NCBI RefSeq assembly: GCF_009914755.1
Contig: NC_060938.1
Strand: one strand, 5' to 3'
Source: the human T2T-CHM13v2.0 reference genome, Homo sapiens
Length of the DNA: 64,000 bases
In this document: positions 1-64,000 of the stretch, piece after piece
Layout of the letters: each line of letters begins with the position of its first letter
How positions within the stretch are numbered: the stretch's first letter is position 1
Notes under the pieces: generated by a model
Told to the model about the DNA's origin: nothing
Databases searched by the model: none
Seen by the model: the letters and a program-made list of their open reading frames with translations, nothing else
Made by a program: the position numbers and the translations under genes

Positions 1-124
1 ATTTTTAGTAGAGACGGGGTTTCACCGTGTTAGCCAGGATGGTCTTGATCTCCTGACCTCGTGATCCGCCTGCCTCGGCCTTCCAAAGTGCTGGAATTAC
101 AGGCATGAGCTACTGCGCCCAGCC
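1..124 (-). mobile_element. AluY-type SINE, left-arm portion (cut by window edge)
   Basis: Reverse Alu with Y-type 'gtgttagccaggatggtcttgatctcctgacctcgtgatcc'; ends ...cccagcc at 124. Confidence 0.9.
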
Positions 125-944
125 GAGGTTAAGATTTTAGTCAGCTTTCTGACAGAGAGATTAAGTGCTTTGACTCTAGAGCAGATTGGGTGCAAATTCC
201 AATGTCCTACACGTGCTAATTGGAGCAAGTTATTTAGCTTCTCTGGTCCTTAGATTTCCCATCCGTAAGCATGAATAGTAATAGTAAAACTTTTTAGAAC
301 TCTTGAAATATTTGTAAAGCATGTAGCTCTTAGCATATTAATATAATTATGTTAAATGCAATTCAAACAAACAAAAAAACAGCCGACCATCACTACCAGT
401 CAACATTTTTGGCTTCATTTTTTCATTATTTTGGATAACAGTGAAAATTTAGAACCTCTTGTTCCAATTTTCTTTTTGCTTTCTCTCTTTAGATAGATGA
501 GCTTGGTGGTTTAAATTGGTGAAACAAGACTCCAAAGGAGAGGTATGAAGATTATACTTTCAGTTTGAATTTCAAGACTGAATAGTTTTGTGGGATGGTT
601 AGGATATCTTAAATAAAGGGTATGGAGCATAAAATAAATCTTATAGCCAACTCTCCATGTGACAGTGAGTAGAAGAGAAGATGGTAATAAGAGTGAACAT
701 ATCAGAAGTTACAGAAAATGCTTTCTCCTAAGGCCTTGTGGCTTGGGCTTCTTTTCCCTAGTTTTCTTGTTTGATTCATTATCACTGATCAAAGTCCAGA
801 CTTGGCTGTAATGAAGAAGGTGTAGCTTCCAGAACTTTACAGATATTGCCACTTGGTCACTGTGGGACTTCTATTGTCATTGTAATAGCCTTGGAAATCA
901 GGGGACACATTAAGAACAGGGATATGCTGGCCATACTAATTATC

Positions 945-1374
945 TGTTAAAACAAATGAAATATGGCCTGAGAAGGACTCTGTACTTGAGTCCTTGTGGA
1001 TGACCTGTAACCTAGCTTAATAGGCAGACAAGATTGAAAACCTAACTTGGGAGTATGCACCTGTAACAGTAGCTGAGTTTTGGCCAATCCCAGCAGCCAT
1101 ACTTCAACCACTCATAGTCTGCTAAGTGTTCAAACTGTGTTCAAATAAGGCAAATGTCAACCTGGTGCACCAATCCAGCTGTTTCTATACCTCACTTCTG
1201 ATTTCTGTACTTCATTTCCCCTTTTCTTTTGTCTGTAAATCTTCTTCCACCATGTGGCTGTGCTGGAGTCTCTCTGAATCTTGCTGTGATTCTGGGGGCT
1301 GCCTGATTTGCGAATGATACTTTGCTCAATTAAACTTCTTTAAATTTAATTTGGCTGAAGCTTTTCTTTTAACA
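945..1374 (+). mobile_element. 5' LTR (MER57-like)
   Basis: TG...CA termini; aligns by eye to 7861-8273 with several indels; CCAAT motifs and ATTAAA poly(A) signal. Confidence 0.88.
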
Positions 1375-1376
1375 AA

Positions 1377-1394
1377 TGGTGTCAGAAGTGGGAT
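1377..1394 (+). other. Primer-binding site complementary to tRNA-Leu(CAA) 3' end
   Basis: TGGTGTCAGAAGTGGGAT, 18 nt, 2 nt after the LTR end; complement of ...ATCCCACTTCTGACACCA. Confidence 0.8.
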
Positions 1395-2081
1395 CTGAAG
1401 TAGACCTTCTAACAACCTCCAAAATTGCTGAGTCAACAAGCAAGTTACCTGATGAACGTATTTGTGTCCTTTGATGTCTCAGAATGGCTGGGGATTGTGT
1501 GGTAAGTTCTCTCTCAGATTTCGGAGCTCCACAGATTTATGTTTTGAGCTCTCCAGGTTTCTTTGAGCAAATTTCTGATCCAAACTGGGTTTGAAAGTCA
1601 TGACAGAAACTGGACGGGTTGAGGATCAAATTTGATCTGGTAATTAACTAGCTTGGATCCAGTTAGAAGCCTCTTACCTCTGACTGGGTCAGAAAGAAAC
1701 TGGTAGTAAGAGGTAATATTGCAGGGGTTATAAAATTTTGCTTTTAAAAATTCACAAGGATTTTTGTGTTCTACTCCTTTGTTTCATTTTTCTTGCACAC
1801 TTAGGTAGGAAAGATCATTGGCTAAGTTAATCAATGGAACCTAGAGCCACGCCAATATTTTAGGTAAAAATGGGATTCTCAGTTTCTGAAAAACTGAGTT
1901 CCTTCTAGCTTATACATTATACATACATTATACATACATATACATTCCTTCCAACTTATACATTAGGCCTGGGAAGCAGCAAAGTCTTAGAGAAATGGTG
2001 AAATCTTACTAAAGATAATTTACAGTGGAATGTTCTGAATAAACAACAACATAGAAGTGTATTTAAAAATAAGGGCTCCTC

Positions 2082-2407
<326 letters not shown>

Positions 2408-5400
2408 TTAGTTACTATCCTGATCCAAAGGAAACAGACTGCAGCACCAATTGGCTGACTTTGGGTAAGTAGTGGGGTACATTTTACCTGAGTAAAGGAT
2501 GGGATTGCATTGGAGGCCCTCCCCTCAGTAAAGTCCCTCTTGGTTAAAAATGGATTAAAGATGACAGGGCTCAACCAGGGGCAAGTTTGAGCCTTGCCAG
2601 TTCAATACTGCATGCTAAGCAGAGTGGCTAATGTCTATGTTTTGTCACATGTATTTTGCTCTGTCCAGAATGCCAAATGTTAATTTCATTACCCTATGCA
2701 ACCCCTTGGGTGGCATCCTGCAACAGTGAGAAAATTTTGCCTGTGGTTCCATGATTTTTTGTGTATGTGGTTGGCTCCCTGGCACTATAGTATGTTTCAG
2801 GGAAGGGGAACCCAGGAACCTAACACGCTGGCAAAAGTGTAAGAATTTCTTACCAGTCAGGTTTCTGGCCTCTCTTTCCCTGTGCTTCTCTTTCCTTGTG
2901 CAAACTGGGAAAGTTCTGGCCTCTCTTTCCCTGTGTAAACTGGTTAAATGAATGGTAAAAAATCAGTTTATCTTCTGCAAAGTTTTGATTAATGGAAAAA
3001 AGTATTTATGAGGTTAGTCTTAAGCTGTAGCGAATCTGGTATGTTTATGCATCTTCTGTATCATTCTTTCATAAAGAGGGGTACCATAGGATTGAACATG
3101 GGCTTTAAACCCCATAAGCCCACTGCTCAAGATGGCCCAGCAAGCTGGTCAGTAACAAACTTTGCTGCAGGATCCTGAAACAAACAAAAAAACTGGATAA
3201 GGTCTCCATATTGTTTTATGTCTTTGGGAGCTTGACCTTGTGACCATATGGTGGTACTTTCTCTTGCTCTCTGCCTTCCAGGGAAAAGGAATTTTAGGGT
3301 TCATGTCATAGTTACCTCTAAAAATTATCTTGAGTAGTTAAAAGCCTTTGCAAGCTCAAAATTAACTACTCTAGACTCCTTCTGGGATGGGCAGTGGAGA
3401 CTTCCCAGTGCTGTAGCTCAGTAGCTAAGATTTTGTTCTTTCACAGTGGTGGCTTGGATTCAATCCTGGCTTAGGAAATGCATACTTTCTGGTTGATATC
3501 TGTGTGACCTTTATCATTTGTTAATTCTCTTCCTCTCCATGAACAACTTCTGACTTCCCTTCTTGAATTTTCCTTTCTTTGAGCTACCTTTGAAGATTCT
3601 AGATTTTGTAAAAACTGCATGTTTTCCTAGCCCTGTTTCTTGAAGGGCTCTGCCCTAAGGCCAGAATTAAGAAACTGGCAAATAAAACATCTAATAACTA
3701 CTGGATCTTCTTCTGTCTGTGTATTTATGTATGTGTTGTGTGTATGATGTTTATATAAAAGATCTCTAATTAATTGGCATAAAAATAAGCTCTTAAATCA
3801 AATATTTTGAAAGAAAGATAAAAATCCTAATGTCTTTTAGCTCATGTAACTTTAGTAATCTTTGGGAAATAAAAACAGCTTTAAAGATTATTGGTAAAAT
3901 AAAGACATTTGGTCTAAATTAGGCAGGTCAGATATTAGGTTTATTAAATGCTTTAAGGTCATGAACTGTTTTGACTTTTGAAAATTGTTCAATTTACCTA
4001 CCTTGAAGACACTAGATTCTAGATAAGCCCTGGGGACATGTGGAATTAGCAATGCCCCTTAGCCATGCAAAGAAGGTTATAAAGAAAAGATATTTTTATA
4101 TAAGAAAGAATACTGTATGTTAAATTCTTATCCTAAAGTAAAATAATGGTTATTTAAAAAGAGAGATGTTTAGGACAAGTCAGAAAGTCCAAGCACACTG
4201 TAGATGAAAGTCTGTGTAAGTCATGAAAGGATTCGTGAAAGGAAATCTGTGCACCAAAAGCAAAAGTTGCTGAGTTACCATTATAAGATGTGATTGAGAT
4301 TACTGAAAAAAATAGTTTTACGTGCAGGGTATGTGAGGATAGTAAAATGTGTTTTTGGCAAAAGATTATAAGAAGGCATGGGAATGTAAATTTTTGCCTA
4401 GTTTAGAGGGTTAAAGGATTGTTTTAAATTATGTTAGAATAAGCTAAAAGCTTGAACAAGGTGTAGAAGGGTTGTAAAAATTAATCTTGTAAAAGAAATT
4501 CTGTGTGTGAACATATTGACTAAATTTAAAAGGGGATTATTTGTTTTTTCTGTAAATTGAACATCAAAATAAAAGCACAAACAGGGGTTTCTTAAAGCAC
4601 TCATCTGCTCTTTAACAAAAATTTGTAAAGGGTTATAAAAGGTTTATCGGAATCTCACCTTATGGTCAAACTGATGAAGACTGGTTAGATTTGTCTATAG
4701 ACAAATAGACAATAGATAGATTATAATCTATCCAAATTATATATAATTTGTTTTATTAAGAATTGGGTTTGACATTAATAATATACTAATGCAAGGGTAA
4801 AATTTGGCTTTCTCTCTTGAACAAGATTTTCATGTAATATTAAAGGATAATGAAAGATTTTTCTTTGCCTTTTGAGTAAACTACTGAAAAAACGGAAAGA
4901 CAACAGAACAATTGGAAAGCTAAGTCTGTCCTTTATCAATGAGTAAAGGTTTTTGTCTTTTGAAAACTTCGAGTCATCATTTTGGCTAAATGAATGACTT
5001 ATGGTAATCTGGAATACTAGTTCATAATATTAAGTGTTTTAAACCTTTAACATATTTAATAGGCTTCTCAAAATCAAATTTCAGCTTCAAAATTGTCTTT
5101 TCTGACCTCTAATTTTGAGATGATACAGAGGGCTCTTGAAGCATCTAAAAGAGAGATAAACAGGATTATTTGACATGTTTAGTTACATGGGATCGTCAAA
5201 ATAAAAACAATGTTTAATCTTCTTCAGGTTATATTTTCATGAATAATAATAATATATTCCAAAATTTTATGCATTTCTAAAATTCTGATATGTCTGAGTA
5301 TATGCTATCAATCATAATTATGGTTATTGTTATTATAGATCACAGAAATAACCACATTTCCTTGTCTGTTCTGTCTTTACAGCTATTTAAAGTCACTTCC

Positions 5401-5859
5401 ACAGGTAATTGCATAATGCTGATGCAATTTCTAAAAATTTCACAAGCACATAAAATCCTAAAATATGATGTCTTTTAGGAGATTCATGAAAGGATGGAAA
5501 GGACCCTGAAAAGTGCTCTTGAATATAGGTTTCTAATAACTTTAAAATCACATCGTGGGTAAAATTCCCCAATTTCCCCAGAATTGGACCGGGTAAGAAT
5601 TCCTGAAACTTTAATAAAAAGACTGATTGGTTTATAAAACTGCTTACCCCAGTAGAACAAAAATTAATTAAATACCGAGAAAATACTTTGCCAGGTTTTC
5701 ATGCTAACTCAGCCAATATTAAAATTGTTGAGACATACAATTTGAATGAACTCCATGCTCTAACTGAAATTACCTATGACAACCCGTCAGTTATCAGTGT
5801 TATGCACCTAAGTCAGAGAAACAACTGGTATTCAAGAGGACATAAGTCTAGTGTTAAGC

Positions 5860-6460
5860 ATGGACTCATGGAGAACCAGGAAGGCTGCCTTGTCCTTCCT
5901 GAGTCCTTAAAGCTTTTGTTATTAAAGGTTCTGCATTTCATGACTCATCATGGAAAAGATAAAATTATCCACATTACATGCATACTGGTGTGGTGACTTA
6001 TACATTGCTAAATTAGTTTGTAACCAGTATTTGGTTTGTTAAATCCATATTCTTGGGAAGACAACCAAAGCTTCAGGTACACTTGGCTACCCGATGGGCC
6101 ATTTAAACATTTATAAAGGGATTTCATTCAATTGCCATTTTCAACGCATGTTTTCTGTTTGTATAAAAGCTTTCCCATGCAAGAGGGCTGATGTTATAAC
6201 AGTAGATTATTACGCTACAGTGTATTTTCACCTGGTAAAGAAAGGTTTTTATGATTCCCTGAGGACAATCAGCCCCTACACAATCTAGAACCCAAAGATT
6301 GGATCTTCTGAGAACATCAGAGAAAGACTGTCCTTGACATCCACACTATAGCAAAACTTTGGAACTTTGAACTTTGGGTTCGTAATCTCACAACTGAGAA
6401 GGGTCCCTCCACACTCTTGGAACTGTACATCCATTGGAACCCTTAAGGTAAAGCTAACCA
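5860..6460 (+). pseudogene. ERV pol integrase relic (frameshifted/deleted)
   Basis: LHFMTHHGKDK...VCNQYLVC zinc-finger-like residues; GPFKHL*RDFIQLP core start at ~6097-6138. Confidence 0.7.
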
Positions 6461-6779
6461 GGGAAATTTCTCCCCAGAAGAAGATGCCATCCTTGATATA
6501 AACAGCTTTTCCCAAGATCACAGATCAAGACTTCTACTATTATGAGACTCTTATCTTTGAATACTTTTTCCTTGTTTATGCCTCTGTGAACAATAGAAAT
6601 GGAAAGGGGGTCTGTTGTGTGCACTTATATGGTATACTTTTATTCATAAATGATTTTGCAGCCAGCCTTACACATGAATAACCTTATACCTTTACAGATA
6701 AAAAAATGAAAGCCCATTGTAGGTGAGAAACTTTAAAGGTAGAAATATTGCCATGTAATCAGTCAGAAACAGAACATGG

Positions 6780-7341
6780 ATTCACTCCTCTTAACCCACA
6801 TCGTGGGCTAAAGAGAATGTTGCTAGGAGGTCTTCACTCTTCCCAAAGGCATCATTTGTTAGGTCATTTTTCTGTGGTTTGAAGTAAAAGAGGCAATGAT
6901 TAGAAATGTATCCCTCATGATAGGCACTATAGCAGATTCTACTGCAAAGACTATGCTTACACAACAGACTTTAAAGTCTCTTGTGACAGTTATGCTAAAC
7001 AGTAGAATTGGCTAAACAGAGAAGAATCTGTGCAGTGCTAGCACTTGTGGCCTAGGAAGAAATACATTGGGTATTATAGAGATTCAGTTGTAGGGGATTA
7101 ACAAAAAGATCACTTAGTTAAGCAAGTGGACTCTTTATCTAGCTCATTCTTTGATCTATTTGATTTTAGGTGGTTTGGTTTATGGGGAACCTGGGTAAGG
7201 AGCATACTCCAAACTCTTGGTATTATCCTCCCAATAGTTACCACAGTAGTCTCTCTGGTGCACTATATTCTCTTGAAGGTTTTAAATGTTTGCATGCAGC
7301 CATCTCTAGAATGTCAAATGGTCTCTCTTCAACTGGAATGA
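6780..7341 (+). pseudogene. ERV env transmembrane-subunit relic
   Basis: LKR-MLLGG cleavage/fusion-like start, AMIRNVSL heptad region, W-rich FDFRWFGLWGTW then hydrophobic ILQTLGIILPIVTTVVSLV; many disablements. Confidence 0.7.
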
Positions 7342-7860
7342 CAAAAGCTGAAGTAAACATGTGACCATGAGGACACCGTAAACTATGAAGGACATGCTGA
7401 TACCAGAAACCCAAAATGATGGTAACTGAGAGTGGCACTAAGGCCTTAAGTTTGGTTACGCTCTCACCTAAGTGAGAACCTGGCCAAAAAGGGGGAATTT
7501 TTTAGAACAAAATTATGGGAGGCCATTGTATTGGACTAAGATCATGCACTAGACCCCAACAGACCAAACCAAACCAAAACGGAGTTGCTTATGCTAAATT
7601 TGACGTAATGAAACTAAGACTTTAAGGAAACACATAAATTCTAGAACAGACCAGGTTTTGTTTTCCTCCTGAAAACAGAATATTTCAGCATAGGGAGGTA
7701 CCCACTCAGTCCTTGTTCTCTCCTTGGAAAACTCATTCTTCTACTGTTTCCCAGCGGGTTTGAAGACCCAATAAGTACATTTATGATGGTGATCATGACA
7801 TTAATGACTAAAGTTTTGGTCAATCTCTCAAAATTGAGAAAATGACCAAAAGTGGGGAAT

Positions 7861-8273
7861 TGTTAAAGCAAGCTAAATATAGCCTGAGAAAGACTACATA
7901 CTTCTATATTTGAGTTTTGTGGATGAACTGTAACCTAGCTTAATTGAAAACCTTGCTTAGGAGTATGTGCCTGTAACAATAGCTGAGTCTTGGCCAATCC
8001 CAGTGGCCATACTTCAACCACTCAAAGACTGCAAAGTGTTCAAACTCTGTTCAAATAAGGCAAATGCCAACCTGTAACCAATCTAACTGTTTCTATACCT
8101 CACTCCTGACTTATGTACTTCATTTTCTTTTTTTTTTTTTCATCTATAAATCTTCTTCCACCACAAGGCTGCACTGGAGTCTGTCTGAATCTGCTGTGAT
8201 TCTGGGGGCTGCCCAATTTGTGAATCACTCATTTCTCAATTAAACTCCTTTGGCTGAAATTTTTCTTTTAACA
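7861..8273 (+). mobile_element. 3' LTR (MER57-like)
   Basis: Preceded by PPT aaaagtggggaat (7848-7860); homologous to 945-1374. Confidence 0.88.
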
Positions 8274-8604
8274 CCTCTGTACTTTTGGAATAGAAGTACT
8301 TTATCATAGGCATGATATATCAAGGGCAATACAGAAAATGATATTCAGTTGATCGTAAGGCAATTACTCTCACCACTTTTTTAGTAAAATGCAAGATTGA
8401 GAATTAATCTTTGACTGTCTTATATCACAGTTCCCTGCTTTCCCCCAAGCCCTTGGTGGCCTTTCTCCTTGGCCCATGACTTTTTTCTGACTATACACAG
8501 ATGGCCTCTGAGGTGTCCCACTAAGGCTTTTCCTCCCTGAAAGTATGTCCCTCTTATTCCAAAATGTATTCCACAGAATAAATGAAAACAGTGGTTTACA
8601 CTTG

Positions 8605-8800
8605 CATAGCACTTTAGAGTTTACAAAGCTCCTTCTCACTCATTATTTTATTTGCTTTTTATAACACTCCTGTGAGGTAGGGAGCACTATGGAAAAATTG
8701 GATTGGTGTTAAGTGATTTTCACAGAGTTTACATGCCAGGTTAGCTCCCGAACCAGGGCTTAAACTCAGTCTTCTGGTGCCAAGTCCAGTGTTTACTCCA
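8605..8800 (-). mobile_element. MIR SINE relic
   Basis: 'cctgtgaggtagg...aagtgatttt...aaactcagtcttctggtgccaagtccagtg' MIR core; boundaries approximate. Confidence 0.55.
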
Positions 8801-9899
8801 TTACTTCACTTGGATGCTGCATATTATAAAGGAGAAATAGCTTCAAGATATGAATGATTGGTTAACCTCACCTTCTATGGAAGATGCACACTTAAAAGAA
8901 TTGCTTGTTAAATCATATAGAAATTTTTCATTGGTGTAGGAGAGAGAGCAGTTTTTTAATTATTAACTGACATTTTCCTTCTTCCCATTCTACTCTTTCC
9001 ATTCCAAAAGATCAGTGATATGGTCTTCACTGCTGAAAGGTCACTGACTCACTACTAAAAGTAATCAATCAGCAGCCAATAACCTAGGATGTGTACAATA
9101 TCATACTTACTGTAGTATGAGATAAAAAGGCTCATAAGAGTAATGATCCTTTCCTATGAGGAATTTATAACACAGTGAATTAAGATGACATTTATTTTAG
9201 GAGTTGAAGAAAACCCCTTGAAAAAAACTTTGGGGTGATATCTGTAAACGCAATATGAATTAAATGTGTTGTGACCTTCCGTCTGAGCCCTTCCATCCCC
9301 CACAGAAGAAGGTAAGAAATCAACAGAGCTTGCATGCCCCTGGTGGGACCATCATTCTGTTTTTCACAATAAACTGCTGAAACCAGACCTTAAGAGGAAG
9401 CTACAATTAGATCTCATCACCTACCCACCTGCTTTCAAAAGAGACCAATCAGGTTAATTCCCTCAAGCTATGTATGCCTGTTTATTCCAGTGTTCACAAC
9501 ATCTTTGAACCTTCAGATCACCCTTATGGACTCTTATCTCCATAAAGCTTGGTACTTTCTGTAGTCTAACTTTTATCCTTTTCTGACCCTGCACACACTC
9601 TTCATTATGTACTCTGGCTAGCATTTTGCAAGCAGAATCCCTTATGACCTCCACTGTTTTTTTTTTTTTTGCACATTACCTTTATATTACTGCAGTCCTG
9701 TTAAGCAGTGCAGGGTTTTTCTGCTATGCTGGGTCTCAAGTTTTGGTAAGTGCCATTTTTGTTTTTTCAAAACCATGCTGATTCAGATAATTTCTCTTTC
9801 TTCCTTTGTAGAAATTTCTATGCTTGGAAGAAAATTTTAACAGACTGTTCCAACTGCAACCCTTTCTTGTTTTATCTTCAATGATCCTCTCAGCCACTC

Positions 9900-12560
<2,661 letters not shown>

Positions 12561-12611
12561 AGAGAGGACTTCTTTGAGAGAGGTTGCCAAAAAGAACACT
12601 CCAAATCTAAT

Positions 12612-13216
12612 TCTGCTGTCAATGACCTCCAACCAATCACAATTAGAAGCAAACCTGTAGTCAAACTAAGTTGGGTTTGTTGACTCCTTGTAATGAGGGA
12701 GACCATGGAAGTTCCAGTAAGTAAGAGGATTTTAGAAAGAACATATAGGGTTTGGGTTTTTGTTAGGTGATAATGGGAAAGGTTCAAGGAAGCAGGCTTT
12801 TCTTTCAAATGACTATTGTTAGGAAGTAAGAGTAATTCTATAGTTGCATATCTTGATAATTCTCCTCTAGAAGGCAGTAAGAATGCAGAAAATGAAAATT
12901 TTAATGGGTTAAAAAAGCAACGATCACTCATATAACCGGGATAGGGAACTATTTGGTTATTTTTATGGTTTGGACATGGTCTTCTTTTTGTCTGTGTTAA
13001 GACATGAATATGGAATAGTCTTATTTTTGAAAATGGAATAGTCTTGCTCCATTATGGTACTGAGTAGTCTTGTCAGATATTGGTGTTCAGAGAAGCTGTT
13101 TAGTAGGAGATCATCAAGTCCTAACTATGAGTGCTGGACTAGCTCCTAGCCACACCAAGGCCTATGTGATAGTGCCAGGCCATTTTCTAGTTATCAGGGG
13201 TAGCTTTTCTCTTTCA
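12612..13216 (-). mobile_element. Ancient LTR (MER76-like), 3' LTR of a minus-strand provirus
   Basis: Minus strand starts TGAAAGAGAAAAGCTACCCCTGA, preceded by PPT AAAAGAGAGGACTA (13217-13230); family name recalled, left boundary approximate. Confidence 0.55.
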
Positions 13217-13513
13217 TAGTCCTCTCTTTTGGCTGAAAGCAGACTAGGACAGGCCACAGGACATTAATCTATAATATCCATACAGTGTTTTCATCATTGT
13301 CAAAACTATGTCGGTTAGGAGGTTGTCTAGAGAATGTTGTCTGTAGTGGGACTAGGATTGGTCTCTCTGTTCTTTTTGCTGCAAAACAAATTGTTGAATC
13401 CCTTTGACATGACAATAAATTTGAGGTAGCATTTAAGAATATGGAAAGTGTACATTAGCTATATTAACTGCAGTGCAGGCAATTACCAGTAACACAATGG
13501 TTATTAGTTCTTC

Positions 13514-15681
13514 TTTTTTTTTTTTTATTATGCTTTAAGTTCTGGGATACATGTGCAGAACGTGCAGGTTTGTTACATAGGTGTACACGTGCCATGGTGA
13601 TTTGCTGCACCCATCAACCCGTCATCTACATTAGGTATTTCCCCTAATGCTATCCCTTCCCTAAACCGCCAACCCCTGAGAGGCCCCAGTGTGTGATGTT
13701 CCCCCCGCTGTGTCCATGTGTTTTCATTGTTCACCTCCCACTTATGAGTGAGAACATGCAGTGTTTGGTTTCTGTTCCTGTGTTAGTTTGCTGAGAATGA
13801 TGGTTTCCAGCTTCATCCATGTCCCTGCAAAGGACATTAACTCATCCTTTTTTATGGCTGCATAGTATTCCATGGTGTATATGTACCACATTTTCCTTAT
13901 CCAGTTTATCACTGATGGGCATTTGGGTTGGTTCCAAGTCTTTGCTATTGACCAGTGCTGCAATAAACATATGTGTGCATGTGTCTTTATAGTAGAATGA
14001 TTTATAATCCTTTGGGTATATACCCAGTAATGGGATTGCTGGGTCAAATGGTATTTCTGGTGCTAGATCCTTGATGAATTGCCACACTGTCTTCCACAAT
14101 GGTTGAACTAATTTACGCTCCCACCAACAGTGTAAAAGCATTTCTGTTTCTCCACATCCTCTCCAGCATCTGTTGTTTCCTGACTTTTTAATGGTTGTCA
14201 TTCTAACTGGCGTGAGATGGTATCTCATTTTAGTTTTGATTTGCATTACCCTAATGACCAGTGATGATGAGGTTTTTTTCATATGTTTCTTGGCTACATA
14301 AATGTCTTCTTTTGAGAAGTGTCTGTTCATATTCTTTGCCTGCTTTTTGATGGGATTGTTTTTTTTTCTTGTAAATTTGTTGAAGTTCTTTGTAGATTTA
14401 TTAGCCCTTTGTCAGACGGATAGATTGCAAAAATTTTCTCCCATTCTGTAGGTTGCCTGTTCACTCTGATGATAGTTTCTTTAGTGGCGCAGAAGCTCTT
14501 TAGTTTAATTAAATCCTATTTGTCAATTTTGCCTTTTGTTGCCATTGCTTTTGGTGTTTTAGTCATGAAGTCTTTGTCCATGCCTATGTCTTGAATGGTA
14601 TTGCCCAGGTTTTCTTCTAGGGTTTTTATGTTTTTAGGTCTTACGTTTAAGTCTTTAATCCATCTTGAGTTAATTTTTGTATAAGATGTAAGGAAGGGGT
14701 CCAGTTTTACTTTTCCGTATATAGCTAGCCAGTTTTCCCAACATCATTTATTAAACAGGGAGTCCTTTCTCCATTGCTTGTTTTTTGTCAGATTTGTTAA
14801 AGATCAGATGGTTGTAGATGTGTGGTGTTATTTCTGAGGCCTCTGTTCTGTTCCATTGGTCTATATATCTGTTTTGGTGCCAGTACCATGCTGTTTTGGT
14901 TACTGTAGCCTTGTAGTATAATTTGAAATCAGGTAGCATGATGCCTCCAGCTTTGTTCTTTTTGCTTAGGATTGTCTTGGCTATAGAGGTTCTTTTTTTG
15001 GTTCCATATGAAATTTAAAGTAGTTTTTTCTAATTCTGTGAAGAAAGTCAGTGATAGCTTGATGAGGATAGCATTGAATCTATAAATTACTTTGGGCAGT
15101 ATGGCCATTTTCACTATATTGATTCTTCCTATCCATGAACATGAAATGTTTTTCCATTTGTTTGTGTCCTCTCTTATTTCCTTGAGCAGTGGTTTGTAGT
15201 TCTCCTTGAAGAGGTCCTTCACGTCCCTTGTAAGTTGTGTTCTTAGGTATTTCATTCTCTTTGTAGCAGTTGTGAATAGGAGTTCACTCATGATTTGGCT
15301 ATTATTAGTGTATAGGAATGCTTGTGATTTTTGCACCTTGATTTTGTATCCTGAGACTTTGCTGAAGTTGCTTCTCAGCTTAAGGAGATTTTGGGCTGAG
15401 ACGATGGGGTTTTCTAAATATAAAATCATGTCATCTGCAAACAGAGACAATTTGACTTCCTCTCTTCCTATTTGAATACCCTTTATTTCTTTCTCTTGCC
15501 TGATTTCCCTGGCCAGAACTTCCAATACTATGTTGAACAGGAGTAGTGAGAGAGGGCATCCCTGTCTTGTGCCGGTTTTCAAAGGGAATGCTTCCAGTTT
15601 TTGCCTATTCAGTATGATATTGGCTGTGGGTTTGTCATAAAGAGCTCTTATTATTTTGAGGTACGTTCCATCAATACCTAG
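13514..15681 (-). mobile_element. L1PA7/8-type 3' ~2.2 kb (ORF2 RT end, C-terminal domain, 3'UTR, poly-A)
   Basis: ORF fragments 14929-15690 ([14 protein letters not shown]) and 13842-14330 (CWRGCGE..LLHCWW); poly-T at 13514. Confidence 0.95.
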
Positions 15682-15905
15682 CGAGATCAACGCAGAAGGC
15701 GAGTGATTTCTGCATTTCCAGCTGAGGTACCCAGCTCATCTCCTTGGGACTGGTTAGACAGTGGGGGCAGCCCACAGAGGGCAAGCTGAAGCAGGGTGGG
15801 GTGTGTCACCCGGGAAGCGCAAGGGGTCGGGGAACTCCCTCCCCTAGCCAAGGGAAGCCGTGAGGGACCGTGCAGTTAGGAACGGTGCCCAGATACTAGG
15901 CTTTT
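15680..15905 (+). mobile_element. Inverted L1PA7/8 5'UTR fragment
   Basis: 'gcgagatcaacgcagaaggcgagtgatttctgcatttccagctgaggtacc...cccagatact' is L1 5'UTR in the opposite orientation to the adjacent body. Confidence 0.85.
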
Positions 15906-18600
15906 TCCAAAACCAGCAGGATGAAGATAGGGAAGATTATCTTGATGCATCTTTTAGTTAGGTAATAAAGGAGGTTAGATTAGTGGCAGATCAAAATGAA
16001 AGAAAGAGGGCTGAGAAATCAGAAAATTAATCTTGTTTTGTGGTCTTGGGTGAAAGCTATCCACTTCTGTAGTCATCAGCTTGTAGATAATTTTTAAGAA
16101 TCCTTAACTCGGGGTCTTCCAAGTGCATGGATTTCCAGGCTTTGTAAGAAATAGATGTATCTTTTTAGTTAGAAAGCCTAACTCCCATTACTGGGTATAT
16201 ACACACCCAAAGAAAAATAAATCATTTTACCAAAGGACACCTGCACTTGCGTGTTTATCGCAGCATATTCAAAATAGCAAAGACATGGAATCAACCTAGG
16301 TGTCCAACAATTGTGTGCTGGATAGAGAAAATGTGGTACATAGATACAATGGAATACTACATAGCCATAAAATAGCATAAAATTATATCCTTTGCAGCAA
16401 CGAAGGATGAAGATGGAGGCCATTATTTTAAGCGAATTAACACAGAAACAAAAAACCAAATACTGCATGTTCTCACTTATAAGTGGGAGTTAAACCTTGA
16501 GTACTCACAGAAGATGAGAACAACAAATACTGGGGAATCCAAAAGTCAGGAGGGAGGAAAGGGGGAAAGGGCTGAAAAAAAAACTTCCTGTTGGATACTA
16601 TGTTCACTATCTGAATGATGACATCAATAGAAGCCCAAACCCCAGCATCGTGGAATATGCCCTTGTAATAAAGCTGCACATGCACCCCTGAATCTAAAAT
16701 AAAAGTAAAAAATAAAAAAGCGTGACTCCAACGACCAACACCTTGAAGTTTTACTGTTGTGTCAGTTGTTAATAATCCCTGCCAAGGTTCTTTTCACTGG
16801 GGCTGAAGGGCTGTTTCTCTCTGACGTATTTTCTAGAAGACTAGATCTCCCTATTTCAGATCAGACAGTGGGTGTTTTAAAAATGTAGTTTGAACCTGTT
16901 TGTGTTAAAGCTGGCAGCATCATATGTGTCTCATGTGATATTTGGTCACATTAACCTGTAGTATGGCATAATCTAGGTTTAGAAGTAAAATTTTCAAATG
17001 AACTGGGTAGCTTATTATTAGCTCATACGGAGATCACCTGTGGGTCCCAGAGAAGGTAGATCTCATTGTCATGAAGGCTAATAGAAGTCTGAGTACTTTT
17101 GAGAACTATGCCAATTTTAGTTTTAGAATTTCATTAGTTCTTTTTACTTTTCTTGATGTTTGTAGACGGTAAAGATAGTGAAGTCTTAAGTAAAAGATAC
17201 AGGTTTACAGAGTTATTTGGTAATAGTATAAGTGAATTATATGCCCCTATTACTAGAAAGATAAGTTAAAATTTCCCATATTGGAGAAAAAGAAATTAAA
17301 CATTCTGGTCACAACTGGGCCATAGCTCTTTGTCAAGGACAAGCATCAACTCATCACAAGAGTAAATAATAACCAGAACATATTTATAGTCCATTGCTGG
17401 GGCATTTATATAAAATCCATTCAGAGGTGATCAAAGTGGCCTTGAGCCTTTGGTTCCTATCAATATCCTACTTTTGCAATCCTCCCAGAATAATCTCATC
17501 AGAAAGTAGGGCATGCATAGAAAATGTCTTTGGCAATATTCCTAAAATTCTTCCACCATGTTGGTTAAATATTATTGTCAATGCATCTTTATTATTTTGG
17601 ATAATATTGTGAAGCATTTTTGTTAAATGCACTTTTATTATGGCTATATCCTTAGGTAATATCAAATTGTCTAAAAGTTTATTAATTCTCCTTTCATTTT
17701 ATAGGGATTCCTAAAGAGATGAGGAAATTTGCTTGTTTTCAAAGCATTTTAAAATAATAGACTAACTCAAAATTATATCTACTATCAATATAAATGTTTG
17801 TTTCTTTACTGTTTTTCCTCTGGCAGGTCCAGGCAAGGGCAATGAATTTAACTCTCCAAGCTGATTTAGTTTCTGGGAGAAGCTTAATTTTCAAGAGTAA
17901 ATTCAAGCTCTTGAATTAAAGCTCTTGAGATAGCATAACCTTCTTTGCAATTTTCAGTTTTTAAAAAATAATAAACTATTATGTAATATTGAATCAAGAA
18001 TATCTAAGGGAGTCTCTAGGTCTGTGCAAGGTATGAGCTGTTGTCTAATTTAAGTAAGCAGTCATGGGCTTTTCCTTTGGGTCATGTAAGGAAGGTGACT
18101 GGGGTTAGAGCGTTAAAGTAATAGACAGTGATGTGTAAGTGTTAAAGTAATGGACAGTGACATGTAAGGGCAAAGAAACAATAATTCATAAGAAGTTTGG
18201 CTAATAGCTAAGAAGCTTGAGGGATTTTTGTCATTTGCAGGGTCTGTAAAGTGTAAGGAATCATTAAGGTCGGTGTAAATCCTAGAACTAAATTAACTGA
18301 AGACTCTCATTGCTGATATAGGTTTTAGGCAAGGTGATGTATCTTGACTATTGTACCATAAAAAAGACTGAAATTAGCAATAAACTTCTGAGGATTCCTC
18401 TATATTTGAGTCAGTATTCCTAGTGCTTGTCCAGCCCTCTCATAAACAAAAGGAAAAAGGGGTTTGTGGATTTAGAAAACTGGAAGCAAGGTTGTTTTTT
18501 TTTTTGTTTTCAGATAGTTGTATCACTCTTTGGGCCTAAATAAAAATATTCTGCCTTTAACTGGAAAAGAAGAGTTTTAGATGGAGAAGAACCAATTAGC
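15906..18600 (-). mobile_element. Decayed ERV internal region with pol (RNase H/integrase) relic
   Basis: Minus-strand LPKDIAIIKVH (~17660) and WWKNFRNIAKDIFYACPTF**...AQGHFDHL*MDFI*MP (17390-17560); right boundary uncertain. Confidence 0.6.
16186..16716 (+). mobile_element. Older L1PA 3' end (L1PA15/16-like)
   Basis: L1 3'UTR ending cccctgaatctaaaataaaag plus A-tail; degenerate TSD aaagcctaactcc/aaagcgtgactcc. Confidence 0.8.
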
Positions 18601-18777
18601 TGCCTCCTATAAGGAGTCTCTTATGTGAAACAGGAATAAGACTATAATAATCTCCAATAAGAAAAGATAATGGGACTAGAAGCTAAAGTTTTAAAACAAT
18701 ATAATTTTTTTTTTTTTTTACTAGTTAGAGGTATTCAAGGATGGAACAATTTCTTCATTAGAAATGAGGAAGAATAG

Positions 18778-19098
<321 letters not shown>

Positions 19099-20489
19099 CT
19101 AGTAAAAATTTCAATCAAAGCCTGGACTATCATTTGTTTGAAATAAGAATTCAAATATTATTTGGATGGCTAGAATAAATTATTCAGGCTATTTAGACCA
19201 AACCATTATATGAGTGCACAAAAGGCTCCAGTTGTAAGGAACAGGTGAATATTCTGAAAAGAAGGGCAATTCCTGTGCTTCAAAAGCCAATCATGTATAT
19301 TTATGGTTTTGTTTTGTTATAAACTCAAGAGAAAGAGATGAACAAAAGTGGTTGGTGGCTTTCCAATAGGGTTAAGAGGAAAAGAGGGAACTAATATTTA
19401 TTGCATGTTTACAATGTGCCAGTAAAATAAAAGGGAGATGCTGGAATTTTTTTTTTAAATTCCCAATTTCTATACAGCAGTATATAGTTTATCAATAGCA
19501 AAGAAAGACAATTTGAAAAAGTAATGGTTATTGTTAAACCTGCTTTATTTTCCACCAAGTCTTGGCAGGATGAGATTCAGGATTAGAACAGAAGGTTTAC
19601 CTTGTTCATAAGATACATCTAAATGAAGGTGTGGGAGGGGAGGGCTAGAACTGCATGTTAAGAAGTATGTAAGTGTATGGAAACCCATAAAGTTAAGAGT
19701 TGAAGTGTATGGGAGTGAATTTGGATGAGATTTCTTTAGAGCAAAATAAACATTTTTTCTTAATAAATACTACAGGTTGCTTAATCAGAATGACAAAACA
19801 GGTAAAGAGGCAAGGTGGTCATGATGGTGTGGTATTAATTTCATAAAGCTATCTGTTGCTTTGGAGGCATGGGCCCCAGTCTTAGCATACCTGAGCTTGA
19901 GTTCTAGTATTTGCATTTTATCCTTTTCATTATTGACAAAATGAGAATTAATCAAACTTATTTTAATTATTCAAAGTAATGAAATGTATGTGAAAAGCCT
20001 TTGTAAGGTGTAAGACACTATGAAGTGTTTGTTTTGGTAACAATGAAGTTATCCAGTAAGAGTCTTATTCTGCTAGTCATGGATATGCATGGGCAACAAT
20101 GTCTGCCTCCCCAGATTCCAGTCACTCCTCTCTATTGTGTTGCATCATGAAGCTTGAGAGGAATGGATTGATTGATTGGTCCCATTCCCTAACCCATATC
20201 TCAATAAAGTCATTGGACTGTAACCCATATCTCAATAGAGTCATTGAGATATATTGCATTAAGCCATGCCTGAAGCCCTATTTTCTCTCTGGGCATTCTA
20301 GTTTTATGAGCCAATAAATCCCCTTCAGCTTGAGTTGAAATTTTTGTTTCTTGCAATTGAAACAATCTTGATTGATGAAACATTTAATAAATTTTGACTC
20401 ACTGACAGTTTTATGGAAAAGAATGTAATGGAGACCAGGAAGAATACTGTTACTCTGGATTTAATTCTGATTGATAGGAAAGAACTTGT

Positions 20490-20750
20490 TAATGACATGT
20501 ATGGTAGGTTAAATGAAAGTAGCTTTGGAGTCAAATATATTTGGGTCTAAGCCCTCATTCCAGCATTTGTTATCAGTGTTACTTTAAGCAAATAACTTAA
20601 TGCCTTTCAGCTTTAGTTTCCTCATCTATAAGTTGGGTGTAATAATAATGTCTATATCATCGGAGTGGTAATTAGGATTAATAGATAATTAATAGATAAC
20701 ACACATAAAATATGCCATAGCACATATTAAGGATTCAACAGGGATTAGGT
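20490..20750 (+). mobile_element. MIR
   Basis: 'gctttggagtcaaat...cagctttagtttcctcatctataagttggg' MIR core. Confidence 0.7.
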
Positions 20751-22965
20751 TTGAAAAACTAGAAATGGAAGATGCAGAATAAAGACTTAACTGCCCATTA
20801 TTGCCCTATCTCTAAAATAAACTGAAGACAATAAGGAAAATGAATGAGAAAGGGAGAAACATCATCTTTTTAAATTAAAAGGCAACACTTTAAGTGTGAA
20901 AATACACTAATTAGAAGAGCTAATGAGTGCATCTGAAATTAGATCAGGGTAAAGGAAGATGCCAGGAGAGGATGACTACATTATAGAGTTTGGACAGAGT
21001 CAGCACAGCATAGATTTCTCCATAGGGGCCAATGGGTAGCCATACTTTGGAACATAATCATGAAAGGCTGTAAGTCTCTGTAACCTCCTTGCTGTTACAG
21101 TGTAACAGAAGAGGCAAGGTTGAATGAGGAAACCTTAAACATACTATCTTTGGAACAACGCTAATTATGAAGAAGAATCTGTGTATGACAAGCAACTCTA
21201 CAGCTATTTACCTTTGTTAACCAATGAAGAGAGAAGGTCAAATCACCTTGCAATCTCACAGACACAAAATATGTACTATGTAGGGCTTCACTGTGAGCTA
21301 GAGGGTATCCTTATTGGCCTAGAACATTCTTCTGAAGCCTTATGCACACTATCTTCCTAAAAATAACTTAACCAAGAAGAAATCACTTAATTTAAAGAGA
21401 AATATTATTTAAAAAGCAACAGAGGATTTATATAAAACACTACAATCTGAAAATGAAATAAGAAAACAATTTTATTTACAATAGAATACAAAATACTTAG
21501 GAGTATATTTAATCAAGGAGGTATAAAATTTGTACACCACAAACTATAAAACATTGCTGAAAGAAATTAAAGAAGGCCTTAATAACTGTAAAGACATTCT
21601 GTGTTCATGCATTGGAAGACTTAATACTGTTAAAATAGCAAACTACTCCAAATGGTTGGCAGACTCAATGCAATTTCTACCAAAATCCTAATACCCTGTT
21701 TTTTTTTTGTTTGTTTGTTTGTTTTGCAGAAACCGAAAAGCTGATTTTAAAATTCACATGGAATTGCAAGGGATCCAGAATGGCCAAAATAATCTTGAAA
21801 AAGAAAAATAAGGTGGGAAGACTCACATTTTTATATTTCAAAACTTACTACAAGCTGTGGTAACAAAGGCATTATGCTAATGGCATAAGGATAGACATAC
21901 AGATCAATAAAATAGACTGAGAGCCCAGAAATAAACTCAATAATGATAAACCCAAGAAACAAGCTCAATAGAATAGATTGAGAGTCCAGTTAATTTTCAA
22001 CAAAGGTGCCAAGACATTTCAATGGAGGACAGAATGATCTACTTGACAAATGGTGCTGGGGCAACTGGATATCCATATGCAAAAGAATGAAGTTAGACCT
22101 CTATCTCATACCATATGAAAAAATTAACTCAAAGTGGATCAAATATCTAAATTAGAAACTAAACTATAAAACTCTTAGAAGAAAACACAAGAGTAAATCT
22201 TTATGACCTTGGACTTGGCACTAGATTCCTAGAAATGGCACCCAAAACACAAGCAATACAAGGTAAAGTAGATACATTGGACTTCTTCAAAATTAATAAC
22301 ATTTGTTTGTAAAAGGACATATCAAGAAAGTAAGAAGAAAATCTAAAGGATGGGAGAAAATATTTATGAATAATTTATCTGATAAGGGTCTAGTATCTAG
22401 AATAAAGCACTCTTACAGCCCAACCCCAAATAGACAAACAACCTGATTAAAAATTGGCAAAAGACTTGAATAGACATTTTTACAAAGAAGATGTACAAAT
22501 GGCTGACAAACATATAAAAATATACTCAACATTTTTAGTCATCAGGAAATTACAAATTATACCACTTCACACTCAACTAGGATGGCTGTAATTTAGAAAA
22601 AATTAAAATAAGTGCTGGTGAGAATGTGGAGAAATTGGAAACCTCATCAATTGCTGGTGGGAATGTAAAATGGTGCGGCCATTGTAGAAAACAGTTTGGC
22701 TATTCCTCAAAAGTTAAATATAGAATTATAATATGATCTAAAAATTCCAATCCTAGATATATAACCTAAAGAATTGAAGAAAGGTATTCTAATAAATTAT
22801 TATATATGAATGTTTATAGTAGCATTATTCACAACAGCCAAAAGATGGAAACAAGCCAAATGTCCATCAGTGAATGAATAAACAAAATGTGATATAGCTA
22901 CAAATTGTTATTATTCAGCCATAAAAACAAATGAAGTTCTGATTGACCTTCAAAAGCTTTATGCT

Positions 22966-24276
22966 GCCCTCTCCCTCTCCCTCTCCCCTTTGCACGGTCT
23001 CCCTCTGATGCCGAGCGGAGGCTGGACTGTACTGCCGCCATCTCGGCTCACTGCAACCTCCCTGCCTGATTCTCCTGCCTTAGCCTGCCCAGTGCCTGGG
23101 ATTGCAGGTGCACGCCACCACGCCTGACTGGTTTTTGTATTTTTTCGTGGAGACGGGGTTTTGCAGTGTTGGCCGGGCTGGTCTCCAGCTCCTGACCGCG
23201 AGTGATCTGCCAGCCTCGGCCTCCCGAGGTGCCGGGATTGCAGACGGAGTCTCGCTCACTCAGTGCTCAATGTTGCCCAGGCTGGAGTGCAGTGGCGTGA
23301 TCTTGGCTCGCTACAATCTCCACCTCCCAGCCGCCTGCCTTGGCCTCCCAAAGTGCCGAGATTGCAGCCTCTGCCCCGCCGCCACCCCGTCTAGGAAGTG
23401 AGGAGCGTCTCTGCCCGGCCGCCCATCGTCTGGGATGTGAGGAGCCCCTCTGCCCGGCCGCCCAGTCTGGGATGTGAGGAGCGCCTCTGCCGTGCAGCGA
23501 CCCCGTCTGGGAACTGAGGAGTGTCTCTGCCCTGCCGCCACCCCGTCTGGGAGGTGAGGAGCATCTCTGACCGGCCGCCCCGTCTGGGAAGTGAGGAGCG
23601 TCTCCGCCTGGCAGCTGCCCCGTCAGGGAGGTGGGGGGCAGCCCCCGCCCAGCCGCCGCCCCGTCTGGGAGTTGCGGGGGCGCCTCTGCCCGGCGCCCCG
23701 TCTGGGAAGTGAGGAGCCCCTCTGCCCGGCCGCCACCCCGTCTGGGAGGTGTACCCAACAGCTCATCGAGAACGGGCCATGATGACAATGGCGGTTTTGT
23801 CGAATAGAAAGGGGGGAAGTGTGGGGAAAAGAAAGAGAGATTGGATTGTTCCTGTGTCTGTGTGGAAAGAAGTAGACATAGGAGACTCCATTTTGTTCTG
23901 TACTAAGAAAAATTCTTCTGCCTTGGGATGCTGTTAATCTATAACCTTGCCCCCAACCCCGTGCTCTCTGAAACAGGTGCTGTGTCCACTCAGGGTTAAA
24001 TGGATTAAGGGCGGTGCAAGATGTGCTTTGTTAAACAGATGCTTGAAGGCAGCATGCTGGTTAAGAGTCATCACCACTCCCTAATCTCAAGTACCCAGGG
24101 GCACAAACACTGCGGAAGGCGGCAGGGCCCTCTGCCTAGGAAAACCAGAGACCTTTGTTCACATGTTTATCTGCTGACCTTCCCTCCACTATTGTCCTAT
24201 GACCCTGCCAAATCCCCCTCTCCGAGAAACACCCAAGAATGATCAATAAATACTAAAAAAAAAAAAAAAAAAAAAA
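22966..24276 (+). mobile_element. SVA retrotransposon, older (A-C type) subfamily
   Basis: (CCCTCT)n head, antisense Alu-like region, GC-rich VNTR (~23370-23750), SINE-R, AATAAA 24245-24250, poly-A 24255-24276. Confidence 0.97.
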
Positions 24277-24336
24277 GAAGAAATAGAATAGAATAATATA
24301 AGTAAGTTACATGTGTTCCTCTAATTTGTGTTCATC

Positions 24337-24560
24337 CAGGGGAGGCAAATGATGGCAACAGGCCAAATCCAGCCTGCCACATGGTTTTATAAATACAGTT
24401 TTATTGAACACAGCCTCGCCCATTCATTTACTTATGGTCTATGGCTGCTTTTTTGCTTCACAATGGCAGTGTTGAGTAACTGCAGCAGAGACCACACGGA
24501 CTGCAAAACCTAAAATATTTACTATTTGACCTTTTACTGAAAAAAGTTTGCTGACCCCTG
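24337..24560 (+). mobile_element. MER58A-like hAT DNA transposon within the transduction
   Basis: cagggg...cccctg termini; 'ggccaaatccagcctgcc...aaagtttgctgacccctg'. Confidence 0.75.
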
Positions 24561-24618
24561 ATCTATTCATCATAAACTTCTTTTTGATAAATGGATTCTA
24601 ACAGAGACAAAGAACTTA

Positions 24619-24870
<252 letters not shown>

Positions 24871-25104
24871 TCAAAAATAAAAACTTTCTAAATAAATAAA
24901 AAAAAAAGCTTTATGCTAAGTTAAAGAAACCAGACATAAAATACCACCTGTTGTATGATTCTTTTTATATTGAACATCCAGAATAGGTAAATTTGTAGTC
25001 AGAAAGTAGACTAGTGTTTACGAGGGGATGAGGAGAAGTGGAGAACGACTGTTTAATAGGTATAGAATTTTCTCACAGTTAGTGTTGTTGCAAAGATAGT
25101 ATGT

Positions 25105-27950
25105 TTAACCTTACCTGGAGCTGAGACAAATTTAAAGAGCCGAGCGAAATACAGGGGTGGAAGAAGCAGTGGGAAGAGCCCTGTGGGTAATCTCAGTCCC
25201 CAGGGAAGCCATTTGTGACTTTTTTCCACAGAGGTCCTTGGGGAGGGCTGCCAGAGGAACTGGGAAAAGACCACAGGGAGGAGGAAACATCCAGCTGAAC
25301 TTTGTAACAGTTTTGACTGAACTCAAAGTTTCCTAGACAGAACTCAGGGGAGGGAGAAATTGAGAGCACAGACACAGCACAGAAGCCTAAGCAGGTGGGA
25401 AGGTATGAAACCTGAAAGCCCCGCTTGCTTTCTCAGCCAGGAGGCTGGTAGCCTGGGGCAAGTTCTCAGCTCTGCTCACCCTCTGCCTGGAAATAAACTT
25501 GGTCCTGCTAGCGGGGCACCAAAAGCAGTTGGTGCTGTTGGTGGGGGCACCAAAAGGCTGGGAGTTAGACCAGCCTTTTGGGCTTTGTGGGAGCTGGGTT
25601 AGGCCAGTAACTGCTGGCTTTCCCCCACTTCCCTGGTGACCTGTATGACCCAGTAGAGGCAGCCATAATCCCCCTGGGAACACAACTTCATTGCCCTCAG
25701 AACCACACTCCCATCTCCCACAGCAGCCTTAGCAAGCCTCGCGCAAGGACAGTCTGAGTTCAGACTTGCCTAACCCTGCCCCCACCTGATGGTCTTTCTC
25801 TACATGCCCTGGTAGCTGTAGACAAAGGACATATTCTCTCAGGAGCTCTAGGACCCTGCTCATTGCCTGACCCTCACAGAGTCCATTTCACCCCCCTACT
25901 GCTACCTCCACCGGAGCAGGTGCTGCTATCCATGGCTGAGACTCCAGACAATGGTTCACATCACAAGACTCTGTGCAGACACTCCCCTGCCCCTGCCCCA
26001 AGTACCAGCCCAGAGCCCAGTGGCACTACTGGGTGGTTAGACCCAGAAGAGAAATAATGATCACTACAGTTTGGTTCCCAGGAAGTGACATCCCCATGGG
26101 AAGGGAGATAGCACACATCAAGGGAGCATACCATGGGACAAATAAATCTGAATATCAGCCCTTGAGCTCCAGATTTTCTCTCTGACATAGTCTACCCAAA
26201 TGAGAAGGAACCAGAAAAACAATTCTGGTAATACGACAAAAACAAGGTTAACACCCCCAAAAGATCACACTGGATCACTAGCAATGGATCCAAACCAAGA
26301 TGAAATCCCTGAATTGCCAGAAAAATAATTCAGAAGGTTGATTATTAAGCTAATCAAGGAGGCGCCAGAGAAAGGTGAGGTCCAACTTAGTGAAATGAAA
26401 AAAAGATATAAGATATGAAAGAGAAAATATTCAGTGAAATAGATAACATAAATAAAGAACAATCACAACTTCTGGAAACGAAAAGGCACACTTAGAGAAA
26501 TGCAAAATGCACTGGAAAGTCTCAGCAATGGAGTTGAACAGGCAGAGGAAAAAGCTTTGGAACTCAAAGACAAGGCTTTCAAATTAACACAATCCAACAA
26601 AGACAAAGAAAAAAGAATAAAAAAAATTTAACAAAGCCTCCAAGAAGTCTGGGATTATATTACATGACCAAACCTAAGAATAATTGGTGTTCGTGAGGAA
26701 GAAGAGAAATCAAAAGTTTGGAAAACATATTTGAGTGAATAATCAAGAAAAACTTCTACAGCCTTCCTAGAGATCTAGACATCCAAATACAAGAAGCTCA
26801 AAGAACACCTGCTAAATTTATTGCAAAAAAGATTATCTCCAGGCACATAGTCATCACATTATGTAAAGTTAAGATGAAGGAAAGAATCTTAAGAGTTGTG
26901 AGGCAAAAGCACCAGGTAACCTATAAAGGAAAACCTATCAGATTAATAATAGATTTCTCGCAGAAACCCTACAAGCTAGAAGAGATTGGGGCCCTATCTT
27001 CAGGGTCCTTAAACAAAACAATTATCAGCAAAGGATTTTTGTATCCAGTGAAACTAACTTTCATAAATAAAGGAAAGATACAGTCTTTTTCAGACAAATA
27101 AATGCTGAAAGAGTTTACCACTACCAAGCCAGCACTACAAGAACTGCTAAAAGGACCTCTAAATCTTGAAACGAATCCTTGAAATACACCAAAATAGAAC
27201 CTCTTTAAAGCATAAATCTTACAGGACCTATAAAACAAAAACACAATAAAAAACCAAGGTATTCATGCAACAAATGGCATGATGAGTAGAATAGTACCTT
27301 ATATCTCAATACTAACATTGAATGTAAATGGCCTAAGTGTTCCGCTTAAAAGATGCAGAATGGCAGAATGGATAAAAATTCACCAGCCAAGTATCTACTG
27401 TCTTCAAGACACTCACGTGACACAAAAAGACTCACATAAGCTTAAGGTAAAGGGGTGGAAAAAGATATTCCATGCAAATGATGCTAAAGCAGGAGTAGCT
27501 ATTCTTATATCAAATAAAAAACTTTAAAGCAACAGCAGTTAAAAAAGACAAAGAGGGACATTATATAAAGATGAAAGAATTGTCCAATAGGAAAATATCA
27601 CAATCCTAAATATATATGCACCTAACACTGGAGCTCCCAAATTTATGAAACAGTTACTACTAGACCTAAAAGATGAGACAGACAACAACACAGTAACAGC
27701 AGGGGACTTCAATCCTTCACTGACAGCACTAGACAGGTTATCAAGACAGAAAATCAACAAAGAAAAATGCATTTAAGCTATGTCCTAGAATAAATGGGCT
27801 TAACAGGTATTTACAGAATATTCTACCCAACAACTGCAGAATATACATTCTATTTATCAGTACATGGAGCATTGTCCAGGAGAGGCCATATGATAGGCCT
27901 CAAAAACAAGTCTCAATAAATTTAAGAAAACTGAAATTATATGAAGTATT
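25105..27950 (+). mobile_element. Older primate L1 5' half (L1PA13/L1PREC2-like): 5'UTR, ORF1, endonuclease start
   Basis: ORF1 C-terminal MKERILRVVRQKHQVTYKGKPIRL; ORF2 EN ISILTLNVNGL...CLQDTH; stops abruptly near 27950. Confidence 0.85.
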
Positions 27951-29429
27951 TTTTATGTAATAATTACATAATTTTATGTAATTTTATGTCTTGGGTTTCC
28001 ACACTTACTATCTTATGGAACCTGTTCCCTTGAAGGTCACCAGTGACCTCATAATGGTTATTTTAGAAAGCCTTTCCCCCCCCATAATGGCCTTTTTAGG
28101 GTATAGCTATCATGCAATAAATTGAATATATTTAAAGTACACAGTTTGATAAATTGTGACATATGTATACACCCATGACGCCATCACCACAATCAAATTG
28201 ATTAACATAACCATCAATCACAAAAGTTTTTTTGTGCCCTCTCATGATCCTGTTTTTCTCTTTTTGCCCCCGTCTTCCTTTCCCAAGCAAACATGAATGC
28301 ACTTTCTGTCACTGTAGATTAGTTTAAAATTTCCAGAATTTCTAGAATTTTATGTAAATGAACAATATATACTTCTTTTGGTCTATTTTTTATTTTTTTT
28401 TACTCAGCATAATCATTTTGAGATTCTTTTATGTCATGTCTTTTACCAATGGTTCACTCACCTTTATTCCTGAGTAGCATTCCATTGCATGGCTATATCA
28501 CAGTTTGTTTTTCCAATGTATAAGCACATGGTTGTCAAAACATAGTAAAGCATAGGGAACTAACTTAAAGGTGCATGGAACAACAACAATAGCACAGAAA
28601 TAAATGCTGCTATGCCTAAGAATCTAATATGTGATAAAAAGGAGAGTATAAATCAATAAAGTAGGCAAATTTAAACCAAGTATTTTGAAGTTATTAAATG
28701 GATAAATGAGGCAAAAAATCTAAATAGGCCCCTCACTTCACTCAATATAGCAGGGGTAATTAAGAAGAACAATGACATTATTAAGATTATATAGTTTACA
28801 TTTATTAAATCAGTTGTGACATGATCTCCTTTTAGAAAGATTATTTAGTCGTGGTGCGAAGGATAAACTAGAAATAGTAATCACTGAATTATGGATGCCA
28901 AAGTAAGGAGGTTATGGTAGCATTAGGATCATGAGTTAATAAAAACAAGGCAATGAGAATGGAGAGGAAAGGGAAACTATCAGAGATTTCAAAATTTCAG
29001 AGGAAGAAATGATAGGGGGAATCATATTTTTCTAACTGCAATTTAATAGAAGCAATCCCTTAACTTTTTTCCAGGCTTGTCTTCAGGTGATAGAGACTTG
29101 TAATTTCTCTTGGAAAAACATTTTACTAGGTGACTAGGATTCAAGCTGTAAATCTTGGTTAATCACAAACTTTATGAGTTTAGATTAGTTGTGTAACCTT
29201 CTGGACTGTTTGCTTTCTCTCCTGTAAAGGTCAACTCTAAGACTTCTTACAACTTCAGATTTCTTGGATAATAATTTATTATCTTGAACTGCATCTCCAA
29301 TTGGGCCTAAGACAACAGACCAATTCAGTGGGAAATGAAAATAATAAATGAATTGTATGGGCTAACTACCACTCACAGGGCCTTAGTGAAGAAGGTGACT
29401 ATAATCTAGATTAAAAGTCTTTCCACACG

Positions 29430-29880
29430 GTGTTTTCTCTTAATGATGAAGGAAGCTGTGCAGGCAGGAATAGGGTTACAGGGTACTAATTCGCTTCTGC
29501 TCTGCTGGGTTGAATGGCACTCAAGAGGTTGAGTGTTTGTAATGAAACACACACAAGTTCTGGAGGCAAGAAGACTAGAGTTTTGTTACTTTTGACAAGT
29601 TACAGGTCAATAGAGACTGCCTCTTAAGAAGACCTAGAGGAAAATGCAACTTTTTAATTAATCTCCTGTGTTTCTCTGGCTCATGCCATTATCATAGATA
29701 AGACCAAGGGATGCCTCTGGTGATTCATTAGAACTCTTAGGCTCACTGATTACTCTTTGGTCTCTAAATGCTTCTCTGTGGTAAGAAGAGTAGTTAACAA
29801 AGGAAGCTGGGTTTCCCCAGAGGACCTTATTAAAACTGTTGTGGTTTTGAAGTGATTAACATGTAAATGAATTAATGTGG
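29430..29880. promoter_or_regulatory. Putative human orthologue of the olfactory-receptor H enhancer core
   Basis: AACTTTTTAATTA (29648-29660), 12/13 to the mouse H/P 13-mer AACTTTTTAATGA; further homeodomain sites at 29441, 29686, 29725; O/E-like sites at 29702-29711 and 29814-29823; non-repetitive; upstream of TRAV2. Confidence 0.75.
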
Positions 29881-30929
29881 TCAATGAACCAAGCTATGCA
29901 CACAGAGCATATCTAGGAGGCAGAGAATCATACAGTCTAGTCATACTCAGGAGGAAACTGTTTAGCATTCAGAGGTGAATTCTGGAAGAAAGATGAAAAA
30001 GGAACTCAGAATTACTGCTTTAATTTCAGAAACACTAAACATGAAATGACAGAAGATTAGAAGATTTTTGTAGAGTTTGTACATGTTGCTTTAGAATAGA
30101 TTCCTGGAGCAAAAGTAGAAATGGCTTACCATTAGAGCAAGCAGGTTAGCTCAAGAGGCTATACTAAGCTACTTTTGCACACCTGGTGGCACCACATCCT
30201 ATTTGCAGTCTGCAAACATCATCACCTCCCTTAAATGTGACACTTGTTATATCTCAGAGGCAAGTTAATCTTACTCAACTGTATAGAATAGATTAGAGGG
30301 TGGAGAGAGCTAGCTGATTTAAACTCTAGGTGAATGTTAGAAACAAATACTGAAATTGAAAGTCAGAAAGAGAGGCAGGTTTTGTGTGAAAAGCAGTTAG
30401 ATTTTGACTTGTGTAATAATAAGATCTCTTGAGTAAATAAAACAAAATTTCTCTTAGGAGTTCATCAGTTTCCTTTGCAGTCCTAACTCACTAGGGATGT
30501 CAGAGTTAGGGTCATTATAGCATTCTTTGTGAGTTACAGTTAGTTGTAGCCTGTTTGCATTTACTGATTTTTATGAGATAAAGTTGCTTTACTACCATTT
30601 GCCTACAAATTGTAATGGAAATTAAAATCTATGGGTCTGTGATGTGAATAGTTCTCCTGGGGTTGGACAGTGCACACCTGCATGACTATAGGCAAAACCA
30701 TGTCAGATGAGATGTTTATTTAAAAATAAATGGCTCACCTACTTCCCTAAAATTTTTCTTTGAAATGACTACCAAAGATACAGGTAGGACTGATTGAGAA
30801 AAGGCAGAAATTGAAGGTCTGAAAAGAGAGAAAAGTCAAGAAAGAAGAATAAAAAGATGTAGTCTGGGAAGTATTAGGCAAATTAGGCTTGAGCAATATT
30901 ATGAAAGTTTTCAGCATTGTTCCCTTATA

Positions 30930-33540
<2,611 letters not shown>

Positions 33541-34498
33541 ATGCTATTCTGTCATGCCTCAATCAATCTTCATCACAGAGCACAGTCTCTTCATCATTTC
33601 CCACAAAATCCAGTTACAGCAAGTAATTATTTTTCAATAGACTTTATTGGAGTCTATTTGAATAATTGGCAGATAAAGTCCCATTTTTGTTGTATGTTAC
33701 TTTTTGCCATCTTGGAGGGTTTTACCATTTTTTCCTTTACTTATCTCCCACCCTATCCCCAGATGCCTCTCCCTGTAATATTAAACCTATTCTTTCTTCT
33801 TTGATCCTACTTGGTGTTATTTTCTTCTCTAATCATTGTCCAAAACCAATGAAGTTCTCTTAGAACTTTGGAAGAATTCAAATGAATTAGAATTATATTT
33901 TGTTATAAATATTAAAGTCCCAGGTAAGTTGCATATAGATCATTTCAAAATGTCTTTTCAAGCTATCCAATGACATTTTGGCTGGCTGCTGCTTGTGAAA
34001 CCACCAAGATCTCCATCCTCCTTCTTTCTTTCTTTGTCTCTCTCCACCTGAATTAATTTTTGTCCTTTCATAGATGAGACCTATTTTTTTTTGTAACTTG
34101 GAGAGAGGTGAGAAAATTTGGATCAGTAAAAAGGCTAAGGTGAAGAGATGAGAAAATATTGGAGGAGGAAGGCATACCATCTGTTCTCCACTTGTCTCCT
34201 CATACTGATTTTGAGCCCCCTGTAGAGACAGAATTTTAGAGATAGAAGTGGATTGAAATATGTTCAAAAGGAGCTTTGTGAGATGTACAGAAAATACACT
34301 CTCTTTTCCAGCACTAATGGACATTCTAAAAAATTGGGCATGTATTAGGCTACAAAGGAAGCTTCAATATTGGAGACATTGTAGCTGCATTCTCTTTTTG
34401 GTCAGAAGCAAGACAGGGATAACCACTATCAGTGCTACTCTTTGTTATTTTCCTCCAGTAGTATGTTTGCAGAAATATTCTTTAGTGTATACATCAGA

Positions 34499-34894
34499 TG
34501 ATATCGTTTGGATATTTCTCCCCACTCAAATGTTGAAATTTAATCCCCAGTGCTGGAGGTGGGGCCTGATGGGATGTGTTTGGATCATGGCAGCAGATCC
34601 CTCATGGCTTAGTGCTGTCTTTGTGATAATGAGCTCTTGTGAGGTCTGGTTATTTAAAAGTGTGTGACACTTTCCAACCCCAATTTGCTCCTTCTTTCGC
34701 CATGTTACATGCATGCTGCTTCTTTGCCTTCTACCATGACTGTAAGCTTCTTGAGGCCTCCCCAGAAGCTGATCAGATGCCAACACCATACTTCCTGTAA
34801 AGCCTGCAGAACTGTGAGCCAGTCAAACCTCTTTTCTTTATAAGTTATCCAGTCTCAGGTATTTCTTTATAGCAATGAATGAATAGCTAATACA
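34499..34894 (+). mobile_element. MST (MaLR) solo LTR
   Basis: tgatatcgtttggat...ccagtctcaggtatttctttatagcaatg...ctaataca. Confidence 0.85.
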
Positions 34895-36519
34895 GTAGGG
34901 ACTATGCCTAGCACTTTCTAGGCAGCAATGGAAGGGCTTTGTATATTCAGTAGTGAGTGTTCTTGTTGTTGGTTGAGTGAATTTGTAGTGTTAGGGTGAG
35001 TAGTGTGAGATTTGATTGATTAGAGAATTCCCTGTGCTGTGTTTAAACATTGTTTTTGGCTGTATAGCATTGAATTCTCACTGCCTATCTCTGCTGGAGA
35101 GTCTGTGATCTATTTAATATATCTTAATATCTTTCTTTTCTACTTAAATTAGCTTAGTAGATTTTATTAAGTTACATCTGAATATTTGACTGACAAAAAG
35201 AGGATCTTGCTAAAGCTAAGATAGTAAAAATAGTATAGTAGTATTGCAGAGAAACAACAAGATGAATATAAAACTCAGGAAGTTCAATAGGTACATTTGT
35301 GAATCAAGTTCATAGGTGAGTCTAATATGATAACGATGATGCCACAAATCTTTAGGGAATGGTGGATTATTTAGTAGATTGTGCTATTAAAACTGTCCTG
35401 CTCTATGGAGAAAAATAAAGTAGTTGGGTCTTCTACAGATGTAAATTTTAGATGAATTAAAACCTAAATGTAAAAAACAAATCTATAAAGATAATAAACA
35501 CAGTGTGGGAAAATGTATTTGTGGCTTTGGGGTGAAGAATGATTTCTAAATCAAAATCCCTAAAGCCCAATAAGGTGAAAAAAATGATAATGTTGATTCC
35601 TTCAAAATTAAGGATTTCCATTAAAAAAAAAGGACACCATAGACAAAGCTAATAGACTGGGACCATATTAGAAAAAGATACTTGTGATTTTGGATACAGC
35701 AAAAAATTAATATATGAGAAACTCTTATGATTTACTGAGAAAAACTAGAGGTCTAATTTTAAAGTGAGAAATCATGTATATGGATAACATGGGAAAGGGA
35801 AATACAAATGGCTCAATAGACTAATAATCAGGGTAATGCAAGTTGACATTCCATACTCAGTAGATTGGTAAAAGTAGACAGTTTTATAATACTAAGTGTT
35901 GTTGAGGTTATGGAAAGACTGGAATGCTCATGCACTGCTCGTAGAAGTGTAAGTGGCTGTAGCTACTTTCAATCATTACCGTCGTGAAATTGAGTATGTG
36001 TATGTACTATGATTGAACAATCCTTGCTGGGGACATATCCTAGAGAAATTCTCACATAGTTAATAGGTGAAATGTAAAAAAAAAATGTTAATTGCTGTGT
36101 TTGCAGGAGTTACAGGCAGCCTATAATTCCATCACTAGGGGATTGCCTAAGTAAGTGTGGTGCATGCTGAAATACTGTGCAGTAGTTACTTTGAACCAAA
36201 AGTACATAACCAGTATCTAAAAAGAGTTTTAAGTTATCTGTAGCTCTGTACTAATTGGCTTCAGTAAGAAGCTGCTTAAAGCCTTAATCAGCTTACTTGT
36301 CAAATTGTATTCCTTTTGTGTTCCCCTCTGTGTTTTGGTTGTCAGAAATTTCAGAGCTCAAATTAATCATAGTAGCGATCTTAGTCCTTCCACTAAATAT
36401 ATCTGTCCACTTCCCTTTGATTTTTCTATCCTCATTTTAGAGGCATTTTTGAATTCTGTATTTTATTTGGAAGCTTTTTGAGGTCGTATATATAAATAAA
36501 AGGTTTCTGTTGGACCTAA

Positions 36520-36920
<401 letters not shown>

Positions 36921-37224
36921 TAAAGAAAGGAAAGGGGATGCATAAAGCAACCATCTGAAGATGGAAAGAGAAGTGTGTTACTCCATGAAAGTATGTGTTT
37001 AATAGCCACTCACCTGAATGAAGAACATCTTTTAGTATTCAGAAAGCTTTTCCAAAAGGCAGTTATTTCCTCTGGATAGCCTTCATATTCCTATGGAAAT
37101 TGAATAAGGATGAAAAATTTGAACAAAAGCAAAGGACATGAAATCTCTTGAAGATATGAGAAGCTGTGAACACTTGTCTTAGAGGGTGCATGGAGAAATT
37201 ATTTTTCATGAGTTCCCATGTAGT

Positions 37225-37238
37225 CCGCTAGGTGGCGG
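37225..37238 (+). promoter_or_regulatory. CTCF-like motif upstream of TRAV2
   Basis: CCGCTAGGTGGCGG vs core CCASYAGRKGGCRS; retained CpGs in AT-rich context. Confidence 0.65.
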
Positions 37239-37793
37239 AGGTTACATAAAAACCCTACTGTATAAACACTGAATTGCTACACACTTGTGTTTTCTCTTCT
37301 TTTTCAAGTAAAATCCCAAGGAAACCTGTAGAGTATAATAAAAGCTGGAGATAGAACTTTGTAGTAAGCCCTATATTAATAACAATAACAGTGTCAGGTT
37401 GCAAAATGAGGATAGGTACCATACCAAAAGAGATGATCTCCAAATGCAGTTTTTGTTTCTTTTGTTTACAGAAAAATTACAACTGATTTTTTTTTCCATA
37501 TTTGTTCCAAAGATCACCTTGAATGCAAGGAATCAAATTTTGATCAGTATATTTACACAGTAACTTTTGTACCTTAAAAAATTCATTTCTTATCTACTGC
37601 AGCTACTAATATCTCACGCTAATTATTTTAAACACATTAGCAGGTCATCATGTCATATGTGACAGGACTTAGCATACTTTTTGTGTGACTATATCACTTT
37701 AATTTGTGTGATGAAGCAGTGCCCCATTAATTATGTGACTCCTTCTAATACCCTTAGAGAAGAAAGGAAGCTCCTTGAATACTAAATTTGCAC

Positions 37794-37865
37794 AACCACA
37801 GTGACCTTATAAAGGATGCATTCCCTTTTAAGATTAATTTCTCAGAACAAAGCACAGTGACGTCA
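37794..37865 (+). promoter_or_regulatory. TRAV2 promoter motifs (RUNX, full CRE)
   Basis: AACCACA 37794-37800; palindromic TGACGTCA 37858-37865, ~140 bp before ATG. Confidence 0.6.
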
Positions 37866-38003
37866 TTACTAAGCAGCCTCACAACTGTAGCAACCCTTCT
37901 AAAGGTTGTAGATTCTGGCTGATGATGTCACTGACACAAAGGAAAAAATGCAAAACAGGTAGTCTTAAATAAGCATTCTGGTGAGACCAACTGCATTTTG
38001 GCC

Positions 38004-38516
38004 ATGGCTTTGCAGAGCACTCTGGGGGCGGTGTGGCTAGGGCTTCTCCTCAACTCTCTCTGGAAGGGTGAGTAGCCTCCTTCACTATTTGGTTTTGTAA
38101 AAGTGTATGAAATTGTTTTAAAATTTGGACTCATTTTTAATACAAAAACAAGAGAAGTCAGATCTAACATTCACTGTACCTAAGGGGCAATCAACAAGCC
38201 AAATAGTACTATTAAAGTGACAGCCCTTTTTGTTTTCTGTAGTTGCAGAAAGCAAGGACCAAGTGTTTCAGCCTTCCACAGTGGCATCTTCAGAGGGAGC
38301 TGTGGTGGAAATCTTCTGTAATCACTCTGTGTCCAATGCTTACAACTTCTTCTGGTACCTTCACTTCCCGGGATGTGCACCAAGACTCCTTGTTAAAGGC
38401 TCAAAGCCTTCTCAGCAGGGACGATACAACATGACCTATGAACGGTTCTCTTCATCGCTGCTCATCCTCCAGGTGCGGGAGGCAGATGCTGCTGTTTACT
38501 ACTGTGCTGTGGAGGA
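38004..38516 (+). CDS. TRAV2: T cell receptor alpha variable 2 (germline V segment)
   Basis: Leader exon 38004-38067 (MALQSTLGAVWLGLLLNSLWK), GT-AG intron, V exon 38243-38516 (KDQVFQPSTVASSEG...FCNHSVSNAYNFFWY...YYCAVE), then RSS. Confidence 0.97.
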
Positions 38517-38555
38517 CACAGAGGCAGGGAACCCATGAAGAGCTGAACAGAAACA
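38517..38555 (+). other. TRAV2 23-RSS
   Basis: CACAGAG + 23 nt + ACAGAAACA. Confidence 0.95.
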
Positions 38556-38714
38556 GAGATCACAGCCTTTGCAGGAGGCAAAACAGAGATGAGCAATAAC
38601 TTTTTCCTCCTTAATTCAGTATTACCCAAGCTTTTTCATTTGGTACTGCTATTAGGAAAAAAAATTGAGTCCAGACATACTATATATTAACAAATGTCTA
38701 TAAAAATATGCTTT

Positions 38715-39008
38715 TAATTTTTTTTTGAGACACAGTCTTGCTCTGTCATACAAGTTGGAGTGCGGTGGCATGAGCATAGCTCATTGTAACCTCAAACTCC
38801 AGGGCTCAAGGGTAGCTGGGACTCAGCCTTCTGACTAGGTGAGACTATAGGCATGTACCACCATGCCTAGTGAATTTTCCTCCTTTTTGTAGACACGAGT
38901 TCTCTCTGTGTCATCCAGACTGGTCTCAAACTCCTGGCTTCAAGTGATTCTCCTGCTTTGGCCTCCAAAAGTGTTGGGATTACAGATGTGAGCCAATGCA
39001 CCTGGACC
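38715..39008 (-). mobile_element. AluJ
   Basis: Diverged reverse dimer with J-type 'catagctcattgtaacctcaaactcc'. Confidence 0.8.
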
Positions 39009-39967
39009 AGAAAATATGTTTTTAAAGGGTGATTATTTCAAATAGTCTTCCTGATATCTGAAACACTTTTGACTCATTTTCTTGAGATCTGATTAGATTA
39101 TTTTTGTTTTTCCCTCATAAAATGGCTGATGATGAACTTGTGATAGTAGTAAGAGGCATGTCCACTCTTCCATTTTCTTCTCTTTTTTAAAAATTCAGAC
39201 AGGCTGGAGTGCAGTGGCATGATCATAGCTCACTGCGGCCTTGAACTTCTGGCCTCCAGTGATCCTCCTGCCTTGACCTCCCAAAGCACTGGGATTATAG
39301 GTGTGAGCCACCAAGGCCAGTCAACTCTTTCATTTTCTTATTGCTGTCTGTGCTTACCTTTTAAATACTATCTGCTAACTTCAGTCTTTTTGCAGCAATA
39401 TTTTCAAAACATGTCAATTTGTAAAGGATGGTTTAGTTAACATTGGGTAATGTAATAAGAAGTGAGAAAGGAAGGAATAAATGAGTGGCTGATACCTACA
39501 GCCCTGCATTTGAAATCTCAATCCGTGCCTCAGTATACTTTGCTTATAATCTAGCATACAGTCCTGTTGAGGGTGCCAGTCAATGAGTATATGAAATATT
39601 AGTCAAACTGAATCTCCTTCATAATATTTAAACTAAAAACAAATGCAAATGGAAGTATTTGTACTCATTGCAATGCATTCTTCCCACACTCCTGTTAATT
39701 AGCTTGGTCCTCCCACCCCAGATGTGTCCCTCCCACTTTAGAGACCAATGCCTTAGGGTAGCCCAGTGGTTCTTAATATATTTTATCCTCCTAGATCGGA
39801 AGTTTTGTGAAAATTGGATTTGTTTTCTTGGGGGGCCATATTCTAGATAAACTCAATCAGAGTTTGCAGGGGTGGGACCCAGAAGTCTATATTTTCCATA
39901 AAGCTCTGCTGGTGATTGTTTTGCTCAGCCAGGGTTGATCTGTGAATTTCAGATTTTGGACCCCAGG

Positions 39968-40341
39968 TGTATTACTCCATTCTCACGCTGCAATAAAGAA
40001 ATACCCAAGACTGGGTAATTTATAAAGAAAAGAGGTTTAATTGACTTACAGTTCTGCATGGCTGGGAAGGTCTCAGGATACTTACAATCATGATGGAAGG
40101 CAAAGGGGAAGAAAGGCACCTTCTTCACAGGGCAGCAGGAAGGAGAAGTGCCAGCAGGGGAAGTGCCAGACACGTATAAAACCATCAGATCTCGCAAGAA
40201 CTCATTCACTATCATGAGAACAGCATGGGGGATGCCATCTCCATGATTCAATTACCTCCCACCGGGTCCCTCCCACAACATGTGGGGATTATTACAATTC
40301 AAGGTGAGATGTGGATGGGGACACACAGCCAAACCATATTA
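39968..40341 (-). mobile_element. THE1 (MaLR) solo LTR
   Basis: tgtattactccattctc...cagccaaaccatatta; 5-bp TSD ccagg at 39963-39967 and 40342-40346. Confidence 0.9.
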
Positions 40342-40497
40342 CCAGGTCTTGAGGCTTTAACCACTATTCTCTACTTCCTTTTAGGTAGAATTTTAGTAAC
40401 AGAGAAGGGCTTCAGGAAGTGAACTGTACAGTGCTATTGCTTGCTTACACAGTAGACTTTCAGCAAATGCTGACATTTGGAATAAAAAGTGAAGGGC

Positions 40498-41115
<618 letters not shown>

Positions 41116-41296
41116 TTAGTAATATCAATTGTCATGAAACTTTGCCAAAATGTCATAAGATTGATTCTTAAATGCAAATTTTTAATAACACCCAAATATT
41201 TCCATTGGATATAAGTGTAAATTGGTATGTTTGTGCTTGTATTACTTCTTTAGGCATATTATATTTTGGGTTGTTGCTTGCTTAAAAGTGTGTTAA

Positions 41297-41612
<316 letters not shown>

Positions 41613-42395
41613 TAATCTTACTTTTTAATCAAATGAAATTCTTGAGAAGAGGAAGCATATGTGATCCTTCTTTCAGGTTGTCCTGCATAGTTCTGTGTGC
41701 ACTGTAGTGGCTCAATAAATCATGAACACAGGTGTGACCTCATTGCTTTGGCAAGAGAGACCAGAGACAGAAAATTCCCTTTGGTTACATTAGGAAGTTC
41801 TTTCCAGTTCACAGAGGAGTCTGTACATGTGGTATACTGAAAACCCTACCTTTTACCCTGGTGTTTTGATTCTATAATTCAAACTGTCAACAACTAGTCT
41901 TCTACCAGATTTTTTCCAGCTTACATGAAGAACACTAAAGGCATTATTATCCAAAGGGGAAAATGGAAAAAGAGAGTGAAATAAGAGGAAAATGCAGTTG
42001 ATGCATTTTTCTTACAACGAAGAGAGCAGCCATGAAGTCCCACTCTTAAAGTTATAACATTATGAAGCTCCCAGTTCAGTGGTGACAAGGACAGAAACAT
42101 CCACAGGAGAATAAATTTTTTTTTTTACTCCCAATCCTGGGAGTTCATATATATGAATCGAAAGGTAACTGTGTCTGTCACTGGCTCCATGAGAAATCTG
42201 AAAGACTTGCCATGCCTTGCTACTGTATCCTACGTCCTCTGACTTCACTGCTAGTTTTCTTTTCTTTTTTTTTTTTTTGACGGGGCCATGAAAACCACCT
42301 ACGGTAATCTTCTGTACCTTCTGAAAATCATGGCGCCACAGAGAATGGGGGGTATTTGGAAGGCTGTGTTGCTTTCATTTTCTTCCTAGGATTAG

Positions 42396-42665
42396 TGTTA
42401 TGGGTTGAATTATGTTCCCTACCCCTTGCCCCGCAAAAGGATTTTTTTTTGAGTAGGTGACACGGGTAAGTCCTAGCCGTCAGCACCTCAGAATGCAAAC
42501 TTATTTGGAAATAGAATCTTTATAGTGGTGATAAAATTAAAGTGAAGTCAAAAGGATGAACCTTAAGCCAATAATGACTGGCGTCCTTATAAAAAAGGGA
42601 GATCTGAACACAGAGACAGACATGCACAGAGGGCAGACAATGTGAAGAGGCACAGGGAGAAGATA
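42396..42665 (+). mobile_element. MLT1 LTR fragment
   Basis: tgttatgggttgaat...cctcagaatg...ttatttggaaatag...gtccttataaaaa. Confidence 0.7.
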
Positions 42666-44931
42666 TAAAAAATGTAGTATTTTTCAGAGGTTTGAGATAG
42701 CATGGATATAGCTGGGACCAGAACACAGCAATAAACTGTGTGGGGAGATTGAAAGTCAGATGTGAATTAAAATATTTTGCAGATGCTTGTGTAGATAGAT
42801 AATGATCTCAAGGTCCAGTTTACATTTATTTTCCCTGTGATACCTTGGAACTACATAAATTGCCTAGAAATTAGGCGTAATCTCAGGAAAAGGTAGGAAA
42901 ACTCTGATTTGACTGAGATTTGGTTTCTGATACCTGGTAGACTATAGCTTTAAATAGAAATTAAATATAGTTATGAAAAAAGTTTTTTTCCCTCCTTCAG
43001 CATCTACTTTTGTGTATTGAAATTATACTTACAGATGATTTAAAACTTTGCTTTCTTGGAAATGTATGAAATGATGATGATTTTGGTAAAAGGGATAATA
43101 CTGTCTCAAACCACATAAGGGGAAGACACTGTCAATAGGACTCTCATGGATGAATAGTATTCCCTTTGGACTCATTTTTGAAAACCTGAACAATAAAATA
43201 GAAGATTTAAAAGCTACACATAAACTCTCACAAATTCATCTGTGACATCTTTTGCATGATCTTTGTTCTAGTATTTAACTGAATTTTTCCATAATATTCT
43301 ATAGCCATTTTCTGTCCTGCTGTTGTACATTCTTTTACCAGATTATCTCAAAATGTATCCTTGATTTTGTTATTCCATAAATAAAATCCTTCAGGCTTTT
43401 TAATTTTATATATAAGAAAGAAACAAAAAGAAAAACAGCAAATCTAAATAGAAGTGCCCTCTGCTTAGTAAAGCTGTCATATTATGAACCCAATGAAACT
43501 TTGCTGCTTTACTTTCTGCTGCTACATCCCCTATCCCTTTGGGTCACCAAATAAGTTTATTCTCTAGCCTTTAAGACCTGTTGGCATTATCTCCTGTATG
43601 AGTTGTATCAGATTATTTTCTCTGCCTGAAATGCCCTCTTTCTCCCTTTATTCAGATTGTAGCCCAACCTCTATAACTTCTTCAGCTGAGGACTCTCTCC
43701 CTTGTTTGTGCTGCTATAGTATAATGATCCCCAAAGTGTTTGACTGTGTGCTATTATCAGTAAAGTATGTTACTCCTCCAACATATGCATATTTATATGC
43801 TCATAGATTATGATCGTGTGTGCAACAAACAAAAATAGAAATTAGGAAAGTTTGAGATAAATTTAATACTAAATGTTGTGATTTTCTTCTCGCACGCAGG
43901 GGGATCATCTTGTGTAGCACATCCGTGTCCCTTCTACAAGATGAACTAACTAGACTAACTTGGTCTTTAACTAGTTGGCTAAATTTCTTAAACTTTGTGA
44001 AACTCTTTCTTCTCTCATTTGCAAGAAATATCTGTAATGATTTTTCTATTGATATAATTCTTGCACATTTTACTTCAGATAGTTAACTGTTCTTCCCCTA
44101 AGTGTTCATCTACCAAAATGGGTGGTAAGTTTCTGGAGGGCAAGGATTATGTCTTGTTCCTCTGTTTATTTCTCAATGCAAATGGTATCTTACATTTAAC
44201 AGGTACTGAAAAGTGATTTGTGAGGATCAATGGATTCACAGGGTTTTCTCCTGGAATTGTCAGAATGCCAAGGCAGTTCTTAAGTAGATTCCTGGATGAG
44301 GAACCCTCTCTGCAAAGGACAACCATTTGTGATGAATGAACGGAAACAGAGCTCTTAGATCATTGCGTATAAGATGGCCTCTCATTACATGGATTTCTGC
44401 TAGCTCTGTGTACTTATTTAAAGTTTCAATCACCTGACAGTTATTTATTGGGTGCCCATAATTTGCCAATCACATGTTTTTTTCTTTATATCTGTCCCAT
44501 AAAACAAAACAAAACAAAACAAAACAAAACAAACACCCATCCTCAGAGCTTCTCTACAATAGACACACACCAAACTAAAAATAAAAATGCATGAATCTCA
44601 GGAAGAGAAGTTCTAAAAAACAATCTAGACCATCTGCCCATGGGATGCTTGATTTTCTCAACAGCATCACATCAAGGGAATTGCCAATATTTTCACAACA
44701 GCTTCTTGCAGGAGGGTTCTTGCTGCTCCCATACTGTCCATTCAAACTCCAGGCGGCTGTGAGTTGAAAATCTATTATTCTTTATGTTGAGGAAACATCT
44801 GTGTTCCTGTGGCTTCTACACCTTTGGGAATCTAAAAGAGTTCACATCTCTCCTTTACACATTTTGAACCAGATACAACATTTCCACAGAGCAGTTTTTT
44901 TCCATATTAAATATTTGTAAGTTTCCTAACC

Positions 44932-44933
<2 letters not shown>

Positions 44934-44991
<58 letters not shown>
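44934..44991. repeat. (AT)n(AC)n microsatellite
   Basis: Seen directly. Confidence 0.95.
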
Positions 44992-46854
44992 TACATATGC
45001 GCTACAATTTTGATTTCCCTCTTTGTTGTACATTTTAAACCGCTTCCAGTTGGCTTGTATTTCTTTTAATATAGAATTCTTAGAACTTAATAAAACACTT
45101 CAGATGTGGCTTGACCTATTTTAAACTACAAGGAAAGAAGGAGGAAACTGGATGAAGGTGAGGCAAGGTAAATATATTAAACCCAGAGACACTACACAAA
45201 TCTTTTCATTCCACTGAGACATGGATGGCCACTGATTCTTGATCTCCTTTGTTTGGAGGTAGGAGGGCAGAAGTTCAAATTACAGATTTGTCCCCACCTT
45301 TCTTTTGAGAGTTCCCTAACTTATGTGAAGTATGATTTGCTTAGTTGGACTGTATATTTTGTCAGTTTCATGGAAAAAGCACTGATTTCTTTGTTCTAAC
45401 AACTTTATTTTGTGCTGATTTTTCTTTGATACTTCTAAAATAAATGTAATGTACATTTCAGAGTCTAATATTTGCAAAGGGATTTGTCATTAGTTTACAT
45501 GAGCCATTTCTTGTCTCTTGTGAAATCAATGATATTTACAGAGTTCTGATTTTTTTTTTTTTTTTTTAAAGAAACAAGGTCTTGTTATGTTGCTCAGGCT
45601 TGCCTTGAACTCCTGGTCTCAAGGGATCCCGCCCCCACCCCCGCCCTGTCTCAGCCTCCCAAGTGGCTGTGACTATAGTCATGTGCCACCGTGACAAGCT
45701 AAGAGTTCTGATGTTTGCAAGTAGTTTCTTGAGAAAGGCATTGGCAGCCTTGGTGAGGCATCTGGAGTCTCAGACTGATACTCCTTGACACTGCTCTGTG
45801 CTACTCTAATTGCCCTTGTGTTGTGATGTGCATGTTTCAGTGGTAGTAAAGGAAACTACCCTGAGGGGAGCACAGACATCTACCTGCAGCATTTTGGGCA
45901 CATTCCCCATTGGCCCACCCATCTCATATTTGACTGACCTCTAAATGGATAGCACTACACCCAGTTTACTATGGTTTGGAGAAACAGTTCATGTCAACTT
46001 TCTGTGAATGTCATGGTTCTTTCAATAGAAATCGGAGAGTTGGACAGAATAGCTAAAAGGTGGTCCAGACTGGGTGCATATGGCAAATTGATAAGAAAGA
46101 GTCAAGTTTTCATCAAACTTTCTGTACATAAACCTGTACCAGCATAGCAGTGAGCAAGAGGTGCAGGAGAAGGTGGATGACCTTTGAGTGCTGGTGATTT
46201 AGAATTAATTATCCAGGAGTTGTTTTGGTTCAGTGGCACATACATGTGGGATCGGCATTTGGTATAATGCACTCAATGGACAATATGACCTCTAAAGTTC
46301 TATTTAACTTATTCAAGCTTGATTCTGTAATTTTATTATGATAAGGAAGCTGCTTTCCAATATTATATTGTCTTTAATAGAAAGCAAATTACCAAAATTG
46401 ATATTCCCCCTATATGATTTAAAGGAATATGCCTTTGAAGTCGGTAAAATATGGGTTAAAAATCTTTGTTCTTTTTCTTAAGGATGATGAGCAAATTATT
46501 CAATTTTCCTCAACTGTGGTCCCCTCATCTCTAAAATGGGGCATCTTAGGAAGAGTAAATGTGACAAAGAATGTAAAGGGTTTAATGTTATGCTCACGGT
46601 GACATTTGATGAATAATTTCTTAATTAATCTCAGAAATCAAAGCAGATAAGCTGAATAGCTACTGAGGCTATGTTGTTCAATTTTGAAATTTCAGTCTAG
46701 GCCCTTGGAATTCTTTGGGTGCTGCTGGTTACTTTGTGTGCAGTGCATTATATGGAGGTCCCTGAATCCTTCTCTATCTGCTGAGCAGTTAAAAGGCAGT
46801 TCTTTAACTGGAAGCAAACACGAAGACTAAACTGTCCTAGTTTTGAGGAAGAAT

Positions 46855-46940
46855 AAGAAGGAGGAGGAGGAGGAGGAGGAGGAGAAGGAGAAAATGAAGA
46901 TGAAGAAGACGAGAAGAAGAAGAAGATTAAGAAGAAGATG
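46855..46940. repeat. (GAG)n/(GAA)n purine-rich tract
   Basis: Seen directly. Confidence 0.85.
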
Positions 46941-47297
46941 ATTAAGGATTCTGCAACAGTTCTGTCATTGCAAATGACTACCCATTTCTAACCACGACAT
47001 AAATTCAGAGGAAAACTTTCCTCTTTCTATAGCTGAACATGCTTAATTAATAAATATGGTTAGTTCCTTCCATAAGTATCCTTTAGGGGGAGACCACTAA
47101 ACAATCAACCATTTCTAGCACAAAATTAAAAATATCAGTCTCCTAAATATTTAGTTCACTTGAGGCTCTTGGCATTAATTATTAAATGGATGAAGGCAAA
47201 CAATATCTCAGCCACTTGCACGATCTAGGCATAATCTTGTGTGCTGTATCTGTAGAGGTCAGAGGAAGTAGGGATTGGAAAAATAATCAAGGCACTG

Positions 47298-47650
47298 AAG
47301 TCTACACTAGACTACTGTTTTAGTTAAACTTATTTTATTTGCTTTTTTATGTTGATCATATCATATGTTGATATATGCCCATATATGCGTTTATAGGGCA
47401 GCAATAAACTCCAGTGTCAGGAGGCTGGACAGTCTCTGTTTTCCTCTTCAGGTCTATTCTATCCTGCTCTGTACTAAAGTCTATATTAGACTATTGTTTT
47501 AAACTTATTTTATTTGTCTTTTTATGTTTGTCAAAATGCAGTATAGCTATGCCCGTATATGCATTTGTAGGGCAGCAATAAACTCCAGCATCAGAGGGCT
47601 GGACATTTCTCCATTTTCCTCTTCAGGTCTATTATATCCTGCTCTGTACC
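47298..47650 (+). repeat. Diverged ~179-bp tandem duplication
   Basis: Both units share 'tagggcagcaataaactccag' and 'ttttcctcttcaggtctatt.tatcctgctctgtac'. Confidence 0.9.
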
Positions 47651-49290
47651 CCAGGAGGCTGACTTCTATACGTTATGTGGACTGGTCTCCCATGTCCATT
47701 GGCATCTGGTTGGGTTTACCCCAGTGGGAGGTATTAGCAGGAGAGAGTGGTCAAGATATTTGCATTTTAGGATCCTTTCTTTCCTCTACTGAAGTTTACA
47801 GCTCCTGTTGGGTCTACCCAGAATATGGTCAAGAAGAGGTATTTAGACTGTAAAGGGTCATGTCGCCTTTGGCCTGTGATTAGTTACAGGTGTCCTGAGA
47901 TTAGGGTAATTTCATCTTCTCCCGTCCCTTTGGGCCTAGGAGTGGTGAAATCTTCTGGCTGTTATTAGCCCCAGGTGCTTCACCTTCCCTTGTAGTTTTC
48001 CCTAAATTTTGCACATACACTTAAAAATATTCTTTTTGTTAAGCTTTTTTTCAATGATTTTCTCGAGGCGATTGCCAGGACCCTCAAAAAGACAACACTA
48101 ACACTCATTTTAGGCTTGAGGCAGAGAGAGAAGAAAGAGAAGAAATTCACTATATGTTTCCATTTATGACAAGTCTCTCTGGAACTTGAAGATTATTGTT
48201 TAAAGACAGTTTACCAATTCCAAAGAAAAACATTATTATATGGCTAAGTTTTCAATTATTAAATATGAGATCTTTAGCAAAGCTTTTAGAAAGAATTATG
48301 TTCCACTTTTTTTCTGATTCAAAGCAAAGAGATTTTTCATCCTTTCCTCAGAATATATAGTGAACATTATTTGGACACTATTCAAAAGAAACAGAAGGCA
48401 AATCAGAGGAACAACTTCTTTATATTGATACATGCTTTTTACATTAAAATTAAAATCTATCAAAGAATCACTCAGTTGCTATTGTTGCCTTTTTTTAGTA
48501 TAAAACTTTAGCATGCCATCCGTTTCCAATGAACCCCTTTTCCCCATCATAATACATCAAGTTTCGTTAACCATACATTTTTTGCTGAATACGTACTTCA
48601 TTTGAAGTCTGTTTTAAGTAGGCTCTGCATGTGGAAAGTACCTGTTTTGCAACCCCTTCTCAGAGTTTCATTTTTTTGTTTTATATCTACTGTTTAATAT
48701 GACAAATGCTCCAAAAATATTTATAACACCTATTCGTACTTTTCTCACTCTAAAAATGTTTAAAGAGAAGATTCAAGTTTCTTTTTGCCCTAAAGATCAT
48801 TATGGGATGGGCTCCTAATAGGCCCAACGTGGAGAAAATTCTGAGTTATTTTTGGTCAAAGAGGTTTACACAGAAGCCAGCTCTGAATTACTTCTAACGA
48901 GAAGAGCAAGGCTCCTGTTTTCGCCTGTCATTTATCTTCTCTTGCCTTACTCTTTTCTCCTATTTTGCTTTTTCTTATCTCTCACTTTAAATTTTTCTCT
49001 CCCTCTTGATGCAAAGCTATATTTTCCTTTCTTTTTCTGTGCATTTTCCCATCCTATTTCCCTTCTTTCTGTCTCTACATTATCTTAAGAGAGCACAAAT
49101 CATTTACAGCTTGATCCACTCAGCCCGAATCTTTTCCACTTTGATTCACAAACTTCTATTTCTTCTCCTTTGAACCCCTAATTTGCTCCCTATGTCCCTC
49201 ATGGAGCGTGTAACCATCCAAAGGTTGGCCCAGGGATAAGGCCAGGAAGCACCAGCTGCTTGACAGTAAAGTCGCTGGTCCTACGTGTGG

Positions 49291-49304
49291 GCTCTAGGGG
49301 GCGA
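49291..49304 (+). promoter_or_regulatory. CTCF-like motif upstream of TRAV3
   Basis: GCTCTAGGGGGCGA, ~280 bp before ATG in a CpG-retaining promoter; GC-box cccgccc at 49554-49560. Confidence 0.55.
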
Positions 49305-49581
49305 TGCAGTGTAAGGTCTGTCCTGGGCATAGGCGGAGCGGCAGTCTTGCTCCTCACAGAGCTTTGAGGAGCTGGATCAAAATTGTGCTCCACAGAGAGA
49401 AGATACCGGTGTCGGGAAGCACCAGTGCCCTGAGGAAGGGCCATTTCCAAAAGCCCTGTGCTGACACAGGGTTGCTGGTTCCTCTTCAAGAGCCCACTCT
49501 CTGGGGTGGGGCCATATCTCCAGCAGAGGTGGGCTGGAAAGGACCCCCCCAGTCCCGCCCGCCGTGAGCTTAGCTGGAGCC

Positions 49582-50014
49582 ATGGCCTCTGCACCCATCT
49601 CGATGCTTGCGATGCTCTTCACATTGAGTGAGTAATATCCCCTTCCCATTTTCCACTCGCATGATCCACTTACATGCTCTCCAGCAGCTTCACTGATGCA
49701 GCATGATTAATTTACAGGTGGGCTGAGAGCTCAGTCAGTGGCTCAGCCGGAAGATCAGGTCAACGTTGCTGAAGGGAATCCTCTGACTGTGAAATGCACC
49801 TATTCAGTCTCTGGAAACCCTTATCTTTTTTGGTATGTTCAATACCCCAACCGAGGCCTCCAGTTCCTTCTGAAATACATCACAGGGGATAACCTGGTTA
49901 AAGGCAGCTATGGCTTTGAAGCTGAATTTAACAAGAGCCAAACCTCCTTCCACCTGAAGAAACCATCTGCCCTTGTGAGCGACTCCGCTTTGTACTTCTG
50001 TGCTGTGAGAGACA
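49582..50014 (+). CDS. TRAV3: T cell receptor alpha variable 3 (intact allele)
   Basis: Leader exon 49582-49627 ([15 protein letters not shown]), 90-nt intron, V exon 49718-50014 ([10 protein letters not shown]...[15 protein letters not shown]...LYFCAVRD); no frameshift. Confidence 0.97.
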
Positions 50015-50053
50015 CACACTGATAGGGGCTGCAGGGGGAGCAGAACACAAACT
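50015..50053 (+). other. TRAV3 23-RSS
   Basis: CACACTG + 23 nt + ACACAAACT. Confidence 0.95.
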
Positions 50054-50306
50054 CTTGAGTCTGGTAAAGCCCATTTTCTTGAAGTCTTTGTTCCTTCACA
50101 TGAGAACGGTGTGCTTCCAGGATATGTCACTTATTATGTTAAACTACAATTTAAAACCATAGAATTTGCTCATTCAGCAAGTGTTTATTGAGTCCTGATG
50201 TGCCAGGTACTGGGCAAAGCACCGGTCATAAAAAGGTGAAAGAAGTGTAAAACAAATAGAAAAAAACATAGGGGAAAATTACCATGACATTGGTCTGGGC
50301 AAGAAG

Positions 50307-50426
50307 TTCCTTCCTTCCTTCCTTCCTTCCTTCCTTCCTTCCTTCCTTCCTTCCTTCCTTCCTTCCTTCCTTCTTCCTTCCTTCCTCCCTCCTTCCCTCC
50401 CTGCCTCTCTCTCTTTCTTTCTTTCT
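50307..50426. repeat. (TTCC)16 microsatellite plus pyrimidine tail
   Basis: Perfect units 50307-50370. Confidence 0.95.
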
Positions 50427-51682
50427 GAAAAGGGGTTTATTTTCAACAGACATTTCTTTTTATACCGAGGTGAAATGTCATCATCATAATAATTTTGCAA
50501 TGTTACATACCCTGTTGAGACCATTAAAAAATTAGGTTCATGGTATACACGTCCAAGTTTGTTACAAAAGCATATTGTGTGATGCTGTGGTTTGGGCATC
50601 TATTGATCCTGCCACCCGAAGAGTGAACATAGTACCCAGGAGAAAGCTTTTCATCTCTTGTGAGCAAGGAATTTTTGGATATGACCCCAAAAGCACAGGC
50701 AACAAAAGCAAAAATAGACAAATGGGGCTATATTAAACTAAAAAGCTTCTGCACAGCAAAAGAAACAATAAATAGAGTGAAGGGAAAGCCTATGGAATGG
50801 GAGGAAATATTTGCAAACTCTACATCTGATAAGGGGTTAATATTCAAAATGTTTAAGAAGCTCACATACCAAAAACATCCAAATAACCTGATTAAAAAAT
50901 AGGCCAAGGAACTGAATAGTCGTTTCTCAAATGAAGGCATAAAAATGGCCAAGAGGTATATAAAAAATGCTCAACATCATTAATTATCAGGAACGTGCAA
51001 ATTAAGACCACCATTAGATATCACCTCACAACCTATTAGGTTGGCTATTATCAAAAAGACAAAAGATAACAACCATTGTTGAGAAGGTGAAGAGAAGGGA
51101 ACTCTTCCACACTGCTGGCAAGAACGTAAATTCCATAATGTGCAACCATTATGGAAAACAGTAGGGAGGTTTCTCAAAACACCAAAAATAGAACTACTGT
51201 ATGATCCAGCAGTCTCACTATTGGGCATATATCCAAAGAAAATGAAATCAGTATGTTAAAGAGATATCTGCACTCTCATGTTTATTGCAGCACTATTCAC
51301 AATAACCAAGATATGGAATCAATCTAAGTATCTATACTTAGATGAATGGATAAAGAAAACATGGCATATAAACACAATAAAATACTATTCAGTCTTATAA
51401 AAGGAAGAAATCCTGCCATTTGTGACAACACAATTGAGCCTGGAGGACATTATGTCAAGTGAAATAAGCCAGGCACAGAAAGACAAATACCACATAATCT
51501 CACTTATTTGTGTAATAAAAAGGTTGAATTTATCGAAGCAGAATAGAATTGTGGTTACCAGAGGCTTGTGAGGGGAATGGAAAGGGATTGGAGAGATGTT
51601 GGTTAAAGGACACAAAATTTTAATTAGATAGGAAGAATAAGTTCAAGATATCTACTGCAATGGTGACTATAGCTAATAATAA

Positions 51683-51994
<312 letters not shown>

Positions 51995-54900
51995 TGCAAC
52001 AGAAATTTCTAAAAATTGCTGAAAGTAGATTTTAAGTGTTCTTACCACAAAAAGGATATGTATGTGAGGTAATGCAGACGTTAATTAGCTTGATTTAGCC
52101 ATTCCACAATGTACACATATTTCAAAACATTATGTTGTATACCATACATATATACAATTTTATTTGTCAGTTTAAAAAAGAATTGAAAGAAGCTATCTTT
52201 GATCTCTATGTGCCAGGTGTGTTTCCAAACATTAATGAACGCATTTAATTCTCACAAGTATTATCATCAGCTTCACTTTACAGATGAAGAAGCAAAGTCA
52301 CAGAGAATTTAAGTATCTTGCTCAAGTCACAAAGTTAATAACTGGTAAATTGCAACCCAGGCAGTGTGTCTGTAGGGCACATGGTCCAACTACTCCACTC
52401 CTCTGCCAGTCTATAGGCTTCTTGGGGCAAGAGACTGATTTTGGTGATGGTGTAGCCCTAACTCCAGAAAGGGTCGCTGTCGGAAAAGTGTTGGTTATAT
52501 GAATGAACAATACACTGACACTCTAAACAGTTTGGTGTGTGCCAAGATAGAGAATTCAAAAAATGCTCTATGAGATGAGGATATAGGAATAGCTTAGCTG
52601 TGAAAGAAGACAGAAGCAGTCTGTAATGGGAGGAGAGTTTGAATCAAGGAAGGGTATAAACGTGTAGTTCTTATAAGGATAGTTGCTTACGGTTCCTATG
52701 TTCACATCTTCCTTATGCTCTTGAGAGGAACTGGACTTAATGCACTTTTCTCTCTTTATCTTTTCCCAAATTTGAGTGTCGTGGGAAGGGCTCTGTTTGA
52801 CTCAGTGTGAGTTAGGTGGCTTTTCCTTGGACTAATCAGTGGTGGCCATGGGTACAGGCTGCTTGGATTAGCCCAGCTTGGCTTCCACCTTTGGTGGCTG
52901 GGGGTGGGAGTGAGGATTCTGCAAGTTAGCAGCTCTATTTTGAACTGCCTGGTTAAAAGGAGTATGTCCCCAAATAGGTTAATTTTTACACAGGGATCTA
53001 CATCTGTTTATTTTTTCCCCCAAATGGATAGCCAGTAGTTCTTACACCACCTCCTGAAAAATTCACTTTTGCCCCATAGATTTGAAATACCATATTTATA
53101 GTACATTAAATTCCTAGATATACTCAGATCTACTTTGAACTCTTGATTTTTATAGTTTTGTGCTAGAATGTGCTGCTTTAGGGAGATTCACCCTGCAGCC
53201 TTTGGTTTGTACCTTGTGATTTACCAGCCTTCTTTTCCTATCCTTCAATCCATCACATACCTTGAGAAGCCTTATACACAAGGATGTGGACACCTTAGCC
53301 CACATGTCTACAGTCCAGGCAAACAGTGATCTTTTGGCCACCCATTGGGCCTAGAGTTGTGTACACAGGTGGGATATCTGCTTCTGGGAAGATAATCCTT
53401 GAGATAGGCCCATGCAGATCTTAAAAGTGTGTTTGGGGATGTTTGTGCAGGGAATTCTGAAATCCTAGTACCCAGAATATGGTCAAGAAGAGGTATTTAG
53501 ACTCTAAAGGGCTATGTCTCCTTTGTCCTGTGATTTTCTCACAGGGAAAGGGATAAGAATAGCTGAATAATAGCTGGGGTGGAGGCACAGAACTCTGAGC
53601 AGGGACGTCACTTGCTCAGGTCTAAGGGTGGCAGTGTTCTGTACCATTACTGCCAAAATACATTTGTATTCATGAAACCATGGTATCTGTTTTAGATTTA
53701 AGTATACAGTTGCCATAACTCTAGGTAAGCTCTCAGCCACCATCACTGTTTTCACTCCAAAGGAAGTTCATGTCCACAGGGATATTTTTATCACATTACA
53801 CCATTGACCTGGCTGTGTGGCCTGTTTCTGCCTTTGATACTTATAAATACAATTTATGCAAGTCCTGCAAAGGAAAGAAGTCTTTCTATACAATTATGAT
53901 GTATTTATTCATTTAGCTATTCACTTATTCACTCAATGATTATTTGTGGAGTTTTGACTATGTGCTTGGCATTGTTATCATCCCTGAAGATGCAGTGGTG
54001 AACAAATCTTTCCCTCCAGTCATTCCCCAGGCTGCACACGTGTTCATATCACTTCCCTACCCAAACAGAACTACTTCTTAGTCAAAGAGATACAACTCTC
54101 AAGATGATTTCCTTCTCAGGAAAATTCTCCAAGGTTAAGCTAAGCCTTAGATATTAATCTTTTGTCATGTGGTAGTGATTGGTGGTGGTGGTGATGGGAG
54201 GGGAGTTATGTAGGGAAATGAGAATCTATATTTTCCCCCTTTTTTAAGGTGGCTCAGAGGGAACAACTATGTCTTTTTAGAAGTTCTGTTTTGACTTAAA
54301 GAAAAGTTAGTCTAGCATTCCTTTTTCCTGTTTGTTGGGAAATACTCCTTATAAACAGATAAACTTCAGGAAAAATGAGAAATTCTGGAAAACTTATCTT
54401 CATAAGGTTTATTTTTCTCCCCCCTTTTATATCACTTCAAGAACTTTGTGGAAAGAGAACTGAATTAAGAATTAGGGAGCATAGGTTGTTTCTGATTCTT
54501 CCTCTAAGTAACTATGTGACATTGGACATGCCATTTCTACTCTATGTGCCTCATCTCTTAATTAATGAAATTGAGATAACTGGAAGGATTGTTGTGAGGA
54601 TTGCTTTATGTGTGACATATGTCTTGGACCCCAAATAAGAGTGGGTATTTAGGTGGGCAGAGCAATCAGATACCTAAGACACCAACACTGTGGAGCCCTT
54701 ATAACTGCCCTGAACTGCTGACATTTGAACTGTATCATGATAAATTACTTTATTTTGGCCTTTGTTACATCAGTTGGCCCTGTATTCTAATTTAATCTTC
54801 GATACCTGAAAACTGCTTTCAGAAAAGGAGCTAATATTATCTATGTACATTGTAGTTAAGTTGCGTTTAAGCACCAACTTAAAAAAGCTATTTGTGGAAT

Positions 54901-55840
54901 CACAGCTTTTGTCCTTGAAATATACTTTTAAGCATTTTAGAGAAAGTAAAGGTAGGGAAACACGTTTTGGGGAAGAAAAGTTGTCCTGGTTTTGCTGAGA
55001 ACAGTATGTAGACAGTCATCTTCTCATCCATGTGAGAATCTGTCTCTGCCTGGATACAAGGGAGACACCTCTCCCTGCAGTCTTCCCATGCTACATTCAG
55101 TCCTCCCTCCTCTCATCTTTCCCTGATTGTGTAGTGAGTTTCACTGGGTTCTCTGAAAGAATCTTTGAATTCCATTCTAATTCTCAAAAATTGTGCTTCT
55201 GTGATATGCAAGAGTTGGTGGGGTTCCACCATGAATTCCAGGAGAGGCCATAGGTAAGCTGTGGTCACTTGCTGTCATCAGCACTGCAGGGATCCCACAC
55301 ATATCCTGCAAAATGCCTCCTTCTGCAGTATAAGTAATGAACAAGTATTAAGTAAAGTGATATTTCATTTAACTATTAAATTAGCAATTGTAAACTATAT
55401 AAACAATATTGACAAAGAGTAAATGGGTACTGAAGTGTACTATTGATGGCATAAACTCATATGATGCTTTTGGGAGGCAATCTGGCAATCTTCACTGTGT
55501 CTCTTTTCTCACTTTTTACTTGCTCTTTTACCCACTGAAGTGTGGTTTTAACTTCCACCATTGGCCCAAACTATTCTTGCCAGGGTTAACAACAGTTTCT
55601 TGGGTTACATCCAATGAATGATTGATTATTCCCTCTTTGAAACCTGGTCCTCTTTCGGTTTCTGGTATACCACTTTCCCTTTAAAAAAAAAGTTTGAGAG
55701 CTGATTTTCAATAGATCACAGTGAGGGAGCTGCTCTGCTATGTGTGAAACCCCAGCCTACCTCTTTCTTTTTGATGTTCTTATATCTTTGGCTGAACCTG
55801 CACTGTCTTTTTTCATGGGCTTTTCTTCTGCTCACTCTTT

Positions 55841-57880
<2,040 letters not shown>

Positions 57881-58594
57881 TCCCAAGACTCTTAAAATGT
57901 TCTTACACGAATCCAGGAAATCCTCTTTGCAGAAGCTAGTCTAAATAAATAATTGGAAGTTTAGACAAAGATTTATGTACAAAGGTTTTTATGATAGTAT
58001 TCTTTCTAAAATCCAAATGTCTAATACTAAAGAAATTGGTAAATAAGTTATAGCACATTTGTACCATGGACTATGTTGAGGCTATTAAAATTGGATTTTT
58101 ATGTATACTTGTTGACAAAAAAAAAGTTTGGAAAAGAATATTAAGTTGAAAAAACCTCCAGCATGTGCAAATGTGTGTGTGTTCATGTGCACACAATTCA
58201 ATTGTGCTAACAATAGTCATGCAAAAACAAAGGATTAAAAAGCGGTATGCCTCAATATTATCAATGATTTTTTCTGGGATATGGTATTACACGTGATTTT
58301 AAAACACTTTCCTATATTTTCCAAATTCTGTATTTAGAATTCATTATTCTTCTAACCAGAAAAAAAATCCCACTTAAAAAGAATTTAAAATATCCCTCTT
58401 GTAGTTGGCTATTGCTATAGGGCGTGGTTTTCTTTCATAACCTTAGGAACTTTCTAAAATTTGCTTTAACAATGGTCTAAATTTTTTATTACAATATACA
58501 TAAAAAACAACATTAATGTATGTGATATGCTCCTATGTGTTCACCCAAATACTTTTGAACACCAAAAAATGTTTTGCAAAGGAGTATATATATA

Positions 58595-58651
58595 TCAGTT
58601 AAGGTTCTCCAGAGAAGCAGAACTAATAGGATGTCTATCTATCTATCTATC

Positions 58652-58701
<50 letters not shown>

Positions 58702-59072
58702 ACATAAATATTTATTGGAATATGTATATTTATTGGAATATACGTGTAATTATTGGTTATATATAAATCTTGGTCCAAGTCTAAAGGCTCAAGAATCAGA
58801 AGCACTGATGTTAGAGGGCAGGGAAGATGGATGTCCCAGCTCAAGGAGAGAGAGAAAAGTTGTCCTTCCTCTGCCTTTTTGTTCTATTCAGGCCCTCAGT
58901 GAATCGGATGATGCCCACCTGCATTGATTAGGGTAGTCTTTACTCAGTCTACCAGTTGAAACGTGAATCTTTTCTGAAAACACCCTCACAGACACACCCC
59001 ACAATAACATTTTACCAGCCACCTGGGTATCCTTTAGCCTAGCCAGGTTGACACATAAAGTCAACCATCACA
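58595..59072 (-). mobile_element. MLT2 LTR containing a compound (TCTA)n STR
   Basis: 'ggttctccagagaagcagaactaatagga...gttgacacataaagtcaaccatcaca'; (TCTA)4 TCA (TCTA)12 at 58634-58700. Confidence 0.85.
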
Positions 59073-59112
59073 ACCTACTTAACATATAATATATAATATA
59101 ATTATTAGCACC

Positions 59113-59550
59113 ATATATTAGTTTGCTAAGGCCGTGGTAACAAGAGGCCACAAACTGGGTGGCTTAAGCAACAGAAATGTATTGTTTCACAGTTCTGGAG
59201 GACAGGAGTTCAAAATCAAGGTGTTGGCATGGTTGTTTCCTTCTGAGGGCTGTGATGGAAGGACCTGTTCTACGCCTCTGTTCTTGGCTTGTAGATGGCA
59301 TCTTCTCCCTGTACCTCTTCAAATTTTTCTTCTATTTTTGTCCATCTCGGTGTCCATATTCCCCCTTTTTGTAAGGACACCAGTCATCGTTCACCAGTTT
59401 GGATTCGAGCCCACCCAAATACCACATTTTAACTTGATTTCCTGTAAAAACTGTTTCCAAATAAGGTCACCTTCTGAAGTACTAGGGATTTGAACTCCAA
59501 TATGCATATATATTTTTTGGGTGGGAGGAAAACACAATTCAACCCACAAC
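59113..59550 (-). mobile_element. MLT1 LTR
   Basis: 'ccacaaactgggtggcttaagcaacagaaatg...tttccaaataaggtcac...acacaattcaaccc'. Confidence 0.8.
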
Positions 59551-59663
59551 ACACCACTACCATCAGTAATTACTTTCATTCCATAGGCTGAGGGATAGAA
59601 AAACTTCCAGTGTTTCTACCTCCAGTTGCCTGGTATCCAGTAATATTCTCCAAAGTGAGGTAA

Positions 59664-60059
<396 letters not shown>

Positions 60060-60386
60060 CATAGTTTGTATTTTTATAGAACACTCTCGTTTAGAAATAA
60101 CTTACTTATGTTCATTTAATCCTTATAATCTCTGTTGCCGAGATGAAGAAATTGTGTCTCTCAAATGGTGATTTGAACAAAATCTCACAGCTATCAAATC
60201 CAAAGGATTGTTTCAATTCAGTGTGTCTAACTTATCACTCAGTGTTTTCTTCCATAACTGAAAATAGACTTCATAGTCCAAACCAAGCTCTCTGCTATTG
60301 CGTTTACAAAGAAATGTGACGTTCCATAAATTGTGCCGATCTGAGACCTACTGACTTGTGTGAAACATTTTTTCTGAGTATAGTTA

Positions 60387-60400
60387 CCACAAGAGGTCGC
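60387..60400 (+). promoter_or_regulatory. CTCF-like motif upstream of TRAV4
   Basis: CCACAAGAGGTCGC inside a small CpG-retaining patch (60300-60420), ~1.55 kb before ATG. Confidence 0.5.
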
Positions 60401-60795
60401 TGTTGCAACGAGTTGCGTTTAAAGGGTAACCCATTTATTTTCATTTCTGTACAAGGTGTTCTAGTATCTTCAGGTCCCTCATAAAAACATCTTTGCTCCT
60501 TCACTTGTTACTGAGGAAAGCCTGGTTATTTATTTCATGACCTGTGATAGCTCCTCTGTCAAAATGTTACTAGAAGCCATCAACACTCACTGATTTTTTT
60601 TTTGCATGGGAAAATGGAAAAATTGCTGATTCAGAATGCTTTCGGCAATTCTAGACCTAGAAGAGGCACCTCCCAAATATTTTCCAGTGATTTTTTTCAT
60701 TCCTATATTATAAGAGAAAAGAACTCAAACAACATACCACTATCTTTTCCATATTAATGTGAGTATGTAACAGGTTTTGTTTCTAGCATTTGGCT

Positions 60796-60851
60796 GATTC
60801 AATGAGTACTACTGTGTCTTTTGGATTCAATGAATACTACTGTGTCTTTCG
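60796..60851 (+). repeat. 28-bp tandem duplication
   Basis: gattcaatgagtactactgtgtcttttg / gattcaatgaatactactgtgtctttcg. Confidence 0.9.
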
Positions 60852-61946
60852 GCTCTTTTCCTGAATGGCTTTATTTTTCTTTTCAGTTTTTGTGCTTCTG
60901 TTATAGGATTTATACTAATTATTTCCTGAAGGAAGTGTGTACAGTAACTACAAAAAATTAGATATATAATCCTACACGACTGCCTTCTACTAGCCATGGT
61001 ACTCTGCGCTCTGAATCAGATGAGAAGAAAGGGAAAGGAACTATAATTTACTGTTGACTACGTGCCACAGATTGAAACCCTGAAATACATATTATTGTTC
61101 CCATTTTACAGATGAAGAAACCAAGACTCAGAGGAGTGAGCTGCCTGAGGTCACAAGGTGGCAGAGTTGAGATTTAGATTTAGATCTGTCTGACACAGCC
61201 TGTGCCTTTTCTTCTTGTTCACCTTACCTCCTCCTTGGTTAAGTGAGTGATTCCAGACCAAATGTCCTATCCTAGCTGGTCAGCAGGGACTAATGAGAGG
61301 TTTGTTCCTCTGTTTAATATCTGTTACACAGGGTCTGAGAAGAAGGTATTAGTTGTGGACTTAGTGGGATTATAAATGATCCCAGGGAATCAGGAGATGG
61401 AATGTCCAGTCCAGACTGCCTCATTTGCTCTTTCTTGGAATAGGATTAGGAATCCCTGTTTCTTCTTGGCTAAATAGGGGTCAGTGGAGCACTGCAGGGC
61501 ATAAAGTAACAAGTCAGGCAGGTTACACTTAGACCATGACTGTCAATGAGTCCATGAGTGTCAGACCGACTACAGTACATGACCACCCTCTCGGGCTGTG
61601 GAAAGTAATGTAATGGGGAATAGGAGCCCAATGTAATCTACCTTCTCATAGCTTTGCCTCATTTGGACCAAATCTTTAAGGGATTAGACCTCTGCAAAGA
61701 TCTAAAATGAAATTCAGGCTGCTGTGCTTCAGTACCAGCAGTTTTCACTCCCTACTCTTCTTGGGGCTTTAGCTGAACTTTGAGGGGAGCCCTGCTCTGA
61801 GGAGCTGCTGCCCTGCTATTGGCTGCTGTACTGGGGCAGCCTGAGTGACAGCTGCTGGTGTGGGCCCTGGCAGTTGCTGCTGGGCTCATTGCAGCTCAGA
61901 CACAGCAAAAGAGCCTAGAACCTGGGTCCTAGTTTGCACCTAGAAT

Positions 61947-62710
61947 ATGAGGCAAGTGGCGAGAGTGATCGTGTTCCTGACCCTGAGTGAGTTATTTTGG
62001 GATGAAGAGGAATAGGATCTGGGCCTGATGATGCTGGAAAGGAATCTGGAACTTTGCCTGCTAGCAGTTGCTCTTTATCCAAGATGTAGAGGGATAGCTT
62101 CAGGGTTCCATTTTTCTCCAGGCAGCTCCTGAGCATTTATGTGAGATGTGTCTCAGGGCAGCAAAGATTTTCGGGGTTTCTAATCCCTAGGGTCTATCCA
62201 TGGGAGGGAGATAGTAAACCTGACACTTCTGTGTATGCCTGGGATAAATATTTTTGTACTGAAACATAAATGAGAAGTAAATTGTATGTACATGTATATG
62301 GCAGGGAAGTAGAGCGTGGGGATGGATTTGACTGTGAGAGGGAACCGTGGGGCTACTGAGTGGGACCGTCTAACTTACCTTGCTTTCAGGATAGGGGCTA
62401 GGATTGTGTTTTACTCCCATAGGTACTTTGAGCCTTGCTAAGACCACCCAGCCCATCTCCATGGACTCATATGAAGGACAAGAAGTGAACATAACCTGTA
62501 GCCACAACAACATTGCTACAAATGATTATATCACGTGGTACCAACAGTTTCCCAGCCAAGGACCACGATTTATTATTCAAGGATACAAGACAAAAGTTAC
62601 AAACGAAGTGGCCTCCCTGTTTATCCCTGCCGACAGAAAGTCCAGCACTCTGAGCCTGCCCCGGGTTTCCCTGAGCGACACTGCTGTGTACTACTGCCTC
62701 GTGGGTGACA
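61947..62710 (+). CDS. TRAV4: T cell receptor alpha variable 4
   Basis: Leader exon 61947-61986 ([13 protein letters not shown]), 436-nt intron, V exon 62423-62710 ([36 protein letters not shown]...YYCLVGD). Confidence 0.97.
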
Positions 62711-62749
62711 CACAGTGAGACAGATGGGCCTGCACCTGTGCCGTTTTCC
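62711..62749 (+). other. TRAV4 23-RSS with non-consensus nonamer
   Basis: CACAGTG + 23 nt + CCGTTTTCC. Confidence 0.85.
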
Positions 62750-64000
62750 TCTGTGGGGTGGGAGTCACAGCCTAGAAAGAAGTCCAAAAGTGCTTTCTAA
62801 AATTTTTATTTTCAAAAGGTATTAGCAAATTTATGTATTCTTCTACTATTTGCAAAATCAATCTTATTTATTTTTTAAATAGGTATTTCACTTATGTGAT
62901 CTAAAATTAAAAAAGTATAAAAGGGCATACAGCATGATGTCTTCCTTCCACCATGGTCCCTGAGTACTCAATTATCAAAGTGAGGTATCTGTGGTATTTA
63001 TACTATTGTTGCTAAGTTCACTGGTACTCCTCAGTTTGTGTGTATAGACAGACACACACTACATATACTTTATATGCATACCACGCACAGTCAACATGGG
63101 CAATATGCTTCTTAGCTTTTGAAACATTTAGCCTAAGTATCAGGTTATTATTTATAGCTGCACACATTTTGAACATTTCTGTGGCCATTTCCAAGTATCT
63201 ACATGCTGGTTTCCATGCGTCCCCTGAGATTAGATCTCTCACTCTCTCTGTTGCCTGTCTTTCTCTTTTCTTTTGTCCCACTTCCCTATTGTGGATGGTA
63301 TGTAATGGAAAATGGAGGTGATGGTAGAGGAGGAGATGGGAGAGAATTTGTTTCTGATTTGCATTGTAGACTATTTTTGAAACATCTAAATCAGAAATGG
63401 ATTCTGGATCATTATTAGTTTTTAAAGTTGGGTTCTTTGAGGCTCCAAAGAGAGAAGAATAACAGAAAATTTGCTGAAAATCCTGCTTGGGCTCCTGAGG
63501 CTTCATTAGGATCATGGGGTATGTTTTTGTTTGTTTGTTTTTTGTGGGATGTTGTCTCTGATTTTGATCACAAGGAAAGCAATATTTGATAATTTTTTTA
63601 TTGAGAATGAGAGGATCAGGCTATGTGGCAGGAGGAGGTTTCCATCTAGTTCATCTGAGGGTTTGGTGGGGGAGTAGTATTGTGGAAAGAAAACAAACAT
63701 TTGTAGAGTATTCGAGCCTATACACTCATCTCCTTTGTCTGACTTCTCTACACAGTGACGAGGAGCTGGCAGAAAGTGGGAGTCCTGGTCCCCAAATGTC
63801 CAGGATGCAGCCAACTCTTCTCTGAAGTGCTCCACTATTTCCAGTACTTCATGTGGCACAGACAATATCCTCAAAAAAGCCTAGGGTTTCTGATTTTCAT
63901 ATTCTCAATGGAGAAAATGAGGAAGGAATATTTACAGTTCATTTGAATAAAGACAATGAATACACCCCTTTGCACAAAACAGACCCAAAGGCTGGCGACT

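What the first reader, a model, noticed from the sequence alone, without database searches (positions are those of the whole stretch)
29430..29880. Olfactory-receptor H-element enhancer core embedded in the TCR alpha V region
Seen: in a repeat-free island, ATGCAACTTTTTAATTAATCT (29644-29664) aligns with the recalled mouse H 21-mer ACATAACTTTTTAATGAGTCT. Within 80 bp follow CCATTA (29686), O/E-like GACCAAGGGA (29702) and TCATTA (29725); TAATGA (29441) and TCCCCAGAGG (29814) lie nearby. Known: mouse H is a human-conserved Lhx2/Ebf enhancer controlling choice of the MOR28 cluster beside the Tcra V genes, with a core of three homeodomain sites and one O/E site. Inference: this is its human orthologue, ~8 kb from TRAV2, so two one-receptor-per-cell systems interleave here. 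No ORF marks it.
Basis: partly seen in the sequence, partly recalled or inferred. Interest (0 to 1): 0.75.

Follow-up and report, generated by a model that had tools for sequence, protein, structure and literature searches.

The report
Human olfactory-receptor H enhancer core
This non-coding stretch matches the published mouse and rat "H" smell-receptor enhancer and sits in the same place among the T-cell receptor genes, so it is the long-known human counterpart, which likely helps nose neurons switch on the neighbouring odour-receptor genes.

Summary
Real, correctly identified, already known. Published rodent H sequence supplies the evidence. By eye, window 29629-29678 matches mouse H at 41/50. 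The 44-nt core matches rat H at 36/44, with 25 bases identical in a row; that 25-mer is unique in the human genome at up to 3 mismatches. Both published mouse H ChIP primers map 36-155 bp further on, in the right order. The site lies between the OR4E/OR10G cluster and TRAV2, inside a 2,023-bp RefSeq enhancer; mouse H is 2.1 kb. H was named for its human-mouse homology, and the interleaving of OR and TRAV genes is in print. Likely mechanism, inferred from mouse: LHX2/EBF/LDB1 bind it in olfactory neurons and raise the chance of choosing a nearby OR gene in cis. I found no human functional data. One small twist: human and rat read TAATTA where mouse has TAATGA, so the 13-mer that mouse H shares with P looks mouse-derived.

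The parts
28725..30747 (.). RefSeq functional element 'enhancer', 2,023 bp; likely the human H region (mouse H is 2.1 kb)
   Evidence: Hub annotation table; size of mouse H from PMC5638857; single match in the genome search. The assay behind the RefSeq record was not seen, so equating the record with H is inference.
29629..29827 (.). Human core H, the span bounded by the three rodent anchors (199 bp; mouse core H is given as 187 bp)
   Evidence: Anchors compared by eye; 187 bp from PMC7804114
29629..29678 (-). Block matching published mouse H (41/50) and, over 29629-29672, rat H (36/44; 29648-29672 identical)
   Evidence: PMC6744719 supplement against window minus strand, by eye; chance level; uniqueness
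29648..29660 (+). Extended homeodomain site HD1 (TAATTA at 29655-29660); 12/13 to the mouse H/P 13-mer, identical to rat H
29662..29670 (-). O/E-like half-site one base from HD1, identical to the 9-nt mouse H O/E-like site used by Degl'Innocenti et al.; HD1 plus this half-site (29648-29666) is 18/19 identical to the Sfaktiria composite EMSA probe
   Evidence: by eye
29686..29691 (-). Homeodomain site HD2 (TAATGG)
   Evidence: mouse counterpart not seen
29702..29711 (+).
   Evidence: only its last bases overlap the mouse forward primer
29708..29727 (+). Match to the mouse H ChIP forward primer, 16/20 ungapped, all four differences A/G transitions
   Evidence: PMC5608512 supplement 8, by eye; 1.1e-4 expected in 400 nt, 0.035 in the window
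29714..29730 (-). HD3 (TAATGA, 29725-29730) with an O/E-like site one base away: best LHX2/EBF composite candidate
   Evidence: One mismatch to TAATKR-NN-YYYCARRRR; full match to the degenerate composite pattern of PMC11643329; counts of both patterns are at chance
29806..29827 (-). Match to the mouse H ChIP reverse primer (about 15/20 with two gaps), covering the O/E site at 29814-29823
   Evidence: by eye; O/E pattern hit at 29815
29441..29446 (+).
   Evidence: 25 such hexamers on the plus strand of the window
38004..38555 (+). TRAV2 V segment with its recombination signal, 8.3 kb from HD1: neighbour, not a part of the enhancer
   Evidence: Hub table

Best explanation
This block is the human orthologue of the mouse H element core, and it likely works as an olfactory-neuron enhancer that raises the chance that a neuron chooses one of the neighbouring OR genes. 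Shown here: sequence match to mouse and rat H at three colinear anchors, a single copy in the genome, and a position between the OR4E/OR10G cluster and TRAV2. Inferred from mouse work: LHX2 binds the three homeodomain sites, EBF binds the adjacent O/E-like sites, LDB1 is recruited through LHX2, and the element joins enhancer hubs and acts in cis. Predicted human targets are OR4E2 (intact, 313 aa, coding start 39 kb away), OR4E1 (frameshifted in this assembly, 33 kb) and, more weakly, OR10G2 and OR10G3. Its place among TRAV segments likely reflects old synteny and not a role in T cells.
For: 41/50 to mouse H and 36/44 to rat H, with 25 identical bases in a row (by eye). A 44-mer of this composition reaches at best 26/44 elsewhere in the window and 24-30/44 in 60 Markov-simulated windows (that control used a stretch shifted by one base). 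The 25-mer is unique in the genome at up to 3 mismatches, against 3 + 4 hits for the reversed control. The mouse ChIP primer pair maps in order and facing, about 120 bp apart end to end. Mouse H is at mm10 chr14:52,547,909-52,548,295, after the OR cluster and before the TCR cluster, with Olfr1509/1508/1507 between Trav1 and Trav2. Mouse deletion abolished three proximal ORs and lowered four distal ones (PMC5638857 passage); mutating HD and O/E sites abolished activity (PMC12547500 passage). EBF1 and LHX2 activity is enriched in developing human olfactory neurons (PMC13090377 passage). RefSeq marks a 2,023-bp enhancer over the site (hub table).
Against: No human binding, accessibility, reporter or deletion data for this element were found in ten literature searches. 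Only about 90 nt of mouse H could be seen, so no full alignment or multi-mammal conservation test was made. Motif counts alone are at chance. HD1 lacks the exact mouse 13-mer. Human has two OR4E loci between TRAV1-2 and H, one of them broken, where mouse has three, so constraint may be relaxed. The basis of the RefSeq enhancer record is unseen.
Confidence: 0.85

Rival explanations
1. It is the H orthologue but a weakened or vestigial one in humans: the sequence persists, yet it contributes little to OR choice.
For: HD1 differs from the potent mouse 21-mer at 5 of 21 bases, two of them in or next to the homeodomain hexamer; the nearest OR, OR4E1, is frameshifted and no further OR coding remnant lies in the window; about 82% identity is high but was not compared with neutral mouse-human divergence here.
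Against: Rat H has the same HD1 form as human over 25 bases; that form is 18/19 identical to the Sfaktiria composite used for binding assays; TAATTA fits the TAATKR definition; three HD sites and the O/E site at 29814 are intact; OR4E2 is intact.
Confidence: 0.1
2. The element is, or also serves as, a lymphoid regulatory element for nearby TRAV1/TRAV2 segments, which would explain why it stays inside the TRA locus.
For: It lies 8.3 kb from TRAV2 but 30-50 kb from the annotated OR4E 5' ends; PMC6744719 raises shared OR/TCR regulatory elements as plausible and says testing in H-deficient T cells is needed; the cell type behind the RefSeq enhancer record is unknown.
Against: The same paper says no shared element has been identified; the conserved motifs are LHX2/EBF-type, and these factors are not the usual T-cell set (own knowledge); mouse H effects are reported on OR genes; a search for TRAV2 with olfactory receptor and enhancer gave 2 papers, neither on this by title or abstract.
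Confidence: 0.04
3. It is a chance cluster of AT-rich motifs with no relation to H.
For: Every motif count is at chance level; 16/21 is expected 0.43 times per window.
Against: 41/50 to mouse H has 3.7e-6 expected hits genome-wide; 25/25 to rat H is unique in the genome; two more colinear anchors; matching synteny.
Confidence: 0.01

Closest known systems
Mouse H element / core H (Serizawa 2003; Fuss 2007; Nishizumi 2007; these three papers not read, seen only as cited)
   Same: Same sequence core (41/50), same order of anchors, same position between the OR4E genes and TRAV2, similar size of region (2.0 vs 2.1 kb) and core (199 bp anchored vs 187 bp).
   Different: HD1 reads TAATTA, not TAATGA, with a second change two bases on; distance to the nearest OR is about 30-33 kb against 55 kb or 75 kb in mouse; two OR4E loci (one broken) instead of three; function not shown in human cells in the papers I could read.
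Rat H orthologue (PMC6744719 supplement)
   Same: 25 consecutive identical bases including HD1 and the adjacent O/E-like half-site; 36/44 overall.
   Different: Eight differences, all in the flank upstream of the extended HD site.
Greek Island OR enhancers, e.g. Sfaktiria (Monahan 2017, PMC5608512)
   Same: HD site with an O/E-like site one base away; 29648-29666 is 18/19 identical to the Sfaktiria composite probe; H is one of the 63 islands.
   Different: At HD1 the second half of the EBF site is missing in human, mouse and rat alike; islands are defined by ChIP/ATAC in mouse neurons, not available here.
Mouse P element and P3 promoter
   Same: Share the extended homeodomain run with H.
   Different: Exact 13-mer identity holds for mouse H with mouse P, mouse P3 and rat P, but not for rat or human H; flanks are unrelated.

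Membership tests
H element (orthologue) | Sequence homology to rodent core H | tested here: met
   41/50 mouse, 36/44 rat, two primer anchors (by eye); about 90 nt of mouse sequence only
H element (orthologue) | No better match to rodent H elsewhere in the human genome | tested here: met
   25-mer unique at up to 3 mismatches; the tool warns that very common words are skipped
H element (orthologue) | Position between the MOR28/OR4E-OR10G cluster and the bulk of TCR-alpha V genes | tested here: met
   Hub table; OR4E2 and OR4E1 located in L003; mouse order
H element (orthologue) | Homology across the whole ~2-kb region and conservation across mammals | not testable with these tools
   No other mammalian genome is held; hg38 liftover table of PMC10088727 unreadable
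H element (orthologue) | Extended homeodomain site at HD1 | tested here: met
   Identical to rat H; 12/13 to the mouse 13-mer, which rat H also does not match exactly
Class II OR enhancers / Greek Islands | Several homeodomain sites (TAATKR) with neighbouring O/E-like sites (YYYCARRRR) | tested here: met
   HD at 29655, 29686, 29725; O/E-like at 29815; such clusters occur at 4 places in the window, so not diagnostic alone
Class II OR enhancers / Greek Islands | LHX2/EBF composite motif scoring above threshold | tested here: inconclusive
   29714-29730 fits two patterns but both at chance frequency; the published scoring matrix was not available
Class II OR enhancers / Greek Islands | LHX2 and EBF co-binding and open chromatin in olfactory neurons | not testable with these tools
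   No human olfactory ChIP/ATAC data at this site found in the searches listed
Class II OR enhancers / Greek Islands | Reporter activity in olfactory neurons, and loss of proximal OR expression on deletion | not testable with these tools
   Reported for mouse H; RefSeq lists an enhancer here but its assay was not seen

The most novel reading that the evidence does not exclude
The 13-mer that mouse H shares with the P element, and with it the 21-bp 'gene choice' unit used in MouSensor transgenes, is a mouse-lineage change and not the conserved core of H. Human and rat keep a TAATTA form like the Sfaktiria composite. If those two bases tune LHX2 binding, mouse H is an unusually strong variant, and human H drives OR4E/OR10G choice with a different strength. 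The sequence difference is seen here (three species, parsimony). The functional effect is untested, and the difference may already be visible in alignments of papers I could not read.
Probability: 0.2. Interest if true: 0.35.

Novelty: already known. Interest (0 to 1): 0.14.

Why it matters
As a discovery it matters little: H is the founding olfactory-receptor enhancer and was found through its human-mouse homology. The value is practical. It fixes the human core at T2T chr14:15,901,629-15,901,827 with its motif map, and names likely targets (OR4E2, OR4E1, OR10G2/3). It also points to a cheap two-base test of whether the mouse form of the key homeodomain site is special. It shows that the first-stage reader can find a real enhancer from raw sequence, although the motifs it cited would not have been enough.

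Tried and rejected
Primary papers Nishizumi 2007, Vassalli 2011 and Markenscoff-Papadimitriou 2014 are not held, so the published human-mouse core alignment and the site-by-site mutations were not seen. The synthetic hub sequence containing mouse H was cut off before the H part. The hg38 liftover table could not be read. The predicted-element tracks of PMC6744719 that were displayed were mouse only and did not list H. A second mouse H 40-mer from the flank was not aligned to the window. Motif statistics as proof of function: rejected, all at chance. Coding or structured-RNA explanation: rejected. Repeat or duplicated element: rejected. A third OR4E-like remnant between OR4E1 and H: none by tblastn of OR4E2 and the OR4E1 fragment against the window at E<0.01. 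A search on OR10G2/OR10G3 with MAIT or TRAV1-2 listed mostly MAIT papers (15 of 586 shown, none opened). No computed alignment to rodent sequence was made: all rodent identity counts are by eye, with chance levels computed from the human strand.

Full report
Observation. The recalled mouse 21-mer is correct: it is printed in bioRxiv 10.1101/2021.09.28.462154 (passages) and PMC8213819 (passages). The human stretch 29644-29664 matches it at 16 of 21 bases by eye. That alone is weak: 0.43 such matches are expected in this window (binomial). The 13-base H/P motif at up to one mismatch occurs twice in the window, at 20483 and 29648, against a shuffle mean of 0.64, with 13 of 100 shuffles reaching 2. 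Three TAATKR sites within 76 bp occur at 4 places among 153 sites. Two versions of the LHX2/EBF composite pattern gave 6 hits vs 6.7 expected in the window and 13 vs 12.2 in the 3-kb locus L002.

Identity. The supplement of Degl'Innocenti et al. 2019 (PMC6744719) prints 44 nt of mouse H and rat H and 6 more mouse bases. Compared by eye with the window's minus strand, 29629-29672 matches mouse at 36/44 (differences at 29661, 29659, 29647-45, 29635, 29631-30) and rat at 36/44, with 29648-29672 identical to rat. With the extra bases the mouse match is 41/50 over 29629-29678. Binomial expectation in the whole genome is 2.6e-4 for 36/44 and 3.7e-6 for 41/50. As an empirical control, the human 44-mer (shifted by one base) scored at best 26/44 elsewhere in the window and 24-30/44 in 60 Markov-simulated windows. 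The 25-mer has one match in the genome at up to 3 mismatches, itself, while the reversed control has 3 + 4. The mouse 25-mer is 2 changes from the human one, so no human site matches mouse with 0 or 1 mismatch, within the tool's stated limits. The 451-bp and 2,023-bp regions each give one match in the genome.

Two more anchors come from the mouse H ChIP primers of Monahan et al. 2017 (PMC5608512 supplement 8). The forward primer matches 29708-29727 at 16/20 without gaps, all differences being transitions; chance is 1.1e-4 in 400 nt and 0.035 in the window. The three anchors are colinear and span 199 bp, close to the 187 bp given for mouse core H (PMC7804114 passages).

Synteny. Mouse H lies at mm10 chr14:52,547,909-52,548,295, after the OR cluster that ends at 52,495,749 and before the TCR alpha/delta cluster. 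Olfr1509, 1508 and 1507 lie between Trav1 and Trav2 in mouse, and OR4E2 lies between TRAV1-2 and TRAV2 in human (PMC4574546 passages). Here the core is 8.3 kb before TRAV2, 33 kb from the OR4E1 coding start and 39 kb from that of OR4E2. OR4E2 is an intact 313-aa frame, OR4E1 is frameshifted near codon 190, and no OR coding remnant lies in the window. The hub table lists a RefSeq enhancer at 28725-30747, 2,023 bp, and mouse H is 2.1 kb (PMC5638857 passages). That this record is H is my inference. Papers give 75 kb or about 55 kb from H to Olfr1507; the mm10 coordinates above give 52 kb to the end of the cluster.

Anatomy. HD1 (TAATTA, 29655-29660) ends the extended homeodomain run and has an O/E-like half-site one base away (29662-29670), the same 9 bases used as the mouse H O/E-like site. 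The stretch 29648-29666 is 18/19 identical to the Sfaktiria composite probe used in binding assays, although the second half of the EBF site is absent in all three species. HD2 (TAATGG, minus, 29686) has no visible mouse counterpart in what I could read. HD3 (TAATGA, minus, 29725) with 29714-29723 is the best composite candidate and is largely covered by the mouse forward primer. The TAATGA at 29441 lies outside the anchored core. No coding frame, Rfam family or repeat explains the block.

Mechanism. Shown: orthology and motif content. Inferred from mouse: LHX2 and EBF bind HD and O/E sites, and composite sites one base apart are enriched in OR enhancers. LDB1 is recruited through LHX2 (PMC11643329 passages). 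Mutating the H sites abolishes activity (PMC12547500 passages), and deleting H removes three proximal ORs and lowers four distal ones in cis. EBF1 and LHX2 activity is enriched in developing human olfactory neurons (PMC13090377 passages). I put 0.97 on orthology and 0.85 on the full statement that it is a working OR-choice enhancer in humans. The rivals are a weakened orthologue (0.10), a lymphoid role (0.04) and chance (0.01).

What is known. H was named for homology to the human sequence (PMC3003330 passages; PMC6744719). PMC10088727 lifted H over to human chr14 and used it as a putative enhancer (passages; its coordinate table could not be read). The closeness of H to the TCR cluster, and the idea of shared regulation, are discussed in PMC6744719, which says none has been found. 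PMC3247239 (passages) added only background. The finding is therefore already known. I found no functional test of the human sequence in ten searches, but the three key primary papers I tried are not held and may contain one; bioRxiv supplements were not open.

One detail. At 29659 and 29661 human and rat agree and mouse differs; at two other positions human and mouse agree against rat. With human as outgroup, the TAATGA form that makes mouse H share a 13-mer with P arose on the mouse branch. A search for H element with rat, human and TAATTA returned one paper, whose passages do not make this point. It rests on three species and one supplement's rat sequence, and may be visible in alignments I could not see. 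Its functional weight is untested, and TAATTA is itself a standard homeodomain site.

Verdict. Real, correctly identified, already known; interest 0.14.

Noticed in passing
window -4028..-3399 (L003:5685-6601, minus strand): OR4E1, the OR gene nearest to H, is frameshifted near codon 190 in this assembly; HGNC lists it as gene/pseudogene. OR4E2 next to it is intact.
   Followed up: partly
window 29629-29827 relative to TRAV1-2 (-31369..-30756) and TRAV2 (38004): By position, any rearrangement to TRAV1-1 or TRAV1-2 (the MAIT-cell V segment) would excise H with OR4E1 and OR4E2, while a TRAV2 rearrangement would keep H 8 kb upstream of the joined gene. Geometric inference only; one search showed nothing on it in the 15 listings.
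   Followed up: partly
window 20483-20495 (+): Second 12/13 match to the mouse H/P 13-mer, 9 kb before H; within chance expectation, flanks unlike H.
   Followed up: partly
window 63492-63508 (-): The only zero-mismatch hit to my strict HD plus O/E composite pattern, about 0.8 kb after TRAV4; no conservation data.
   Followed up: no
window 29816-29832 (-): The O/E site at 29814 has a TAATAA close by and fits the degenerate composite pattern, a possible further composite.
   Followed up: no
window 19927, 32294, 50977: Three other clusters of three TAATKR sites within 76 bp; used as background only.
   Followed up: no
window 23175-23747 and 34089-34258: Two more RefSeq enhancer records flank H (hub table); the first lies inside a repeat-masked stretch. 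Assays unknown.
   Followed up: no
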